Shown piece by piece: positions 1 through 64,000 of a stretch of 64,000 nucleotides of DNA; the stretch's first letter is position 1, and every line of letters starts with the position of its first letter. The stretch lies in the IMG/VR virus record IMGVR_UViG_3300025362_000477; one strand, given 5' to 3'. The position numbers and the translations under genes are program-made. The stretch is from a virus (lineage: Duplodnaviria > Caudoviricetes). Under the pieces are notes generated by a model. It saw only the letters and a list, made by a program, of their open reading frames with translations, was not told where the DNA came from and searched no databases.

Positions 1-177
1 TGGAGTAGTCAACCAAAAATCTCTAGTAGAATAAGTTCCAGCTGTCATTGACCCTACTAAAAATTTTGCACCAACCCTAGGCAACGGACCCAGAACTTCA
101 CAAGTATATGGATCAATCGATTCTGTTCTGGAACCCGAAAACCCTTCATTATCTCTTATTCGTCTTAGTGTTGCCAT
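1..177 (-). CDS. hypothetical protein, partial (runs off window start)
   Basis: ATG at 177 with AAGGA-like RBS; open to position 1. Confidence 0.5.
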   Translation of the reverse strand, partial: MATLRRIRDNEGFSGSRTESIDPYTCEVLGPLPRVGAKFLVGSMTAGTYSTRDFWLTTP

Positions 178-194
178 AATATTATCCTTTGAAT

Positions 195-271
195 TGGTAG
201 GCGGAGGTGGAATCGAACCACCGACCTCAACCGTATCAGAGTCGCAATCTAACCAACTGATCTACCCGCCT
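195..271 (-). tRNA. trnI: tRNA-Ile(GAT)
   Basis: Full cloverleaf, anticodon loop CTGATAC, GTTCGA T-loop, encoded CCA. Confidence 0.95.
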
Positions 272-283
272 TTAATATTTATT

Positions 284-691
284 CTAAGAATCTTCGATTC
301 CTTTAACTCCTATCATCATCCAATGATCCAAATCTCCAGACTCTAAAACATTAATTCCCAACCATGCATTATTAGGATTAGGATCATGACATACGATACC
401 ATCTAAATCTATGACAACAGAATGGGTTACAGAATCATATGTTTTACTTGGTACAGTTGCAATAACGTATCCATCAACACTTATTGATTTGGATAACACA
501 TGCCCATTTGGTCGATCTTTACACTTAGGCCAACCGCATCCATAATATTCATATCCATTATCCCTTAAATAATCCCACAACTTTTGGAAATGATCAGGTC
601 CAAGAGTTATAAAATTAGGGACTATATCAATATTCAATTCTAATATACTTGATATACATGCTCGAGTACAATCACCATTATCTTTATCCAC
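284..691 (-). CDS. conserved phage hypothetical protein (DC..AC / HDPNP motifs)
   Basis: ORF track; colinear with minus-strand run. Confidence 0.6.
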   Translation of the reverse strand: MDKDNGDCTRACISSILELNIDIVPNFITLGPDHFQKLWDYLRDNGYEYYGCGWPKCKDRPNGHVLSKSISVDGYVIATVPSKTYDSVTHSVVIDLDGIVCHDPNPNNAWLGINVLESGDLDHWMMIGVKGIEDS

Positions 692-1175
692 TATAATCTG
701 ATCTATTTTTAAGATAATCTGTCTCCATTTTTGATATTCTTATTAATTTGAACTGATAGCATGCTATGTAAAATCCATAACTATGAAGTCTTAAAATTTT
801 GTATGATGCATTTAATTTCCAACTGTCCCACCATCTAAGGGGTAATAACCATATTTTAAACCGTGGATATCTAATGTTTAACATGATAGCACTGTTGTTC
901 TTCCATCTCCTTAGAGAATCCTCAAACCCCTCCAAACTACCATCAGAGAAATGAAAATCAACATCATGAACAGCTGAAAGTTCTATAAAATGTCTAAATA
1001 TCCAAGTCAGAGTATATCGTAAAATTTCCGGAAATGAATCAGGACCAAAGTAATTGAATATTTTTATAAATTCAACATCCGATAATTTATCAAATTCTAA
1101 TGACCTTTCAAGATCCCATTCAATAACATTTTTCTTAGCTTGTAATTTCGATGCAAATTCTAATTTTTTATCCAT
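684..1175 (-). CDS. hypothetical protein (start revised to MDKKLEF)
   Basis: Longer ORF-track version runs through tRNA-Val; ATG at 1175 lies just after the tRNA. Confidence 0.55.
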   Translation of the reverse strand: MDKKLEFASKLQAKKNVIEWDLERSLEFDKLSDVEFIKIFNYFGPDSFPEILRYTLTWIFRHFIELSAVHDVDFHFSDGSLEGFEDSLRRWKNNSAIMLNIRYPRFKIWLLPLRWWDSWKLNASYKILRLHSYGFYIACYQFKLIRISKMETDYLKNRSDYSG

Positions 1176-1191
1176 GATATTTTTACCTCTA

Positions 1192-1268
1192 TGGTAGTCG
1201 GAGTGAGATTCGGACTCACGACAACATGTATGTAAAACAGGAACTCTAACCAACTGAGCTACCCGACT
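1192..1268 (-). tRNA. trnV: tRNA-Val(TAC)
   Basis: Cloverleaf, loop TTTACAT, CCA; one anticodon-stem mismatch and TCC T-loop. Confidence 0.85.
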
Positions 1269-1270
1269 AT

Positions 1271-1720
1271 TTATTGCATAAAAACAATATAATTAAATTT
1301 TTTCATTTGATTTAAATATAAATTGTAAATTTGTTCTTTTTTCTTCTCTGAGAGAAATGATGCACCATCAACTATAATCATATTAAATAGATTCTCATCA
1401 TTATTGATCAAAATTTTACTAAATGCAAAAAATGTAGAAAATCTCGGATATATGCATGGATGAAAAATTGGATCACTCTTAAATCTAATTAATTGATCAT
1501 TATTCTGACATATAACAAGAGCGTTAAATTTATTCTCATTTAATAAAATTTTGATAGCTCGAGTATGACCAACTTGTCTCGAACAACCAATTTTAATAGT
1601 ACAAAATTCTTTTAAATATGCCTTGGGTGAAATTGCATATAATCTAGAGGGACATACCTTTTGAGAATCTGTAGATTCATCTAATAAGAGATTTAAACAT
1701 TCATATATTCTATTACTCAT
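1271..1720 (-). CDS. hypothetical protein with degenerate P-loop-like motifs (RQVGHT, IIVD)
   Basis: ORF track, RBS upstream. Confidence 0.5.
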   Translation of the reverse strand: MSNRIYECLNLLLDESTDSQKVCPSRLYAISPKAYLKEFCTIKIGCSRQVGHTRAIKILLNENKFNALVICQNNDQLIRFKSDPIFHPCIYPRFSTFFAFSKILINNDENLFNMIIVDGASFLSEKKKEQIYNLYLNQMKKFNYIVFMQ

Positions 1721-1762
1721 AGGAACAACTCCTTTTTATACTGACTAATATAATTATATTAT

Positions 1763-2281
1763 TTACATTGAAACGCTATTCTTTCCACCAAAGGTAGATT
1801 CCAATCTACCACCATGTTCTCTAGATAATTGTTCCGCTAACATTCTTGATCTAGCTTCACTCCCATCCAGAATAGCCATGTTTCGTTCTTCAAAATCTTC
1901 CGTTGGTTCAGTTGGTTCAGAACCAACGACCATAGATGCACCACTATTTTGACCTACTGCCATTTCTTCTCGAACAATCTCTGGCAAAACCCCTCTCATT
2001 TTAGCCAATGTTGCTATAACTTGTGCTTGATACCTGGCATCATTCGGAGTGTTCTTATCCATTTCATTAACTGTCCGTGGACTTGATGGGGTTGATGGTC
2101 GAATGACAGTCTCATGTACATATTGTTTTTTCTTCCCAAACTCAACTGGGTCACAATCAAAAAATACCTGTTTACCACTATCAAAAATAACACATCCAAA
2201 TGTTCTAGCTTTGTTATATTTTACAGATTCAACAATATCACCACATTCAGGTATATGTTTCTTTGAAACTATTTTAGCCAT
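1763..2281 (-). CDS. hypothetical protein
   Basis: ORF track, AAGGA RBS. Confidence 0.6.
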   Translation of the reverse strand: MAKIVSKKHIPECGDIVESVKYNKARTFGCVIFDSGKQVFFDCDPVEFGKKKQYVHETVIRPSTPSSPRTVNEMDKNTPNDARYQAQVIATLAKMRGVLPEIVREEMAVGQNSGASMVVGSEPTEPTEDFEERNMAILDGSEARSRMLAEQLSREHGGRLESTFGGKNSVSM

Positions 2282-2490
2282 GATTAAATCCTTTTAATTT
2301 ATTCTAGAATGGAATGAATCCTGACACATCCTTACCTGTTGGGCTACTAACATCATATCCAGAACCAAATAAAGCCTTATCAATAACATCCCATGCGTCT
2401 TGTTCAGTTTCATATTGAACTGGTTTATTACCATACCAACTACCATGTGTATTTACAATATAATTAACTTCTTTCATAGTTATCCTTCAA

Positions 2491-2567
2491 TGGCGGACCG
2501 AGGTGGACTTGAACCACCAACACGGAAATTTTCAGTCTCCTGCTCTGCCGATTGGAGCTACCGATCC
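2491..2567 (-). tRNA. trnF: tRNA-Phe(GAA)
   Basis: Cloverleaf, loop CTGAAAA, CCA. Confidence 0.95.
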
Positions 2568-2731
2568 TTTCAAATTAAACTTTTTTGATCTTTACTGTCT
2601 TAATCTTCCATCCAGTGTAAGGCTTTCTATTACATGCAAACAAATCTATCATAATCATCAATATACAATACATCACGATCTTTATAATTATCAATCTTAT
2701 CCACTGGGCTGGGTTGCGGGCAAAGCCCGTA

Positions 2732-3736
2732 TTAGAATGAATAGCCGAGCCCGAGGATGTAACGGTAATCGCTTTTGTCAAGACCAGCTGCAGGCTTGGA
2801 GTTGTGTTCCATTTCGGCTTTTGCCTCCATGATCCAGCTGCCGACAAGTTTTGTCTGTAAACCGGCATCGGCATAGACGAGGAAGATGTCGCTGCGTTCG
2901 GTGCTGGGCAGGAATGTGACGTTATGGAATGCTTTGACATTCTCCCAGAGCTGCTTGTCCAGGTGATAGGCCAGGCGGATAGCCATATAGTCGCGAGTTT
3001 CAGAGGGATCTGAGTACTCTGCATGTACATATGAGAGGCCTGCCTCTGTGTTGAAGTTAAGATCGTCACTTTCGACCCATTGATAACCAACACCGGCACC
3101 CAGAGTGACGCGCATATCCAGGTTGTTAATACGGTCCTTCTCATAAAGAATGTTTCCGTAGAGGTAGAACTGGTCACTTAAAAAGTAGTCATATTTGCCA
3201 TTGATGAACCACTTGTCTTCGGTTGTGTCGTCCGTACCGGTGGATTGATCGCGTTTCTTGTCAAAGCGGTAGCCAGCTCCAAGGGAGATGCGGTCGTCTT
3301 TACGGCGCAGCTGGGCATTAGCATTAATGCTGGCGGTATCGCTATGTGTATTGCCGCGGGCGAAGTTGGCTCCTGCGACCAGGCTTCCTGTCCATTTCGG
3401 TGCTTCGGGGTTTACTTCGGCAATGTCGGTTAGTGGCAGGGCTGTATTAGATGCTGCCAGGGTTATGGTTCCTGCTTTGGCAGCAACTGTTTTAGTTTCA
3501 ACACGTGTGCCATCAGGCTTTTCAATAGTAATGGATTCATCTGTGGAGAATGTCTGGATGTCATCCATCTTTAACGAGAGTTTGCCTGCGACCTTTGATT
3601 CAAAGGCCATCTTTCCGCCGGAGACTTTCTTAACGGTTCCGGTCAGCTTGTCGCCGGATTTAAAGAGGATTACATCTCCGAACACCGAAAAGGCACTCAG
3701 TAAACCAACAGCTATCCATCCGTAATGTTTGTTCAT
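2732..3736 (-). CDS. DUF481/YdiY-like outer-membrane beta-barrel protein
   Basis: Signal peptide, DVILFKSGDKLTG N-domain, alternating amphipathic strands, C-terminal YILGLGYSF (BAM-type Phe); GC-rich. Confidence 0.85.
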   Translation of the reverse strand: MNKHYGWIAVGLLSAFSVFGDVILFKSGDKLTGTVKKVSGGKMAFESKVAGKLSLKMDDIQTFSTDESITIEKPDGTRVETKTVAAKAGTITLAASNTALPLTDIAEVNPEAPKWTGSLVAGANFARGNTHSDTASINANAQLRRKDDRISLGAGYRFDKKRDQSTGTDDTTEDKWFINGKYDYFLSDQFYLYGNILYEKDRINNLDMRVTLGAGVGYQWVESDDLNFNTEAGLSYVHAEYSDPSETRDYMAIRLAYHLDKQLWENVKAFHNVTFLPSTERSDIFLVYADAGLQTKLVGSWIMEAKAEMEHNSKPAAGLDKSDYRYILGLGYSF

Positions 3737-3757
3737 GTTATTTCCCTTTAATTGTGT

Positions 3758-4054
3758 TTATTCCGTTGAAATCGTTGAAGTTACCACTTGGGACCGCCGG
3801 GCTGATGCATGCTGCCACCGTTTATCAGCAGGGATCCCTATGCGTTTATGTATAACCTTTAATTCAGGATAATTTTCAAGACCTATCTCATACATTTTAA
3901 CTCGTTCAAAATAATCTAATATATCACCCGTTTCTTTTCCATTCTTGTCAATAATTTTAAAATTATATGGGTCATCATCAACTGCTCTAATAAAGAATCC
4001 TACTGGTATACCACGAAATTCCTTTAGCACTTCAAGTTTGTATTCTGTTCTCAT
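3758..4054 (-). CDS. hypothetical protein, C-terminus contributed by GC-rich insert
   Basis: ORF track; composition switches near 3845. Confidence 0.5.
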   Translation of the reverse strand: MRTEYKLEVLKEFRGIPVGFFIRAVDDDPYNFKIIDKNGKETGDILDYFERVKMYEIGLENYPELKVIHKRIGIPADKRWQHASARRSQVVTSTISTE

Positions 4055-4072
4055 TATTGTCCTTTCAATAAA

Positions 4073-4483
4073 TTACCAATATTCTTTATGATCACATCGA
4101 GTACATTTGAAATATGCACCATGCTGGTCAGAATCAACAATTTCCATATCATGACCATTCAATTTGCAATATTCTATTTTTGCTTCTATACGATGCTGTG
4201 TATGATCTATCTTAGCTTGATTGATTTTCTCTACCATACTATATGGGAGATGCATTGTTACTTGCATGGTATCATCGAATGAACCCTTACAAACATCAAC
4301 TTGAATATCCTTAATAGATACTCTAGTAACATGATCCCCAATAGATTTAGCTAAATTCTCCATTTGTTCTTTAGTTATATCATCAGAAAAATAACTATTC
4401 AAACTATCCTTTATATGAGAGCTGATTCTATCAATTATACCTTCTGGAGTTTCAGATTTCAAACTAGCTACATATTTACTCAT
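4073..4483 (-). CDS. hypothetical protein with C-terminal Cys/His cluster
   Basis: ORF track, GGAG RBS. Confidence 0.6.
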   Translation of the reverse strand: MSKYVASLKSETPEGIIDRISSHIKDSLNSYFSDDITKEQMENLAKSIGDHVTRVSIKDIQVDVCKGSFDDTMQVTMHLPYSMVEKINQAKIDHTQHRIEAKIEYCKLNGHDMEIVDSDQHGAYFKCTRCDHKEYW

Positions 4484-4498
4484 TAATTATCTCCAATA

Positions 4499-4573
4499 TG
4501 GGGCGGTATACGGGAATCGGACCCGCGCACGAGGAACCACAGTCCTCTGTTCTACCATTGAACTAATACCGCC
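4499..4573 (-). tRNA. trnH: tRNA-His(GTG)
   Basis: Cloverleaf, loop CTGTGGT, G-1 and C73, CCA. Confidence 0.95.
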
Positions 4574-4607
4574 ATCTTTATTTATTCCTTTAATGTGAAT
4601 CCATTTC

Positions 4608-4823
4608 TCATGAACAATCTCTAGATTCCGCGATATACTGGATTATCTCAATCTCAAGATTTATCTCTCCGATGAATGCTTCATTTTTTTGAATTTCCAA
4701 ATTCATTTCATTTCGTTTAAGTTCAAGTGCTGATCTCTGAGTCATAAGTGATCTGGAAGCTTTATCCAAATTATCAGAATTAGTTAGTTCGTATTTCTTT
4801 TTCATCGTATCTATAATAGACAT
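4608..4823 (-). CDS. hypothetical coiled-coil protein
   Basis: ORF track. Confidence 0.5.
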   Translation of the reverse strand: MSIIDTMKKKYELTNSDNLDKASRSLMTQRSALELKRNEMNLEIQKNEAFIGEINLEIEIIQYIAESRDCS

Positions 4824-4853
4824 ATTAATTTCCTTTTGTTTTGTGTTCAGTGT

Positions 4854-5210
4854 TTATTTTGGAATTTCAGTTTTAAATTTGTGTGTGTTAACTTCTAGTA
4901 GTATATCTAGAAGTTCGAGTGTTTGTAAATCTACTGATGCCTGCCATATATCACCTACTTTAAAATAACGATGTAGATAATATCTAGTCTTAAATTCATA
5001 CTTATGATACCCAGTCTTACTTAAAATTGAATAGAAACAATCATCACAGTCAGGGATATCACATATCAGATCTAGACCAAACTCCCAATGCATTCTAAAT
5101 TCAAGAAGTGGAGTTCTTATTCTTTCAAGTTTTAATGCTTCCCTATTAGACTGATTAATTAATACTTCTTTAATCTCTTCTGATTTTAGTTGTTTTACTT
5201 CCATTGCCAC
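4854..5210 (-). CDS. hypothetical protein
   Basis: ORF track. Confidence 0.55.
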   Translation of the reverse strand: MAMEVKQLKSEEIKEVLINQSNREALKLERIRTPLLEFRMHWEFGLDLICDIPDCDDCFYSILSKTGYHKYEFKTRYYLHRYFKVGDIWQASVDLQTLELLDILLEVNTHKFKTEIPK

Positions 5211-5619
5211 TGGTGGCTATGTCTTCATTCCTATCGGTCCCATCAGTATTCTCCTCAATCTCGTTAAGTATTGTTTCATCTATAAATCCATTTTCAAGTG
5301 CTGAGATATAACAATCATCATCAACAATATCATCTTCTTCATCAAAAATTCCTGGATATTTCTTTTTAGCTTCTGAATACCATTCGTCCTGAGACTTATT
5401 ACATGCAGAATGTTTTTCATTCATCACAGTATACAAAGCTGAGATCTTTAATTGTAATTCTTCAACCTTAACACTTTTCTGTGATACACTAAGTTTATGT
5501 TCATCTAAAAATGCCTGAGTTTCAATCTGTTGTCTTTGGAATTCCTTCTCTACATCACATAATTGCTCATATGTTAAATCTTTATATTGTTCTCGTGCTC
5601 GATCTAATACTTTAGACAT
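5170..5619 (-). CDS. hypothetical acidic coiled-coil protein
   Basis: ORF track, GGAG RBS. Confidence 0.6.
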   Translation of the reverse strand: MSKVLDRAREQYKDLTYEQLCDVEKEFQRQQIETQAFLDEHKLSVSQKSVKVEELQLKISALYTVMNEKHSACNKSQDEWYSEAKKKYPGIFDEEDDIVDDDCYISALENGFIDETILNEIEENTDGTDRNEDIATSGNGSKTTKIRRD

Positions 5620-5640
5620 ATAATTCTCCGATCATAAATA

Positions 5641-5714
5641 TACTCCCGCCGGGATTCGAACCCGGAACACAAGGTTTTAGGGACCTCTGCTCTAGCCAGT
5701 TGAGCTACGAGAGC
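5641..5714 (-). tRNA. tRNA with CTA (amber) anticodon, probably Arg-derived; no encoded CCA
   Basis: Good cloverleaf; anticodon stem GAGGT/ACCTT, loop CCCTAAA gives C33 and CTA at 34-36. Confidence 0.75.
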
Positions 5715-5722
5715 GTTTGAAA

Positions 5723-5938
5723 TCATAGTAATTGTAAATTTGAAAATATCTTTTTGTCAGTTACAGTTGCAATTGCAGTTAATTGATTTCCAATATCAGG
5801 TTCTTTAAATCCAACCCAATCCATGTTTCTTCTAGTCAATTTATCTCCCCAGTTAACCAGACATTCCTCAGAATCAACACTTAAATAAATTAGAGTGCCT
5901 TTCCAATCACCATGCAAGCCATGCATAATATTCATCAA
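5723..5938 (-). CDS. peptidyl-tRNA hydrolase 2-like fragment
   Basis: GTLIYL...FKEPDIGNQLTAIA motif; N-terminal part of the family is absent. Confidence 0.45.
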   Translation of the reverse strand: MMNIMHGLHGDWKGTLIYLSVDSEECLVNWGDKLTRRNMDWVGFKEPDIGNQLTAIATVTDKKIFSNLQLL

Positions 5939-6340
5939 TCATACTATCTCCTCATATGGTATAACTACTGAAAGTGTAGCACAATCTCGATCTTTTCTAT
6001 CTTGCATCTCATTATATTTAGATATGATTGGATTAATAGTATCCAATATTCGATTATGGTCTATCAATATATCTTCATGATTGGATATTAAATGACTATT
6101 AACTGCAACATGAATCATATCAGTTTCAACATCTCGTCTCACCTGATCCAAAAAATCAAAATTCCGATATGATACTTTGGGATTCCGATCTTTAATCTCA
6201 AGATAATTCTTAACATATAATGCTGGATCAAAATCATCAGCAGCAAACTCAGCTATAACTGTATCAGGTTTGAATTTTCTAAACCGAATAACTAACGGTT
6301 TCCATACCCATTCTTTCAAGAATACTACTATATCTATCAT
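5939..6340 (-). CDS. hypothetical protein
   Basis: ORF track, GGAGG RBS. Confidence 0.55.
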   Translation of the reverse strand: MIDIVVFLKEWVWKPLVIRFRKFKPDTVIAEFAADDFDPALYVKNYLEIKDRNPKVSYRNFDFLDQVRRDVETDMIHVAVNSHLISNHEDILIDHNRILDTINPIISKYNEMQDRKDRDCATLSVVIPYEEIV

Positions 6341-6572
6341 ACTTCCCTCCGTAATTGTTTTGTTTCAATTTCAACTTTGAAATTACTATTAATCATACTA
6401 GCAAGATGAAGCCATTTTCATGTGCAGATATCATACCTTCATATGGTTCATCTACTAACTTAACTTCTATTCCTGTATAATATAACATATTAGCAATAAT
6501 ATTAGCTAATGTTGTTTTGCCACTCCCCACTTCACCGGTGATCAATATCTTAACTTTTCTTTTTTCACTCAC
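6337..6572 (-). pseudogene. small P-loop protein, apparently frameshifted at an A-tract (6415-6418)
   Basis: GTG start, ILITGEVGSGKTT Walker A; one extra A restores ...HEKWLHLASMINSNFKVEIETKQLRREV*. Confidence 0.55.
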
Positions 6573-7020
6573 TATACTTCTCCCGAATAAATTTGGCTAT
6601 AGAACTGACTTCTTTACCATCAACAGCAATTCCATTCTTTCTAAAATAAGCCATTGCAGCACCAATAAATTGACCATCTGATTTTGCATCTAAGTGCCGT
6701 AAAATCAAAATCTCAAGCTCATTCTTCACTTCTTCAATACTAAGATTACTAGGAATCCATTCATCATATATTGATATTTCCTTTAACATAATTTCAGTGG
6801 GTTCTCTACCACTCTCTCGTAATATGGAAATATTCTCAGCCACTCCAGCTTTAAATTTTTTAAAAACACTAATAACATTCTCATCAGTGAATTCATTCTT
6901 CTGTCGAAATTTCTTGAGTTCAATTTCACCATAAACAGTTTTTAATATGTTCATTTTCTCAGGATCAGTCTTTTGATATGACCCTATCTGTCCTACTAGA
7001 CATTTAAGTAAATCTGACAT
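6565..7020 (-). CDS. GatB/YqeY domain protein
   Basis: Helical YqeY pattern: VISVFKK...EISIYDEWIP..LS.EEV...FIGAAM...VDGKEVS. Confidence 0.7.
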   Translation of the reverse strand: MSDLLKCLVGQIGSYQKTDPEKMNILKTVYGEIELKKFRQKNEFTDENVISVFKKFKAGVAENISILRESGREPTEIMLKEISIYDEWIPSNLSIEEVKNELEILILRHLDAKSDGQFIGAAMAYFRKNGIAVDGKEVSSIAKFIREKYSE

Positions 7021-7255
7021 AAATCTCCTTTAAGATTATTTCTTTTTTGGTAAAATAATTGGTTTCAATCCCAGTCTAAACTCCTTGCTCTTTCAGCATG
7101 ATGATCACAAGCATACCAATCCGGTTGTTTCTTACTTCCATATAATGGCCCATGAGTATGTGTTGCATGTGCAGCACATCCAAACCAAGAACATAAAATA
7201 ATTCCTTTCTTCTTTCTCATTCTTTTATTCATATAGAACTCCAATCTTTAAAAAA

Positions 7256-7339
7256 TGGTGGTAGAGGGAGGAATCGAACCTCCAAGGCCGAAGCGACAAA
7301 TTTACAGTTTGTGGAGCCCACCACCTGCTCAACTCTACC
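7256..7339 (-). tRNA. trnY: tRNA-Tyr(GTA)
   Basis: Class II cloverleaf, loop CTGTAAA, CCA. Confidence 0.95.
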
Positions 7340-7359
7340 TTTTACTTTATTTATTCTTT

Positions 7360-7710
7360 TTATGTTTTAGTTAATCTTTTTACTTCATTTACCATATCAC
7401 CCATTATAGCTTTCAACCCTTCAGTATCTATATCATTATATGTATGTTTAAAATATGTTGAATTTCCACCCGATGGATATATAGTTACATGAATTAAATC
7501 CTCGCTATTAGTTATCTCAATTCGGAAAGATTTATCATTTATAAGGACATGAGATTCTAACATATACTTAAAAGCATGAAATGATAATTTATAATCACCC
7601 ATATCAAAATTCATTGCTGATTTGGATACATTCAATGTATCTTTAAATAAATCATAAAGCATAATATATTGATGCTTGAATTTGGTCATAGCCATTCTAT
7701 TACCGCTCAT
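7360..7710 (-). CDS. hypothetical protein
   Basis: ORF track. Confidence 0.55.
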   Translation of the reverse strand: MSGNRMAMTKFKHQYIMLYDLFKDTLNVSKSAMNFDMGDYKLSFHAFKYMLESHVLINDKSFRIEITNSEDLIHVTIYPSGGNSTYFKHTYNDIDTEGLKAIMGDMVNEVKRLTKT

Positions 7711-7919
7711 ATTATTTGTCCTGTTTTTTGAATATCAGAAAGTTTAATTGCTAATGCTCCAGTTGAATTACTCACATCCATGAATATAAGTTTCAAAGTT
7801 TTCATCGAGGTTAGATTTGGAAATACAGAACAATCATCAGGTATGTTTTCAAAATCAATCCTGGCATTCTTAGACATTACCTCTAAATCTCTGATATGAG
7901 TTTTTATATCTACAGCCAT
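7707..7919 (-). CDS. hypothetical protein
   Basis: ORF track, GGAG RBS. Confidence 0.5.
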   Translation of the reverse strand: MAVDIKTHIRDLEVMSKNARIDFENIPDDCSVFPNLTSMKTLKLIFMDVSNSTGALAIKLSDIQKTGQII

Positions 7920-8203
7920 TATAATACTCCAATCAATTTTACTTCGTTATCCATCATTATGATTTCACTGATGGCATAAATAGAGAAATACCAAATGTTC
8001 GTTTAGCATATGATATCAAGTGATTCATTCTATAATCACGACGACCTGTTTTAAACCATTCCCTATGTTTTTTCTGTAATTCATTTTTTGTTTTACCTTT
8101 GATTCTCATTTTTAATCTCCTTTTGAAATAAACGCTCCGTGATTAAAACTGGTACACGGAACAAGAAACCCTATCATATGCCATAAGGCAATGAGTAATA
8201 AAA

Positions 8204-8280
8204 TGGCACGCCAAGAGGGATTCGAACCCCCGACCGACGGATTAGAGATCCGCTGCTCTATCCAACTGAGCTACTGGCGT
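8204..8280 (-). tRNA. trnR: tRNA-Arg(TCT) with C33
   Basis: Cloverleaf, A20 in D-loop, loop TCTCTAA, CCA. Confidence 0.9.
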
Positions 8281-8326
8281 ATTTTAATTTATTATGAATT
8301 GTTATAAAACTATCCAACTGAGCTAT

Positions 8327-8590
8327 TTAACAAGTGTACCAATCAGCAATATAATCGGGATTTGAATCTAGAAAATCTCTAAGAGCTAAAACAGCCTCTT
8401 TATACCAATGATTTACACATACAAATTCTCGATCTTCTGAACCGTTGTACAATACCAGACAATGATCATCTTCATTTATTACTGATTGACCACCGTATTG
8501 ATCTTGTAATACGATTAGAGGTGAACCATAACGATCAACATCCCAATTCTTTGGTGTCTCGTCTACTACTTTATACATATCATTTCCCAT
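8327..8590 (-). CDS. hypothetical protein
   Basis: ORF track. Confidence 0.55.
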   Translation of the reverse strand: MGNDMYKVVDETPKNWDVDRYGSPLIVLQDQYGGQSVINEDDHCLVLYNGSEDREFVCVNHWYKEAVLALRDFLDSNPDYIADWYTC

Positions 8591-8602
8591 TTAAAAAGTG
8601 AA

Positions 8603-8640
8603 ACTTAGACTCGTTCGCTCGCCACTACTAAAGTCTAAGT
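8603..8640 (-). ncRNA. hairpin displaying a 23S rRNA-like segment AGTAGTGGCGAGCGAACG
   Basis: Perfect 9-bp stem 8603-8611/8632-8640; loop matches a conserved LSU rRNA motif recalled from memory. Confidence 0.55.
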
Positions 8641-8661
8641 ATCTATCAGGTGGACCTGATA

Positions 8662-9399
8662 TTAATTATCATCTGGAACATCATGTACGATCGGTGCACA
8701 TGGATTCAAGCTAGTGGATGCACTGACACCCACACATTTATGATTTTTGATCTTTTCTATACCTTCCGCCATAACGTCGCTCATAGTTGATGTATCATCT
8801 ACTGGAACATCAGCATCTGCATCCAATATACCATCAGCCATAGCTTGCTCGATTACAGAAGGTTTCTGTGATTTACAAGTACAGCATCCACAACTACATT
8901 TCTTTTCTTCATAATTATCATCAACAATCTCAGCATCATCATATAACTCAAAAGTAAACTTAGTATTTTCAAGTCGTAGAGGTTTTGATTCAATTAGATT
9001 GTATGCAAAGATAATGTTCAGAATAGTTGGAACATTTGCAAAAGGCAGTATTGCAATGTAAGAAATATCCACGTCACATGGATTTGGCTCAGATTCTTTT
9101 GATTCCGCCATCAATTTTTCAAAATCTCTAATCCGGCGAAGACAATTAACTTTACCTTCAGCCTTACAGAATGAATCTTTAGGACTACAGAAAGAGAATG
9201 CGGCAACCAAATAATTCCCATTTCTAATTCGTTTCGTTACTGCTGTCACATAATAGCCCCGTGGAGCCTTGTAATAAGAGAATCTAAGATCATCCATATC
9301 ATGGTGTGATAGAAGTTCTTTAAGTTCAGTTTTTCTGATCTCAGAAGGTTTTGGCTTTTTCTCATATTGAGTGCCATTAATATTTTTATCATTTTCCAT
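8662..9399 (-). CDS. hypothetical protein (FSFCSPKD.F.K.EG motif)
   Basis: ORF track; start revised to MENDK (RBS AAGGA). Confidence 0.6.
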   Translation of the reverse strand: MENDKNINGTQYEKKPKPSEIRKTELKELLSHHDMDDLRFSYYKAPRGYYVTAVTKRIRNGNYLVAAFSFCSPKDSFCKAEGKVNCLRRIRDFEKLMAESKESEPNPCDVDISYIAILPFANVPTILNIIFAYNLIESKPLRLENTKFTFELYDDAEIVDDNYEEKKCSCGCCTCKSQKPSVIEQAMADGILDADADVPVDDTSTMSDVMAEGIEKIKNHKCVGVSASTSLNPCAPIVHDVPDDN

Positions 9400-9412
9400 T
9401 TGTATTTTCCTT

Positions 9413-9661
9413 TTATAATTGTTCATTTTCTGATGATAAACTTTCTTTCCATTCATCAGCCATGTGATCAGATATCCATTTTAACATGGCTTCTATCACA
9501 CCTGAATTATCAGCTAGGAAATTAGTTAATGCAGTACCACACACATCACCATCATAACCCATGTCTTCACATAGCTGACTTAGATTTGATACTCCAGTTT
9601 CACATTCCCAACAATGGAATCCTTTATCATTCATATATTGTTCTAATATTTCGAGACTCAT
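9413..9661 (-). CDS. conserved phage hypothetical protein
   Basis: ORF track, AGGAG RBS. Confidence 0.6.
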   Translation of the reverse strand: MSLEILEQYMNDKGFHCWECETGVSNLSQLCEDMGYDGDVCGTALTNFLADNSGVIEAMLKWISDHMADEWKESLSSENEQL

Positions 9662-9674
9662 TAATCTCCTTTAA

Positions 9675-9757
9675 TGGAGCTAAGGATGGGATTCGAACCC
9701 ATGACGTAGAATTTCAGTTTTGCAGACTGACCCGTTCAACCACTCCGGCACCTTAGC
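9675..9757 (-). tRNA. trnC: tRNA-Cys(GCA) with enlarged variable region
   Basis: Loop CTGCAAA, U73, CCA; 11-nt variable region. Confidence 0.9.
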
Positions 9758-9819
9758 GTAATGTTTCAATCGGATATCTAAATGTATACATCGAACATAG
9801 ATCAAAATCTATAACAAAA

Positions 9820-10200
9820 TCATCCATCTTTAACCTCCCCACACCAATCATAATGAAATGTAACTTCTATAACTGCATTAGTATCTTTACATTCATCTAA
9901 CGGATATTTTAACTTACAAGGCCATAAATTTTTGAATACGTATGTTTTCCCATCAACTTTATGTTTAACATAAGAATCTTCGCGTGGTTTATTACCATCT
10001 CTTATAGCATCCATCCATTTAATCAAAAGATCATATATTGGTTTATTCTCTTCCATAACAGTATGAATACTGGTATCCATAGTTGGATTATGAGTAGGCA
10101 TACCATGCAATCTACTATTATCAAATAATGGATCCATTAAACAATCAGGTAGATCAAATTTAATCTCCCATTGTTTGTTCTTAAATTCATAGTTAGACAT
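9820..10200 (-). CDS. hypothetical protein
   Basis: ORF track. Confidence 0.55.
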   Translation of the reverse strand: MSNYEFKNKQWEIKFDLPDCLMDPLFDNSRLHGMPTHNPTMDTSIHTVMEENKPIYDLLIKWMDAIRDGNKPREDSYVKHKVDGKTYVFKNLWPCKLKYPLDECKDTNAVIEVTFHYDWCGEVKDG

Positions 10201-10201
10201 A

Positions 10202-10528
10202 TCAAGCCCTCATATCTACGATGACATGAGAATTAAAACAACTACTGCAATGAAATATTTTTATAACAGCTATATTATCACTATTCAAATCACCACCAGA
10301 GAAGTCATATTGTCTAGTTTCATCCATCAAAGTAAAATCCTCAACATTACATGATTCACCCTCATGTAAAATACCAGTCACCACAAAAACCTTGCGATTA
10401 AATCTATTAAGGATATCCAAAGTATATGGATAATCACCACATTCATTATGAGGTTCTCCTCTGGATACTCTTATAGCAAAGATATTAGAAGCATCCAATT
10501 TACCCAATCTCTTCGGATAATCAATCAT
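10202..10528 (-). CDS. hypothetical protein
   Basis: ORF track, AGGAG RBS. Confidence 0.55.
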   Translation of the reverse strand: MIDYPKRLGKLDASNIFAIRVSRGEPHNECGDYPYTLDILNRFNRKVFVVTGILHEGESCNVEDFTLMDETRQYDFSGGDLNSDNIAVIKIFHCSSCFNSHVIVDMRA

Positions 10529-10588
10529 CGTTCTCCTTTTTTATGGCTGGAGTTTGAAAAACCCCAACTATCTCTAATTTCCTTAAAA

Positions 10589-10664
10589 TGGTGGAGCTGG
10601 AGGGGATCAAACCCTCGACCTGATGCTTGCAAAGCACCTGCTCTCTCAGCTGAGCTACAACCCC
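10589..10664 (-). tRNA. trnA: tRNA-Ala(TGC)
   Basis: G3-U70 pair, loop TTTGCAA, CCA. Confidence 0.95.
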
Positions 10665-10696
10665 ATTTTTATTTTAATCTTTTGTTCTAATTAAAT

Positions 10697-10772
10697 TGGT
10701 AGGTGAAGAGGGAGTCGAACCCCCAACATTTACATTCGTAGTGTAACGCTCTATCCATTGAGCTACTCACCC
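10697..10772 (-). tRNA. trnR: tRNA-Arg(ACG)
   Basis: Loop CTACGAA, A20, CCA. Confidence 0.95.
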
Positions 10773-10904
10773 TTGATTTTCTAAAGCTTCAGCATATATT
10801 GCTAAATCTTCTGCTATATCAGAAACTACATTTGATGCATCTGGAGGATCCATATCTCTAATCTCATAATTAATCATTCTCATGACTCTATCTTTTAAAT
10901 CCAT
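10767..10904 (-). CDS. 45-aa acidic protein; stop codon lies inside tRNA-Arg 5' end
   Basis: Hand-translated, AAAGGA RBS, MDLKDRV...ENQG*. Confidence 0.55.
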   Translation of the reverse strand: MDLKDRVMRMINYEIRDMDPPDASNVVSDIAEDLAIYAEALENQG

Positions 10905-10918
10905 AATCAATCCTTTAT

Positions 10919-10968
10919 TGGCGGAGTCAAACCCCAACCGATAATTTTGGAGACTACTGATCTAACAA
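10919..10968 (-). pseudogene. decayed tRNA-Trp(CCA) remnant
   Basis: Anticodon arm GTAGT-CTCCAAA-ATTAT, T-loop-like GGTTTGACT and GCCA end; acceptor stem and D arm lost. Confidence 0.55.
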
Positions 10969-11130
10969 TTTCGTTAATTTTCCATTAATGGATCGTCTAA
11001 CGGATCTTTGTACAGCAGATTATCGTAGTGATTTCTTGCCACTAATACCTGTTCGTTTTCGACCATTAGATGAAAAACACATAGATCTAATCTTTTTATA
11101 TTCATTCATATAATCAACCTCCAAAAACCT

Positions 11131-11218
11131 TGGAAGAGAGGGTGGGATTCGAACCCACGGGAACTTTCGAACCACATCGATAGCAATGATGCGCTTTAAG
11201 CCACTCAGCCACCTCTCC
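11131..11218 (-). tRNA. trnS: tRNA-Ser(GCT)
   Basis: Class II cloverleaf, loop TTGCTAT, CCA. Confidence 0.9.
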
Positions 11219-11224
11219 ATAAAA

Positions 11225-11353
11225 TTATTCTTCTATATCACATCCACAACTACCAGCACAGTCAGGACATGTCTCTAAACCACAACAAGGACAAACATAT
11301 ACCCAATTATCAGTGATATTCATATAATGACATTTTGGACATTCACGTTCCAT
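11225..11353 (-). CDS. 42-aa Cys-rich protein (9 Cys)
   Basis: Hand-translated MERECPKCHYMNITDNWVYVCPCCGLETCPDCAGSCGCDIEE*. Confidence 0.6.
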   Translation of the reverse strand: MERECPKCHYMNITDNWVYVCPCCGLETCPDCAGSCGCDIEE

Positions 11354-11391
11354 ATTTTTATTTATTCCTTTTTCTTAAAATAAGATCTTAG

Positions 11392-11670
11392 TTATGATTT
11401 AAAAAATTCATGAATCTTTGATCTGATCACATCTTCTTTTTTACTCTTACTCATTTTTTTAATGTCACATTCATACTTAGAAGCAACACTCCTATTAACA
11501 ACCTTCAGACTCCACTCAAGAGTAACAGGTAATCCATGAGCTCGAACTGATTTAGAACCTTTACCAGAATTATGTTTTTTAACTCTAGCATCTAAGTCGG
11601 TAGTGATACCGGTATATAGGGCATTGTTTTGACATCTAACCATATATACAAACCATGATTTATCACCCAT
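11392..11670 (-). CDS. GIY-YIG nuclease (YhbQ/UPF0213-like)
   Basis: WFVYMVRC...LYTGITTDLDARVKKHNSGKG. Confidence 0.85.
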   Translation of the reverse strand: MGDKSWFVYMVRCQNNALYTGITTDLDARVKKHNSGKGSKSVRAHGLPVTLEWSLKVVNRSVASKYECDIKKMSKSKKEDVIRSKIHEFFKS

Positions 11671-11723
11671 TCATCTTCTCCACTGCTATATACTTAGTAT
11701 CACCACTACCATGCTCTTTAACT

Positions 11724-12398
11724 TTAATCATTACTGTTTTCATCAGACTCTTCCCATTCGTTGTGTTCTGATTCAGTTTCAGGTTCTGAAATATTGAATT
11801 GTAATATAGCTTCTTCTTTCGATGATGCTATACCACTATTAAATTCCTCTCCTTGGACATATGATCTATGATCATCTACTATAACCAATCCATCACTGAT
11901 TGAATGATCTACTTTGAAACTATCAAGATCACTATAATGTTCTAAAATATCCTCTATCCATTCTCTCTTATCTTCGAAAGTACCGATCAAGTAAGTTGCT
12001 ACGAATATATCATCCATCCAGCCATCCAACTCTACCTTTCGACGATGTATTGCATTCATATCAAATCGATCCATCACTCTGACTTTGGAATACCAACACG
12101 CATCTATTTCAAATACATAGCATTCATAGTGTTGATTCCCAGATACTGATTGAGGTTCTTGTTGACATAAAATTGCTGTTGCAGATGCAATCAACCAACC
12201 TTTAGTGAAATCAGATGCTTTCTCACCATCACCAACTATAATCTCATGGGTTAGGAAATTAGCGACCTCTGTAACATTATTGAAATTTTTAGATATTATT
12301 AAATTCTCCAGATACCTACAATACTGTTTTCCATCATAAGTTATGGTAGCATCATCATCAGTATCCATACTAAGCGATAATCGTAATTTTTTACTCAT
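11724..12398 (-). CDS. hypothetical protein
   Basis: ORF track. Confidence 0.55.
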   Translation of the reverse strand: MSKKLRLSLSMDTDDDATITYDGKQYCRYLENLIISKNFNNVTEVANFLTHEIIVGDGEKASDFTKGWLIASATAILCQQEPQSVSGNQHYECYVFEIDACWYSKVRVMDRFDMNAIHRRKVELDGWMDDIFVATYLIGTFEDKREWIEDILEHYSDLDSFKVDHSISDGLVIVDDHRSYVQGEEFNSGIASSKEEAILQFNISEPETESEHNEWEESDENSND

Positions 12399-12795
12399 TC
12401 AATAATAATCCCTCCACTATCTGAACCCAGTTATCATCAAGTTTATGAGCATCCCAATCTTCGCATTCATCAAGACTTCTAAGGAAGTTCCGAACTTGCA
12501 TACCTTCTTCCAAATGTACACAATGAGGAATCCCATCATCCATATATACAGCATCTAAACGACCATGTTCTTTTTTCATATGCTTAAAGAAATCTCTTCC
12601 AGAATCACCCAAGAATTTCTTTAAGGAATCTTTGGCTTTGTCTGATATAAGACTTGATTTCATTATCAACTGTTTCATAAACCCTTTACCATATTGACCA
12701 TCAGAATAACCTTTCATTCTAATATCAATCCAGTTTTGGATTCCATCTTCTAAAAATTTTACACGATTTTTCAATTCTTGTAATTCTGACATCAT
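12391..12795 (-). CDS. hypothetical protein (HL.EGMQVRNFLR motif)
   Basis: ORF track. Confidence 0.55.
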   Translation of the reverse strand: MMSELQELKNRVKFLEDGIQNWIDIRMKGYSDGQYGKGFMKQLIMKSSLISDKAKDSLKKFLGDSGRDFFKHMKKEHGRLDAVYMDDGIPHCVHLEEGMQVRNFLRSLDECEDWDAHKLDDNWVQIVEGLLLNE

Positions 12796-12964
12796 CTACA
12801 CTCCAATTCATACAATAGTTCATCTGCTGATATAAATTTATCAATCTTAGCTTTATCACAAAATTCTCTATATATGTTACATAACCATCGATCATGTTTA
12901 TAAGATACATGACTAACATGTGCCTGTATAAATCTCTTCAACCAATGAATCTTATATAGTCTAT

Positions 12965-13207
12965 TCATAAAGTCTTACGATACGGGAATTTTACCACATC
13001 ATCATTTGGGAATGTAACTGACACTGATGTAATATTAAATGTTTTGATAAATCCCAATTTTTCCAATGATCTCATACAATCAAGATATGCTTGGCATGAT
13101 TGGTGATGTGACCATTGATTACCATTAGCTTTAAGTCGTTCAATATGCCATAGTTGCATTATAGTTTTGCAATGAGCTACTAATCTATTTCTATCATTAT
13201 TATTCAT
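12965..13207 (-). CDS. hypothetical protein
   Basis: ORF track, AAAGGAGG RBS. Confidence 0.6.
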   Translation of the reverse strand: MNNNDRNRLVAHCKTIMQLWHIERLKANGNQWSHHQSCQAYLDCMRSLEKLGFIKTFNITSVSVTFPNDDVVKFPYRKTL

Positions 13208-13224
13208 TATAACCTCCTTTAAAA

Positions 13225-13509
13225 ATGACCAGTTTAACCTCTAACTGAAAAGGGCCTCTTATCGTGTTTAAGCTTAACGTCTAGAATTCCACCTGGCAAA
13301 TTTTCTTCTTGATCTAGTCAATATCAATTACTATACATTTTGTGGCTAGCCGTGTCATAGCCCTTTGGACTCAAAACATATAATCTTCATATATCATTTA
13401 CCCACGAGTCACCAAGTGGGCTCAACTTAACTTAATAAGTCATTTGGTTCGTATTAAGATATGAATTAACCCTATCATACGCTATAGGTTCATCCAGGTT
13501 ACATATTGT
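13225..13509 (-). ncRNA. candidate structured noncoding RNA
   Basis: ORF-free; several hairpins, long-range helix 13494-13499/13291-13296, possible pseudoknot 13406-13410/13368-13372. Confidence 0.45.
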
Positions 13510-13568
13510 TGGTGGGAGCGGGTTAGAATTACCATCCTATCCAAGTTATCCTTTGCATTGGAACCCCC
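13510..13568 (-). ncRNA. 59-nt tRNA/tmRNA-end-like element ending ...CGCTCCC-A-CCA
   Basis: 5' GGGGGT pairs with GCTCCC; internal TCCAA/TTGGA arm; 3' end resembles the tmRNA 3' end in this window. Confidence 0.45.
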
Positions 13569-13574
13569 GTAAAA

Positions 13575-13650
13575 TGGAGCAAGAGACGTGACTTGAACAC
13601 GCAACAATCTGATTGGAAATCAAATGCTCTTCCAATTGAGTTACACTTGC
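13575..13650 (-). tRNA. trnG: tRNA-Gly(TCC)
   Basis: Loop TTTCCAA, U73, CCA. Confidence 0.9.
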
Positions 13651-13956
13651 TATTATATAATCACATTCTCGGATAACATAAAGCTTTCACATCAGAATAC
13701 TCTGAAGTACTTACCTAAAACGAGACTTATATGGTTATCTTTATTTATTCTTTTCTATTATGAAAAGGATCTAACCAAATTTCTCTCATTATGATAATAT
13801 CTTCTAACTGGTCTAGCCATTACATAATGCTGAGCTATATGAATAAAATCAGTAAAAGACCTTTGTTCATCTGGATGCAATACTTATAATAAACTAAATT
13901 TATTATAAGCATCAGCTAAACAATCCATTACTTCTTGCTCTTTATCATTAAGTAGA

Positions 13957-14427
13957 TTAATCATTTTTATCTCCCAACTTTTCCTCCCAGTTACCACATT
14001 TATAACGGATAGTTACCTCTGATCGTTCACCAGCATCACGATAAGGACATTCATAAGTCTTACCTTCATCTGTTTCATCGAAAATTAAGAATTTACAATT
14101 TTCACAAGTATCAACTTCACCACGATCAAACAATATCCCCATAATGATATCATCATAAAAATCAATCCAATATCTTTCTTCACGAATAGCTCGAAGCTGA
14201 TCCGAATCACAATCAATCAATTTTATCTGCGTCAATGGATGTTTATTTCCATTTAGGCCACAAGTACCCCATGTTGCAACTTTCTTCTTCACATCAAATG
14301 ATACATCTGATTGTTCACAAAATGTTTCAAACAATTTTATACTACAACCAAACAATACATGTAATTCATCAGCATTCTTAGATACCAATTCTTCTTCACT
14401 CATATTAACCCATACTGGTACTTTCAT
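13957..14427 (-). CDS. hypothetical protein (WGT.G..G...L..I.L.D motif)
   Basis: ORF track. Confidence 0.55.
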   Translation of the reverse strand: MKVPVWVNMSEEELVSKNADELHVLFGCSIKLFETFCEQSDVSFDVKKKVATWGTCGLNGNKHPLTQIKLIDCDSDQLRAIREERYWIDFYDDIIMGILFDRGEVDTCENCKFLIFDETDEGKTYECPYRDAGERSEVTIRYKCGNWEEKLGDKND

Positions 14428-14963
14428 AGTAAACCCCTTATGTACTTTGGTTGAACTTCATCTGTTAACCATACACCATTATCTGACTGATAGAATTGTT
14501 TTCCATCTAAATACATTGTCATAGAATCAATCTCCAATACCGCACATTTACCATGTCTAGATCCAACAATTCTTGCTGTGGATATAAGATATGATAAATG
14601 AACATGATTCCTCTTCTGCTTCTGGATCCCTTTATGATAGATAGAAGTTAAGAATCTTGTTGCTGTCCCATGATATAAAAGAGCAGGAGGCATGAGTGGC
14701 ATCAATTTTAAATCAACATCAATTGAATGGCCTTGATTAGCTCTGATTTTAGTCTTAGAGACATTAAAGGCAAATCGTTGTTTATTGTTATTTAATACAA
14801 CTCTTTCTATCTGTTCAAACGTCAAATCAGTGTTCTTGATTAATTTCTGAACACTACCCCATCCTTCCTTATCTAAATCGATGCTAGCTTTAGATGGATC
14901 ATGTCTCAAAACTAAACTTAAGAATTTTGAAGCTTTTATATCGTCCATGTTATTCCCTTTCAA
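14424..14963 (-). CDS. kptA: RNA 2'-phosphotransferase Tpt1/KptA
   Basis: SKFLSLVLRH, RANQGHS, LYHGT, HVHLS, NGVWLT signature motifs. Confidence 0.95.
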   Translation of the reverse strand: MKGNNMDDIKASKFLSLVLRHDPSKASIDLDKEGWGSVQKLIKNTDLTFEQIERVVLNNNKQRFAFNVSKTKIRANQGHSIDVDLKLMPLMPPALLYHGTATRFLTSIYHKGIQKQKRNHVHLSYLISTARIVGSRHGKCAVLEIDSMTMYLDGKQFYQSDNGVWLTDEVQPKYIRGLL

Positions 14964-15068
14964 TTCTTGCTAAAAATTGATTATACTTAGATATAACCCA
15001 TTTCTGAGATTTCTCACTCAGTTCAGATTTACCTTGCATAATTAAACCAACTTCTGTTTTAATATCAC

Positions 15069-15302
15069 TCATCGTAAAATAACCTCGTGTAATATTTTAT
15101 GGTGAGTTTTACAAATTGTGATAAACACCATAGAAGTATTTGATACATAATCTATAGAAACATCTTTAACTCGACCTTTAACATTCGCACCTTCAAATGT
15201 CTTATAGAGTATCATAGAACCTTTGGGAGGAATGATTAAAGATTTACCTTTTTTTTCTCCAGTGTGATCAAGTGTACCTTCTATTGCAAATTCCAAAATC
15301 AT
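15069..15302 (-). CDS. hypothetical protein
   Basis: ORF track. Confidence 0.5.
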   Translation of the reverse strand: MILEFAIEGTLDHTGEKKGKSLIIPPKGSMILYKTFEGANVKGRVKDVSIDYVSNTSMVFITICKTHHKILHEVILR

Positions 15303-15311
15303 TTTAGATCC

Positions 15312-15629
15312 TTATTCTAGCCCATGTATTAAAATATCTACAGCCTCTAATTTTTCATTTAATAGATGAATCATTTCTTTGAGTTTCTGATTCTCTAGTT
15401 TTAAATGATCTATTTCACTAAGACTCATATTTGAATCAAAATTATATATCGCATCTACACATTCCGCATGCCCATCAGCAAGTTCTATCCCATCTTCACT
15501 CAATATTATACCATTACCCCATTCAATAGTAATCGGGATATCACGTCGAGACCCATAAATACCAATAGCTGTAGTTAATATCTTCATAGCATCTGATATA
15601 TTAATATGTTCAACTTTATTCTTGTTCAT
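15312..15629 (-). CDS. hypothetical protein
   Basis: ORF track, AGGAG RBS. Confidence 0.55.
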   Translation of the reverse strand: MNKNKVEHINISDAMKILTTAIGIYGSRRDIPITIEWGNGIILSEDGIELADGHAECVDAIYNFDSNMSLSEIDHLKLENQKLKEMIHLLNEKLEAVDILIHGLE

Positions 15630-15736
15630 ATAAAACTCCTTTTGTTTACGTTAAAGTCTTTAAAGAATGGTTGTTGATTATAATTACCAACAACTCTCTT
15701 TAAAAATTTTAAATTCATCCTTTTATACCATCAACG

Positions 15737-15886
15737 TTAGGTATATTTCTTTTTTTCTTCATCTCGGTAATACTTCGCTTCTGATCGGCTAAGACCAGTA
15801 ATAAATGGATCGCCATCACGAAAAACTGCCCATGAATAACAATCATCACCTTGATATTTCTTGGCTATAATTTTTGGTTTAGCCAT
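15737..15886 (-). CDS. 49-aa hypothetical protein
   Basis: Hand-translated MAKPKIIAKKYQGDDCYSWAVFRDG..., AGGAG RBS. Confidence 0.55.
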   Translation of the reverse strand: MAKPKIIAKKYQGDDCYSWAVFRDGDPFITGLSRSEAKYYRDEEKKKYT

Positions 15887-15908
15887 AATCAATAAACTCC
15901 TTTTAAAA

Positions 15909-15999
15909 TGGCGGAAGTAGAGAGGGTCAAACTCCCAAGGCCTTTCAGCTCAACTATTTTCAAGACAGTCCCCGTCGTCAGCTATCGGGTTGTACTTCC
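15909..15999 (-). tRNA. trnS: tRNA-Ser(TGA)
   Basis: Class II cloverleaf, loop CTTGAAA, G73, CCA. Confidence 0.9.
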
Positions 16000-16094
16000 G
16001 TATAATTTAATATAATCTATGAAACTTGATGATCGTCTAAGAATACATGAAAATGTACTCAAAAATCTGTTCAGTTAATGTTTTATAACCCATT

Positions 16095-16307
16095 TCATAG
16101 TCCTTTTAATTCTCCAAGGACATTTAAATGACTTAATAGAACACCGCCAGATATTCCTTCTATTAAAACCACCGGTTCACCATGCCCTAATTCCCAAGAC
16201 TCAGATCTAGTTTTGGTGAATATTGGTAAATCCTTAGATGATAAAATTGGATGATATGAAACTCTGGTTCCTTTTGGATATTTCTCATTCCATTCTTTTG
16301 ATGTCAT
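16095..16307 (-). CDS. conserved phage hypothetical protein (WN.KYP.GT.V.Y)
   Basis: ORF track, GAGG RBS. Confidence 0.6.
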   Translation of the reverse strand: MTSKEWNEKYPKGTRVSYHPILSSKDLPIFTKTRSESWELGHGEPVVLIEGISGGVLLSHLNVLGELKGL

Positions 16308-16323
16308 TTGACTCCTCTAATAA

Positions 16324-16689
16324 TGGTGGAAGCGGGGAGAATTGAACTCCCGTCCCAATCAGTATTCATCATACCTTCGTTCACGTGTGTAGTCTCTATT
16401 TTCTTTTGCTGAAACATAGCCGCACTGAGAATCTCTTCAAGAGGGTTGTTATACCACACTCAGTTCCCTCGTTATTGTCTTTTACCCAGACAACCAGGGG
16501 ATCTACCTTAGTAATCGACACTAATAACATCTACCAAGATTATCTCGATGCGTTCATGGGCTTCAATTAAGCTGCCATTGCGAATTCAGTGTTACCACTT
16601 ATTCTTAGAAGGCTTTTTACGAGGCCAACCTTACCATACCTCGACACGCAGAAATGATTCCAATTGAAAGGTCGAATCCAGACGCTCCC
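16324..16689 (-). ncRNA. ssrA: tmRNA; tag peptide (A)GNTEFAMAA* at 16567-16596
   Basis: 5' GGGAGCGTCTGGATTCGAC, 3' GGAGTTCAATTCTCCCCGCTTCCACCA, G3-U pair, tag frame ending in Ala-Ala-stop. Confidence 0.95.
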
Positions 16690-16712
16690 ATTATCATTAC
16701 TTTTATATTGTT

Positions 16713-17018
16713 CTAATAACTTTTCATTTCTTGCCCCATACTCTTAAATGCATTCTCTGTGATATCATAATCAATAAGACTAGAAAATGCTAAAGATAAT
16801 AACCAATCTCGTTTTTTAGTTATAATCTCTTCAGCTAAAGAAGCCATTGGAGTTAAATCATTAATTTTAGATTGTAATTCATATACCTCTTTCGGTGTCC
16901 AATCTACATCACATCCACATTCAATACTTGCATGAGCTCCACATTGGCAACCCATCCCTTCAGTATAATTTTCCAAATCATCAGGAATAATATATTTTTT
17001 ATTTTCCATAGTTTCCAA
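16713..17018 (-). CDS. hypothetical protein (CQCGAH...ECGC)
   Basis: ORF track. Confidence 0.55.
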   Translation of the reverse strand: METMENKKYIIPDDLENYTEGMGCQCGAHASIECGCDVDWTPKEVYELQSKINDLTPMASLAEEIITKKRDWLLSLAFSSLIDYDITENAFKSMGQEMKSY

Positions 17019-17493
17019 TCAATTGTTTCTCAGATTCGATTGCCCAATCTGTGATATCCTTCTGAAATGAAGTAGTCGCACTATCAACATGTTCCTCTAT
17101 GAGATCAGCAGCATCTTCTGGGCAGTAACTTGGAACTCTCACCTTTATGGCTGTCCGACCAGGTGATAGTGTTCTATTGAATCCCGATTGAACTTTCATA
17201 TTAGCCAGTTCATGGACTATTGATTTAACTGTTGATCCATTCACAGGTATGATATTCTCTACCTCAGATTCAACTATTCGATCTTCAATGTTGCAACCAC
17301 TATCACTACAATCTTCTGGGATCATTGATTGGATTATGTTTGTTAATTTCAATATGTTAGAAAGGACTTCATTTGGTGTCCCATCAACAATACCACCATC
17401 AGGTGTTTCAATGATAATATGATTCTTATCTTTATCATATCTAACTTTAATCTTTCTATTATTACATATACGCAATACTCTATAATTAGCCAT
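16999..17493 (-). CDS. hypothetical protein
   Basis: ORF track. Confidence 0.55.
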   Translation of the reverse strand: MANYRVLRICNNRKIKVRYDKDKNHIIIETPDGGIVDGTPNEVLSNILKLTNIIQSMIPEDCSDSGCNIEDRIVESEVENIIPVNGSTVKSIVHELANMKVQSGFNRTLSPGRTAIKVRVPSYCPEDAADLIEEHVDSATTSFQKDITDWAIESEKQLIGNYGK

Positions 17494-17823
17494 TTGCTTT
17501 TCCTTTGTTTAAATTATCACACATTCTATGAGCCTCTGAATATGATCCGGCATCTTCAAAATTCCAGAACACTAGAAGAAACCTCTTCTGTATAATCCAT
17601 ATGTCGTTTATACGGTCACAAACTTTAACTCTATATTTATCCATATATTTTCCTTAACCAGCATCAAAGGTTTTCAGTAATATTAAATCCGGGTGAACTT
17701 TATAATCAGTTGCAAATCCTAAATACTCTTCAACTTCATCAGTAGTTAGATCACCTGCTTCAAATATTTGACATCCGGAAAGATTCGAAAATGTAGTACC
17801 ATCATTCAATACCATTATCTTAC

Positions 17824-18276
17824 TCATAATACAGAACCCTCTGATAAAGGTATCATAGTTTCTATCATCTTAATCATATTCTCAAAGTTATCATCAACCA
17901 ATATACAATGACATGATTTCGGGAAGTATTTGAAATATTGTTCACAGTCATCAAAATGAATGTCGAGACCCTGTCTCATTGCATATTTCCCTTTTGAACT
18001 ATCCCATACCTCATCCGGCAAATACCAATAACCATTCTTTCTAGTCATCTCAGTCCCAGCATTATAATGGAAATCAACGATTGAATAGAAGTGATTGAAT
18101 TTAACACCATGTTGAGTAACTAGTTCTTCAGCCTCTTTCTGAGTCTGTCCAGTTAGAATATAAACATGATGCCCAGCATCCAATAATGCTTTCGATAATC
18201 GAGTAAAGAATCCTGAATGACGCGTAATAACTCCATGATAATCCAATCCAACTCTCAATACTTTTTTATTTTCCAT
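17824..18276 (-). CDS. HAD-superfamily phosphatase-like protein
   Basis: VGLDYHGVI, YILTG, K, HFDD motifs. Confidence 0.7.
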   Translation of the reverse strand: MENKKVLRVGLDYHGVITRHSGFFTRLSKALLDAGHHVYILTGQTQKEAEELVTQHGVKFNHFYSIVDFHYNAGTEMTRKNGYWYLPDEVWDSSKGKYAMRQGLDIHFDDCEQYFKYFPKSCHCILVDDNFENMIKMIETMIPLSEGSVL

Positions 18277-18344
18277 AAGATAACTCCTCCATTTCTAAAA
18301 CTTTCTTCCAAGTCACAAGATCATGTAAACCCAATAACATAATG

Positions 18345-19409
18345 CTATTCGAATCGATCATACCAAAAACTCCACCTATCTGTAGGTGTACTATAAAATT
18401 GAATATTATTATTTCTTGTAGTGGTATATGAAGAAGTTGGTTCCCACATATTTTTCTTTTTTCTTTTAGCTATTTGTAATGATATGCCTTTACGAAGATT
18501 CGTTATTCTATAATGTTGTATTTGACCAGTCCTAAATGCAGTATTTGTCAAATAATTCATTACAATTCTTAATTTATCATTCGTAGTTCTATCCATATCA
18601 CCTAAATAACCGAACAATCGATCACAGCACCATTCCGGTCGACTCTTCCATTGTTTTAGAAGATTCTTCCTGACAAGTTGCCATTCATCATTATTCACCA
18701 AATCTTTCATTGCTTTTCTATCAACCATTGTCCACTTATCACTTTTAGTCTCTCGAATCAGATCTTCATCACTCTGAACGTAATCTTTCGGAACTTCTAA
18801 ATGATAATTTCCATCTGCTTGTCTATGATAAACATGTTCAGTATATCGAAACCCTGGATATTCAGAATCAGTATATGAACCAAAATAACTAGAATTAAAT
18901 CTACGATGTTCATGTATACACTCAGAAGTTTTCCATACTAAAGTATAACTTGCTTGTTGATCTTCTGATAATAACTGACCATCTAATGGACCACCAACAA
19001 ATCTAGGTTCTCTTGTTGTTGGAACTGCATATCGACGGAACATTTCATCTTCCATACCCCCAATAATAGTATTAGACATCTGATGGGCATGTAATCTTGC
19101 CCTCTGCAAATATTCATATTCACGTCTAGCTTCTTCTGAATCCGGCATACCTTCCATATCCATATAATATCGATTATTGTATTCAATAGTACATTCTCTA
19201 TTTTTTTGAACGGTCATATTATAATTATCTTCTCTTCTATTATTATATTCTATATTTGGTCCGGTCGTCAATACAGTATCATACATTGGTGATGATGTTC
19301 TGCTATCTGACAATATAGATAATTCATATAACATAGCTTTCATATGATCATCACAATCAGATGAATTAGTCGAAGATCGTAGATAATCCCCATAGTCTAT
19401 CATACTCAT
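18345..19409 (-). CDS. multi-domain phage hypothetical protein (FVGGPLDG motif; C-terminal W..VRK.L..QWK...NYLT...FR domain)
   Basis: ORF track, AGGAG RBS. Confidence 0.6.
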   Translation of the reverse strand: MSMIDYGDYLRSSTNSSDCDDHMKAMLYELSILSDSRTSSPMYDTVLTTGPNIEYNNRREDNYNMTVQKNRECTIEYNNRYYMDMEGMPDSEEARREYEYLQRARLHAHQMSNTIIGGMEDEMFRRYAVPTTREPRFVGGPLDGQLLSEDQQASYTLVWKTSECIHEHRRFNSSYFGSYTDSEYPGFRYTEHVYHRQADGNYHLEVPKDYVQSDEDLIRETKSDKWTMVDRKAMKDLVNNDEWQLVRKNLLKQWKSRPEWCCDRLFGYLGDMDRTTNDKLRIVMNYLTNTAFRTGQIQHYRITNLRKGISLQIAKRKKKNMWEPTSSYTTTRNNNIQFYSTPTDRWSFWYDRFE

Positions 19410-19430
19410 TAAAAACTCCTTTAATTTATA

Positions 19431-19516
19431 TGGCTCTAGTGACAGGATTCGAACCTGTAGTGCATTGCTGCGTCGGATTAACAGTCCGGTAGGGTTACCA
19501 ATTTTCTTACACTAGA
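19431..19516 (-). tRNA. trnN: tRNA-Asn(GTT) with long variable arm
   Basis: U1-A72, G73, loop CTGTTAA, variable arm GCA-GCAA-TGC, weak D stem, CCA. Confidence 0.85.
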
Positions 19517-19644
19517 TTATCAAAAGAATATAATCAATCCCTTCATACGCGCCACATTCTCTTCTCCGAATGAAAAAATACGCATGCCTCGATCACATCG
19601 GTTTTAATCTACACCACTTATGATTGATTATACAATAACATATT

Positions 19645-19977
19645 TTAGTCCCACAACCATTGATCTGAATTTTTAAATATTGGGATATTATCATAGTCTT
19701 CGTGAACCATGCATTTTTGAACTTTCGCACGTTCCAAGTGACGATTATCCTGCTTAAACCATTTTGGTGGTTTGTTGCGAGGTTTTCTATCTCGACCTTT
19801 ATTATGATAATGAGCCTTCAGTATCCATCCACAACATGGAATACACCAATTACCTCGAACTCTGGGTTTAAATTTCGCCCATTCATCTTTATAATATTCA
19901 TTAAATTCTTCATCCGCCCAAAATTTATCCTTGGCGTGATAATACCAATCTTCTATATTTCTATATGTTCTACTCAT
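19645..19977 (-). CDS. basic hypothetical protein (MSRTYR...PPKWF)
   Basis: ORF track, AGGAG RBS. Confidence 0.6.
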   Translation of the reverse strand: MSRTYRNIEDWYYHAKDKFWADEEFNEYYKDEWAKFKPRVRGNWCIPCCGWILKAHYHNKGRDRKPRNKPPKWFKQDNRHLERAKVQKCMVHEDYDNIPIFKNSDQWLWD

Positions 19978-20085
19978 ATTATGTCTCCTATTAGGTTAAG
20001 CCTAACTAGAAAACTTTCAACGACCATCTGTATACATTCATGTTATTTCTCCTACGGTTTGTATTTTATTCTATTTATTTTAAAA

Positions 20086-20307
20086 CTAATCTACTACTAC
20101 AAATAACTTAACAATCGGCTTATCTTCAATCTCATCTATACAAAGATCATCAACTTCACCAACATCATATAATATCCGTTTCAATCCGGAAATATCTTTA
20201 TGATCTAAAGTAATGGTTGATGATGCATTACCGTTCATGACACTTATACTTAACTGTTTAGTCTTCCAATCATGTTGTCTACTATACCGAAAATCGCATA
20301 ATGACAT
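20086..20307 (-). CDS. hypothetical protein
   Basis: ORF track. Confidence 0.5.
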   Translation of the reverse strand: MSLCDFRYSRQHDWKTKQLSISVMNGNASSTITLDHKDISGLKRILYDVGEVDDLCIDEIEDKPIVKLFVVVD

Positions 20308-20310
20308 AAT

Positions 20311-21369
20311 CTATCCTTTATAATAATCGTATTTAGTTGAAAGGTACTTCTTATAATTTAATGGACTAATTAATTTCAAACCCCTTAGATCCGAGCTAGA
20401 GATATGTTGATAAGTTAACCCACTTTGGAAATAAGCTATATTACATTCACCCATCTCCTCCATAAAACGTCTCAGGTTAGCTTCATATCGAAGGTCATAA
20501 CCATCACGCAGACCCCGAACCAAAGTAACATCAGCATACTCATTAACCTCTTTTAGATAGTCAGTTGTCAACCCCTCATGGAATACTATTTCATGAAATG
20601 GGAGTGAGCGTCTCAATTCATCGTCCCATTGAGTATCTTCTGCTTTATCTGGATTCTTAGCAGCCAATATTATAACTTTATCAAATATCCTCTCAGCTTG
20701 TTCAAGGATATTCAAATGACCAATATGGAATGGTTTAAATGAACCAGCATAAACACCAATCTTTGGACGATATGTTTTCAATGCTTCTCTATACTGAATC
20801 AAGTTATCAACGCCTGCATTAGACGGGGTATTTTTAATAGCTTCAGTTATGAAATCAACTCGTGCCTGAACGAATGATGGATATGATACATACTGATATT
20901 CCTTCATTATTTTCATACCATTACTAATTAAAGCATGAGTAGGAAGACGAAACATGATATCAAAATCAAACCCTCTGAATATCATAGACATATCAGAAGA
21001 AGGATCTTTTAATGGGAAGTTATATTCTGTATCCATAATCGCATCATATATCCTGATACATTCTTCACATTCCCGCTTCGATTCATCAACATGTTTTATG
21101 AAATATTTTGCTGATTCCTCTTCATTAATTGTAGAATGAGGATCATATATCACATCATGGAATATAGCAACTAGATCCAACTCATCCCTCATCACTTTAT
21201 CTTTAATCACATCAATTGATTTAATAAGAGATTTTAGATGAGTTATATCATGGTAATATCTATGATGCTCATACCATTTACGTAAACAATCATCTATGAT
21301 ACCCATTGGGATATTCAGTTCTTGTCTAACTTCATTATCTTTAAATCTTTGAAATAATATAATACTCAT
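20311..21369 (-). CDS. coaD: HD-type phosphohydrolase fused to phosphopantetheine adenylyltransferase (CoaD)-like domain
   Basis: N: HRYYHDITHL...FHDVIYDP...NEEES; C: YAGSFKPFHIGH...LVRGLR. Confidence 0.8.
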   Translation of the reverse strand: MSIILFQRFKDNEVRQELNIPMGIIDDCLRKWYEHHRYYHDITHLKSLIKSIDVIKDKVMRDELDLVAIFHDVIYDPHSTINEEESAKYFIKHVDESKRECEECIRIYDAIMDTEYNFPLKDPSSDMSMIFRGFDFDIMFRLPTHALISNGMKIMKEYQYVSYPSFVQARVDFITEAIKNTPSNAGVDNLIQYREALKTYRPKIGVYAGSFKPFHIGHLNILEQAERIFDKVIILAAKNPDKAEDTQWDDELRRSLPFHEIVFHEGLTTDYLKEVNEYADVTLVRGLRDGYDLRYEANLRRFMEEMGECNIAYFQSGLTYQHISSSDLRGLKLISPLNYKKYLSTKYDYYKG

Positions 21370-21371
21370 AT

Positions 21372-21554
21372 TTATCTCCTATAGTTTTCAGATGAGAATT
21401 GTGATGTATCTGTTACGACCTCTGTACTTGATGTGAATTGCTTCCACATATTCTCGATTAATTGGGGACCTTTAAAAATAAAGAATGCCGCAATAACCAT
21501 AATTATAATTAATCGTCTGCGTTTCTGTCTTCGAGCATTCCTGAGATCAAACAT
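21372..21554 (-). CDS. small single-pass membrane protein
   Basis: Basic N-terminus plus hydrophobic stretch. Confidence 0.5.
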   Translation of the reverse strand: MFDLRNARRQKRRRLIIIMVIAAFFIFKGPQLIENMWKQFTSSTEVVTDTSQFSSENYRR

Positions 21555-22125
21555 TTTTAATCCTTTCTGCCATTACAAACCGAATCATTTTTATAACTAC
21601 TAATGCATCAGCCATTGCAGTATGAGCAACTTGACCAGTTATTCCGCAGCGTCTCATACACTCTTTTGAGTCAGGCAAGTCTGGATCATCTGGTCTCATG
21701 AGCATTGAAGCTGGATCAATGAAACGATGACCTAGATCAATCCCATAATCACCAAGATCAGTATACCTTAGGAATTGAAGGTCAAACGCCCCAAAATTCT
21801 TACCAGCACATTGAAGTGCCTTCTTGCTTGTTGAGTAACCATTATCTTCTAAAAAGAGATTGAAATCCTCTCCAAACTCACCATCTTCACAATATACATA
21901 ACCTAGAGTCCTTTCATGGATCCTTCTGAAAATCTCACCATGTAGCGATAATGCATATGGTTCACCTTCATAAGTATTCTTTACATTGTAACAATGATAA
22001 CGTGGAAGGTTATTAACATGAACTTCCGGGTGTTCAGTATCATCAATGATTGCTGCGAATTCTAATAAGTCGCATCTTTGTACATCCAGTCCAGTTGTCT
22101 CTATATCTATTGATAAGTATTTCAT
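21547..22125 (-). CDS. DEDDh 3'-5' exonuclease (oligoribonuclease/DnaQ-like)
   Basis: SIDIETTG, GKNFGAFD, HTAMAD. Confidence 0.85.
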   Translation of the reverse strand: MKYLSIDIETTGLDVQRCDLLEFAAIIDDTEHPEVHVNNLPRYHCYNVKNTYEGEPYALSLHGEIFRRIHERTLGYVYCEDGEFGEDFNLFLEDNGYSTSKKALQCAGKNFGAFDLQFLRYTDLGDYGIDLGHRFIDPASMLMRPDDPDLPDSKECMRRCGITGQVAHTAMADALVVIKMIRFVMAERIKNV

Positions 22126-22331
22126 GTTAATCTCCTATGATTCAGTTCTTTAAGTGGTTACATTTAATACATCTTTTTACGATGCATGGATGATTCTTAT
22201 ATCCAATATCAATTCTTTGTCTATGCCAATGGATTCCGATCTTACACCAAAATGATTTCTTTACTTGGCATTCTAATTGATCTGTTCCATCAGGGTTCTT
22301 ATATCCAGTTTTAGCCATAATTTAATTTCCT

Positions 22332-22625
22332 TTAATCAAAGAACATATTTTTAAGAAAGATGAAACCAATACTAACCGAAATTATTGATCCCCATGGAAA
22401 ACCATTTTCATCCTTATCTTTCTCTGGTTGATTATGATTGATTTTCAAATCATTATTAGATGATAACGCATTCAACCAATCAAGTTTATTCTTGATTTTA
22501 CATATAAAATCAGCATTCTCTTTGGTTACTGGAACAATCATAAGTGTTTCTATCAAAAACTTTTTATAATTCTTGATATACATATCACCCTTCATATTAG
22601 GAACACCATAAGTGATCGCTTCCAT
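22332..22625 (-). CDS. hypothetical protein
   Basis: ORF track. Confidence 0.45.
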   Translation of the reverse strand: MEAITYGVPNMKGDMYIKNYKKFLIETLMIVPVTKENADFICKIKNKLDWLNALSSNNDLKINHNQPEKDKDENGFPWGSIISVSIGFIFLKNMFFD

Positions 22626-22765
22626 TATTATCTGAGCTGCATCTTCATTAATAATATGAAACTGAGAGATTACTTATATCCCCCACTTCTGATGATGATA
22701 GAAAAGAAGAAATACTGAATATGCTCAATATCACTAATAATATACCTAACGGTATCATTATTTTT

Positions 22766-23026
22766 TTATGTTTCTTTAGGAACTGTTTCATTCTTATCCT
22801 CCTTAAATGCTGATAATGGTAATCTATATGCTTCTTTATTCCATTGTCTCGGGCATACCCAATTAGGTACCCATCTACATGCGTCCTGACTATACCATTC
22901 AACTTTTTGCCATAAGTCATATTGACACATAACTGCAGTTACTTCTTCTGACATATCTCTAAATTGCACCTTGTCTTCATTTAAAAATTCTAATATCAAG
23001 TCCGGTTTAAATTTGTCATTCATTAT
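22766..23026 (-). CDS. hypothetical protein (start revised to MNDKFKP)
   Basis: ORF track, AGGAG RBS. Confidence 0.5.
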   Translation of the reverse strand: MMNDKFKPDLILEFLNEDKVQFRDMSEEVTAVMCQYDLWQKVEWYSQDACRWVPNWVCPRQWNKEAYRLPLSAFKEDKNETVPKET

Positions 23027-23048
23027 GAATCTCCTTTTGACGTGTAAT

Positions 23049-23078
23049 AAGCACACCTATCAAAAGATAGATGTGCTT
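23049..23078 (-). terminator. hairpin 3' of tRNA-CAT
   Basis: AAGCACA-T-CTATC/GATAG-G-TGTGCTT inverted repeat. Confidence 0.5.
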
Positions 23079-23083
23079 TAAAA

Positions 23084-23159
23084 TGGTGGGCCCGGACGGG
23101 ATCGAACCGCCGATACACAAATTATGAGTTTGTCGCCGTAACCACTTGGCCACGGGCCC
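23084..23159 (-). tRNA. tRNA-Met/Ile2(CAT)
   Basis: Loop CTCATAA, G1-C72, A73, CCA; acceptor resembles Ile2. Confidence 0.9.
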
Positions 23160-23166
23160 ATTTTAA

Positions 23167-23637
23167 TTATATTCCGTTTTTATCTAAAATCTCTTTTATT
23201 TGTTTTAATGCTAATAAAGAAGAATCAACAATAGTAACACATTTAGATAAACTACCATAATGATGCTCTAAACAATCAAGTAAAAGTTCTTTAATCAAGG
23301 ATTCATCTGGTCTATTTTGTAGTTTAGATTCAACATACATTTTCTCAAGTGCAGTCTCTTTTTCCTCAAACCATGATCGAATATCTTTCTCAGTCCATTC
23401 TCCCCGACGTATAGATTTCAATTGCTCTCTGTTTTGAGTGATATCTAAATCACCATTAACAAGAATTTGCTCAACTTCATTAATCAATCGGACGATATGA
23501 TATGCGAATTTACAATCGAGTCCATGATCATGGATTGATTGTGTTCTCTTACTATGATCCAACATAGTTTTATATAATGAATGATATTCTAATAATTGTT
23601 CATCGCTAAGATGTGATAAGTTTAAAATTTGAGTCAT
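23167..23637 (-). CDS. Pol-beta-type nucleotidyltransferase (Nuc-transf/RlaP-like), C-terminal part
   Basis: DCKFAYHIVRL..EVEQIL..GDL....REQLKSIRRGEW; probable start MTQ at 23637. Confidence 0.8.
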   Translation of the reverse strand: MTQILNLSHLSDEQLLEYHSLYKTMLDHSKRTQSIHDHGLDCKFAYHIVRLINEVEQILVNGDLDITQNREQLKSIRRGEWTEKDIRSWFEEKETALEKMYVESKLQNRPDESLIKELLLDCLEHHYGSLSKCVTIVDSSLLALKQIKEILDKNGI

Positions 23638-24541
23638 AATTTTTTCCATTATTAAAAGATTTAAATATTTTATTAATAATATTAATTCGTTCCGGAATTT
23701 CAATTTCAGGATCACTAAGAATACCAAATAATAAATTATTTTGTACACAATATTTCTTATAAGCTGATAGTTTCATTTTAGAATCAATCAATTTACAAAT
23801 CCCTAACGGTTTGACTTCTAATATTGCTACGTAACCACTTTGAAATTCAACAAAGAAATCTATTCTAGTATACCGAACCATATTCTTAACATGATCATAA
23901 AAAGGGATGGTAAAAGGTTCCAGTTGAAATTTCACTACTAATGAATTTGAATCTAATAATTTAGCTACAATCTTTTCCCATGAACTCCTGCAATATATTT
24001 TTCCGGCCTTTATCGTTTCTATGAAACCACAATCATAATTTTTATGGACCGAATTATTTTTTAATTTATCAGTCCCGGCCATCGATTTACTTAATTTCTC
24101 AGCAAATTTCTTTCTCCAAGTTTTATCACGACCCATCCATAATTTAAAACATCTATCAGAATGAGCCTTTCTATTATCATCCGATGATAAAATAGATTGT
24201 CTAAATGGATTTCTATCTCCAGTAAAATCTGCATGATTTTTAGACATTTGTTTTTTTGTCTTATCAGAGTGTGATCTTCCCCAAAATGGATTATCTTCAC
24301 CAATAAATTTACCCTTCATTAATAGTTTTTGCCTATCCGTCCATTTGCATCCTTTTTTTCTACCAGCTTTGTTTTTACCCGATTTATATGAGAATCTCGG
24401 TGGAATTTCTAAATTATATCTTTTAGATAATTCTAGGATCTTTCGTTTTTTACAATCATATATAATAGAAATATTCTCAGCTGATAATCCTTCATCTATA
24501 TACTGTTTTAATTCATCGCTTGATAATATAAATGTACTCAT
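23606..24541 (-). CDS. putative homing endonuclease (NUMOD3 repeats + TnsA-like PD-(D/E)XK)
   Basis: HSDKTKKQMS NUMOD3-like motifs; RSSWE...EPF.IP...IDF...EVKP. Confidence 0.8.
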   Translation of the reverse strand: MSTFILSSDELKQYIDEGLSAENISIIYDCKKRKILELSKRYNLEIPPRFSYKSGKNKAGRKKGCKWTDRQKLLMKGKFIGEDNPFWGRSHSDKTKKQMSKNHADFTGDRNPFRQSILSSDDNRKAHSDRCFKLWMGRDKTWRKKFAEKLSKSMAGTDKLKNNSVHKNYDCGFIETIKAGKIYCRSSWEKIVAKLLDSNSLVVKFQLEPFTIPFYDHVKNMVRYTRIDFFVEFQSGYVAILEVKPLGICKLIDSKMKLSAYKKYCVQNNLLFGILSDPEIEIPERINIINKIFKSFNNGKNYDSNFKLITS

Positions 24542-24590
24542 ACTTCATCCTTTTAATTTATTCCAATGAAGAAGCATAACCTTTGAATTA

Positions 24591-25202
24591 TTATAATTTT
24601 CTCTTCTTCAGTTCTTGTTCAATATCTAATAACTGAACATTGGATGATATGTTATGTAAAAATTCAAATTTTTTAACTGGTTCCACATGTGGGTGATATT
24701 TGGTTTTTATTTTATGCAAAGTAGAATAAGCATAACCTTTAAATTTATTCCAACATCCTTTGTGAAGAAATATCTTCCGACGTCCTCTCACCATATTACC
24801 AACTTCGGTTATATGAAGAATTGCTCTGAGTGGAGTGAATAAAGAATCAATCATATTTGGGTTATTTTCCATACATAATTGAAAGTACTTCACTATATTA
24901 TAAATTGCTACATCAATCTCTTGACCTTTACCACCTCTCAAAGTAGGATCTATAATATGGTGTTGCTGATATTGATCAAATCTTTTAATCTGACTTCCGA
25001 ATCCACCAATAACACCATCCAAGTGTGGAAAAATTACATCCTTTGGTGGGATACAGAATCCATAGATATCAAGATCAGCAGTATCACTTGATACTCCATA
25101 AGCAACACTACCCATCATCGTCTCATATTGAATATTAGTTGCTAAGAATTTAGGTGGAGTTATTAACTTCTGTTGAATGAGCCTTGATGTTATACATGCC
25201 AT
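24591..25202 (-). CDS. Pol-beta-type nucleotidyltransferase (Nuc-transf/RlaP-like), N-terminal part
   Basis: GSVAYG.S..T.D.D..G, NPN.IDSLF, FKGYAYS. Confidence 0.85.
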   Translation of the reverse strand: MACITSRLIQQKLITPPKFLATNIQYETMMGSVAYGVSSDTADLDIYGFCIPPKDVIFPHLDGVIGGFGSQIKRFDQYQQHHIIDPTLRGGKGQEIDVAIYNIVKYFQLCMENNPNMIDSLFTPLRAILHITEVGNMVRGRRKIFLHKGCWNKFKGYAYSTLHKIKTKYHPHVEPVKKFEFLHNISSNVQLLDIEQELKKRKL

Positions 25203-25361
25203 TACAACACCTCCTCAACCTTTCCGAGAGCAAAATTTACTCCTGCTAGAAAGGCACCATCCCATATATTAGCATCAGTCCAATTAGGGAATAATCCATC
25301 ATCAAAATCACGACTTTCAACAGAAGTTGCCATAATCTCTTTTTCAGTTATATTTAATTTA

Positions 25362-25799
25362 TTATTGATCAGTACCATCTTCTACCCTCTTTATTTGATC
25401 CAGACAAGATCTCACAACATCATCTGAATATCCAGTTGTTAAATTTATATGTATTACTATTTGATCGAAAGATAATCCCTCATCCCTCAATGTATAAATT
25501 GTCCTATACACTTCTGAATCATATAACAATTTTTCCATGTTAGATGGTCTTTTACATATAGGACAGTTCACCCCAACTGTCCAAGATGCACTGCTTCCAT
25601 CTTTTAATTGTTTGTGAACTCTCCCAGCAAGCCATGAATGTCCATTTATACATGTTCTTATAGTTGGATAATTCCACTTCAATCCCTCATTCATATTCTC
25701 ATTCGCAAATATGTTTATAGCTTTAACAATATGATTATCAGTTTCTTTTTCTTCTTTTTTTTCCTTTATCTTTTCTAAAAGATAATTTATCAAACCCAT
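25362..25799 (-). CDS. hypothetical protein with CxxC/zinc ribbon and C-terminal HTH-like segment
   Basis: ORF track. Confidence 0.5.
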   Translation of the reverse strand: MGLINYLLEKIKEKKEEKETDNHIVKAINIFANENMNEGLKWNYPTIRTCINGHSWLAGRVHKQLKDGSSASWTVGVNCPICKRPSNMEKLLYDSEVYRTIYTLRDEGLSFDQIVIHINLTTGYSDDVVRSCLDQIKRVEDGTDQ

Positions 25800-26469
25800 G
25801 AGTTTCCGCCTTTAGTACATCTGAGATTGGAATGTCTATTCGATCAGGTCTGACTAAATCATTAGTCAAAAACTGTTCGATAATTTGAAAGCATGTAAAA
25901 GTATCAAATATTTTGAAGAAACTTAATTCTTTTAAATTGGGATATGCTTCAATCATATCACAACAATATTCGGGATCCTTATGAATTCTGAAATATGCAA
26001 CATTATCATCTTGAAAAATATTTAGTATTTTAGAATCAGTTAGAATACTAGGATCATCTTTAGTGAACCATGAGTATCCAGACTTGCCATATTTCAACCA
26101 ATTCTTAATTGGTTCCCCTTCATTCCCAGAAGTAAATCTAAACCGAGAATCAACAACTTTATCAAATTGAATGTGTTTCTGAACATCTTCCCATTCATAT
26201 AAATATATATCAGGTATCATAGTATAACCCATACATGATTCTTGAGTAGTTGATATTTTGACACATGGATATAATTTCCCACAGAAACCAATTAATTCAC
26301 CAGTTACATATATTCTATTTCTCTTAGTTTCAAAATCCATTTTACGTAGAATCCTACAATCAATCTTACGAATTGCCTTTGTATGTCTTACAAATGTATA
26401 TGATTTATCATGACCAGTAGTTTTAGTAACTCCGTCATAATAATCGTGAAACTTACTGATAAGTCTCAT
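25738..26469 (-). CDS. conserved phage hypothetical protein (MRLISKFHDYYD...HGFDK.SFRK)
   Basis: ORF track; start revised. Confidence 0.6.
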   Translation of the reverse strand: MRLISKFHDYYDGVTKTTGHDKSYTFVRHTKAIRKIDCRILRKMDFETKRNRIYVTGELIGFCGKLYPCVKISTTQESCMGYTMIPDIYLYEWEDVQKHIQFDKVVDSRFRFTSGNEGEPIKNWLKYGKSGYSWFTKDDPSILTDSKILNIFQDDNVAYFRIHKDPEYCCDMIEAYPNLKELSFFKIFDTFTCFQIIEQFLTNDLVRPDRIDIPISDVLKAETHGFDKLSFRKDKGKKRRKRN

Positions 26470-26599
26470 CTTCAGCTCCTTTTTTAACTGCCCATTTCCA
26501 GGCAACCCAAAATATAATACCACACACCCATATGAACGGTAGAATATCATTAAACCAGTATTCTAATAATTTCATGGCAATCTCCTTAGATTGGTACTA

Positions 26600-26878
26600 T
26601 CATATATCGCATGAAATTATTGCCTTCTCAAAATCCAGATAATCTTCTATCATATGAACACCTTTTTTCTGATTATTTTTTGGTGGGTTTTTTCTAAAAG
26701 TTACTACTCCACGATCAGAAACTTCTCGTTTTGAAATATACATAATGGTATTTGTATTTAATACTACAATCGCAAAAACATCAACATGTTTATCATCATA
26801 TCGTTTTTCATAATTATTAGGTCCCCTATTATAAGCACAGAGACATACTATTCCATCTATCTCATTCGTAGTTTTAAT
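26600..26878 (-). pseudogene. PD-(D/E)XK homing-endonuclease remnant
   Basis: Start-less 92-codon frame ...IKT...YDDKHVDVFAIV...PKNNQKKG...EDY; TAA where a QxK Gln would be expected. Confidence 0.5.
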
Positions 26879-26908
26879 TTATTCTAGAGTAATACACATT
26901 ATATGCAA

Positions 26909-26984
26909 TGGTACACCCAGAGGGACTCAAACCCTCAATTCCTGTCTTAAAAGGACAGTACTCTATCAATTAAGTTATGGGTGC
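26909..26984 (-). tRNA. trnK: tRNA-Lys(TTT)
   Basis: Loop CTTTTAA, CCA. Confidence 0.9.
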
Positions 26985-26998
26985 TTCTTCAACGGGAC

Positions 26999-27187
26999 TT
27001 AGTGATGATGTTTATAATTACCAGTACTAACTTCTTCACATACTTTCCATATAGAATTATGTATTAAGTCTTCCTGTCTGGCAGATAAAACTATATTAAA
27101 TTCCTTAAGTCGTTTACCAACCAAATTATCTAGATCGCAGGTGATGTCTCTAACATCTTCCATATTGAAAACTGGATATTCTGACAT
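26999..27187 (-). CDS. 62-aa hypothetical protein
   Basis: ORF track; start revised to MSEYP, AGGAG RBS. Confidence 0.55.
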   Translation of the reverse strand: MSEYPVFNMEDVRDITCDLDNLVGKRLKEFNIVLSARQEDLIHNSIWKVCEEVSTGNYKHHH

Positions 27188-27211
27188 GACTCTTCTCCTA
27201 TTATAAAAGCA

Positions 27212-27238
27212 TGGGTGGTCAACTAAGTTGACCACCCA
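27212..27238 (-). terminator. perfect 12-bp hairpin
   Basis: TGGGTGGTCAAC-TTA-GTTGACCACCCA followed by TGCTTTT. Confidence 0.65.
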
Positions 27239-27279
27239 ATAATGTTCTGTTCTACACATGGTAGCTGAACTTATGAAAA

Positions 27280-27366
27280 TGGAGCCGGAAGCAGGATTTG
27301 AACCTACGACTGTATGATTCCGCTATTAAGCTTGTCACATCCTCTGACCAACTGAGGTATTCCGGC
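27280..27366 (-). tRNA. Gly-like tRNA with 17-nt anticodon loop (no canonical anticodon)
   Basis: Perfect GCCGGAA/TTCCGGC acceptor, U73, CCA, normal D and T arms; loop CAAGCTTAATAGCGGAA. Confidence 0.7.
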
Positions 27367-27374
27367 AAAGACGA

Positions 27375-27396
27375 GGAACGTCACGAATGACGTTCC
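27375..27396 (-). terminator. 9-bp hairpin with TTCG loop
   Basis: GGAACGTCA-TTCG-TGACGTTCC. Confidence 0.55.
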
Positions 27397-27434
27397 CTAA
27401 AACTCTATCCTACACATGGTAGTTGAGTAAAAAA

Positions 27435-27510
27435 TGGAGCTGATGGAGGAAATCGAATCCCCGACATCGAGATTACAAATCACGCGCTCTACCTACTGAG
27501 CTACACCAGC
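27435..27510 (-). tRNA. trnT: tRNA-Thr(TGT)
   Basis: Loop TTTGTAA, G1-C72/C2-G71, CCA. Confidence 0.9.
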
Positions 27511-27574
27511 CTAATACATGATGATTACAATTTCTTATATTCACCATGGTTTTTTATTTATTCTAATTTATTTA

Positions 27575-28240
27575 TTAGATTTCAGACTTCTGAGCATCAC
27601 GATCGACGTCCATGAAATAACTTGAACACTGAGCCTGATCCTGTGACATACCTCGATAATAGGTCATATTATCAGAAACAGACTTAAATGCATTCTTGGT
27701 TCCTTTAACAGTGGCACCAAAACTAAGAGTATTGTTTGAACTAATACCCATACCCCGTGCTACAACCATAGCATCCTGATTAGCACCAAGGAATACAAAT
27801 TTCCAATTGAAATCCTTTTCTTGTACAGTAATCATTTTCTCAATCTGAGAATCCTGAGTAAATTCAGTTGATGAATTTTCTTCACCATCAGTAAGAATTA
27901 CAAAGATAACCTTTTCGGGTCGATCTTCTTCTTTCATGACTGCCAGTTTAGCACCAGTTTCATTGATTCCACGACCAACAGCATCTCGCAAAGGAGTACC
28001 GCCTCTAGGAACAAAGTTATCAGTTGATAGTTTCTCCACTTTATCCATAGACTCAAAGTCATTAAGAACTTTGTATGCCTCCACACTATCAAACTGAACA
28101 AGCGTCATAGTGCAATCACCATCAACCTTTTTCTGGTCATCAATAAAAGTATTAAATCCACCAATAGTATCCATTTTAATTGAATTCATTGAACCAGACC
28201 GATCAAGTATAAATGTAATATGTGTATAATCTTTTTTCAT
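27575..28240 (-). CDS. von Willebrand factor A domain protein
   Basis: MIDAS DRSGS, TPLRDA, ILTDGEENSS; start revised to MKKDY. Confidence 0.9.
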   Translation of the reverse strand: MKKDYTHITFILDRSGSMNSIKMDTIGGFNTFIDDQKKVDGDCTMTLVQFDSVEAYKVLNDFESMDKVEKLSTDNFVPRGGTPLRDAVGRGINETGAKLAVMKEEDRPEKVIFVILTDGEENSSTEFTQDSQIEKMITVQEKDFNWKFVFLGANQDAMVVARGMGISSNNTLSFGATVKGTKNAFKSVSDNMTYYRGMSQDQAQCSSYFMDVDRDAQKSEI

Positions 28241-28292
28241 ATATTTCCTTTTATAGTTTGAGTGGGCACAAAATGTACCCACTCATAATTAA

Positions 28293-28715
28293 TTAAGCAT
28301 TTTCAGTATCAGAAGCATCATCGACTGAAAGACCATCTTCATCCTCAAGAAGCAAAGCATCGAGTTCTTCCAATGACTTATCCTCGAGTGCATCATCAGA
28401 CTTCTTCTCCTTGATCTCAAGGATCTTCTGTTTGCGGAGTCTCTTAGCACCTGCCAACTTAACCTTCTGAGCTTCCTCAATCTTAACATCGAATACATGC
28501 TTCACAATAGCCAACTTCAACTCTAATGTCTTATCAACATTTGAATTAATAAGACTATCAACTTCAGTATCCTTCTTATTTTTGCTCAACTTAACATAAA
28601 TAGTATTAAGCTGTATTGGTCCAATATCATAAAGATCCTCAATTGCGATCTGACCATTGTAATTGAAGCGGAATTTATCGCGAAGTGCTTTTTCCAACTG
28701 TTTAGATGTAATCAT
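28293..28715 (-). CDS. conserved phage coiled-coil protein
   Basis: RF...GQIAIEDLYD...KLAIVKHVF...KSLEEL. Confidence 0.65.
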   Translation of the reverse strand: MITSKQLEKALRDKFRFNYNGQIAIEDLYDIGPIQLNTIYVKLSKNKKDTEVDSLINSNVDKTLELKLAIVKHVFDVKIEEAQKVKLAGAKRLRKQKILEIKEKKSDDALEDKSLEELDALLLEDEDGLSVDDASDTENA

Positions 28716-28752
28716 TGTATCTTCCTTTGTTTGTTTAGTGAATTTTGATCAA

Positions 28753-30783
28753 TTAGATCATAACTTTTAACATGCGAGAAGTGTGACCTTCAACCTTCAT
28801 AAGAATATGATCTCGCTTAGTTGAACTGAATCCCAAACCTGATAATTGCATATCAGTAGGTTCGACTTTCATCTTATTTCCTAATGCAGCAAATACCCGT
28901 TTATGGTCCATCAATTCCTGCTGTAAGAACTCATTGAAAAACCCGTTAGGACATTCATCGTTCACACAATCTTGCAGCATAAACATAAAATGCTTATTAC
29001 CGGTAGCATTACCATCCCAGAAATTGGGTGATAACATACATACTGTTACTGGGTTCAAACTATTAATCTTTAAATTACATACTTCTGAATAATTAACAGT
29101 TCCACCATTATCATCCATCATCTCGAGTTTACCATCAGACTTCTTTATCTTAGCGACAGTGACAAATCCAGACCGAGTACCTTCAACGATATTATAATTG
29201 AATATGTTACCATCAAATTCTATCTCTGCTCTGAACCCACTATTACCACCACGATAAGAATATACATCAACCCCGAATTCATAAATACCATTAGGCATTT
29301 TATCAAGATCAGTATATATAATATTCTCAACTGCAATTCCGCGAGGATTCACAATATCAACATCCAACATACCACTTGATGGTTGTCTACAAGCCTTTAT
29401 AGGATAAGATATACGATTCTTTGGCTCAATTGAATGGGCATCAAAGTCGTTCTTATTGTCATCATTCTCATTCCATTGAATACTAAAACGGAGAACTCCA
29501 TTAGTGTTACCACCAGCAGCTTTAACTCGTTCCTTCATAGAATCAGTGATATTACCAGAATATGCCCATGAGAAGTTATTACCCCACTTGAACATTGGTT
29601 TACTATCAGCATGAGCTGGAGCAATTAAGGATACAATATTAGCACGATGACGATTCTCCAACAAGATTTCCATCTTAGTCAGTGAAGGCAATACATCAGC
29701 TATAAACTTATCAATTGATATTTCAGTAGCACGAGTAAACTGTTTTACATTAGTTGGGATACTACCTCCGAGTTCTTCAAAGATATCATCACCACTCATA
29801 CGTTTAGTAGAAGTCCTATCTGCGAATAGAACATTATTAACCGTAATATCATCAATTGTCGCAAACCGTCTACGAAGAGATCTTGTGAATCCCAACCGCT
29901 CAACCGTATCTTTTGCATCAGACAACATCTTCTGAGTGAATACCGGTTTTGGTCGTTTATAATTTGTGGGTGCAACCATTGATTCATATTTACTAATAGC
30001 AACATCAAGATCCATACCTTCGGTGATATTAGTAAGACATACTCCAATTGGATTATTTCTTATTTTACTTACTGCTCCTGAATCTCCAGATTTGAGCCAG
30101 CAGAAGTTATCCTGTGACGGACCAACTGCAATTTGAGCATATTGTTTCTGGAGTTTCTGGAAGCTTTCCAGTAAACCCTTCCATTCAACACCTTTATAGA
30201 TAGAGTCGCTATTGATCAAGTCTAATACCATATCAACTGAATCCAATGAGATAGTTTCGAGTGATCTTTTCAATACATCCTTGCAACTTCTATCTTTATC
30301 CATGAGAGTTTCACATGAAACAATACGATTTTTATTCTGATAAGCTACTGGGATCTTAGCATACATATGATTCCATCGACGAACGGATCCATCAGGTTTC
30401 TGACCCATGTTATGATCCACACCAGCACAAGTCAAATTAGTAATGAATCGATTGGTGACAACATGGGATTTAACGAAGTCTGAAAGGGCCTTGAACACAG
30501 GACCGTAAACATCATCGTCAAACATACAATCCCATACACTGATAAGAGTATTACTATTCTTGATGATAACAACATTTCCAATAGCTCGAACAAACTGCTT
30601 ACAATGCTGACAATCATGCTCTCGTCGTTCCTGATATATCTCATTAGTTCCGATTGGGAAACTGTCAAGATATATGTCCCACATAACATCTTTATCAAAT
30701 GTGACAGTAAAGAGTGTATCACATTTTTTAAACATTTCGTTTACATGTGATTCTAATATAGGTTTCATTTGATTAAACGTCAT
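28753..30783 (-). CDS. large conserved phage protein with HDCxHC motif and YfaP/DUF2135-like segment
   Basis: REHDCQHCKQF; LRFSIQW...DFDAH..EP...LDVD...AVENI. Confidence 0.6.
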   Translation of the reverse strand: MTFNQMKPILESHVNEMFKKCDTLFTVTFDKDVMWDIYLDSFPIGTNEIYQERREHDCQHCKQFVRAIGNVVIIKNSNTLISVWDCMFDDDVYGPVFKALSDFVKSHVVTNRFITNLTCAGVDHNMGQKPDGSVRRWNHMYAKIPVAYQNKNRIVSCETLMDKDRSCKDVLKRSLETISLDSVDMVLDLINSDSIYKGVEWKGLLESFQKLQKQYAQIAVGPSQDNFCWLKSGDSGAVSKIRNNPIGVCLTNITEGMDLDVAISKYESMVAPTNYKRPKPVFTQKMLSDAKDTVERLGFTRSLRRRFATIDDITVNNVLFADRTSTKRMSGDDIFEELGGSIPTNVKQFTRATEISIDKFIADVLPSLTKMEILLENRHRANIVSLIAPAHADSKPMFKWGNNFSWAYSGNITDSMKERVKAAGGNTNGVLRFSIQWNENDDNKNDFDAHSIEPKNRISYPIKACRQPSSGMLDVDIVNPRGIAVENIIYTDLDKMPNGIYEFGVDVYSYRGGNSGFRAEIEFDGNIFNYNIVEGTRSGFVTVAKIKKSDGKLEMMDDNGGTVNYSEVCNLKINSLNPVTVCMLSPNFWDGNATGNKHFMFMLQDCVNDECPNGFFNEFLQQELMDHKRVFAALGNKMKVEPTDMQLSGLGFSSTKRDHILMKVEGHTSRMLKVMI

Positions 30784-30819
30784 CTTTCTATTCCTTTAAT
30801 TAGATGATTTGTTTGTGTT

Positions 30820-31389
30820 CTATTTGCATTCTTCGAATATTTGAAATTTATACTTATCTGTATGATACATCTTATAGCATTTTAATTGATTAGCTACTCT
30901 TTCCCCTTTAGTCCATTTAAGAGCTTCTAATAAAGATCTATAATCATGTAATGCTTCTGATCGTTTAATATATTGCTTTCCATCATACAATTCTCCAAAC
31001 GAACATCCATTTTTATGTGATAGATGTGACAAAACTTTCTCAGCATGAAAAATCATATAAAATTTAGGATATAACATTTCAGGAACCATTTCCGGTTTAA
31101 TATAAACACGAAATGAATAATAAGACTTCATATAAGTCGGTGTTGAATCACATAGTTTAACTTCATCAATGAAATCAAATTGTGATTTCATTTTCTTTGC
31201 ATGTATCTCCATCGTTTTTCTAGATAAAACACGGGAGTGAGTGAACGGTAGTTTACGAGATTTCTCCAATACGCTATAAAATTTAATACTTACTCTTTTA
31301 TTACTTTCAGTATACATCCTACACCATATCAACCCTCGATCACTTAAAAATTCCTTTAATTGGTTTCTGTATTCAACAATTTTTTCCAT
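30820..31389 (-). CDS. hypothetical protein
   Basis: ORF track. Confidence 0.55.
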   Translation of the reverse strand: MEKIVEYRNQLKEFLSDRGLIWCRMYTESNKRVSIKFYSVLEKSRKLPFTHSRVLSRKTMEIHAKKMKSQFDFIDEVKLCDSTPTYMKSYYSFRVYIKPEMVPEMLYPKFYMIFHAEKVLSHLSHKNGCSFGELYDGKQYIKRSEALHDYRSLLEALKWTKGERVANQLKCYKMYHTDKYKFQIFEECK

Positions 31390-31414
31390 CTTATTGTCCT
31401 ACATGAAATGATAG

Positions 31415-31491
31415 TGGCGCGACCTGCGGGATTCGAACCCGCGACGATTGCATCGACAGTGCAGCATTCTACCAGACTGAATTAAGATCGC
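31415..31491 (-). tRNA. trnD: tRNA-Asp(GTC)
   Basis: Loop CTGTCGA, G73, CCA. Confidence 0.95.
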
Positions 31492-31799
31492 TTTTTTGAA
31501 TTTGCTTTTATTACTTTTTGATACATATTCCATACATTGAGTTTCTCATCATATACTTCAGCAAAAGTTTCTGCATACCCTTTATCAATCCATATTTTAA
31601 ACGACTCATCCCATGATAAATCTTCATGACGTTCATATCTCAATTTTTCAACACATTTCAATTGAATGATAGTTCTGTGAGAATTATTCGGTCCACATAA
31701 AAATTCGATCAATGTACAATATTTGTTATCTCTATGGCAATCACAATCAGAACATACATCATATAAAAATGCCTTAAACTCTTTTTTTGTCATATACAT
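31482..31799 (-). CDS. hypothetical Cys-rich protein; stop codon lies inside tRNA-Asp 5' end
   Basis: ORF track; start revised to MYMTKK (AAGGA RBS). Confidence 0.6.
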   Translation of the reverse strand: MYMTKKEFKAFLYDVCSDCDCHRDNKYCTLIEFLCGPNNSHRTIIQLKCVEKLRYERHEDLSWDESFKIWIDKGYAETFAEVYDEKLNVWNMYQKVIKANSKKRS

Positions 31800-31818
31800 A
31801 ATCCTTATTTGACTTAAA

Positions 31819-31895
31819 TGGTCGGTGAGGTGGGATTTGAACCCACGATTTTCTGCTCCCAAAGCAGATGGAATCCCAGACTTTCCTACACACCG
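31819..31895 (-). tRNA. trnP: tRNA-Pro(TGG)
   Basis: C1-G72, loop TTTGGGA, CCA. Confidence 0.95.
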
Positions 31896-32042
31896 TTAAA
31901 ACGAATCCCGCTTTAAAATTAAAACGGGATCTAATGCCAACACCACACATGGTAGTGAGGACGTAAAAATGGAGGTTACCCAGACGGCAACCTCAGCTCC
32001 TTCAAGTCTGACATCAGTTAAGAATGCTCAATGAGTTAAAAA

Positions 32043-32071
32043 TGGCACCTCGACGGAGAGTTGAACTCCGG
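32043..32071 (-). pseudogene. isolated tRNA 3' half (T arm + acceptor strand + GCCA), Glu-like
   Basis: CGGAG-TTCAACT-CTCCG-TCGAGGT-G-CCA with no matching 5' half upstream. Confidence 0.7.
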
Positions 32072-32116
32072 TCAGGTTATCTTGATTTAATTCTGAATAA
32101 AATAAAAGGAATCATT

Positions 32117-33043
32117 ATGAATGATATAACCAAACATAAAATTTCAGAACGTGTTAAAACTTCTCCCTATTTTATTCAATTAAAAATACAAAAGATTGAA
32201 TGTGAAAAAATATACTATCAACATCCAAAAATATGCCCAGAATGTAATGGAATTTTGAAATTTGAAAAACGTAAAAATAAATTCTGTAGTTCAAAATGTG
32301 CAGGAGGATATAATACCAGAGGCAGAATCCATTCTGAACAAACTAAAATGAAAATTTCTAAATCTAATAAAGGAAATATACCATGGAATCTAAATGCAGA
32401 TTCTAGAATTGATATAGAATGCCCTATATGCCATACATACTTTAAAACATTCAAAACACATCCAGGGATTTTCTGTTCTCGCAAATGTTTATATATCGAT
32501 CAAAAGAATGGATATAACTTTGCTAAAAATCCACATTCTGGCGGATATAGAAGAGGATCTGGGCGAGGAAAATCGGGATGGTACAAAGGATATTGGTGTG
32601 ATAGTAGCTATGAATTGGCATATGTTATATTCAATTTAGAACACAAAATCTCATTCATCAGAAATTCAGAATCATTTTCTTATCAATTCGAAAATCAAAC
32701 ACTCAAATATTATCCAGATTTTATTCAAAATTCAATCTATATAGAAACTAAAGGTTTCTTGACTGATAAAGATCAAGCTAAATTTAAATATTTTCCTAAA
32801 AATAAACAATTGATTTTAATTACAGGTAATGATATCAATAAATATTTAGATTATTCAATTGCTAAATATGGTACTGATTTCATAAAATTATATGAAGGGA
32901 ACCCCCACAACAAAAGAAATAATAAATGTTTAATATGCGGAAAACCTGCCATCATAAAATATTGTAGTCGAAGATGTGCAGGCATTTCTCGTAATATAAG
33001 AGTGTATCCCGACGGGGTCTCGAACCCCGAGTCTCAGCAGTGA
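32117..33043 (+). CDS. putative homing endonuclease (zinc ribbons, NUMOD3, PD-(D/E)XK)
   Basis: HSEQTKMKISKS; CDSSYE...YYPDF...IETKG; AAAGGA RBS before ATG 32117; opposite strand to neighbours. Confidence 0.8.
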   Translation: MNDITKHKISERVKTSPYFIQLKIQKIECEKIYYQHPKICPECNGILKFEKRKNKFCSSKCAGGYNTRGRIHSEQTKMKISKSNKGNIPWNLNADSRIDIECPICHTYFKTFKTHPGIFCSRKCLYIDQKNGYNFAKNPHSGGYRRGSGRGKSGWYKGYWCDSSYELAYVIFNLEHKISFIRNSESFSYQFENQTLKYYPDFIQNSIYIETKGFLTDKDQAKFKYFPKNKQLILITGNDINKYLDYSIAKYGTDFIKLYEGNPHNKRNNKCLICGKPAIIKYCSRRCAGISRNIRVYPDGVSNPESQQ

Positions 33044-33078
33044 AAGTGCTGTGAGTTAACCAGTTCCTCTACCGGGAC
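33005..33078 (-). tRNA. trnE: tRNA-Glu(TTC), no encoded CCA
   Basis: Loop CTTTCAC, cloverleaf; followed by CAC. Confidence 0.9.
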
Positions 33079-33200
33079 ATATCTTTCTCAAATTCTTTTA
33101 ATTTAGCTTCTTCTTTAGAGGTGAAACGTTTCTGCCAACCTCTTTTATGAGGTTTACATAATCCGCAACATTTCTTCTTATTTTTATATCTCTTTCTCAT
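33069..33200 (-). CDS. 43-aa basic protein (CCGLCKPHK); stop codon lies inside tRNA-Glu 5' end
   Basis: Hand-translated MRKRYKNKKKCCGLCKPHKRGWQKRF...DMSR*. Confidence 0.55.
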   Translation of the reverse strand: MRKRYKNKKKCCGLCKPHKRGWQKRFTSKEEAKLKEFEKDMSR

Positions 33201-33216
33201 TACTTTTTATTCTTTT

Positions 33217-33480
33217 TTAAAATGTTGTCGTTCTTATTTTTTCAAAGTCCACCTTATTATCAAAATGAATACGTTGAAGAACTGTCTTGTTATAATCTTT
33301 ATGTGGTTTTAAACATAACCAATATTGTTTCTCATTAGTTGCATAATCACATCCATCATAGATTACACCAAGACGTCAAGGCATCTGAATTCTAATACAT
33401 CTACAACATTCACAACATCGTTGTACTTTTCCTAATCTGGCTGTTACACCAAGATTTTTAAGAAGTTTTTTTGCTGTCAT
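33217..33480 (-). pseudogene. Cys-rich 87-codon frame with one internal TGA (33376-33378)
   Basis: Hand-translated; frame continues 52 codons past the TGA. Confidence 0.4.
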
Positions 33481-33665
33481 CCATCTATCCATTTTTCATC
33501 CAACCAATAATTGAAAAGATCCTTACTGATATTTCTTTGTTGTATTATCACATGTTCTAACCATCTCCATTCACCATTGATATTACGAGGAAATAATAAA
33601 AATACTGCTATTCTTCTAATATCACCATAATTCTCAGGTTTGAATTCAGTCATTGTCCATCGCAT
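33477..33665 (-). CDS. small phage hypothetical protein (FLLFP..I.GEWRWLE)
   Basis: ORF track. Confidence 0.55.
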   Translation of the reverse strand: MRWTMTEFKPENYGDIRRIAVFLLFPRNINGEWRWLEHVIIQQRNISKDLFNYWLDEKWIDG

Positions 33666-33693
33666 TTGATATACTCCTTTTTAAATTCAGCCA

Positions 33694-34107
33694 TCATTCC
33701 ATCCAGCTGGCATTGATAAGCTTTTTTAATAACAGCACTGTTTCATAAATTTTATTATCCAATTCTGATACAGTCATATCCATAACAGATGGTGCTGATA
33801 TTACCAAATTTGAATAACCGAATAAATAGTTAGGTGCATATATTACACCTTTAACAGTGACATCTTTATATGGAGGTTCAATTCCATATTTTTGGAATTC
33901 AATTATCAGCAATTTCTTAATTTCATTCAAATCCTTTTCAGGAGTTGATATTGAACAATCATCATCTGATGTTGTAAAACTATTCCATTGAGAATTACAA
34001 TCCTGGCATTCTAATGTACTATTTGGTTTTATCGTTCTGTTCCAGTGATTACACTCAGGACAGACCCAGTCCCATTCCTCCACTCTACTCAAATTTGGTG
34101 TTAACAT
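33694..34107 (-). CDS. zinc-ribbon protein
   Basis: CPECNH...CQDC. Confidence 0.55.
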   Translation of the reverse strand: MLTPNLSRVEEWDWVCPECNHWNRTIKPNSTLECQDCNSQWNSFTTSDDDCSISTPEKDLNEIKKLLIIEFQKYGIEPPYKDVTVKGVIYAPNYLFGYSNLVISAPSVMDMTVSELDNKIYETVLLLKKLINASWME

Positions 34108-34815
34108 CTATAACTCCAATACATGTTTCTTACCATCAAGATATTGCTGATTGATAGCTTTGTTTTGTAAAACAAACCGGTCAGCTTCACCTGGTTCATC
34201 ACCAAGTGTTGAGAAGTACTCTTTTCGGATTCTTTCCTTATCGAGCATTTTTGTCTCAAGTATGTTCCATGGGATTAAACCACCCCACACATCCCATCCA
34301 CAATCACATGATAAGACCCAAGGAATCTCTTCCCGTCTACCATGACAATGCCCATAGAAATGCCAGCTACCATGACATGAAGAGAACCATGTAGCATAAG
34401 GACAATGAGCAAACATCACCCTGCGACCATGTATCTTAGTATAGTAACTATATTGATAATGAGCACCATCAATTTTTTGAAACAGCCTGAACGCTTCCTG
34501 GTTCATCTTATCATGATTCCCTCGAATAAGAAATTTCTTACCTGCTAATCTCTGGATGTAATGAGCATGATTCTTCCATGCAAGATCCCCTAGAATCCAA
34601 ATTCGATCATTTCGAGTAACAGTACTATTCCATTTATTTATTATGTATTCATCATGTGCTTCCAAATTAACCTTTACTGGCCAATTCTTTTTCATATGCT
34701 TGGGCTTAGACGGATCAAAATCTGGATTCTCATATATAAATTCGGATCGATTACAATGCAAAACTACACCATAATGATTAATATGGGTATCTGCCACTAC
34801 GAATGTTTCACTCAT
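34108..34815 (-). CDS. calcineurin-like metallophosphoesterase
   Basis: ADTH, LGD, GNHD, H, GHCH motifs. Confidence 0.9.
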   Translation of the reverse strand: MSETFVVADTHINHYGVVLHCNRSEFIYENPDFDPSKPKHMKKNWPVKVNLEAHDEYIINKWNSTVTRNDRIWILGDLAWKNHAHYIQRLAGKKFLIRGNHDKMNQEAFRLFQKIDGAHYQYSYYTKIHGRRVMFAHCPYATWFSSCHGSWHFYGHCHGRREEIPWVLSCDCGWDVWGGLIPWNILETKMLDKERIRKEYFSTLGDEPGEADRFVLQNKAINQQYLDGKKHVLEL

Positions 34816-35126
34816 GGATATGTTTATCTCCTTTCAAGAATTTTTCTATCATTACAAGAATATCAGAAATCCATGAACAATTAGCAATCACAACGACAAC
34901 ACCAATCAATAAACCTCCACCAACAATCGAATATAATTTAATCTCTTCAATAGTAATCATTACTTTTTCCTTTTATTTTTTAATCCTCTAATATGATCTA
35001 TCAGTTTAAGGACTAACTTTAATATAATTACGAATAGAATAAGAATAACACATCCAACAAATATCCATACTAAAGTCATTGGTTCTACACATAGATAATT
35101 TAACATTTATAAGTTCCTTTTAAAAA

Positions 35127-35201
35127 TGGTAGCGGGAATGGGAGTCGAACCCATCACGACGAGGTTATGAATCTCGCGATCTACCGATGATCTATCCCGC
35201 A
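35127..35201 (-). tRNA. initiator-like tRNA-fMet(CAT)
   Basis: 1:72 mismatch, A11-U24, loop TTCATAA, CCA; lacks the three consecutive G-C anticodon-stem pairs. Confidence 0.8.
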
Positions 35202-35212
35202 ATATTTATTAT

Positions 35213-35446
35213 TTATTCTTTAGTGATTTCATATTGTTCTGTCATGTCAATTCTTAGTGGACATATGTTAAATGTCCATATCCACCCAACAACAAGTAAA
35301 ATTGTAATAACAATAACAACCAACCAATGTGACCAATGTAAACCACACCAACAATAATAAAACCATACGTTTGCGATAAATAACACACTAACGAATAAGA
35401 CTATTACTAATATGACCAGCCACCCCAATACCATTAATCCTGTCAT
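35213..35446 (-). CDS. small two-TM membrane protein
   Basis: Two hydrophobic stretches in ORF track. Confidence 0.5.
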   Translation of the reverse strand: MTGLMVLGWLVILVIVLFVSVLFIANVWFYYCWCGLHWSHWLVVIVITILLVVGWIWTFNICPLRIDMTEQYEITKE

Positions 35447-35838
35447 TTGGCATACTCCCATTTGTCTTTCAACTCGATAGTAAAATTTTCCATATGATGT
35501 GTACGATATATCAATCTCATATTATCATCATATAATATAGAGTTTCCACCATCTATCACACACTCAAAAGCAGTTGCATATATAAACTGTTTGCATTTTC
35601 TCCCAACTATATACAATTCTTCATCACCATCCAAGATGACAAAATCAGTTCCTTCGAGTTTTTTATAATCTAATTTTACTATATGTGAGGTACTCCACTT
35701 CCTATACAATCCATCCAATGTATCTTGCGGAACATTATCATAGATTGCATCAAATAAATTATCAGCAATAACTTTCTCACAATCTGCCAGATTGCGAAAG
35801 AATTCAATATGAAAAACTATGAATTCTTCAGTATTCAT
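35443..35838 (-). CDS. hypothetical protein
   Basis: ORF track, GGAG RBS. Confidence 0.55.
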   Translation of the reverse strand: MNTEEFIVFHIEFFRNLADCEKVIADNLFDAIYDNVPQDTLDGLYRKWSTSHIVKLDYKKLEGTDFVILDGDEELYIVGRKCKQFIYATAFECVIDGGNSILYDDNMRLIYRTHHMENFTIELKDKWEYAK

Positions 35839-35888
35839 TTATCAACTCCAATATTTTTAATTTATGAAAATCTTCTACTCGATCAAAG

Positions 35889-35965
35889 TGGTGATGCCCC
35901 CGTCAGAATCGAACTGATCATAGCCACAGTCAAAGTGTGGTGCACTACCGTTGTGCTAGAGGGCA
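35889..35965 (-). tRNA. trnQ: tRNA-Gln(TTG)
   Basis: U1-A72, loop CTTTGAC; CCA displaced by 2 nt (..GCA-T-CA-CCA). Confidence 0.85.
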
Positions 35966-35972
35966 TTATAAT

Positions 35973-36407
35973 CTAAAATGTTAAGTCATTTTTATTTAAT
36001 TCTTCTGTAGATCCATCCGGAAATATAATGACGATATGTCTATTCGTTTTCTTAGAATAACGTATAGTTGCCCATGTTCCAGATCTCAACTCTTCAACAA
36101 ATCCTCTCGGAGTCGCTAACATGGTCTGACATGAATCTACTATATCATGATCACGGGCAGTATAAGTCCTTTCAGGCATTATCACTTCTGCACTACAAAA
36201 TGCTCTAAATCTTGGATTGTTTGGTGGATGCAAAATGATCTGAGAAACATTGTTGATATTAGCCAGGTCACCAGCTTCTTTATCAGCACCTACACAATCA
36301 CCATGATGAAACTCAAAGGGGTGATTTCCTTTAAAATAATCAGAAACAACTTTCTTCTGTTTATCAGTCATCCCTTTTCGGGTTCCTGTAAATCCAAATA
36401 TTTTCAT
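35973..36407 (-). CDS. SLOG-superfamily (DprA/SMF-like) protein
   Basis: GFTGTRKGMT, HHGDCVGAD, RDHDIVD, SGTWATIRY. Confidence 0.75.
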   Translation of the reverse strand: MKIFGFTGTRKGMTDKQKKVVSDYFKGNHPFEFHHGDCVGADKEAGDLANINNVSQIILHPPNNPRFRAFCSAEVIMPERTYTARDHDIVDSCQTMLATPRGFVEELRSGTWATIRYSKKTNRHIVIIFPDGSTEELNKNDLTF

Positions 36408-36408
36408 A

Positions 36409-36835
36409 TTAACATATTCCTAATTGTCTTTGTCTTCTAGATGTTTCATGAAATTCCTCTTTAAATTCAGAATCATTCAAAATCTCAACTGTAATATTTT
36501 CCCATACAAAAGGTGCACCTACGGAATTTGGTAATAATGCTTTCATATTTTCACGTCCATGTCCATTTAAACTATGAAGGAATATCATATTAGGTTGTTT
36601 GAAAGATTGTTCACTTATCCACCGAGCAGCTTCTGATCCAGTATCAGCTCTTTTAGTATCAACATAAACTTCTCCCCCCAAGGTCATGATCAAGGAATAA
36701 AACGTCCCATACATCACCCAAAAGAAGAGTTTTTAGTTCCTCTACGTCATCCATAATACTAATATCCGCACCAACTAAATTTTTACGAAACTGTTTGTTT
36801 CTCTCTTCATTATCTTCAAGTATTAAAATTTTCAT
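36409..36835 (-). pseudogene. cyclic-phosphate-processing receiver domain protein, frameshifted at G6 tract 36674-36679
   Basis: MKILILEDN...LFLDHDLGG in one frame; EVYVDT...TG..AARW...FLHSLN..G in the other. Confidence 0.7.
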
Positions 36836-36836
36836 A

Positions 36837-37286
36837 TCATACCTCTTTTATTTCCAGCTCCACTAATGGTTCATCTGTGTATTTATTAGGTTCACGAAAA
36901 TGTACTGATGATTCATCTCCAGATGCTTTATCTATCGATAATTGCTGTCTAATTTTTTGATACATTTCATAAATCAACCGAAAATCAGAATCAACTTCAT
37001 TTGATGAAATCGAATTTGAACTATGAACTCCATAACAATTGAATATTTTTTGTTTGATTATTTCAATTGCATTATGTAAGTCTTCATCACAATGTATCAT
37101 TTCCGATTTATCTTTAAAGGTATCATATTGATTGAAAGGTAAATCCCCAATTACATTTTCCAATTGTCCGATCCCAAATCTAAAATATGTCTCCATTGCC
37201 AGCATTAATATATTAATTTGCTTTTCTGTTAGTTTTAAACAATATTGTTTAGACAAAATAATTCCTTTAATTATTAATTGTAACAT
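36837..37286 (-). CDS. hypothetical protein
   Basis: ORF track; start uncertain. Confidence 0.5.
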   Translation of the reverse strand: MLQLIIKGIILSKQYCLKLTEKQINILMLAMETYFRFGIGQLENVIGDLPFNQYDTFKDKSEMIHCDEDLHNAIEIIKQKIFNCYGVHSSNSISSNEVDSDFRLIYEMYQKIRQQLSIDKASGDESSVHFREPNKYTDEPLVELEIKEV

Positions 37287-37611
37287 TAATATTAATCTGA
37301 TCTATCGCAAAATATGTTGCAGCCGCATCAGCAACAACAGCACCAAATTGCCGCCATGGATGTTCTTGAATAACATCAATAGCTAACAGATTAACCCCTA
37401 TTCCATACATTCCGGGTTTGGTAATTGATTGGAAAACCCGTCGTGAAGGGATTCCTAAGTCCAATTGTTTTATATATAATGGATTTTTAGTATCAACAAT
37501 TTGTCTAGAATAAATTTCATTCTCAGATGCTTTATATGACATATATGATAAACATCCATTCATACAAAAGCAACACAACATTAAACTCATTACCATTATT
37601 AATTTTTTCAT
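37267..37611 (-). CDS. putative lipoprotein
   Basis: MKKLIMVMSLMLCCFCMNG-C lipobox-like signal. Confidence 0.5.
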   Translation of the reverse strand: MKKLIMVMSLMLCCFCMNGCLSYMSYKASENEIYSRQIVDTKNPLYIKQLDLGIPSRRVFQSITKPGMYGIGVNLLAIDVIQEHPWRQFGAVVADAAATYFAIDQININVTINN

Positions 37612-37777
37612 TTTATATCCTTTTATCTTCTTCATTAAGTTCATCTCGTAAATCTCTAGCATCTTATGGATTCTCAAATCTATCTGCACAAAACCCACCC
37701 TGTTTAACAGTATATCGTCTCATATCAGAATCCCATTCGATAAACCATCTCATAATTCCATCCATTAATAAATTCCT

Positions 37778-39163
37778 TTATTTAAGATACTTTTCTTCTA
37801 CTTCCCATCCCTTTTCATCATAAACTTTCTTTCTATATGTATAACGACTAACTAATTCATCAAAATCAGTATCAACACAATCAAATATGATTGGTTGTTT
37901 TTTGTTTGCTGCATATCTACACACTCGACCAACAGCCTGTTCAATATTTGATATGGAATTTGCCATTACTAAACAATCAAGTTCTTTCCTATCAGTACCA
38001 TCTCTAGAACTTCCAGGTGTACTAAATACAAACTTTTGAAGTAATGCTTCATCTCTCTTATCTTTACTCCGAGGTATAAAAAACCCAACATCATGTTTTG
38101 GTATTACCTTCGATACAGCATCCAATACTTTAATTCTATCTGAAATGAATAATGTTGTTCGATCAGCATCATAAACCTTTTTAACAATCTTTTGCATCAT
38201 TGGATAATATTTAGTATTTTTTTTAGATGTCAAAATTGAATAATATCTAATGTTATCAAATCGAGGATATTTCAATTTAGTATTACCATTGCCATCTCTA
38301 GCACCCCAATACACATATTGTTTAGCATAACTAGCACCATGACTAAATTTCAACACAACCACTTTCGGTTTCATAGTATTAGTTTCACCTTCAGGTGCAT
38401 AAACCAACCCAAGATGTTTCCATATTATATCATGATTTTGATCAGCTCTTCCTGGAGTTGCACTCAATCCGAAAACCCTTTTACAAGGTAGATGCATTGA
38501 TGTTCTTGAAAATTGAGGTGCACCTGTAGTCGTATGACATTCATCCCATATACCAACTCCAAAATGAGCATTTAATATCAAATGCTGAAAATCAGGAACT
38601 CTCTCAATCATACTATTAAATGTTTGTACCGTTGTCAATACTATCGGTTTTTTAATCATCTCTCTACATTTACTAGTCTTAAGAATCCCAATATCATCGA
38701 TAGTTATATCTGAATGCTCTAAAAATCTATCTCGCCATTGAGTAACTAATGAATCTTTATGAACAAAAATTATAGTTTTTTTCCCAATGTGACATATAGC
38801 CCCAATTGATATCACAGTTTTTCCCTCACCTGGTGGTAATTTTAAAATACCATGGTCATTTTCGGTTAACATAGCAAAGCCTTTACGTTGAAGATCGTTC
38901 CTCCATTCACACTTAAACTTTATATGTATATCCTCTCCTTCTGGAGTATAATTTAAAACATCATGTCCGCATCTATATATTTCATAATATCTCGGTATTA
39001 GTATATGTCCATCTAATTTTTCATAGTACCGAGTAGTTATTGTTACGGTCGGATCATCAAAACTAGATCCGGTGCGTGTCAAATCTTGTAATATTGATTG
39101 ACACCAGGGTTCCTTCTCAAAATGTTCGGGAATCCTGATACATGATGTTTTTATTAAATTCAT
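37778..39163 (-). CDS. superfamily 2 DNA helicase (UvsW/XPB-like)
   Basis: LPPGEGKT, DECH, LSATPGR, QAVGRVCR. Confidence 0.9.
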   Translation of the reverse strand: MNLIKTSCIRIPEHFEKEPWCQSILQDLTRTGSSFDDPTVTITTRYYEKLDGHILIPRYYEIYRCGHDVLNYTPEGEDIHIKFKCEWRNDLQRKGFAMLTENDHGILKLPPGEGKTVISIGAICHIGKKTIIFVHKDSLVTQWRDRFLEHSDITIDDIGILKTSKCREMIKKPIVLTTVQTFNSMIERVPDFQHLILNAHFGVGIWDECHTTTGAPQFSRTSMHLPCKRVFGLSATPGRADQNHDIIWKHLGLVYAPEGETNTMKPKVVVLKFSHGASYAKQYVYWGARDGNGNTKLKYPRFDNIRYYSILTSKKNTKYYPMMQKIVKKVYDADRTTLFISDRIKVLDAVSKVIPKHDVGFFIPRSKDKRDEALLQKFVFSTPGSSRDGTDRKELDCLVMANSISNIEQAVGRVCRYAANKKQPIIFDCVDTDFDELVSRYTYRKKVYDEKGWEVEEKYLK

Positions 39164-39171
39164 TTATATAT

Positions 39172-39600
39172 TTAACCTATTTTATACTCTGCATATCCAT
39201 CTTCAGTTTCATGAAATCGAACTTTATCAACTTCAATATTCGGAAAGGATTTCATAATATATCTAACTTCTCCAAAAATATGTTCAGCTAAAATCTCTGC
39301 TGTAGGACTCCTATCAAATAATACTAATTTTTTATTATGCTTTGATAACATATCCAAATAATCAGAATCCATTGATTTAGGCATTAGGAGTGCGTGATCA
39401 TACTTTAAAATCACAGATCCCAGAATATCATCTAGTGAACTAAAATCAATAAGCATACCATCCTTATTCAATACCATATCACTTAAGAAAATTTCTATTA
39501 CTCCAGTGTGACCATGTATAGTCTCAAAACATTCCTTTGTGTATGCTGATGATAACTGATGAGCATATGATATTTTATACTTCCGTCGAATTTGATGCAT
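39172..39600 (-). CDS. queD: 6-carboxytetrahydropterin synthase
   Basis: AH.L...C..IHGH, IDF, DH, PTAE.LA, ET motifs. Confidence 0.9.
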   Translation of the reverse strand: MHQIRRKYKISYAHQLSSAYTKECFETIHGHTGVIEIFLSDMVLNKDGMLIDFSSLDDILGSVILKYDHALLMPKSMDSDYLDMLSKHNKKLVLFDRSPTAEILAEHIFGEVRYIMKSFPNIEVDKVRFHETEDGYAEYKIG

Positions 39601-40045
39601 CTATTTTTTCCTCTTGTTGTTTGAAATCATCTAGTGTTAATTTTCTACCATCATATGATATGTTATGTATTATCCATTTATTGAGAGAATCAAGGTCATC
39701 AAATTCAGTACCTTCATGACCTTGATGAAATCTAAATACAGGAATCCATTTATCATCCTTCAATCTCTCACATTTAACGATCCATACATCTTCTGATGCT
39801 GGATGTGTCATAGATAGAGCAGCCAAATACTTAGTACTACCACTTCTACTAACAAAATGATAATTATATAAAAACAAAACCTGTTGAAGCATCCATCCAT
39901 ATTTACATGTAGTGCTTAATTTTTCAGCCCTCTTATATCCAATAGTGCAACCATTAGAATAATACTGACATTCCTTAGAACATTTTTCTCTCTCGTGAAG
40001 GGGGATAGATGTCCCATCATAAAAAACATATAAATTACAAAACAT
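39575..40045 (-). CDS. hypothetical protein
   Basis: ORF track, AGGAG RBS. Confidence 0.55.
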   Translation of the reverse strand: MFCNLYVFYDGTSIPLHEREKCSKECQYYSNGCTIGYKRAEKLSTTCKYGWMLQQVLFLYNYHFVSRSGSTKYLAALSMTHPASEDVWIVKCERLKDDKWIPVFRFHQGHEGTEFDDLDSLNKWIIHNISYDGRKLTLDDFKQQEEKIDASNSTEV

Positions 40046-40053
40046 AAATTCTC

Positions 40054-41361
40054 CTATAAGTATTGTATGTATTTAGTAGTCCAAATAAAATTTGATAAAT
40101 CAGCAAGGTTAATTTCTAATTTAGCTTTCTGAATCATCAATTCATCTGTGTCCGTTTTAATCTTTAATATTCGACTCAATGTGTATTTATCAAACAATTC
40201 TTTAATTATTTTAGTTGGAATTTCAGTGTCCGTATGCAATCCCTCTATAACAATATCAGAATCATTAGGATTAGATCTCAACCATTTAGGAAGATGAACT
40301 TTCAATCTAGCAATTAAAGCTAATTCATCTATATGGTCTTGTAATTTCTTAATATTAGATCTTAAAACAACCTCCACGATCTCTTTATAATTGTTATATA
40401 CATTCAATAACATATTATCAATTGAGGACAAAACTACATTACCTTCTAAATCACACATATTACACTCAAAAGTATATGATCCTGTTAAATTAGCATTTAT
40501 TTTTTTAGCCAAATTATCTAATGTGAGAGATCTCTTCAAACTAACAAATCGAACTGATGTTTCACTTGATGATTCATCAATAAACCCAATGGTCTTATTA
40601 ACTTGAATATCTTTTTCTAATTTTTTTAAAATAGTAATAAAACTTTTACTTGGCGGTATTGCAGTAACGACGATACTTTTTGATGTATAATCAATTGTTG
40701 CCACTCCTCGATAATCTATTTTAGCTTTTCCAGTTGTTAGCAATTCTTGAAAATCAACCTTCTTGCTAATATAAGTACAATCAGTAATCGGTTTAATAAC
40801 TGGTTCCTTTTCAGTGTAACCAAGAAGCCAACTCAGACGTTTTACCAAATCCCGAATTGAATATGATGGGATTATTGTTCTACTACCAAAACCAATTCCT
40901 TGGCAATAATTCTTATTGATGAGGCATAGTGGTAATTTAGTAGGAAGAAATAGAGGTTCTTCATCTAATTCTAATTTTTCTTTCTTGACATATTTTATAT
41001 ACTCGAATGCCATATCCAATATGGACTTATCACAACGAGCTTCAGTATATCGCATAGCTGCTTGAGATTCTGATACTATTCCACTACTACATCCCCAGTT
41101 ACCTTGACCCATAGCCATATCACCATTAACTAATGCAGCAAGTGAACCATAAGCACTCTGATCTCCATGAGGGTGATAGTTACCAATACAATGACCAATA
41201 ACTTTAGCTGATTTTGTATAATTCTCCCTTGCAACTTCATAAAGAGAATATAATAATCTTCTCTCTACTATTTTCAATCCATCATATGTCAAAGGGAAAG
41301 CTCGAAATTTATTTACATATTTACCATATACTCGGTATAAATCAGATATCTGTTCCTTCAT
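40054..41361 (-). CDS. gyrA: type IIA topoisomerase A subunit lacking CTD (T4 gp52/GyrA-ParC-like)
   Basis: DGLK.VERR, YHPHGD, AAMRYTE catalytic Tyr. Confidence 0.9.
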   Translation of the reverse strand: MKEQISDLYRVYGKYVNKFRAFPLTYDGLKIVERRLLYSLYEVARENYTKSAKVIGHCIGNYHPHGDQSAYGSLAALVNGDMAMGQGNWGCSSGIVSESQAAMRYTEARCDKSILDMAFEYIKYVKKEKLELDEEPLFLPTKLPLCLINKNYCQGIGFGSRTIIPSYSIRDLVKRLSWLLGYTEKEPVIKPITDCTYISKKVDFQELLTTGKAKIDYRGVATIDYTSKSIVVTAIPPSKSFITILKKLEKDIQVNKTIGFIDESSSETSVRFVSLKRSLTLDNLAKKINANLTGSYTFECNMCDLEGNVVLSSIDNMLLNVYNNYKEIVEVVLRSNIKKLQDHIDELALIARLKVHLPKWLRSNPNDSDIVIEGLHTDTEIPTKIIKELFDKYTLSRILKIKTDTDELMIQKAKLEINLADLSNFIWTTKYIQYL

Positions 41362-41440
41362 ATTATTCCTTCAAAATTCTATTATTTAAATTATCATAAC
41401 ATATACAATAATATAACTCCTTTTATTTTATTCAGAAAGT

Positions 41441-42289
41441 CTAAAAAAGACTTCTTAAATAATTTCGAATAAAAGCAGGTTTTGGTTTATCTTTTGATAA
41501 TTTACTAATCTCATTCTGTATATTATCACTATCACTATTAGCAGATTTTAATATTTTTATTTCAATATGTTCAAATGCCCCAGGATTCTTTACTTCTTGT
41601 TTAGCAATTTCAAGAGCTATTTTTGATTTCTCTTGTTTCTTAATATATTTATTTATTTTATATAAAGCACTCTCATAATCATCCCAATAACCATACTGGA
41701 TTGCTAAATCTGAATATGACCATTTATATAACCCCTTATATGGATTACCGATGACATCAACATATAATATATAAGTTAATAAATAAACACGACTCATTGT
41801 CTTCCAATCAGATACAACTCCTCTTTTCTTAAGTAATTTTCCAAAAATACAAAATAATCTTTTTAATTCTTTTGGGTTCTTTGGGTTCTTTGTAAAATGA
41901 TCATATAAGATTTTTATTTTCTCTTCGCCATGACCAATTTCATGAAGTAATAAACCAATCAATTCTTCTCGATTTAATAATTTTATAACCCCCTGAGAAA
42001 TCCATAAAACCTTTTTAGCATTAAATGAGAATACTCTATTATCAAAAAGAACTCGAACAGTCATATTTTCACCAACTATCGATGATATTTCTCTTGATAG
42101 ATCACGATCAATATTTGACTTTTTAATCATTGAATTGACTGATGCTTTTATAGTTGCCATCAGTATCACCTCAACAACAGTACTAGCTATCACATCCCGA
42201 GGTCTGGTCATATTATCCCATTCAAACTCATACAATATAGAATTCACAGATTTAGAAATTACATTTCTCCCAAGAATTCTATCTGACAT
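41441..42289 (-). CDS. HExxH zinc metallopeptidase-like protein (divergent M48-like)
   Basis: LNREELIGLLLHEIGH. Confidence 0.55.
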   Translation of the reverse strand: MSDRILGRNVISKSVNSILYEFEWDNMTRPRDVIASTVVEVILMATIKASVNSMIKKSNIDRDLSREISSIVGENMTVRVLFDNRVFSFNAKKVLWISQGVIKLLNREELIGLLLHEIGHGEEKIKILYDHFTKNPKNPKELKRLFCIFGKLLKKRGVVSDWKTMSRVYLLTYILYVDVIGNPYKGLYKWSYSDLAIQYGYWDDYESALYKINKYIKKQEKSKIALEIAKQEVKNPGAFEHIEIKILKSANSDSDNIQNEISKLSKDKPKPAFIRNYLRSLF

Positions 42290-42370
42290 TATTATATCCT
42301 ACCTTTCCTTCTTTCTTTATTAATCTTTTTCATAGTTAATTTATATCTCATCTTTTCTAATATGGATGGT

Positions 42371-43270
42371 TTATCCAGATCTGGAATCGATGTGTTTATC
42401 GGCCCTTTTCCTGAATTCTTCATTATTTCTGTATTCATTTGCTTGCCTAATTCTGTTATTCATAGATGGATAAGATCCATTTCCATGACTCTCATCTTCA
42501 ATTCTATTATGATATTCAATTGCACGTTTAGTAGCTTCATCAGATTTTTGAATCCACCAATTCGCTACACTTTTATCTCGAACCTTACTCATTTTCCGAA
42601 AAGCATTACTTAATTGTAAACCAAATCCTGCTTTAATAGAAAATAAATCACTATCATATTCTTCATACCTTTGTAAGTAAATACCAAGCGCAGTTAAAAA
42701 ATAAGCTATAGTATATGGTCGACCTTCTCGTTCATAGAATTCTCTCATCTGAAAAGGAATAGATTGAGCTGTATGATGCCAATGACCAATCTCATGTAAA
42801 TAAACAGCAAGACGCTCTTCTGGTTCTAATTCAGTTAATGCACCTTTAGATACGAATATAATAAATTTACATTTGTTAGCTGGAAAAATAGCAGTATTCG
42901 GTCTTGGTCCCGGTTTAACACCACCAATATTCAATTTCATTAAAGCAGGTATACTATAAGAAACCCAATATGCCCATCCATACATATCCATTCGTTTTTT
43001 ATCACTCATACTTTGAATGCCAGGCATTGTAAATATATCAATTTCCCAACTTGAACTTAAACGAACCTCAACATCAATATTCTTAAATGATTTTTTTATC
43101 AGCTTTTCTTCAGATGGAAATCGAGGACATTTTTCAAGGAAGATAATTTCTTTCTTACCTTTCATGTGATTCTTTAAAGTCTTCCACCAACTTTTATATT
43201 CAGCTTCAAATTCAAGGAATTCTCCCCTCGATTCATTTAATAAATTATTGATAATCTGAAATCCGTCCAT
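42371..43270 (-). CDS. peptidase M48-like zinc metalloprotease
   Basis: LEPEERLAVYLHEIGH, EYDSD, LSNAFRKM, YPSMNNRI. Confidence 0.7.
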   Translation of the reverse strand: MDGFQIINNLLNESRGEFLEFEAEYKSWWKTLKNHMKGKKEIIFLEKCPRFPSEEKLIKKSFKNIDVEVRLSSSWEIDIFTMPGIQSMSDKKRMDMYGWAYWVSYSIPALMKLNIGGVKPGPRPNTAIFPANKCKFIIFVSKGALTELEPEERLAVYLHEIGHWHHTAQSIPFQMREFYEREGRPYTIAYFLTALGIYLQRYEEYDSDLFSIKAGFGLQLSNAFRKMSKVRDKSVANWWIQKSDEATKRAIEYHNRIEDESHGNGSYPSMNNRIRQANEYRNNEEFRKRADKHIDSRSG

Positions 43271-43303
43271 GATAAAATCCTCATTATTTTAATTTATTCT
43301 AAC

Positions 43304-43762
43304 TTAAATAAGATCTCGTTTGAGTTCAGCACTTGTCATCAATTTAAAGATATCTCCTGGATTTGTAGGATATTTAATCAATTCCAATCTTCGTGTATCT
43401 TTATCTAAAAGACATACCTTTAATTGATCTGGATTCATTTCCCCCAACCCTTTATATCTCTGAATTTTCTGATTTGGATTAGTTATTTTAAATTTCTCAA
43501 GATCTTCATCTGTAAATAATGGTATAAACTTCTTCTTGACCGTCGCACCATACAATGGCATGATCGCTCTATATATATGTTTCTGTTCTCTGAGTAATGC
43601 CGGAACTAATTTCAAAGCCATAACCATTAACAATGCAGTAATATGACTATTATGTATAACACAACCAGAATTAGCCAAAACAAAATTACCAGTACCAGTT
43701 GTTAAATCACAAAATAATTCATCTTCATCAGATTTTCGTTCTATTATTATTTTAACTTTCAT
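43304..43762 (-). CDS. gyrB: split-intein IntC (38 aa, 43649-43762) fused to topoisomerase B C-extein
   Basis: MKVKIII.RK...FCDLT...NFVLA..CVIHN|S; extein SHITALL...QRYKGLGEMNPDQL. Confidence 0.93.
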   Translation of the reverse strand: MKVKIIIERKSDEDELFCDLTTGTGNFVLANSGCVIHNSHITALLMVMALKLVPALLREQKHIYRAIMPLYGATVKKKFIPLFTDEDLEKFKITNPNQKIQRYKGLGEMNPDQLKVCLLDKDTRRLELIKYPTNPGDIFKLMTSAELKRDLI

Positions 43763-43763
43763 A

Positions 43764-45359
43764 TTAAATCCTTTTTATGCGATATCTTTTTCCAATAAAT
43801 ATTGGTTTTATTTTTGGATCCGGAACAAATTGTAATATCTTTCGTTTTAAATTCAAAATAATTAATTTTGGATCAATCATCCATTCATTCATTTTTATTC
43901 TTATAATATTCAATCCAAATTCATTATAATCTTTATTCTTCTTTATATCTCGATCACAATATGTTTCATAATTATCAGTAAAATGATAACGTTCATCAAA
44001 TTCAATTACTAAATTATATTCTTCTATATAACCATCTGGAAAATAACCAATACACATAGGATTTCTTAAAATAAATATATCTAATTCTTTAGACAATGTA
44101 TCCAAACATGGACGTTCCATATTCCCAACAAATGGTGTTACAGGTTCCCCATTTAATATCTGATCATCTATTCTTGCAATTAAAGTTTCTCGTAAAAATT
44201 TTCGACCTTCAAATGATTGAGACCAATATTCAACTCCATATTTTTTCAAACATGTAAATTTAGATTTTTCTTTAAATTCTTCACTTTGAAATATATTTTC
44301 AACACCATATTTTTTTAAATTATATTTTTTTAAATAAATTTTAAATTCAGAAGTCTCAAAAATATTAGTTACTCCATAATTAGACCAAAATGTTTCAATT
44401 TTCTTATCTTTAACTGAATCTAATTGAGAAACATTTTGTACTCCAAGACTTCGACAAAAATGACCAAGACTCATATCTATAAAAGTATCACAATCACCAT
44501 AATGTTTTAATATAGATTCTAATTTTTTAATTTTCACATCATCTATCTGAGATATATTCTCTACTCCATATCGATCAATGCATGTGTTCATATGACGATC
44601 TTTAATATCATCATGTTGCATTGGATTATCAACACCATAATTCAATTGACATGTTTCAACTTTTTTATTTTTTACTGATTGTAATTGACTATAATTATCA
44701 ACACCATATAATCTTCGAGCTGATTTTTGAAACGTTTCACCTCTATATATTTCAGCGCATGAAAAACAATAATCATTAAAATAAATTTTCTTTTGTTTCA
44801 AAAACAAATCATAATTTATAGAAGCTTTAAACTTTCCACAATATTTACATATTGAAATTTGATTTAAATCTTCTTCATTTGTTATATATGAAAATAATGG
44901 AAGAATGTATTGTTCATTATAATTATAAAACAAAGGATGACTATTCTTCCACGTTTCTATTAATAAAGGAATTTCTGGTTTTTGAATGAATAAAAAATAA
45001 GTAGTTTTTTTAAATTCTTCAATACCATAAAATTCATCATATGATTGAAAGATATGATTGAATGGGAATTTTTTACATTTTCTATGTTTCATCCCATCAA
45101 TTTCATATTCTTTTTTCAAAGTGAATTTTTTAGGTTTATTACAATATGGACATAATTCAACATGATCAAGACAATGATATATCAAATATAATTTTTCATC
45201 TAAATCTCGACCAGTTGAATTATTATCATTTAACCAATTCTGAACGTCTACATCCTTCATTATAGTATGAACAGTAGCTAATAAACCTCGTTTCCTTTTA
45301 GATATGTATTGTTCATAAGTCTGAAAGAGTTTTTGAATTTTTAATGGTTTCGTTTGCAT
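43764..45359 (-). CDS. Vsr-like (EDxHD-type) homing endonuclease with ~8 YGVxN repeats
   Basis: GNME...FPDGY...IEFDERYH...RD; tandem C..KYGV.N..Q repeats. Confidence 0.8.
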   Translation of the reverse strand: MQTKPLKIQKLFQTYEQYISKRKRGLLATVHTIMKDVDVQNWLNDNNSTGRDLDEKLYLIYHCLDHVELCPYCNKPKKFTLKKEYEIDGMKHRKCKKFPFNHIFQSYDEFYGIEEFKKTTYFLFIQKPEIPLLIETWKNSHPLFYNYNEQYILPLFSYITNEEDLNQISICKYCGKFKASINYDLFLKQKKIYFNDYCFSCAEIYRGETFQKSARRLYGVDNYSQLQSVKNKKVETCQLNYGVDNPMQHDDIKDRHMNTCIDRYGVENISQIDDVKIKKLESILKHYGDCDTFIDMSLGHFCRSLGVQNVSQLDSVKDKKIETFWSNYGVTNIFETSEFKIYLKKYNLKKYGVENIFQSEEFKEKSKFTCLKKYGVEYWSQSFEGRKFLRETLIARIDDQILNGEPVTPFVGNMERPCLDTLSKELDIFILRNPMCIGYFPDGYIEEYNLVIEFDERYHFTDNYETYCDRDIKKNKDYNEFGLNIIRIKMNEWMIDPKLIILNLKRKILQFVPDPKIKPIFIGKRYRIKRI

Positions 45360-47154
45360 CTATTATATTATCTCCATTATTTAATTCATCACATCGGATC
45401 CATCCTCTATTTTCAGTTAAAACTAGATGATCATGTGTTAATGTAAGAATAGAACCATCTTCCATTTCAACATCTAACCATTTTTTAAATATTTTATAAG
45501 GCCATATTTTTAAAATAGGAGTCCAAATATATTTCAAATCAATTTCATCATATCCTAAAATAAAAGAATCTTTAAATTGATCTACATTATCAATTATTTC
45601 TGAGAGATTAATCTTTTTAATTTGTTCTTTTTTAGTTTGAACATATACGAGTGTATGATTTCGAGGTACGCAACCATCAGCATCAGCATCTGTAGCGAAC
45701 ATAATTTTTCCATACCTTAATGTTTCCAAATTAAAATCAGGTTCAATCCCAGTTCCTAAAGCATTAATAATTTCCACAATTTCCTTATTCTTAAGAAAAT
45801 CTTTTTTGGTCCCAGCCAAATTAGGAATCTTACCTTTCAAACCCAAAAGAGCATGAATCTTCGGATCTCTACATTGAACCAATCCCCCGGCAGCAGATGC
45901 TCCCTCAGTAATAAACAATTCACTTCTAGCAACATCATGTGAAGTACAATCTTTTAATTTTGAATCTATTATTTGATTAAATCTAGATACATTCTTACTA
46001 CCCTTTATAATATTTTTATTAACAGATAAACTTTTTCTATACCCTTCAAAAAAACCTAGAATCTGTGTTTTTACTGATGGATATTTATCAATCATAGCTT
46101 CAATTTGATCTTCTAAACCATTAAACAAATGATCCATTTTAGCTTTAGATGTAGATAATTTTTCTTTAGTCTGACTTGAATATTCAGGTGTGTATAACGA
46201 CACACTAGTAAATACTCGAAACCCAACCAAACAATCTTGAGGAGTAAAATTTAACTTTTCTTTTTTAGCATAAGCTGTAAATACATTTTTGAATGCAATA
46301 TACACTTTATTGATATGTGTTCCCTGATTCACAGGTAATATATTCACACTTCCTAAATGTCGTGGACTTGATGGTACTGAACAATCCCATGCAAACTTCA
46401 CTAATATTTCTTCATCTTTAACTTTAGTTTTAGCTATAAAGATAGGAGTAACATCCGTTGTTTTATTTTTCAATAATGTTCGTTTAAAGAAATCATCAAC
46501 GTTACAGTTAATTATCTCTTTCTCTCCATTATTCATTAAAATCAATTTTAATTTAGGAATATGTACAGATGCAATCTCCAACCTATCTCGAATAGGACCA
46601 ATATCCATATCAAGAGTTTCAAAATACTTCTGAGAAGGCTTAAATGAGATTTGACTTGAGAATGGTGGAATTTCTTTATAATCAGTAATCTCTTCTTTAG
46701 CTAGAACAGTGTTTTCAAATCTATAAAAAGCTCTTTTTTTATCTCTATACACTATGATCTCAACCCAATCACTTAGTGCAGTTACGGCTACTAGTCCAAT
46801 ACCATGTAGACCAGCAGCAATCCCATATGCGGACCCCTCAGACCCCTTTGAGAATTTACCACCACTAAATAACTTCGTTGCAATTGTCGGTATAACATTC
46901 CCAGTTATAGGAATACCCCGTCCATTATCAGAAACAGTAAAAACATGCTTAGCATTATCTACAAACACCCCTATCAAATCAGCATGACCAGCATTCGCTT
47001 CATCTAATGCATTATCAAATACTTCATAAATTAAATGGTTTGGAGTTTCAGTTTCTCCAACGTACATCGCTGGGTTTAATCGAAGGTGCTCAATCTCACT
47101 AAGAGTCTGTATTTGATTGTGGTCATAGTCCGATTTTTTGATGTCTTCTGTCAT
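45313..47154 (-). CDS. gyrB: type IIA topoisomerase B subunit N-extein (494 aa) fused to split-intein IntN (119 aa, 45313-45672)
   Basis: EVFDNALDE, DNGRGIP, GLHGIG, EGASA, LKGKIPN, TDADADG|CVPRNHTLV...LTLTHDHLVLT. Confidence 0.95.
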   Translation of the reverse strand: MTEDIKKSDYDHNQIQTLSEIEHLRLNPAMYVGETETPNHLIYEVFDNALDEANAGHADLIGVFVDNAKHVFTVSDNGRGIPITGNVIPTIATKLFSGGKFSKGSEGSAYGIAAGLHGIGLVAVTALSDWVEIIVYRDKKRAFYRFENTVLAKEEITDYKEIPPFSSQISFKPSQKYFETLDMDIGPIRDRLEIASVHIPKLKLILMNNGEKEIINCNVDDFFKRTLLKNKTTDVTPIFIAKTKVKDEEILVKFAWDCSVPSSPRHLGSVNILPVNQGTHINKVYIAFKNVFTAYAKKEKLNFTPQDCLVGFRVFTSVSLYTPEYSSQTKEKLSTSKAKMDHLFNGLEDQIEAMIDKYPSVKTQILGFFEGYRKSLSVNKNIIKGSKNVSRFNQIIDSKLKDCTSHDVARSELFITEGASAAGGLVQCRDPKIHALLGLKGKIPNLAGTKKDFLKNKEIVEIINALGTGIEPDFNLETLRYGKIMFATDADADGCVPRNHTLVYVQTKKEQIKKINLSEIIDNVDQFKDSFILGYDEIDLKYIWTPILKIWPYKIFKKWLDVEMEDGSILTLTHDHLVLTENRGWIRCDELNNGDNIIDANETIKNSKTLSDL

Positions 47155-48019
47155 ATTCAGTCCTTTTTATTATTTCTGATAATTCCTTCAAACTAGGAAT
47201 TCGATCTATAAATCTATATATGACCCACCCCATCTTAGTTAAATTCATATCTCTAATATCATCTAATTCTTTATTCTGATGCCAATAAGATCCGTCATAT
47301 TCCAAATTCAATTTCAATGAAGGGATAGCAATATCTAATAAAATATTCAATTCCCAAATGGGATGATTCATAACAGAATCATCTCGGATATCACAAACCA
47401 ATCCAAAGAATTCAATTTGAGGTTTAGATGGATTTTTATTACCAAGTAATGCTTTTATAGCACCACCCTCAAGCATATATTTTCTCTGATTCTCAGCTAA
47501 TTTTGGATTTTTTCGAAATGATTCTTTTACTTTTTTTGATAGATTTTTTCGATATACTGGATCTGATGTAGTTTCTTTAACTTTTTTTCTTATTAATTCA
47601 ATTAATTTCATATCGGTTTTCTGCGGAAGATACTTTATATAACATTTAGAACAATATTTTATACTATAATGAGATGTCTTGGATCCACAATCAAGACACT
47701 GTCCTTTATTATTAATTGTTCTCATGGGAAAATTATCTTCATCTCCATACTTATCAATATAATACCTATAACAATCAGGAGAATATCGATTCAAGTGCAT
47801 AGTTAAATTTTTAAATCTTCTCGAACAACACTCACATTGAATATGATTAATTCCTAATTTAGTCTTCGAATATTTCCTAGTTGGGAAATCACTCTCATGT
47901 TTATACTCATCAATATAATATTGATAACATTCTGATTTATGTTTTTTACCAGTCATCAAATGCATCTGTAATGCAAAATCTCTATGAAATTCTTTATGGC
48001 ATTTTTCACAACATATCAT
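47123..48019 (-). CDS. putative free-standing endonuclease (zinc fingers + DUF559/Vsr-like)
   Basis: C2H2-like repeats; SKPQ...LDIAIP..KLNLEYDGSYWH...RD..L...GW. Confidence 0.75.
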   Translation of the reverse strand: MICCEKCHKEFHRDFALQMHLMTGKKHKSECYQYYIDEYKHESDFPTRKYSKTKLGINHIQCECCSRRFKNLTMHLNRYSPDCYRYYIDKYGDEDNFPMRTINNKGQCLDCGSKTSHYSIKYCSKCYIKYLPQKTDMKLIELIRKKVKETTSDPVYRKNLSKKVKESFRKNPKLAENQRKYMLEGGAIKALLGNKNPSKPQIEFFGLVCDIRDDSVMNHPIWELNILLDIAIPSLKLNLEYDGSYWHQNKELDDIRDMNLTKMGWVIYRFIDRIPSLKELSEIIKRTEYDRRHQKIGL

Positions 48020-48089
48020 AAAATTAATCCTTTTAATTTTATTCTGAATACAATCAAATATGTTTAAGTTCTCCTTTTATATTAAAATG

Positions 48090-48118
48090 CCCGTCTCACA
48101 TTCATAATGTGAGACGGG
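48090..48118 (-). terminator. 13-bp perfect hairpin
   Basis: CCCGTCTCACATT/AATGTGAGACGGG. Confidence 0.7.
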
Positions 48119-48145
48119 ACTTGTAACCTAAGGAAGGTCGATTAT

Positions 48146-49009
48146 TTAAATACCCAAATCAAAATCATCATCTGTAACAATATCTGATTCAGGAACTGGG
48201 TCTGGTGCTTCAGTAAATGTCGGAGCATCAGAATCTACTGATGTTGAAACTGATGATGCAGTCCCACCACGAACAAATGCTGTTTTATCAAACTGCTTCT
48301 CAAACTCTGGAAGTAATCCCATTGCGCTATCCATAACTTTTCCAACAACCTTATCTGGTAATTGAGTTGCCACTGCAAAATCAAATACCATTTTATCGCC
48401 ATGCTTTGATGGGGCTATACCTTTCATAACCTTACAAATAAACCTACGCGGATATACAACAGTTCTTTCGAATTCAGGACTATCACTCAAAGGTGGAAGA
48501 TCCTTAGCTTTATCCGAAATATGATCAATGAATTTCATAGCACCATTAAATTTCATACCACCGCATGAAAAATAACATAAAACTGGATCACCAACTTTAA
48601 TACCAGCATCTTCAATATCAATTTCATGTTTCATAGCCTGACCATTTTTATCTAATAAAAGACCAGCAATAATATAAGAATATTTGCAATCATCATCAAG
48701 TTTCGGAATATCATCCGCCCATCCAAAAGCAACAAGTTTTGAATATTTTTCATTTTTCTGATTCAAAGACTCAGTATACTTTGTCCAAATACGTTTAATA
48801 AAATAAGGAATGAATAATACTTCTGATTCATTCTGTTTTAAATATATTCCTTTGTCTAAATCAGACATAACCTGAAACTTGCCGATTTCCTGTCCTTCCC
48901 GAGAAGCACCAGTAATAAACACTGAATGAAATTTTCCAGGTGTTCGGCGCTGCTGAGAAGATGAAACATCTCCAAGTTTCCCATACTGTGATGCATTAAG
49001 TAATGCCAT
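48146..49009 (-). CDS. candidate single-stranded DNA-binding protein
   Basis: Acidic flexible tail ending DDDFDLGI; replication neighbourhood; start revised to MALLN (GGAG RBS). Confidence 0.45.
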   Translation of the reverse strand: MALLNASQYGKLGDVSSSQQRRTPGKFHSVFITGASREGQEIGKFQVMSDLDKGIYLKQNESEVLFIPYFIKRIWTKYTESLNQKNEKYSKLVAFGWADDIPKLDDDCKYSYIIAGLLLDKNGQAMKHEIDIEDAGIKVGDPVLCYFSCGGMKFNGAMKFIDHISDKAKDLPPLSDSPEFERTVVYPRRFICKVMKGIAPSKHGDKMVFDFAVATQLPDKVVGKVMDSAMGLLPEFEKQFDKTAFVRGGTASSVSTSVDSDAPTFTEAPDPVPESDIVTDDDFDLGI

Positions 49010-49207
49010 ATGTGTATTTCTCCATATAATATAATTTTTTATCTCAACAAAAAAGAATGAATTGAGACAATATAACCTATGTAATTTAATCATTACAATC
49101 CAAATTGTTAGGTTCAGACGTAATGATTCAAGACTATTTAAATATAAAAATTAAGTAATGTTTCTCTGCTATTCATATATAAATATATATAGCAATAAAC
49201 TTTTATT

Positions 49208-49441
49208 TTAACCGTCTATACTGATGAATGGTTTGGCGTTAAAATCCAAAGTAATGTTCGTAGCAGTAGAATTCATTAACATACTAGAAGCTGCTTTAAC
49301 CTCAGCAGTAACAGCACATAAAATCCTCAACTCACCACCATCTTTAAATCTAAAATACATCCCATCTGAAGTATCCTGGATAGCCATAAAATCATTATTA
49401 GGCATCTGAAATATCTTTCCATCTTTCTTAATTGTAATCAT
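49208..49441 (-). CDS. hypothetical protein
   Basis: ORF track. Confidence 0.55.
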   Translation of the reverse strand: MITIKKDGKIFQMPNNDFMAIQDTSDGMYFRFKDGGELRILCAVTAEVKAASSMLMNSTATNITLDFNAKPFISIDG

Positions 49442-50073
49442 TATTCTTCCTTTTTATTTAATACGAGTTGTCTAGATACAACCCCAGTAATATCCTTACC
49501 TATCCAAATCATAATTGTCCTTTCACCTTGAGTCCTAGTACAGAATTCAAAGTGATATCGAATCAATGAATGAATATTGTCATCATTTAATATTTTTTCT
49601 TGTGTTTTAAAATATCCTTCTTTTACCTTATTTGAGATCAATTTTGGACTTTTTAAAAGCGGTATATCAATGTATGGCATATACAAAACAATATATTCCA
49701 TCCATTCATCATATACAAAAAAGTGAATTAATTTAATAACTCCATCCAAATCATTCTCTAATATATTATCAGTATTAATATAATCTATCAAAATATCTAC
49801 AGGGTATATTTCCGCCAACCTATGCAAACATATCGTTAAAAATAACCTAGTATCATCAAGTTCTAATTCATTTAATATATCTTCCCAATAAAGATCAAAT
49901 TCTTGAAATCCTTTTATTTTACCAATAGCTTGTACTAATGCGTTTTTTCGATATTGTAAATACTGCTTTTCATTAACATCGCTCTGATCAGTTTCAGTTT
50001 CATCAAATGGTGAAACAATTTCTGATAACATTTTATCTAGACTGTCCATAATATTATACCTCTCATAATTCAA
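49441..50073 (-). CDS. hypothetical helical protein
   Basis: ORF track. Confidence 0.55.
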   Translation of the reverse strand: MNYERYNIMDSLDKMLSEIVSPFDETETDQSDVNEKQYLQYRKNALVQAIGKIKGFQEFDLYWEDILNELELDDTRLFLTICLHRLAEIYPVDILIDYINTDNILENDLDGVIKLIHFFVYDEWMEYIVLYMPYIDIPLLKSPKLISNKVKEGYFKTQEKILNDDNIHSLIRYHFEFCTRTQGERTIMIWIGKDITGVVSRQLVLNKKEE

Positions 50074-51031
50074 TACTCTCTATTAATGATAAAAATCGAT
50101 TCTTTATTATTTCGGGATTTTCTTCCCATTCTAGTTGGGGAACACGAAAAATATTCAAATTATGTTTTGTGTAAGTTTGATCTTTTATATGATCATGGGT
50201 TTTATGCTTATCATGTTTATGCCATGGTTCATCAAACTCGATAACTAAACTCAATTCTTTAATATAACCATCTGGAAAAAATCCAAACATTCGATCTGGT
50301 CGAATAATTAAATAATCAGTATATAATTGTAACCATTTAAAGAATGATGGTTCATTCTTCCCAATATAAGGAGATAATGGTTCACCATTTGTTTTACATT
50401 CTTCTAAATAATCAATCATATTATTCCGAAATATCTCTCTACATTCCAGTGTTTGAGATATATTTTCAACACCATATTTCTCCAAACAAGTTTTTCTCTT
50501 TTTTTTATTCACTTGTTCCATCATTCCAGGAATCAACATAGGATGATCCACACCATAGTTTTTCATTAAGGTATTAACTTTTTTATCTTTCACTTCATCC
50601 AATTGAGATACATTTTCAACACCATATTTTTCTAAACATGTGTGTTTATATTTATCCCGTATATTCTTTGTCTGATAATGATGATCTACTCCATATCTTT
50701 CACGATAAGTAGAAATTTTCCTTTGTTGAATCACCGAACTTTTAGACGCATTATCCACTCCATAATTTTTCATCAAAGTTTCTTTTCTTTTTCTAATCGT
50801 GGATGGATTTAGATTAATACATGCCATAGAACATGATTGAGTATAACCATTAGTTAAACTAACAAACTTATTTGGATTTCCACATGCTCCACATATATCT
50901 TCACCTTCTTTTTTGAGATATTTATCATAATATTCTTTTAATGAAATATCATGTTCTTCATCATTCTTATTGTTTATATGATTGCCCAATGAATGACCTT
51001 TACACTCTTTTCCGCATATTTCACATTTCAT
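50063..51031 (-). CDS. Vsr-like (EDxHD-type) homing endonuclease with 5 YGVxN repeats
   Basis: GKNE...FPDGY...IEFDEPWH...HD; paralogue of 43764-45359. Confidence 0.8.
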   Translation of the reverse strand: MKCEICGKECKGHSLGNHINNKNDEEHDISLKEYYDKYLKKEGEDICGACGNPNKFVSLTNGYTQSCSMACINLNPSTIRKRKETLMKNYGVDNASKSSVIQQRKISTYRERYGVDHHYQTKNIRDKYKHTCLEKYGVENVSQLDEVKDKKVNTLMKNYGVDHPMLIPGMMEQVNKKKRKTCLEKYGVENISQTLECREIFRNNMIDYLEECKTNGEPLSPYIGKNEPSFFKWLQLYTDYLIIRPDRMFGFFPDGYIKELSLVIEFDEPWHKHDKHKTHDHIKDQTYTKHNLNIFRVPQLEWEENPEIIKNRFLSLIESIEL

Positions 51032-51033
51032 AA

Positions 51034-54000
51034 TTATACCTTCACATCCAACATCATACCAGCCATATAAATATTTAAAAGGTCTTTGGTTTTACCACCC
51101 TTCGGTTCTCTATATGCAGCTTCTCCATTCTGAATAACATCAAATATAATTTCTTCTTTAGTAGATGTATCATCTGATAGGGGCCCGAGTAATTCTCTTA
51201 ATAACGATTCAGCGCCATGTGCAGCAACTGCCCAAGTGTCCATCTCACCTAAACGCTGTCCACCGCCATTTTTAGCTCCAGCAACAGGTTGACCAGTACT
51301 CTCTGAATACTTAGATATAGACCTAGAAGAAACTTTATACTCGGATTGCTGTTCTAACTTTTTATAATATAACCACCCAACAGTTACTGGATTTTGTGTT
51401 ACTGTTCCATATTCTGGTAATTTTAATACATATTTATCTTTAGCTCCAACCAATTTAAGAGCTTTTTTAATCATATCTTTAGTTGGGGCTTGAAATGGAG
51501 GAACATATATTGGAAGAAATCCTCTCTCTTTAATATCTTTCACATATTGAGTATATTGGTTATCTGATAAAGACTTATATGATTTGACAATATTTTCAGA
51601 TAATTTTTTATCTTCAGTATTATCCATTTGTTTATAAACGGATTCTAACAATTTCAATGCCTTATCATTCTTTTTATAACCATATGCAATAACTCTTTTA
51701 GCAAGAAACTTCCCTATTAACCCAGTATACAATTCAAACAAAGTACTAGGGTTCATACGATTAATGATCGCAATTGCATTAATAATCACTTCTATTCTCT
51801 CACCCCACGGAGTTATTGGCATATTCTCATCTTTTTCAATAAGAGTCAAAACACCTTTACCACCATGGTTATTTGTGATTTTATCACCAACTTGACATCT
51901 ATCCATTCTCTCAATTTTAAATACAATACGAATACCCGGAAATGGTTTTTTAGATCCAGCATCATTCACCAAGAACTTCTTCGGGAATTCACCTTTCATT
52001 TCAACATATCTTTTCTTAAATTTATTGAATTGAGGAATTAGTACTGGAAATTTCTTCAATGATATATTCGGATATATTTCAATAGCTATAATCTTACCAC
52101 CAGGTGATGGTTTTACAAACTGACCATCTACTAACTCATCTTCTTCAACTTCCAATAATTCTTCAACCTCTTTAGATGATCTAATAATTAAAGGTTCTCC
52201 ATTTTTAGTATCAGCTCCTTCTTCAGCAATCATTTTAATTGTAGATGTCGCATCTATATTAATTGTTATCTCTTCATATACTGGTGATACAAAATATTTA
52301 TTAGCAACAGATTCCGAAATAATATATCCATCTTCAAATGAATATCCTTTCCATCCCATTACGGCAGCTAACAAATTCCGACCAACAGAAATAATACCAT
52401 TCTTAATATGTTTACCTTCAGCCAATATCTGACCTTCTTTAACCTTCTCGCCCTCTTTAATAACCGGATGAAAATAATTCAATGAACTTTTACCCTGAGC
52501 TGATTTTAATTTTTCAGTATTCAATGGAATTATATGAACCTTATTCTTAACATCTCTAACATAAATAGCATTCTCACTCATTCGAACAACTATACCATCA
52601 ACTGGACTTTTTCTAATATATGAATCACTTAAATTGGTAGTTAAGATAGTTTCAAAACCAGTCTGAGCAATAGGAGGTTGATTTCCCATAATCGGAACAG
52701 ATTGTCGAGTCTGAGATGCCCCAAACATTACACGACATCCATCACATGAACCAATATAAGGTACAATACTAGCACTAGTACTTAATATAGAAGCCTTTGC
52801 AGCAGTTGTCTTTTCAAACTCCCCAAATGACCCTCGAATATTTCCAATGGCAGCATCAACAGTCAATTGATTTATGATACCAACTGAATCATTCTCTGGT
52901 GTATCCATTGGATCATAATTACCATAATATGAATTATGTAGACTTCTAGATGGTTTAGTCATTGCCTTTTTATCTGCTAATCCACCAGGTCCAACAGGGG
53001 ATACTTTAGTCAAACTAGATAGTTCTTCAAATGGATTAATATTTTCAATACTTTGAACCAATTTATCATTCACAATATTTTTAACTAACTCACGAGTATC
53101 ACAATAAAATTCGGAATCATCATCACCATGCTCACGCTGAGATAGATATACGTTATATGATTTCAAAATCTGTTTTTGAATCTGATAATTGAAAATTTCA
53201 GCACTTCTGATTCTTTGTTTTGATATATCATTACGATCATCAACCCGACCAGCAACAAGTCCTTTACATATATAAATCATACATCCATCAAAAGTAATTG
53301 GTTGCATCTTTGTCTTCAAAACTTCTACAGATATAGGTTCCATTATATTTTCTAATACCGAATCAATCCGGAAAATACTATTTCTATTTTCGGTCTGTTT
53401 AATAATCAAATCTTTAAAGTTTTTCTTATCAGTCAATACTTCACTAGTTAAATCACCATTAATCTCTTTGAAAGAATTAATTAATATTAGATTTTCTTTC
53501 TTATCACCATCCCATTCAAATACTAAATATTTTCCATCAGCTAATTCAACATAATTCTTATGATCTATTGGCTTAGATAATTGAATATTATGTTTCATAC
53601 CAAATAAATTACACATTTCTGAAAATCCCATAAAATAAGATAATAGTAATCCAGTAGGTAACCAATATCCCCCTATCTGAGATTGAAAATAAGATTTATG
53701 TTTAGTTTCCTTCCAATGCGTAGCCACTGGAGCATACATGGTTTGTAGTTTTGCCTGACCAGGTTTAAAGAAAAAGATCGGATCAACAACTGATTGATAA
53801 ACAAGATATTTCTTATTACCATTAACTAAGAATGTTCCATCTGGTTGTATCTCAGGAATGTCAATTTCAACCTCATGACTTTGCTTATTATCATCTTGTA
53901 ATGTTATAGAATATCTGATCATTTTAGTTGGTTCTAGGTCACCAGGATCTACGGGAACAGATGCCTTTTTGAATGATGAGATTGTTAATGGAAATTTATC

Positions 54001-55143
54001 TTTTCGTTTTAGAATACTGAATGATTTCAGCAAATCAGATTCAAATGATTCAGAGAAATCAACATGACGTTTACTCATCACAGCACTAGGATTTTTATTT
54101 TCATTAATTGAATTTATATTCGTTTTCTTATACACTGGATCTCTAGATTCATTTCTATAAGAATCTGTTTTCAAAATAGTAGGAGCTATATCTCTTTTAA
54201 TCTTTTTTATAGCACTATCTAATTTCTGACTCGTGATATTCTTTGATATTCTCTCTGCCTTCTTTAAATCTTTTGTCATCCCATAAACTGATGCTTTAAC
54301 AACTAATCTTTTTGCAGATTCAGGATTTAGATTACTAGAATTGATAATAGATGATCTCTTTTTAAAAGGAAGCTTCATAATATATTGTCTAACAGCAATT
54401 GCAATATTATGATCCTTTTCTGTTTTAGTAAGAGCTTCAATCCTATCAGACACCTGTTCTATTTCTTCATTTTCTTGATTAATTGCATCATCTACCGGGC
54501 GAGTCTTTATCTGTTTTAATAGACTTAACAATCGACCAATGGCAATCTGTGAAGTAGGAGTCTTTAATAATGAATATTTAATAACCCCATTGGTATTAAC
54601 TGCCATCATTACATAATCAAAAGGAACTTTTTCTTTAGATCTAAACATACTATATAATATATATGCTCGTTTCTCGAAAATATTTTCTGGCATCGGTTTA
54701 TCTAAATCAACATAATACATAAGAATATTATCCCGATCAGAATATACTGATTTTGTAGAGGTTAGATAGGATTTAATCTTAGATGCAACAATAGGTCGGC
54801 GATATGATTGTTTCTTATATTTAGCATCGACCATATCTAAATACAATGAAGTATCAACAAACATATTTTTGATATATGGTTTATTCACCCGAACTGGACG
54901 CAACCCATTTGAAACTATTGAAGATAAAGAATTAGCATTCACGACTAGACGTGGAATTTGTGCTGGTATAACTGTACCAAATCTAACAAATTGTCTTCGT
55001 ATTCTTAATTTAGAAAAAGCATTGGAAAAACTCGTATTTTCCGGATAAAAAATCAAATTATAATTCTTACCCTGATCAGAAGTAGTGTATGCCACATCCT
55101 TAGTAGTGAAGGGGAATAGTTTAAGTTTCTTTATATCAATCAT
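51034..55143 (-). CDS. rpoB: DNA-directed RNA polymerase beta subunit with long N-terminal extension
   Basis: GTFLVNG, TPE, QTRQ.VP, GYSFED, GDKITNNHGGKG, GQRLGEMD. Confidence 0.95.
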   Translation of the reverse strand: MIDIKKLKLFPFTTKDVAYTTSDQGKNYNLIFYPENTSFSNAFSKLRIRRQFVRFGTVIPAQIPRLVVNANSLSSIVSNGLRPVRVNKPYIKNMFVDTSLYLDMVDAKYKKQSYRRPIVASKIKSYLTSTKSVYSDRDNILMYYVDLDKPMPENIFEKRAYILYSMFRSKEKVPFDYVMMAVNTNGVIKYSLLKTPTSQIAIGRLLSLLKQIKTRPVDDAINQENEEIEQVSDRIEALTKTEKDHNIAIAVRQYIMKLPFKKRSSIINSSNLNPESAKRLVVKASVYGMTKDLKKAERISKNITSQKLDSAIKKIKRDIAPTILKTDSYRNESRDPVYKKTNINSINENKNPSAVMSKRHVDFSESFESDLLKSFSILKRKDKFPLTISSFKKASVPVDPGDLEPTKMIRYSITLQDDNKQSHEVEIDIPEIQPDGTFLVNGNKKYLVYQSVVDPIFFFKPGQAKLQTMYAPVATHWKETKHKSYFQSQIGGYWLPTGLLLSYFMGFSEMCNLFGMKHNIQLSKPIDHKNYVELADGKYLVFEWDGDKKENLILINSFKEINGDLTSEVLTDKKNFKDLIIKQTENRNSIFRIDSVLENIMEPISVEVLKTKMQPITFDGCMIYICKGLVAGRVDDRNDISKQRIRSAEIFNYQIQKQILKSYNVYLSQREHGDDDSEFYCDTRELVKNIVNDKLVQSIENINPFEELSSLTKVSPVGPGGLADKKAMTKPSRSLHNSYYGNYDPMDTPENDSVGIINQLTVDAAIGNIRGSFGEFEKTTAAKASILSTSASIVPYIGSCDGCRVMFGASQTRQSVPIMGNQPPIAQTGFETILTTNLSDSYIRKSPVDGIVVRMSENAIYVRDVKNKVHIIPLNTEKLKSAQGKSSLNYFHPVIKEGEKVKEGQILAEGKHIKNGIISVGRNLLAAVMGWKGYSFEDGYIISESVANKYFVSPVYEEITINIDATSTIKMIAEEGADTKNGEPLIIRSSKEVEELLEVEEDELVDGQFVKPSPGGKIIAIEIYPNISLKKFPVLIPQFNKFKKRYVEMKGEFPKKFLVNDAGSKKPFPGIRIVFKIERMDRCQVGDKITNNHGGKGVLTLIEKDENMPITPWGERIEVIINAIAIINRMNPSTLFELYTGLIGKFLAKRVIAYGYKKNDKALKLLESVYKQMDNTEDKKLSENIVKSYKSLSDNQYTQYVKDIKERGFLPIYVPPFQAPTKDMIKKALKLVGAKDKYVLKLPEYGTVTQNPVTVGWLYYKKLEQQSEYKVSSRSISKYSESTGQPVAGAKNGGGQRLGEMDTWAVAAHGAESLLRELLGPLSDDTSTKEEIIFDVIQNGEAAYREPKGGKTKDLLNIYMAGMMLDVKV

Positions 55144-55152
55144 TAATTACCT

Positions 55153-58100
55153 CTAAAAATTTCCGGTTACAAGTTTCTCTAAAAGAGATTCGTCAGTGGG
55201 TCTATCATATATCAATCCAGTAGTAATGGAAGCTTTCGGATCCTCAAATGCCAATGCTTGAAGCCAAGATTCCAATTTCGGAATAGCCTTTGGGCCTCTT
55301 ACAACTGGATCATAATTCGGATTCAATCTTGCAGGATATGCAGGATTCCCCTTATCTCTAAGGAGATTGGATGCTAGAACTTCTAAATGAATCATATCAG
55401 TATTAGTATTCAATGTCAAATATTGATCATAAATTTTCATAAGAAAATGATCAGCGTTTTTGTAAGGAGTTCGACCAGAAAATAAAGATTCAATGATCTT
55501 AACCTGTTCTGAGAAAGCATCATTTGTTGGTACAGTATTTAATACTATCGATCCCTTCTTATAAGTAATAATAATAGCCTTAGCATCTTGTTTTATTTGC
55601 TTATCAGTTAAATCAATTTCAATTTTATTATCTAAGGTCACACTTGTGACAGTATCAGCATAGTTCAAATTAAAATAACCATAATTTAAATTAAGACTGG
55701 TTTTTGTTAATTCAATATCCTTTTTAGAATCTAAATAGTCAGCCATTGAAATATAAATGGAACCATCACTTAAAGCATGGAGTTCTGATGTGGTCTGTTT
55801 GAAATGTCTTTCTAATAATCTCTTATGTGATGAATCTAACATTCTAGAGATCTCAGACATGATATCCATTGTCTTAATAGATACACTACCACCAGTATGG
55901 AATGTCATCATAATCGTCTGAGTCAATCTTTCACCGCATATTTCCCCTGCTAGAATCCCAACATACTTTGTTTTGTTACGCATCATCATATCCCCATAAC
56001 AAGTACGACATAGTGATGGAGTAGTACAATACATGGGGGATCTCAGATGAACCACTTTGTTCATATGCTGTGATTTGTTGAAAGGGACAATTTTCCTCTC
56101 ATCATCAACGATATATCGACCTTCTAATCGACTGGCAATATCTGCATCAACTTTTATCGTAACAAACCTCTTAGTTCTACAATCTTTAATTCGTGGATCG
56201 GCTTCAACTCGTTGAAGTGCCGATACCAATTGTCGTGATAGATACCCAGTATCCGAAGTATTCAATACCCTATCAATAATACCTTTTCTCGAACCATAAC
56301 CACTTTCAAAATATTCATCGCTCTCAAATCCATCACTATAACTATTTTTTATAACACGAATACCACCATTTGGATCTACAAGCAATCCTTTCGCAACTAA
56401 GATCTGTCTTGATTGTTTATAACCATTCTTCAATCCTCCAGCCTTACCTATAATACCAATATTAGTGCCATTTTCCTCAACATGCTTTTGTAATGCATCG
56501 GTCATTCTATCTGTTATGAGACTAGCTTCTACAGGATCTTTAGCAGTATCTAACTCATCTTTCATTTTCATTATATGAGCAGGAATCTCAAAATCAGAAA
56601 GACTAAAACTTGGTGCCATAATAGTATAATATTTCATACCCAATTTAACAGACTCATGACAGAATTTTACATATGTTGGATTCCCATCTTCATGTTTATA
56701 GTCATTATATATTAAAGCTGCTAATTTATTGATTTCTTTTTTTCCTGTTGGTACATTAGTATGATATTTTTTAGAAGGTAATACCTTATTAAACATCACA
56801 CGACCAACTGTTGTGACCTTACCATCATATTTTATTATATCAATAGGAGACATTTCTGTTAATTGCCTATCATCCCTAATGACTATTGGAGCTCGTTCTG
56901 ATTTACTATCCTGAGTGAGAGCATATAATCCGATAACCATATCTTTTGAAAAGTCATCACTGATAGTCCCCATTGCATCCTTAGATTCAGAATTTATCAT
57001 TTTATCTTTAGTTTCTTGGATAGATTCTTTTGTTATAGGCACATAAATGGCCATTCTATCTCCATCAAAATCTGCATTATAAGCTCCACATTTTAAAATA
57101 TTTAATTTGATAGTATTACCATCAACCATTACCGGTTTGAACCCCTGAACAGACTCTGCATGGAGTGCTGGATCACGTTTAGCTAATACAACCTTACCAG
57201 CAATTGCTCGATTCACAGAAGCTTTTACCATTGTTTCTAATTCATCTGGGAGCTTAAATTTTTTATTAATACTAGACATTAAACGACGAGTAGATGGGAT
57301 ACTAAATGTTTGTCCATTAAAATCTAATAGAAGTTCAGCAAATTTCTTCTGATCAATATTCCCACTATTATGAATATCATAAATGATAAATGGTTCAAAT
57401 AGTTTAACTAACATCATAAAAGGGATACCGATTTCATCAATCTTAATCTCTGTAGCTGCACCAGTAATGACAGCCCCACCACTAAAATCAATTCTCTTTC
57501 CTAATATATTTTGACGAACAATACCCTGTTTCTTTGAAATCTTCTGAATGATATAATTGTATAAATCACTAACCAACTCATGCATCTTAGATGCAAGAAT
57601 ATCATACATCGGACCTTCCGTTAAAGAAATAGATTCCAATTGAATGGACTGTCTTAATATTTTAACATAATAATCATTAATTGGTTTAACTCTCATACCA
57701 CCAGAAATTTCATCAATTTCTGCATCTCTTGATGATGCTGGTATAACTATGCACTTATCAACGAAAACCATATCATGTTTCAAATAATTCATAATCATAT
57801 TTTTAACATCAATTCTCTTCTGATCAGTTTCTTCCCTTGAAATCATTTTCTCAAAATTTTTCACAACAGAAGTTATCCCATTAATATCACCTTCAGGATC
57901 AGCAATTAAAGTTCCTTTATCATCAAATCGAAATGCCTGCTTTCTTTCAATTGCTTCAATAATTTTTCTATTTAATGTCCATATTGGCTTAACTAATGCT
58001 GGATGAATAATTTTACAATGTAATTCAATATATGATAAAGTCTTTCGTCGTTCAGGGGAATCCTTTGCACCAAAGATCTTTTCAGAAAATAAACCTTCAG

Positions 58101-58236
58101 GATGTAATACTACACCTTTGCCAACAACATAATCCGGAGTGGTCACTGGGTCCATCAATTGTGTTATTTTTTTAATATCTGACAGATATATTTGGTTCAT
58201 GAAAAAATCTCCTAGTTGAGCTTTTTGGGATCCCAT
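55153..58236 (-). CDS. rpoC: DNA-directed RNA polymerase beta-prime subunit
   Basis: GLFSEKIFG, LGKRIDFSG, RDPALH, NADFDGD, TSDTGYLSR, C..CYG, TFHTGG. Confidence 0.97.
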   Translation of the reverse strand: MGSQKAQLGDFFMNQIYLSDIKKITQLMDPVTTPDYVVGKGVVLHPEGLFSEKIFGAKDSPERRKTLSYIELHCKIIHPALVKPIWTLNRKIIEAIERKQAFRFDDKGTLIADPEGDINGITSVVKNFEKMISREETDQKRIDVKNMIMNYLKHDMVFVDKCIVIPASSRDAEIDEISGGMRVKPINDYYVKILRQSIQLESISLTEGPMYDILASKMHELVSDLYNYIIQKISKKQGIVRQNILGKRIDFSGGAVITGAATEIKIDEIGIPFMMLVKLFEPFIIYDIHNSGNIDQKKFAELLLDFNGQTFSIPSTRRLMSSINKKFKLPDELETMVKASVNRAIAGKVVLAKRDPALHAESVQGFKPVMVDGNTIKLNILKCGAYNADFDGDRMAIYVPITKESIQETKDKMINSESKDAMGTISDDFSKDMVIGLYALTQDSKSERAPIVIRDDRQLTEMSPIDIIKYDGKVTTVGRVMFNKVLPSKKYHTNVPTGKKEINKLAALIYNDYKHEDGNPTYVKFCHESVKLGMKYYTIMAPSFSLSDFEIPAHIMKMKDELDTAKDPVEASLITDRMTDALQKHVEENGTNIGIIGKAGGLKNGYKQSRQILVAKGLLVDPNGGIRVIKNSYSDGFESDEYFESGYGSRKGIIDRVLNTSDTGYLSRQLVSALQRVEADPRIKDCRTKRFVTIKVDADIASRLEGRYIVDDERKIVPFNKSQHMNKVVHLRSPMYCTTPSLCRTCYGDMMMRNKTKYVGILAGEICGERLTQTIMMTFHTGGSVSIKTMDIMSEISRMLDSSHKRLLERHFKQTTSELHALSDGSIYISMADYLDSKKDIELTKTSLNLNYGYFNLNYADTVTSVTLDNKIEIDLTDKQIKQDAKAIIITYKKGSIVLNTVPTNDAFSEQVKIIESLFSGRTPYKNADHFLMKIYDQYLTLNTNTDMIHLEVLASNLLRDKGNPAYPARLNPNYDPVVRGPKAIPKLESWLQALAFEDPKASITTGLIYDRPTDESLLEKLVTGNF

Positions 58237-58610
58237 CGTTCTGGTGATGGTTTCAAAGATTGACTAACAGGAATTTTAGTCTGTCTCTTCTTCAGTTGCT
58301 CTCTATATTGTTTGTATTTCATTCGCTCTTTTTGTAATTGTATAGAAAAATATTTTATCTTTTTATTTAATGATCCTTTAGATACGGAACCATTCTTTAA
58401 TTTATTTAATGTAGAAATGATCTGTGTATAACCTCTCATTCTACAGGTACTAGAACATACCTTCACTTGAAAATTATAATCAGGACCATTTTTAATACTC
58501 TTCCTGCATTTATCAGAGCATTTCTTTAACATCTCTTTTGCAGCACTAGATGCAGCAAAAACAGAATTCTCAAAAAGAATAACTCTAGTAAAAATTTTGT
58601 CAGTATCCAT
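58212..58610 (-). CDS. basic Cys-containing hypothetical protein
   Basis: ORF track. Confidence 0.55.
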   Translation of the reverse strand: MDTDKIFTRVILFENSVFAASSAAKEMLKKCSDKCRKSIKNGPDYNFQVKVCSSTCRMRGYTQIISTLNKLKNGSVSKGSLNKKIKYFSIQLQKERMKYKQYREQLKKRQTKIPVSQSLKPSPERWDPKKLN

Positions 58611-58666
58611 TAATAATCCTTTTACTATTTGTTCGGATTTATTATAAAGGATACTTTTAGCTAACC

Positions 58667-58686
58667 AAAAAAAGCCGAAGCCCTTT
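58667..58686 (-). terminator. TTCG-loop intrinsic terminator after cca
   Basis: AAAGGGC-TTCG-GCTTTTTTT. Confidence 0.6.
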
Positions 58687-58762
58687 CTTTAAGGATAATA
58701 TATACATGGTTTAGTTTTATCTAGTAGATGAATAATAACACCATGCAATCCCAGTTCTAAGA

Positions 58763-60133
58763 TTACTTATTTTTTTGGTACCAATCGATACCTTGGTCTG
58801 CTGTTTTAAACTTCCCATCCATCTGAGCATCATAGATTTTCTGTAGAATGGACCCAAATGTCTTATTTGGAATCAATCCCATATCAATTAAATGCCTGCC
58901 GAAAACGATCCGTTTAGGTCTTGAATCATAAACTTCTAATTCTCGAGCTTGTTTTCTCAACCAATCCTCAGCGTAATCAAAATGAGATTCAACTGGTCCT
59001 CGACCCATCTTATCACAAGTTGAAACCCAAGTTAACCAATCGATTCTCCCAACTCTATTTGCCAATCTTCGAATAGCAGATTTGGAAGCCCCTGTAGCAG
59101 CAAATGTTGTCGGTGCCATATGATTAGTAACCAATGAAACTACACTTTCAATAATGAAATTTGGTTTCTTCTGATTACTAGAACCCATCAATCGGGACAT
59201 GAATGAGCGAGTAGGTTCTTTTCCTGCATATTCATGCCGTCTTGATCTGATTTGACCATCAATGAATTCAGTCGTTGCTGGCTTACCAAAGTCATGACAT
59301 AACACAGCGAACCCACATATAATCTGATCTTCAACATCTTCCATACCTCTGAGAGATGCGAAAGCGTCCATACAAAGTCCTGTATGGATAAAAACATCAC
59401 CTTCAGGATGCCATTCAGAATCTTGTTCCACTCCAATCAAATCACGAAGTTCTGGATAATAATCAATCCATCCAGTATCAACCAAAAACTTTAAAGCTTT
59501 TGATATATAGATTCCTTTTGTGATCAATTTTTTCCATTCTTCTAAAATGCGTTCTCGAGACAGATCAAATTGACACAACCCTTTACATAACTCCAAGGTT
59601 AATGAATCAACATCCAAATCAAATCTAGCAACAAACTGCATTCCCCGAAGTACCCGTAAAGGATCCTCTGAAAATGCACTTGATGTATGCCGTAAAATTT
59701 TAGCATGGAGATCACGAAGCCCATCAAAGGGATCAATGATAATATCATTGATCGGATCATATGCCATTGAATTAATTGTGAAATCTCGGCGAGATGCAGC
59801 TTCTCCAGGGGTCATTGATGGATCACCTTCAATAGTAAAACCTTTATGACCATCCCCAGTTTTAGAATCTCGTCGTGGGATTGAAATATCAATATCATGA
59901 TGTTTGACCTTAATAACACCAAAGGATTTTCCAACGATATCAATATCAAATCCGTTTTTTACCAAGGTATCAATGATACTATCAATATCGAGATTGTAAA
60001 TCTCAAGATCAATATCCTTGAACTCGGCTCCGATGATGCTATCTCTCACAGCACCACCGACAACATAAGTCAATCCACCAGAACCACGAATGATATTGCA
60101 AATGCTCATTACTAAATCAGGTAGTTTCATCAT
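58763..60133 (-). CDS. cca: CCA tRNA nucleotidyltransferase with HD domain
   Basis: VGGAVRD, D.D, RRDFTINS, EDPLRVLR, HPEGDV..H, LCHDFGK; own AAAGGA RBS before ATG 60133. Confidence 0.93.
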   Translation of the reverse strand: MMKLPDLVMSICNIIRGSGGLTYVVGGAVRDSIIGAEFKDIDLEIYNLDIDSIIDTLVKNGFDIDIVGKSFGVIKVKHHDIDISIPRRDSKTGDGHKGFTIEGDPSMTPGEAASRRDFTINSMAYDPINDIIIDPFDGLRDLHAKILRHTSSAFSEDPLRVLRGMQFVARFDLDVDSLTLELCKGLCQFDLSRERILEEWKKLITKGIYISKALKFLVDTGWIDYYPELRDLIGVEQDSEWHPEGDVFIHTGLCMDAFASLRGMEDVEDQIICGFAVLCHDFGKPATTEFIDGQIRSRRHEYAGKEPTRSFMSRLMGSSNQKKPNFIIESVVSLVTNHMAPTTFAATGASKSAIRRLANRVGRIDWLTWVSTCDKMGRGPVESHFDYAEDWLRKQARELEVYDSRPKRIVFGRHLIDMGLIPNKTFGSILQKIYDAQMDGKFKTADQGIDWYQKNK

Positions 60134-60751
60134 GAATCCTTTCATCTTTAAGTTGATCTTCCGCCATTTTTTAACTGCCGGTTCCATCATACCAGCAACT
60201 ACTGACCAATGAGTCAATTGATCTGGAGTGATCTCTCTCGGCTTATGCTTTAGATTGGCCTTCTTAGCACACTCGTTACATAGAAGGGCAATATGTGTGT
60301 GATCGACTAGGAACCAGCTAGCACCTGTGATCTTACACATCCGTTTGATATCCTCCTTTTCAAGAGGATATGGAACCAATATAGGATTATCTCGAACAGC
60401 ATCTTCTCTGGCAAGATTCATTTGATCAAAGAAATTAATCTTCTCATCAGACTCAGCAGTTTTCAATTCAATCTTCTTGAGTGAAATAATCATCTGAGCA
60501 TATACATCCTGTAAGGTAGTACCAGCAACCTGACAACCCCAACAACGAGGTACTGGAGGAGTAGTAGTAGATTCACCAATTCGTTTCTTTTTAGCCATTC
60601 TCTTCTTCAATTCAAGCATATCATGTTCATGCTTCAACGTATTAGCCTGATTAGCTTCCTGATGGATCTTACATGCTCTACCATCCTTATATTGGAAGGA
60701 TTTTCTGCGAGATACTTCTATCCCGCAGATATTACAAATAAAATTTTTCAT
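60117..60751 (-). CDS. zinc-finger-containing hypothetical protein; as sequenced fused in frame to cca via A6 tract 60167-60172
   Basis: CxxC motifs; one extra A gives a natural-looking end MAEDQLKDERIHDETT*. Confidence 0.55.
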
Positions 60752-61221
60752 TTCACATCCCTTATTAACCAATCAGGATCTCCACCATAGAACCGGAGTT
60801 TATTTAAAATATCGAACTCATTAAGTCGACCTTTAATTTCAAATAACTCAATCCATTGATGGAATTTCAATAAAGCATACAAACCATTATTATAATAATC
60901 TTTATACTCATTACATATTGGATTGGAACATTTTTTATCTTCCGGTAACCATAAGTTAATATTTTTCTCTATCAACTCTGCGAGTTTAGTTGAATCTTTT
61001 GTAGATTCAATTATTATCACTTCTCGTCGTATGCAATTACATACTTCGCAAACGACAACTTTTAGTTTCTTCACGAAGAATCGATCGAAGTAATAATTTT
61101 CATCAATCTCCTTTTTCAGAAGATTATATGCTAAATCAACTACTCCATTTTCTTGGAGAAATTTCTTAGCATTAGTGATGGAATTGAATTGTTCCATCGG
61201 GAACTCTTCAATTTTAAACAT
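60748..61221 (-). CDS. hypothetical protein
   Basis: ORF track. Confidence 0.55.
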   Translation of the reverse strand: MFKIEEFPMEQFNSITNAKKFLQENGVVDLAYNLLKKEIDENYYFDRFFVKKLKVVVCEVCNCIRREVIIIESTKDSTKLAELIEKNINLWLPEDKKCSNPICNEYKDYYNNGLYALLKFHQWIELFEIKGRLNEFDILNKLRFYGGDPDWLIRDVK

Positions 61222-61251
61222 ATTATACCTTTCTGTTAAATTGAGAAAAAT

Positions 61252-61291
61252 AAACCATTGTCTCTTATATAAAAATAAGAGACAATGGTTT
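61252..61291. terminator. 17-bp perfect inverted repeat, probably bidirectional terminator
   Basis: AAACCATTGTCTCTTAT/ATAAGAGACAATGGTTT. Confidence 0.75.
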
Positions 61292-61307
61292 TAAACAATC
61301 AGATGAC

Positions 61308-61688
61308 TTAATCGTCAATATTATCCGCATGCTCAACCGGATCATCGACTATGTCGACAACATTAGCCATAATGGCTTCTATAGCCACCTGAAAGGACTT
61401 CTCGTACCGAGTCATGGAACGAGAGCTGATCTGTACCATATCGATACATGATTTAACAATCCCGATCACAGGATCGATCAAGATCGAATACAATTCAACA
61501 AGTGAAGTATACACCGGCACCAGAAGTGCTGCATGATTTATTACCGACTCACCGAACGCAATAATATAACGTTCGATTTCTTCATCACTCTTTCCCTCGA
61601 GAGAGTTCACTACTGTGTGAATCTGTACAGCTACGTCATCAATGTCTTTTTTGGCTTTCTTAGCCATAATCTTTGTGAATAAGTTCAT
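61308..61688 (-). CDS. hypothetical helical protein
   Basis: ORF track; start revised to MNLFTK. Confidence 0.55.
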   Translation of the reverse strand: MNLFTKIMAKKAKKDIDDVAVQIHTVVNSLEGKSDEEIERYIIAFGESVINHAALLVPVYTSLVELYSILIDPVIGIVKSCIDMVQISSRSMTRYEKSFQVAIEAIMANVVDIVDDPVEHADNIDD

Positions 61689-61779
61689 GATACTTATTCC
61701 TTTTTTTGTTATTACTAGTAACACGATATGATACACCACCATGGCACGGAATCGATTTTATCATCCGTTCATCATCCAA

Positions 61780-61802
61780 CCCCTTTATAAAATATAAAGG
61801 GG
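61780..61802. terminator. 10-bp hairpin
   Basis: CCCCTTTATA/TATAAAGGGG. Confidence 0.55.
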
Positions 61803-61805
61803 ATT

Positions 61806-61985
61806 TTAATTATTCCACCAATCTGTCCCATCCTCTATATGGGTTTGAAGCCATTCCTTTTTCTCGACTTCATGATCTTCTTGACGTACTTTCGCACGTC
61901 TCTTTGCCTGGGTCTTTCTACCACCTCTTTGGCCTAACTCAGACATTGAAATACCCTCGTTCATGGCATATTCAAAGAGATTCAT
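61806..61985 (-). CDS. 59-aa protein with KGG-like motif (SELGQRGG)
   Basis: ORF track; GGAGG RBS before MNLFEY. Confidence 0.5.
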   Translation of the reverse strand: MNLFEYAMNEGISMSELGQRGGRKTQAKRRAKVRQEDHEVEKKEWLQTHIEDGTDWWNN

Positions 61986-62266
61986 ACTACCTCCTTGATC
62001 CGAGTATTCTCTGGAAGAGAAACCCATACACCACTAGTATACCGGGACTTCTTTTTAGGAAGTCCCTGTATTTTTCTCTGCTCGGAGTATAGTATAGCCG
62101 AGGTCACTTCGACCTTATAAACTATACCATATCTTCTACACTTATCAATAGAATCAGTAAGGTAGATGATCCCACCAGACATCACGTCCATTTGTGATAT
62201 TCCGGTTGGGGTTTTCAATGAATCCCCAATGGAGATTATATTTCGTGAACCATGATATAATATCAT
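61982..62266 (-). CDS. small ADP-ribosyltransferase-fold-like protein
   Basis: LYHGS...IYLT...YG.VY.V pattern. Confidence 0.45.
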   Translation of the reverse strand: MILYHGSRNIISIGDSLKTPTGISQMDVMSGGIIYLTDSIDKCRRYGIVYKVEVTSAILYSEQRKIQGLPKKKSRYTSGVWVSLPENTRIKEVV

Positions 62267-62541
62267 GTGAATCTCCTTAAAAAATAGATCAATTTTAAGT
62301 TATATATGGAATGAACACTCATTCAAACCAAATCTAACTATCTTAATATGTCTTATATTGGATCTTTGACATAAGTATAATATGGTGCCTGTCTAAACCA
62401 AACCATATTATTAATATCAAACCTTAGCGGCGTCTGACATTAATTACCAAACCCGTCATCGGGTCGATGCTATATTCGTACATTAAAGCCTAGCTTTCTT
62501 TTGTACTGTTAATAAAACATGAAAAACCATCACAACAGAAC

Positions 62542-62660
62542 ATGTTTAACATCATATGATATTCAACAAATCCCATTTCGGAATAAGCTAAATATCATAT
62601 GATGTTAGACATGAACATCATACGGATTATATCATTCGATATAATAGCTTAGCTTATCCG
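62542..62660. repeat. nested inverted repeats in divergent intergenic region
   Basis: 62542-62563 vs 62591-62612 (21/22 complementary); 62579-62591 vs 62649-62660. Confidence 0.7.
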
Positions 62661-62825
62661 TAAAGGCGAACATAAAAATAATGTAATATTATTTCCTATT
62701 CATAAATATATATATATAGAGTAAAAAATCCATCCATAGTGGACAAAAGAATCTATCTTGAATGGTAAAAACGTCCATATATATAAATTAAAATAGAAGG
62801 GTTAATATACTAATAAGGAGCTAAT

Positions 62826-64000
62826 ATGATTAGATTTAACGAAACAGGCAAAAGAAAATATCAAATTCTTAATATTGATAGTAATGAAATTCCAGAAGAG
62901 ATAGATCCAAAAACAATCATCGTTGAAATGAATTTAATTTTTTCCCCAATAACAAATAAATTTTTCCGTTTAACAGAATTCGTAGAAGGTTGCAGTGACA
63001 CTATCGGAATTGAATTTGATAATTGGTATATTAAAATGATTAAAGATTATAAAAATTCAAAATATGATTATTCTATAATCAAGGCAAACATCCCTCAATT
63101 AAAAATTTATTGTAATCAATATCTTGAACATGTAGGAATCAACTTTGAAGATTACATCAATAGATCTAAAGTTTCAAAAAATAGTATTTTCTTTGATGCT
63201 GATGAGATTAAAAAGATCATTCAAGCTTCTAATTATCTAAAAATTTATTTTTCTTTCAGTCAAGATGCTAAAATGAAATTATCAAATAGATTTCATAAAC
63301 AAACATATAATATGTTAATTGAAAATATAAATGATACTAATATTATTTATAAACTATTCAAAATTGTTTCTAGTAAGACGTATGAATATAATTACACTGA
63401 CCGGTTCATGTGGGATTACATCAAGACTATTTACTGTAAAACAACTGATATGCATGTTTTTTCCATTTTTAATTTTATTATGAATAACATTCTAGTCACT
63501 TGCAAGATTGATTCAAATCCTATTCCTTATTTAATTAGTGTTATTGATGAATCTATTAAATGGATTCTAAAAAACATTTATAAAGATGCCATTATTTACT
63601 CTGAAACTGTGTGCACGCAAGATGTATATACTCAACAAGGACGAGATAAGTTATCAAGTTTTGCACAAAATGATACTTTAGGCAAACTACTTATCATCTC
63701 ATTTAATCAATTAGAAAATAACGGTATAAAAAATATTGAAACTTTTAAGAATAATATTACCGGTTTAAAAGAAATTTCATTGTTTGCGAATTATGTAACG
63801 TATCCCATTTTATCAAAAGTACTTGATATACCATATCGTCATTTTATGACTTTATCGGTTTCGAATTCATATTTATTAAATCTCTTAGTTCATTATTTAT
63901 TGCCAGTAGAATTTAAATCTAAATATCCAATTTTGTCTAAAATGCTATTACATTATAATAAACAAAAGCCAATTTTAAAGACCACGTATAAAGTTAAAAA
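62826..64000 (+). CDS. large helical protein, partial; candidate sigma-like transcription factor
   Basis: AAGGAG RBS, open frame hand-checked through most of its length (not in ORF track because it runs off the end); NILVTC...NPIPYLISVIDESIKW resembles sigma region 2. Confidence 0.6.
   Translation, partial: MIRFNETGKRKYQILNIDSNEIPEEIDPKTIIVEMNLIFSPITNKFFRLTEFVEGCSDTIGIEFDNWYIKMIKDYKNSKYDYSIIKANIPQLKIYCNQYLEHVGINFEDYINRSKVSKNSIFFDADEIKKIIQASNYLKIYFSFSQDAKMKLSNRFHKQTYNMLIENINDTNIIYKLFKIVSSKTYEYNYTDRFMWDYIKTIYCKTTDMHVFSIFNFIMNNILVTCKIDSNPIPYLISVIDESIKWILKNIYKDAIIYSETVCTQDVYTQQGRDKLSSFAQNDTLGKLLIISFNQLENNGIKNIETFKNNITGLKEISLFANYVTYPILSKVLDIPYRHFMTLSVSNSYLLNLLVHYLLPVEFKSKYPILSKMLLHYNKQKPILKTTYKVK

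Follow-up and report, generated by a model that had tools for sequence, protein, structure and literature searches.

Proteins of the DUF481/YdiY family (TCDB 1.B.75) have 12 strands and a mean length of 277 ± 41 residues (PMC4827864), and the E. coli member, YdiY, is among the ten most expressed outer-membrane proteins, the function of the family being not known (10.1101/2024.12.09.627556). A 2026 preprint reported genes for beta-barrel outer-membrane proteins, some of them transcribed, in 18% of huge phages, and described 1,603 such proteins of 6 to 22 strands in 1,303 huge phages along with gene exchange with hosts (10.64898/2026.10.24.761521). The lambda protein Lom is cited in this preprint as blocking LamB and so preventing superinfection. 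Phages with genes for outer-membrane barrels are, then, already known, and the locus described here, from a salt-lake phage (IMG/VR record IMGVR_UViG_3300025362_000477), adds DUF481 to the types seen in huge phages; neither DUF481 nor Kiritimatiellia is mentioned in the main text of the preprint. The whole stretch of DNA that was analysed, 64,000 nucleotides, is called the window below. Like the huge-phage barrels, the protein encoded here is a predicted barrel with a signal peptide, and the proteins closest to it belong to the predicted host lineage. In the preprint, however, phage and host copies are distant, as in the OmpA of Lak phage with 25.6% identity, whereas here there is a copy that is 99.5% identical at the DNA level together with a scar of the neighbouring gene, and no transport gene adjoins. 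The gene resembles lom and other prophage morons in being an accessory, host-like gene for an outer-membrane protein that has no role in virion production. Lom is 8-stranded and is expressed from the prophage of a temperate phage, whereas the protein here is predicted to be 12-stranded, has an extra domain and has no sequence relation to Lom. Moreover, the phage here encodes an RNA polymerase of its own and shows no sign of lysogeny, and any role in exclusion would be putative.

The gene is on the minus strand at positions 2732 to 3736, with the stop codon at 2732-2734, and the frame is open across all 334 codons. The protein scores 171.1 bits with Pfam DUF481 (PF04338), where the cut-off is 21.1 (E 4e-50), residues 121-334 aligning with profile positions 3-210 of 210, and it has 419 homologues, the best named ones being from Kiritimatiellia. 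The full AlphaFold2 model has a mean pLDDT of 89.4. The profile match, the 12 predicted strands, the leader and the aromatic C-terminus all agree with membership of the DUF481/YdiY family and predict a location in the outer membrane. The earlier note on this DNA had described an intact signal peptide and a terminal Phe of the type used by the BAM machinery, and both are there. Residues 1-20 (3677-3736, minus strand) form a hydrophobic N-terminal leader, MNKHYGWIAVGLLSAFSVFG, read by inspection, which lacks a lipobox Cys, is modelled with a low-confidence helix at residues 5-15, and is followed by D21, the first mature residue, which is invariant in 88 homologues. At the other end, the C-terminus reads LGLGYSF and F334 is invariant in the same 88 homologues. 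The protein differs from the family as described in having a further domain before the barrel, some 90 residues long (residues 21-110; 3407-3676, minus strand), which is modelled with a pLDDT of 91.7 as two tandem small barrels of the SH3/Sm type and has no Pfam match. Since its structural matches, over domain residues 1-48 and 47-91, are generic small barrels (Hfq/Sm, SH3, Tudor, and YgdR, with Z of 7.2 or less), no function follows from them.

Residues 111-334 (2735-3406, minus strand) are modelled as a beta-barrel that ends in a C-terminal beta-signal (YSF), and DSSP assigns 12 long strands in the model between residues 115 and 333. The best structural matches of the barrel by VIA-align were Tsx (Z 18.2), PcoB (17.7), NanC (16.7), VhGalP (16.5), and KdgM (16.1). 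Tsx, NanC, KdgM, and VhGalP superpose with an rmsd of 3.2-3.8 over 170-201 residues at 8-13% identity, and these channels, unlike the phage protein, do not have the N-terminal SH3-like domains. Acidic oligosaccharides are what NanC, KdgM, and VhGalP let through, in loose agreement with the sulfatase gene that adjoins the DUF481 gene in the donor lineage. Because the scores of autotransporter barrels, PcoB, and OMPLA are almost as high, these matches indicate a shared fold and are not evidence of a substrate.

The gene is within a GC-rich island of about 1.13 kb (2701-3833), the extent of which follows from composition, likelihood borders, DNA homology, and the end, at 3833, of the match to a contig from another sample described below. 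The GC content of 2701-3833 is 49.6% against 35.4% and 32.4% in the 1-kb flanks. When the whole phage contig of 141,546 bp was scanned in 600-nt windows (mean GC 0.325, SD 0.036), only those overlapping 2446-3945 exceeded the mean by more than 3 SD, with a peak of 0.51. The GC-rich island claimed in the earlier note is therefore real and is the sole outlier of the contig at this threshold, and the G+C counts given there, 32/60 at 3241-3300 and 14/60 at 4801-4860, are exact. A two-state likelihood fit to GC placed the borders at 2701 and 3844, while homology placed them at about 2701-2707 and at 3833; in Kiritimatiellia loci the DNA homology begins some 97 nt before the DUF481 ATG and continues through the stop codon. 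At 0.54, the GC3 of the island gene is within the donor range of 0.49-0.63, whereas nine phage genes nearby have values of 0.16-0.24. The GC skew of the plus strand is positive in the island (+0.08) and negative on either side of it (-0.24 to -0.29). The insertion site is inside the tRNA region of the phage, and on the downstream side the island is followed first by a phage tRNA-Phe gene found by ARAGORN (2491-2567, minus strand). At the ends of the island we found no target-site duplication, no terminal inverted or direct repeats, no mobile-element genes, and no attC-like site, that is, no imperfect inverted repeat at a border that would mark an integron-type cassette. The hairpin after the DUF481 stop codon folds no better than shuffled sequences (z -0.9).

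The upstream end of the island carries the remains of another gene. Translation in the donor frame of 3781-3834 (minus strand) gives the last 17 codons of a sulfatase gene and its stop codon, SLLINGGSMHQPGGPKW, and the corresponding C-terminus of the sulfatase at two related loci (L025 and L038) is ALLQNGGSMHQPGGPKW, also followed by the stop codon. In relatives the sulfatase gene precedes the DUF481 gene and the pair is present on at least seven contigs, the two genes having been assigned to one contig by its length. Searches of full-length and of shorter proteins for a donor sulfatase that ends in exactly SLLINGGSMHQPGGPKW gave close variants only. Between the scar and the DUF481 gene, at 3763-3780 on the minus strand, are two copies, CTTCAACGA and TTTCAACGG, of a 9-bp spacer repeat of the donor lineage that relatives have in arrays ahead of the gene, with 40.7 copies at locus L002, about 8 at L003, and 2-4 at L023, L024, and L025. 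That the island includes donor upstream DNA had been claimed before, and we can now be more specific because this DNA is the 3' end of a sulfatase gene and a spacer. The phage ORF that precedes the gene (3758-4054, minus strand) has its last 25 codons and stop codon (3758-3835) in the captured DNA, out of the sulfatase frame, and stops 21 nt ahead of the DUF481 ATG. This ORF is an ORFan, its only match among 1.84 billion representatives being itself. The claim that the island had replaced the 3' end of this ORF holds in part: the tail it now has comes from the captured DNA, read out of frame, but for an original end there is no homologue to compare; the flanking phage ORFs, searched in IMG/VR for an empty site and for that original end, gave no relatives.

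The phylogeny places the island protein with three other proteins (P0001, P0002, and P0003) in a clade with an SH-aLRT of 95, which is nested in a clade of 27 sequences (SH-aLRT 99) whose named members are all from Kiritimatiellia. The best matches in genomes are 61-69% identical to the island protein; a scan of metagenome contigs gave only relatives of 60-61% and a scan of genome contigs gave one of 68%. A far closer copy was found in X3, a third sample beside the two whose contigs bridge the junctions, where the island is present and differs at 6 of about 1,130 bases (99.5% identity). The 1,379-nt contig of X3 matches the phage up to 3833 and is unlike the phage beyond that, and this divergence is all that is taken from X3 about the phage flanks, most of which have little or no cover in that run. 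The two amino-acid changes implied by the X3 copy give exactly the protein P0001, which is encoded on an 8.8-kb NCBI/ENA contig, and we infer a bacterial context for this copy. The dS between the phage and X3 copies is 0.0135. Because a 99.5% identical copy is present in another context and the GC content has not been ameliorated, a recent capture from a host, as the earlier note had proposed, is well supported by the sequences. That note had left the donor to be found by homology and phylogeny, and the nesting of the gene in the Kiritimatiellia clade, the sulfatase scar, and the X3 copy give good support to a Kiritimatiellia bacterium as the donor.

The phage itself belongs to the jumbo type, as had been supposed. 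It has PHROG matches to a multisubunit RNA polymerase, a helicase, and a tRNA nucleotidyltransferase, ARAGORN found 22 tRNA and tmRNA genes in the window, all on the minus strand, and two contigs on record, of which the longer has 230 kb, encode the identical DUF481 protein. The phage genome is probably larger than 200 kb. Outside the island, at 16324-16689 on the minus strand, there is a tmRNA gene (ARAGORN; Rfam RF00023, 118 bits) with the tag GNTEFAMAA. All three genomes of the donor clade (G302, G303, and G305) have tags that end in AMAA, and none of 55 other Kiritimatiellia has one. The informative part is the ending of the tag only, the phage tmRNA being overall 56-58% identical to Kiritimatiellia tmRNAs. 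With the captured DNA, which the note had offered as a handle for host prediction, and the tag ending there are two independent lines that point to the same host, and a Kiritimatiellia host, which is Gram-negative as predicted, is well supported on these grounds. The GC content of the phage, 32.5%, is far from the 47-54% or so of the putative host lineage, a gap that is large for a phage and its host. A search for a CRISPR-type link, in which 20 kb of phage DNA was compared with 101 Kiritimatiellia genomes, gave only marginal matches of 26-41 nt; the one examined as a possible spacer, of 31 nt at two loci of G304, is not in a repeat array. An assignment of this kind gives a host to an orphan lineage in that it connects a large uncultured salt-lake phage with one Kiritimatiellia clade. 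In a limited search of the literature we found no paper linking huge phages with Kiritimatiellia.

Taken together, the most probable account, which we hold with good though not complete confidence, is that a jumbo phage very recently took into its tRNA region a 1.13-kb piece of chromosome from its Kiritimatiellia host lineage, a piece that would now be a young moron predicted to be expressed. By its look the join would have been made by illegitimate, that is, non-homologous, recombination. The piece would start within the last 52 nt of the sulfatase gene, continue through the spacer with the 9-bp repeats, and hold exactly one complete gene, and its insertion would have given the preceding phage ORF its out-of-frame tail. 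By its place in a phage genome and by a phylogeny, composition, and synteny that point to a cellular origin, the DUF481 gene qualifies as a putative host-derived accessory gene. Consensus scans showed no promoter or terminator signals above chance. Since the gene is intact, is co-oriented with all neighbouring phage genes and tRNAs, and has a ribosome-binding site and an ATG just behind the stop codon of the ORF before it, read-through transcription from phage promoters is the most likely way in which it would be expressed. Sec would then export the protein and BAM insert it, which would give the infected cell a further copy of a channel-type protein of the host. The gene, although spread through the sampled phage population, would have been under selection only briefly, and the phage could benefit from it. 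No new mechanism is demonstrated by the capture, which is, however, an unusually clean snapshot of the passage of a gene from host to phage, with a donor-type allele at 99.5% identity in the same lake system, the scar intact, and the composition unadjusted, and such a case makes the rate, the mechanism, and the early fate of captures measurable in time-series metagenomes.

Among the alternatives the one that survives best is that the gene is kept because the extra protein alters the surface of the infected cell, which is the remodelling of the outer membrane favoured in the earlier note. This could be by masking of, or competition for, a receptor (superinfection exclusion), by a decoy on vesicles, or by an uptake channel for fragments of sulfated glycans that feed the infection. 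The gene is entire, has a leader, a beta-signal, and a ribosome-binding site, and runs with phage transcription; three samples dated 2017-2018 have contigs with the same phage allele; the barrel is like those of the substrate-specific 12-stranded channels Tsx, NanC, KdgM, and VhGalP (Z 16-18); the donors pair the gene with a sulfatase; and other beta-barrel proteins of huge phages are known, some transcribed (10.64898/2026.10.24.761521). However, DUF481 was found in none of 50,697 GenBank phage records by tblastn and in no other phage of IMG/VR by a single query and a profile, and there is no PHROG family for it. As no other phage record in these sets has DUF481, there is no sign of long-term retention, and as the capture is so young, by the dS given above, the mere presence of the gene says little about selection. 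In addition, useless DNA in the form of the sulfatase scar came along and a phage ORF was altered, no partner transport gene adjoins the gene in the phage, one of the two amino-acid differences, P212L, is at a near-invariant residue, and the dN/dS between the phage and X3 copies is 0.19 against 0.11-0.15 for family pairs, a comparison that with 5 changes has no power. Adaptive remodelling is for these reasons possible but doubtful in our view. The more definite proposal that the just-captured channel changes the surface or uptake of infected Kiritimatiellia cells, for instance by masking the phage's own receptor or by importing more sulfated glycan, with P212L and A216V as the first adaptive steps, is unlikely; if it were true, the donor and phage alleles, 6 nt apart, would be a natural before-and-after pair for the conversion of a host gene into a phage gene.

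The same two substitutions can be read in the opposite sense, namely, that the captured gene is already non-functional, because P212L and A216V hurt folding or insertion or because it is not expressed, and is on its way to being lost. Both differences are derived in the phage and rest on three nucleotide changes, all C-to-T on the coding strand and within 14 nt. At least 90% of 88 homologues have Pro at position 212, so that P212L may impair the protein, and the lack of a promoter signal above chance also fits this explanation. But all 334 codons are open, AlphaFold2 is confident for the phage sequence (means of 93-98 for 10-residue blocks over residues 201-230), and dN/dS shows no measurable rise, and we give this explanation only a small chance.

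Transfer in the other direction, from phage to bacteria, or acquisition by both from a third mobile element, is very improbable. It draws on the fact that the setting of the 99.5% identical copy is deduced and not read directly. Against it, the gene is deep in the Kiritimatiellia clade and has the GC content and codon usage of those genomes, the conserved sulfatase-DUF481 pair is on bacterial contigs while the phage keeps only a truncated sulfatase end, and the ends of the island show neither repeats nor mobile-element genes.

The earlier note had also raised a chimeric assembly with junctions that no reads span. In the source run (X1) a 65.6-kb contig of a second assembler, Logan, covers 1-9000 with 0 differences, and in other samples a 462-nt contig (X2, 3745-4206) crosses the upstream junction and a 354-nt contig (X4, 2518-2871) the downstream junction, each with 0 differences. 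No contig of the phage joined across the place of the island was listed in the four runs, where cover is thin. A wrong joining of bacterial reads into the phage contig, to which the sharp compositional break and the co-occurrence of phage and donor-like sequence in the same lake metagenomes might lend colour, is already largely refuted and has next to no probability, because the second assembler recovers the region, separate samples bridge each junction exactly, the identical protein is on two contigs including that of 230 kb, and the phage and non-phage alleles differ at 6 fixed positions.

The G+C content of the window stands out at a single place. In 600-nt windows over all 141,546 bp of the virus record the mean is 0.325 (SD 0.036), and the mean plus 3 SD is surpassed only by windows overlapping 2446-3945, with a maximum of 0.51. 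The counts on which an earlier note based a GC-rich island, 32/60 at 3241-3300 and 14/60 at 4801-4860, are exact. A two-state likelihood fit put the island borders at 2701 and 3844. The GC3 of the island gene is 0.54 versus 0.16-0.24 in nine adjacent phage genes, and plus-strand GC skew is +0.08 in the island and -0.24 to -0.29 in the flanks. Genes of the donor clade range from 0.49 to 0.63 in GC3 (0.49-0.63), and the GC content of their loci is 47-54%, so the island shows no amelioration.

The island gene (2732-3736, minus strand) codes for 334 residues, of which 121-334 score 171 bits on Pfam DUF481 (PF04338), whose cut-off is 21.1. The intact signal peptide and terminal Phe claimed earlier are both there: the leader MNKHYGWIAVGLLSAFSVFG is followed by D21, invariant in 88 homologues, as is F334 at the end of the C-terminus, LGLGYSF. 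In an AlphaFold2 model based on these 88 homologues (mean pLDDT 89.4) residues 21-101 form ten short strands behind a leader helix, and residues 115-333 form twelve long ones. The modelled barrel superposes on the 12-stranded channels Tsx (Z 18.2), PcoB (17.7), NanC (16.7), VhGalP (16.5), and KdgM (16.1), and Foldseek is consistent with this; the family, TCDB 1.B.75, has 12 strands (PMC4827864). The N-terminal domain, modelled by itself with a pLDDT of 91.7, forms two tandem small SH3/Sm-like barrels; it matched no Pfam family and its structural matches are generic only, with Z up to 7.2. The DUF481 family, which includes the abundant YdiY of E. coli, is without known function (10.1101/2024.12.09.627556).

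Among 419 homologues, the closest named ones are from Kiritimatiellia MAGs with 60-68% identity to the phage protein, while metagenome proteins are 88, 85, 78, and 74% identical and one, P0001, is 99% identical. In whole-genome searches, identity was 61-69% for six species representatives of Kiritimatiellia (G001 and G302-G306) and no higher than 57% for others. In the maximum-likelihood tree the phage protein and metagenome proteins P0001, P0002, and P0003 form one clade (SH-aLRT 95) nested in a 27-row clade (SH-aLRT 99) whose named rows are all Kiritimatiellia, outside of which lie rows labelled Lentisphaerae and Planctomycetota. The tree points to a Kiritimatiellia donor.

The similarity of the island DNA to its relatives continues past the DUF481 ATG. 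At 3781-3834 (minus strand) the frame of the donor upstream gene reads SLLINGGSMHQPGGPKW followed by a stop, and directly before this stretch, at the junction, there is another stop codon. In the related loci L025 and L038 the DUF481 gene is preceded by one for a 629-aa sulfatase (PF00884, SGSH_C, HEAT) whose C-terminus is ALLQNGGSMHQPGGPKW followed by a stop, and the sulfatase tails of relatives are close variants of it. Between this remnant and the DUF481 gene is a spacer that retains two copies of a 9-bp unit, TTCAACCNN (3763-3780, minus strand). Therefore, the captured piece begins 52 nt short of the sulfatase gene's end, with the donor upstream region included as the earlier note had it, and it ends about 25-30 nt past the DUF481 stop codon. 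It was also proposed that the island replaced the 3' end of ORF 3758-4054. The last 25 codons and stop of this ORF do come from the island, in another frame. The ORF may have lost an original end; among 1.84 billion representatives it matches nothing but itself.

The sulfatase-DUF481 pair is conserved, since seven sulfatase matches are on contigs equal in length to those with DUF481 homologues; the other donor neighbours are housekeeping genes. This two-gene module is present on at least 7 contigs with otherwise varying neighbours, and in the paired sulfatase (L038:7676-9565; homologues P0123-P0134) a HEAT-repeat region lies at the C-terminal side and the tail, ...RTW.LL..GGSMH.PGG..W, is conserved. 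With a sulfatase as conserved partner and a channel-like fold, a reasonable guess is that the native role in the donor would be passage of sulfated-glycan fragments. The number of TTCAACCNN copies directly upstream of the DUF481 gene varies greatly among Kiritimatiellia: it is 40.7 in L002 (9607-9972), about 8 in L003, 2-4 in L023, L024, and L025, and 2 in the phage island; the array could be a variable-number promoter/spacer element or regulator-binding sites.

The junctions were examined by aligning to the window Logan contigs from four sequencing runs, X1 to X4. In X1, the probable source run, a 65.6-kb contig made from the same reads by a second assembler spans 1-9000 with no differences. 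A 462-nt contig from X2, another sample and study, crosses the upstream junction (3745-4206), and a 354-nt contig from X4 crosses the downstream junction (2518-2871), both with no differences. Both junctions are therefore bridged, which speaks against a chimeric assembly. In X3, two contigs hold the island but differ from the phage at six positions (3089, 3090, 3102, 3197, 3692, and 3763). One of them, of 1,379 nt, matches only at 3209-3833 and continues with 754 nt unlike the phage; the differences imply L212P and V216A, exactly the residues of P0001, which is recorded on an 8.8-kb NCBI/ENA contig. Therefore, a 99.5% identical DNA copy exists in another context, and its likeness to the phage stops at the predicted junction (3833).

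The dS between the phage and X3 copies is 0.0135, and this, the 99.5% identity and the lack of amelioration bear out the recent capture asserted in the earlier note. By comparison with outgroups, the phage copy carries the derived states, L212 and V216. The underlying changes at 3089-3102, GCC to GTT in codon 216 and CCG to CTG in codon 212, are three coding-strand C-to-T changes inside a 14-nt stretch and may be one clustered mutational event, for example, deamination of single-stranded DNA. The dN/dS of 0.19 between the two copies, versus 0.11-0.15 in family pairs, comes from five coding changes and has no power. Because neither repeats nor target duplications nor attC-like sites flank the island, the simplest route would be that, during infection, a piece of host DNA was joined in by illegitimate recombination.

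The DUF481 gene has the orientation of all neighbouring genes, its ATG, with an AGGGA-type ribosome-binding site, comes 21 nt after the stop codon of the ORF before it, and consensus scans for promoters and terminators gave chance-level matches only. For these reasons, the phage's own polymerase probably transcribes the gene by read-through. It is possible that the protein benefits the phage, and the phage allele is common to phage contigs from three samples. However, DUF481 is absent from all other phage records searched, the capture is too young for mere presence to imply selection, and one of the phage-derived changes falls on P212, a proline near-invariant across the family. A phage-borne outer-membrane protein is already a known kind, since beta-barrel outer-membrane proteins have been reported in huge phages, mostly closest to homologues of their predicted hosts and partly transcribed, and Lom-like receptor blocking has been discussed for them (10.64898/2026.10.24.761521). 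New here are the protein family (DUF481 combined with tandem SH3-like domains), Kiritimatiellia as the host class, and the freshness of the event, of which donor-type allele and scar both remain. It is a well-documented capture, useful for assigning the phage to a host.

The window (C1:13546-77545, minus strand of the full contig; CheckV completeness of the record 44%) is phage DNA, as is seen from its 21 tRNA genes and one tmRNA, every one on the minus strand, and its PHROG matches: multisubunit RNA polymerase beta/beta', helicase, tRNA nucleotidyltransferase, and phrog_1735 (E 6e-225). A protein identical to the island DUF481 protein is on record on a 230-kb contig, which supports a phage of jumbo size. 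The tmRNA (16324-16689, minus strand; Rfam 118 bits) codes for the tag GNTEFAMAA. Of the six genomes whose DUF481 homologues are closest, three (G302, G303, and G305) gave a readable tmRNA, and all three tags end in AMAA (ANNSYAMAA twice and ANDSYAMAA), as against 0 of 25 in other relatives of G001, one of the six, and 0 of 30 in a class-wide Kiritimatiellia sample. Nearly all remaining Kiritimatiellia tags end in ALAA, with ANTEFALAA twice in the class-wide sample. The census covered Kiritimatiellia genomes and the phage; beyond this class, the specificity of AMAA is based on ALAA-type endings being usual in tmRNA tags. The nine-residue form and rare ending of the phage tag therefore indicate, independently of the island, the same host clade as it does, and hosts of tmRNA-carrying phages may be recognizable by this tag ending. 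AMAA instead of ALAA marks one Kiritimatiellia clade (G302, G303, and G305; loci L041, L042, and L085) and the phage tmRNA.

Among the phage tRNAs there is one of amber-suppressor type with a CUA anticodon at 5641-5714, listed by ARAGORN as tRNA-Pyl. Over 1231-1262 (tRNA-Val) and 8203-8260 (tRNA-Arg), where many foreign contigs join, contig depth reaches hundreds in each of the four runs; these peaks are conserved tRNA segments common to other organisms and not a property of the phage.

Follow-up and report, generated by a model that had tools for sequence, protein, structure and literature searches.

A hairpin in a phage tRNA array copies helices H12/H13 of 23S rRNA and may act as a free-standing mimic of the ribosomal E-site wall

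The hairpin, its neighbourhood and its match to 23S rRNA

The DNA analysed here (the window) is a stretch of 64,000 nucleotides from the IMG/VR virus record IMGVR_UViG_3300025362_000477, which comprises 141.5 kb with 32% GC and has a CheckV completeness of 44%. In the window, which corresponds to the minus strand of this record, small ORFs are scattered through an array of minus-strand RNA genes, namely 22 tRNA genes and one tmRNA gene. Within this array and on the same strand, between tRNA-Cys (9675-9757) and tRNA-Arg (8204-8280), lies a non-coding hairpin, placed in a 71-nt gap that separates the ORF at 8662-9456 from the ORF at 8327-8590. The features of the locus are as follows:

8204..8280, minus strand: tRNA-Arg(UCU), the next array tRNA downstream of the hairpin
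8327..8578, minus strand: downstream gene for a conserved 83-aa acidic protein, with the true start at ATG 8578-8576 and not at 8590
8603..8640, minus strand: hairpin copying 23S rRNA H12/H13, 38 nt, by sequence, fold and score with the R1 model (see below)
8614..8629, minus strand: 16-nt core of the hairpin, AGUAGUGGCGAGCGAA, equal to 23S 241-256 (natural variant C246U)
8645..8660, minus strand: upstream 6-bp hairpin ATCAGG-UCCA-CCUGAU (DNA ATCAGG-TCCA-CCTGAT), one base past the TAA stop of ORF 8662-9456
8662..9456, minus strand: upstream gene P0002, 264 aa as the longest ORF, with its TAA stop at 8664-8662
9675..9757, minus strand: tRNA-Cys(GCA), the nearest tRNA upstream of the hairpin

Read along the minus strand, the gap consists of the TAA stop, the 6-bp hairpin (8660-8645), AGAU and then ACUUAGACU-[UUAGUAGUGGCGAGCGAACG]-AGUCUAAGU (8640-8603). 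An earlier note on this DNA had described, within 8603-8660, a perfect 9-bp stem accompanied by a second hairpin at 8645-8660, and both its description and its coordinates were correct. The 38-nt hairpin is built, on the minus strand, from the 5' arm ACTTAGACT (8640-8632), the 20-nt loop TTAGTAGTGGCGAGCGAACG (8631-8612) and the 3' arm AGTCTAAGT (8611-8603). Positions 8640-8632 pair with 8611-8603 in the perfect 9-bp closing stem, and U8631·G8612 forms a tenth pair (G·U). The smaller hairpin at 8645-8660 has no equivalent in the contexts of the other family members, and it is probably the 3' end or a stability hairpin of the upstream message. No promoter or terminator was called beside the 38-nt hairpin on the minus strand, and the hairpin itself, with its 20-nt loop, was not called as an intrinsic terminator. 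Note that the U-rich tail that follows it, UUUCACUUUUU, is absent in the other members.

Neither of the flanking gene products matched a Pfam or PHROG family. P0002 has one homologue, P0014, which is 39% identical. On the other side of the hairpin, the longest ORF starts at 8590 and encodes 87 aa; all of its homologues are 80 to 83 aa long, and their start matches the third ATG, at 8578; the sequence just ahead of this ATG is GGGAAAUGAU, where relatives have GGAGAAUGAU. From these comparisons, the longest-ORF start at 8590 is probably wrong. Thus, the distance of 12 nt reported previously is accurate for the first ATG (8590) but not for the true start, since the homologues use ATG 8578, which is 24 nt away. 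The product of this gene is acidic and is not a ribosomal protein.

Searches with P0001 and P0002 found no close relatives in IMG/VR. Relatives obtained from the protein database carry the neighbouring genes and lack the hairpin, so this element would be either dispensable or recently acquired. In these relatives, what lies ahead of the homologues of the 83-aa gene is a GIY-YIG gene, an AAA gene or an unrelated spacer, and never the hairpin. Since a GIY-YIG gene occupies in relatives the place that the hairpin occupies in the window phage, the junction is a variable hot spot. At L042:2745-3008 (and in L043-L051) the homing-endonuclease gene (GIY-YIG) extends over the start of the 83-aa gene. 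In another relative, the P0002 homologue is followed by a stem-closed structured RNA of about 115 nt (L228:1655-1775) that is different from the hairpin, which suggests that RNA modules are swapped at the position downstream of P0002 homologues. This RNA is followed by a tRNA-Arg(UCU) with a group I intron (L228:1776-2030; Rfam 84 bits).

The hairpin contains an 18-mer, AGTAGTGGCGAGCGAACG, which was aligned to an annotated E. coli 23S and equals positions 241-258 in 17 of its 18 bases. The sole difference, C246T (C246U), is a natural 23S variant, present in the true 23S fragments L025, L029 and L034. The 16-nt core of the 18-mer had been recognised in the earlier note as a highly conserved segment of LSU domain I, and the alignment bears this out. 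The core comprises the AGUA/GAA flanks, a 2-bp helix (G-C and U·G) and a GGCGA pentaloop with G248-C249. The E. coli 229-269 segment folds as ((((((.....((.....))....)))))), and the fold of the phage hairpin has the same architecture, in which the closing helix is followed by 5 nt, the 2-bp helix capped by GGCGA, and 4 nt. When the sequences are compared, AGUA (8629-8626) and GAA (8616-8614) read as the sarcin-ricin (bulged-G) consensus. AGUA/GAA is the canonical sequence of the sarcin-ricin motif, a recurrent and self-contained 3D motif (PMC1865062). The 20-nt loop is probably a compact and not an open structure.

The similarity to 23S ends with this element. The flanks aligned to 23S no better than shuffles did (58/300 and 104/300), a BLAST search against the E. 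coli rrn operon returned the 18-mer only, and Rfam produced no match of any kind at the hairpin, with no LSU match even at E<=10. These comparisons with 23S and Rfam were those proposed in the earlier note, and they agree with its view of a 23S helix mimic on a novel stem, with a native-like architecture and flanks that are not 23S-like. Judged by its sequence, the hairpin is an isolated copy of H12/H13 on a foreign stem and not an LSU rRNA gene or a fragment of one. As in native H12/H13 (E. coli about 235-262), the 16-nt core is identical (but for the natural variant C246U), has a 1-nt spacer on each side, and is predicted to combine the closing helix, the inner 2-bp helix and the GGCGA pentaloop in the same way. 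Unlike the native element, the phage copy is a solitary element within a tRNA array, it lacks rRNA-like flanks, and its closing stem, which is unrelated in sequence, is longer than any of about 100 native stems sampled.

The 18-mer is unique in the window even when 3 mismatches are allowed, and none of 100 shuffles gave a match; both the 16-nt core and the R1 model found one copy in the 141.5-kb record. A perfect 9-bp stem is unremarkable in this genome, since the 141.5-kb record has 172 nested matches, or about 70 distinct hairpins, with loops of up to 40 nt, and the folding z-score of the hairpin is only -1.75 to -2.4. Its significance resides in the loop and in the recurrence of the loop in other phages, not in the stem. 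Other short rRNA matches (16S 1043-1057, 23S 2010-2023 and 16S 1-13) were rejected as chance matches; they lie in coding-like sequence without stems.

Recurrence in other phages

An exact-motif scan with AGTAGYGGCGAGCGAA against 2.9 million viral contigs (IMG/VR) returned 39 loci, 8 of which are true 23S fragments. Part of this list is due to chance, since a 16-mer is expected tens of times in a collection of such size. Several of the 39 loci, which fall within long open frames on GC-rich contigs, are probably chance matches of this kind. The match in the cultured Halobacterium phage ChaoS9 was also discarded as chance, because it has A at the Y position and no stem.

In a further group, mostly AT-rich contigs of large phages, the loop is in non-coding DNA and is closed by perfect stems that are unrelated to each other. 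These stems have 13-14 bp in L027, 10 bp in L020, 7 bp in L005, 6 bp in L035 and L015, and 5 bp in L008 and L016. The scores for a perfect flanking stem were 13.5 (L027), 10 (L020), 7 (L005) and 6 (L035), compared with a null from random positions in the same loci that gave P(score>=6)=0.026 and P(>=9)=0.002. Native closing stems, taken from about 100 true rRNAs, score at most 8. Since these native stems also covary between taxa, a different stem alone is not diagnostic; the extended phage stems are unusual. The native sample came from a metagenome scan with an AT-rich prefix, which retrieved mostly genuine AT-rich or organellar LSU rRNAs together with three more phage-type cases.

We built a covariance model, R1, from six members, and the window hairpin, as one of these six seed sequences, scores 51.2 bits with it (E 4e-11). 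The R1 family was defined by the loop N-AGUAGYGGCGAGCGAA-N closed by at least 5 Watson-Crick or G·U pairs. The window hairpin belongs to this family, with 10 pairs, the position and orientation within a tRNA array, a non-coding location and a single copy. Among 23 non-coding phage members in the R1 alignment, each of the inner 5 bp of the closing stem is formed by at least 90%, through as many as 6 pair types, and pairing overall reaches 82% of cells, compared with 34-41% when the partner column is slid; note that the alignments used for covariation are biased to structure, A4 having been chosen for stems and A6 fitted to the model. Members were found via the loop sequence, so that conservation of the loop is partly a matter of ascertainment.

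Variants found without the exact-loop requirement change the inner helix and keep GGCGA in every case. L208, L197, L222 and L224 carry AGUACUGGCGA(G/A)GGAA, in which the G-C pair of the inner helix is replaced by C-G, and L227 carries AGUAGUGGCGAACGAA. In L197, L224 and L227 the U·G pair is replaced by U-A. The existence of homologues with compensatory stem changes was the test that the earlier note had set for its own claim, and such homologues are present in other large phages.

The family is associated with tRNA genes. In 14 of 14 loci with nearby tRNAs (the window, L002, L005, L015, L016, L018, L021, L027, L031, L038, L117, L197, L208 and L227), which represent about ten independent lineages, the motif is in the orientation of the tRNAs. 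Two tRNAs of L027 are 106 nt apart, and the hairpin takes up most of that gap; in L005 the hairpin lies 25 nt after a tRNA. The chance or coding matches of a control motif have no tRNAs nearby. Most family members are in or beside tRNA arrays, and those examined adjoin tRNAs or are inside larger RNAs. Six genomes, of which two are complete with terminal repeats, were checked for copy number, and the motif occurs exactly once in each. No protein genes are common to the neighbourhoods of the carriers except those for homing endonucleases (GIY-YIG/NUMOD) and thymidylate synthase, and Rfam searches of the window region and 16 related loci found nothing at the motif.

Two other signals were seen at these loci. 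L016:12687-12763, which lies between tRNA-Met and the tmRNA and 300 nt downstream of the L016 H13 hairpin, matches the type-P5 twister ribozyme with 38 bits, just above the gathering score. An apparent colinearity of L002/L018 with 23S 213-311 was rejected, since it failed the shuffle test when the motif was excluded.

Other scaffolds and other copied 23S elements

In some phages the H13 hairpin is mounted on larger RNAs. In L008 (and in the metagenome contig L163) it occupies the D-loop of a tRNA-like RNA of about 175 nt, which in L008 has an 8-bp acceptor stem and a canonical T arm. In L004 and L014 the hairpin takes the place of the anticodon loop in tRNA-Leu-like RNAs. The tRNA-like RNAs with an H13 hairpin, identified by acceptor stem and T arm (ACAGGTTCGAATCCTGT), are:

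L008:8063-8237, tRNA-like RNA with the hairpin in the D-loop
L004:931-1078, tRNA-Leu-like RNA with the hairpin in place of the anticodon loop
L014:140-300, tRNA-Leu-like RNA with the hairpin in place of the anticodon loop

These three RNAs also hold further uncharacterised hairpins.

A different scaffold is found at L208:5073-5484, which Rfam scores as a tmRNA (74 bits, E 1e-28). This RNA carries, in addition to the variant H13 hairpin, the loop of 23S H11 (GAACUGAAACAUCUAAGUA) on a hairpin 30 nt after the H13 copy:

L208:5296-5335, variant H13 hairpin
L208:about 5359-5392, H11-loop hairpin

Both copies occupy the usual site of the 3' pseudoknots of bacterial tmRNA, and their order, H13 and then H11, is permuted relative to 23S. 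L197:124-230 is a second locus of this kind.

The H11 loop corresponds to E. coli about 189-207. A scan with a 16-mer of this loop had been meant as a negative control; it returned phage contigs in which the loop forms an isolated hairpin on a foreign stem, in some cases next to tRNAs, and the 16-mer was rejected as a clean control because it is itself mimicked. The H11-loop hairpins, which have unrelated stems of 5-9 bp, are:

L184:9436-9451, H11-loop hairpin
L192:2791-2806, H11-loop hairpin
L193:9030-9045, H11-loop hairpin
L202:1322-1337, H11-loop hairpin
L213:4402-4417, H11-loop hairpin

No H11-loop hairpin was found in the genome of the window phage. The H13 copy is followed closely by an H21-like segment in L038 and L015 (3/300 and 5/300 shuffles, respectively), and a scan for the H21-like segment of L031/L038 gave no loci beyond L031 and L038. 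As a separate observation, CUA-anticodon tRNAs (amber suppressors, called 'Pyl' by ARAGORN) are present in the window phage (5641-5714) and in other carriers of rRNA-loop hairpins (L005:7865-8019 and L213:8144-8218).

The copied site and the possible role of the hairpin

In the ribosome, the tips of H13 (G248-C249) and H21 (G386), together with the base of H88, surround the 50S E-site pocket, which receives C75-A76 of the deacylated tRNA, as seen in a 2026 cryo-EM study (PMC13372681). bL35 contacts H13 and H88, with bL28 alongside (PMC13372681), and both proteins join late in 50S assembly (PMC9935924). We found no bL35 or bL28 gene in the 141.5 kb of the window phage genome, which is 44% complete, and no bL35 gene in five other carrier genomes.

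Our results indicate that the hairpin is probably a selected mimic of H13. Since the copied pentaloop forms part of the E-site pocket and is contacted by bL35, we propose that the phage RNA would imitate this surface off the ribosome. The hairpin would be transcribed with the tRNA array, from the same strand, as a stable RNA, and would act in trans and not as the leader of the next gene. The loop would fold as it does in the ribosome, with a sarcin-ricin-type turn made by AGUA/GAA, the 2-bp helix and the GGCGA pentaloop, and the longer, phage-specific stem would hold this H13-like fold. The mimic could then capture, or compete for, whatever recognises the H13 surface. By analogy only, the simplest candidate partners would be bL35, bL28 or the RNA partners of H13 in 50S assembly, or alternatively a factor of host or phage origin that targets the E site. 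That the hairpin works as a decoy or competitor is a tentative proposal to which we would give somewhat less than an even chance. Note that the H13 hairpin alone cannot rebuild the whole E-site pocket, for which H21 and H88 are also needed. Taken as a whole, a selected, free-standing copy of H12/H13 that acts in trans as a mimic or decoy of the E-site wall is the best explanation that we have, with a likelihood that falls just short of even.

Several other explanations have to be set against this one. The hairpin could be an autonomous folding or stability module, that is, a compact, nuclease-resistant building block with no ribosomal partner, which would serve to protect or punctuate tRNA-array transcripts and to stand in for loops or pseudoknots of the tmRNA and tRNA-like RNAs. 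We consider this improbable, while acknowledging that the H13 copy is found on very different scaffolds, including the site of the tmRNA 3' pseudoknots, that AGUA/GAA is a self-contained motif which recurs in 3D structures (PMC1865062), and that the syntenic slot of a relative holds a different stem-closed structured RNA. However, such a module would not need all 16 nt of one particular rRNA hairpin, nor an invariant GGCGA tip on closing pairs that covary. Moreover, copies of the H11 loop and of H21, which are neighbours of H13 in domain I of 23S, accompany it in some phages, and this joint occurrence argues for imitation of a specific ribosomal surface. A role as cis-acting regulator, in which a factor bound to the mimic in the 5' UTR would control translation of ORF 8327-8590, had been suggested in the earlier note and now seems very unlikely. 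It is true that the conserved start follows the hairpin at a distance of 24 nt and a weak Shine-Dalgarno-like GGGA follows it at about 15 nt, and that rRNA mimicry in the leaders of ribosomal-protein operons is established textbook knowledge; but the hairpin does not overlap the ribosome-binding site, the homologues of the downstream gene occur in relatives without it, and the encoded protein is acidic, has no family match and is not a ribosomal protein. The other members examined also argue against the leader role; they are beside or between tRNAs or inside larger RNAs, with no conserved distance to a start codon.

Even less probable is a functionless relic or coincidence, either a decaying scrap of host rDNA or a chance 18-mer beside a chance inverted repeat. 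Nine-bp inverted repeats are common in this AT-rich genome, tens of chance 16-mer matches are expected in IMG/VR, some of the matches being clearly coding, and the close relatives lack the hairpin, all of which would fit this explanation. Against it, the flanks retain no residual 23S similarity and yet the hairpin is perfect, with a stem longer than the native ones; in independent phages the loop recurs on perfect stems of unrelated sequence, and its orientation is always that of the tRNAs; compensatory variants exist; and the family-level statistics are already contrary to it. In addition, a captured piece of rDNA would not give the permuted H13-H11 order seen in the tmRNA. The least probable explanation of all is that the sequence acts as DNA, as a mobile-element end, a homing-endonuclease target or some other palindrome. 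It is favoured by the GIY-YIG endonuclease gene found upstream of the 83-aa gene in relatives and by GIY-YIG/NUMOD being the only gene family common to several carrier loci, but no endonuclease gene adjoins the hairpin in the window, the strand bias with the tRNAs is strict, and the G·U pairs, like the compensatory changes, are meaningful only at the RNA level. There is a single copy in each of the six genomes examined, and this, with the lack of an Rfam match and of any Pfam/PHROG family in the neighbouring ORFs, also speaks against an IS200/IS605 end, a REP or a MITE; the IS200/IS605 end palindrome was the alternative named in the earlier note, and it is unlikely.

Returning to the trans-acting mimic, the collection of scaffolds raises the more doubtful idea that large phages hold a toolkit of free-standing copies of the E-site wall, comprising the H13, H11 and H21 loops. 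Such copies might be mounted as bare hairpins, on tRNA-like scaffolds or in the phages' own tmRNAs, and might act away from the ribosome as decoys or adaptors whose target could be a host factor, a ribosomal protein, or a defence or antibiotic directed at the E site; the 38-nt hairpin of the window would be the minimal form. We regard this combined proposal as speculative and rather unlikely to hold in all its parts.

Imitation of rRNA is known from the leaders of ribosomal-protein operons, such as those for L20, L1, S8, S15 and L10, which are cis-regulatory, are located on the mRNA of the bound protein and usually mimic the shape of the rRNA more than its sequence. As in these leaders, a non-ribosomal RNA here reproduces a protein-binding rRNA element; unlike them, the phage hairpin is a copy in sequence, has no link to a ribosomal-protein gene and is not conserved with the downstream gene. 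To our knowledge, the only known use of rRNA mimicry is cis-regulation on the mRNAs of bacterial ribosomal proteins, and our literature search found no description of phage rRNA-hairpin mimics or of the 23S motif itself in this role. Imitation of rRNA is known as a kind; what is new, as far as can be told, is the free-standing phage form, the copied site and the scaffolds. The tRNA cluster of phage T4 also encodes species 1 and 2 (bands C and D), stable small RNAs that have no known function and that resemble the hairpin in being non-tRNA RNAs in a phage tRNA cluster, on the same strand; we know of no sequence relation between these RNAs and the hairpin, nor of any reported rRNA mimicry by them.

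If the proposed role is true, a phage copy of an E-site element acting in trans, the more so one that recurs in unrelated large phages and on tRNA-like and tmRNA scaffolds, would be a new viral way to interfere with translation, for example by titrating a late-assembling ribosomal protein, by blocking assembly of the host 50S subunit or by absorbing an agent aimed at the E site. It would also provide a function for some of the unexplained non-tRNA RNAs in phage tRNA clusters. Being very small (about 40 nt), the hairpin is an easily synthesised probe for the recognition of helix 13.

Finally, the Y RNAs (YrlA) of bacteria and phages mimic tRNA and are bound by Ro60/Rsr. The hairpin family is comparable in that a small RNA imitates an RNA of the translation machinery and some H13 copies are on tRNA-like scaffolds; it differs in that there is no YrlA match at the hairpin and the H13 copies imitate rRNA, not tRNA. 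No TROVE (Ro60) gene was found in the 141.5 kb of the window phage, a genome 44% complete, so that its absence is unproven. Among five carrier genomes, only one, the complete 172-kb genome with a tRNA-like H13 scaffold, has a TROVE match, which is borderline and belongs to a 547-aa open frame at L220 (G004:50735-50950), 47 kb from the H13-carrying RNA.
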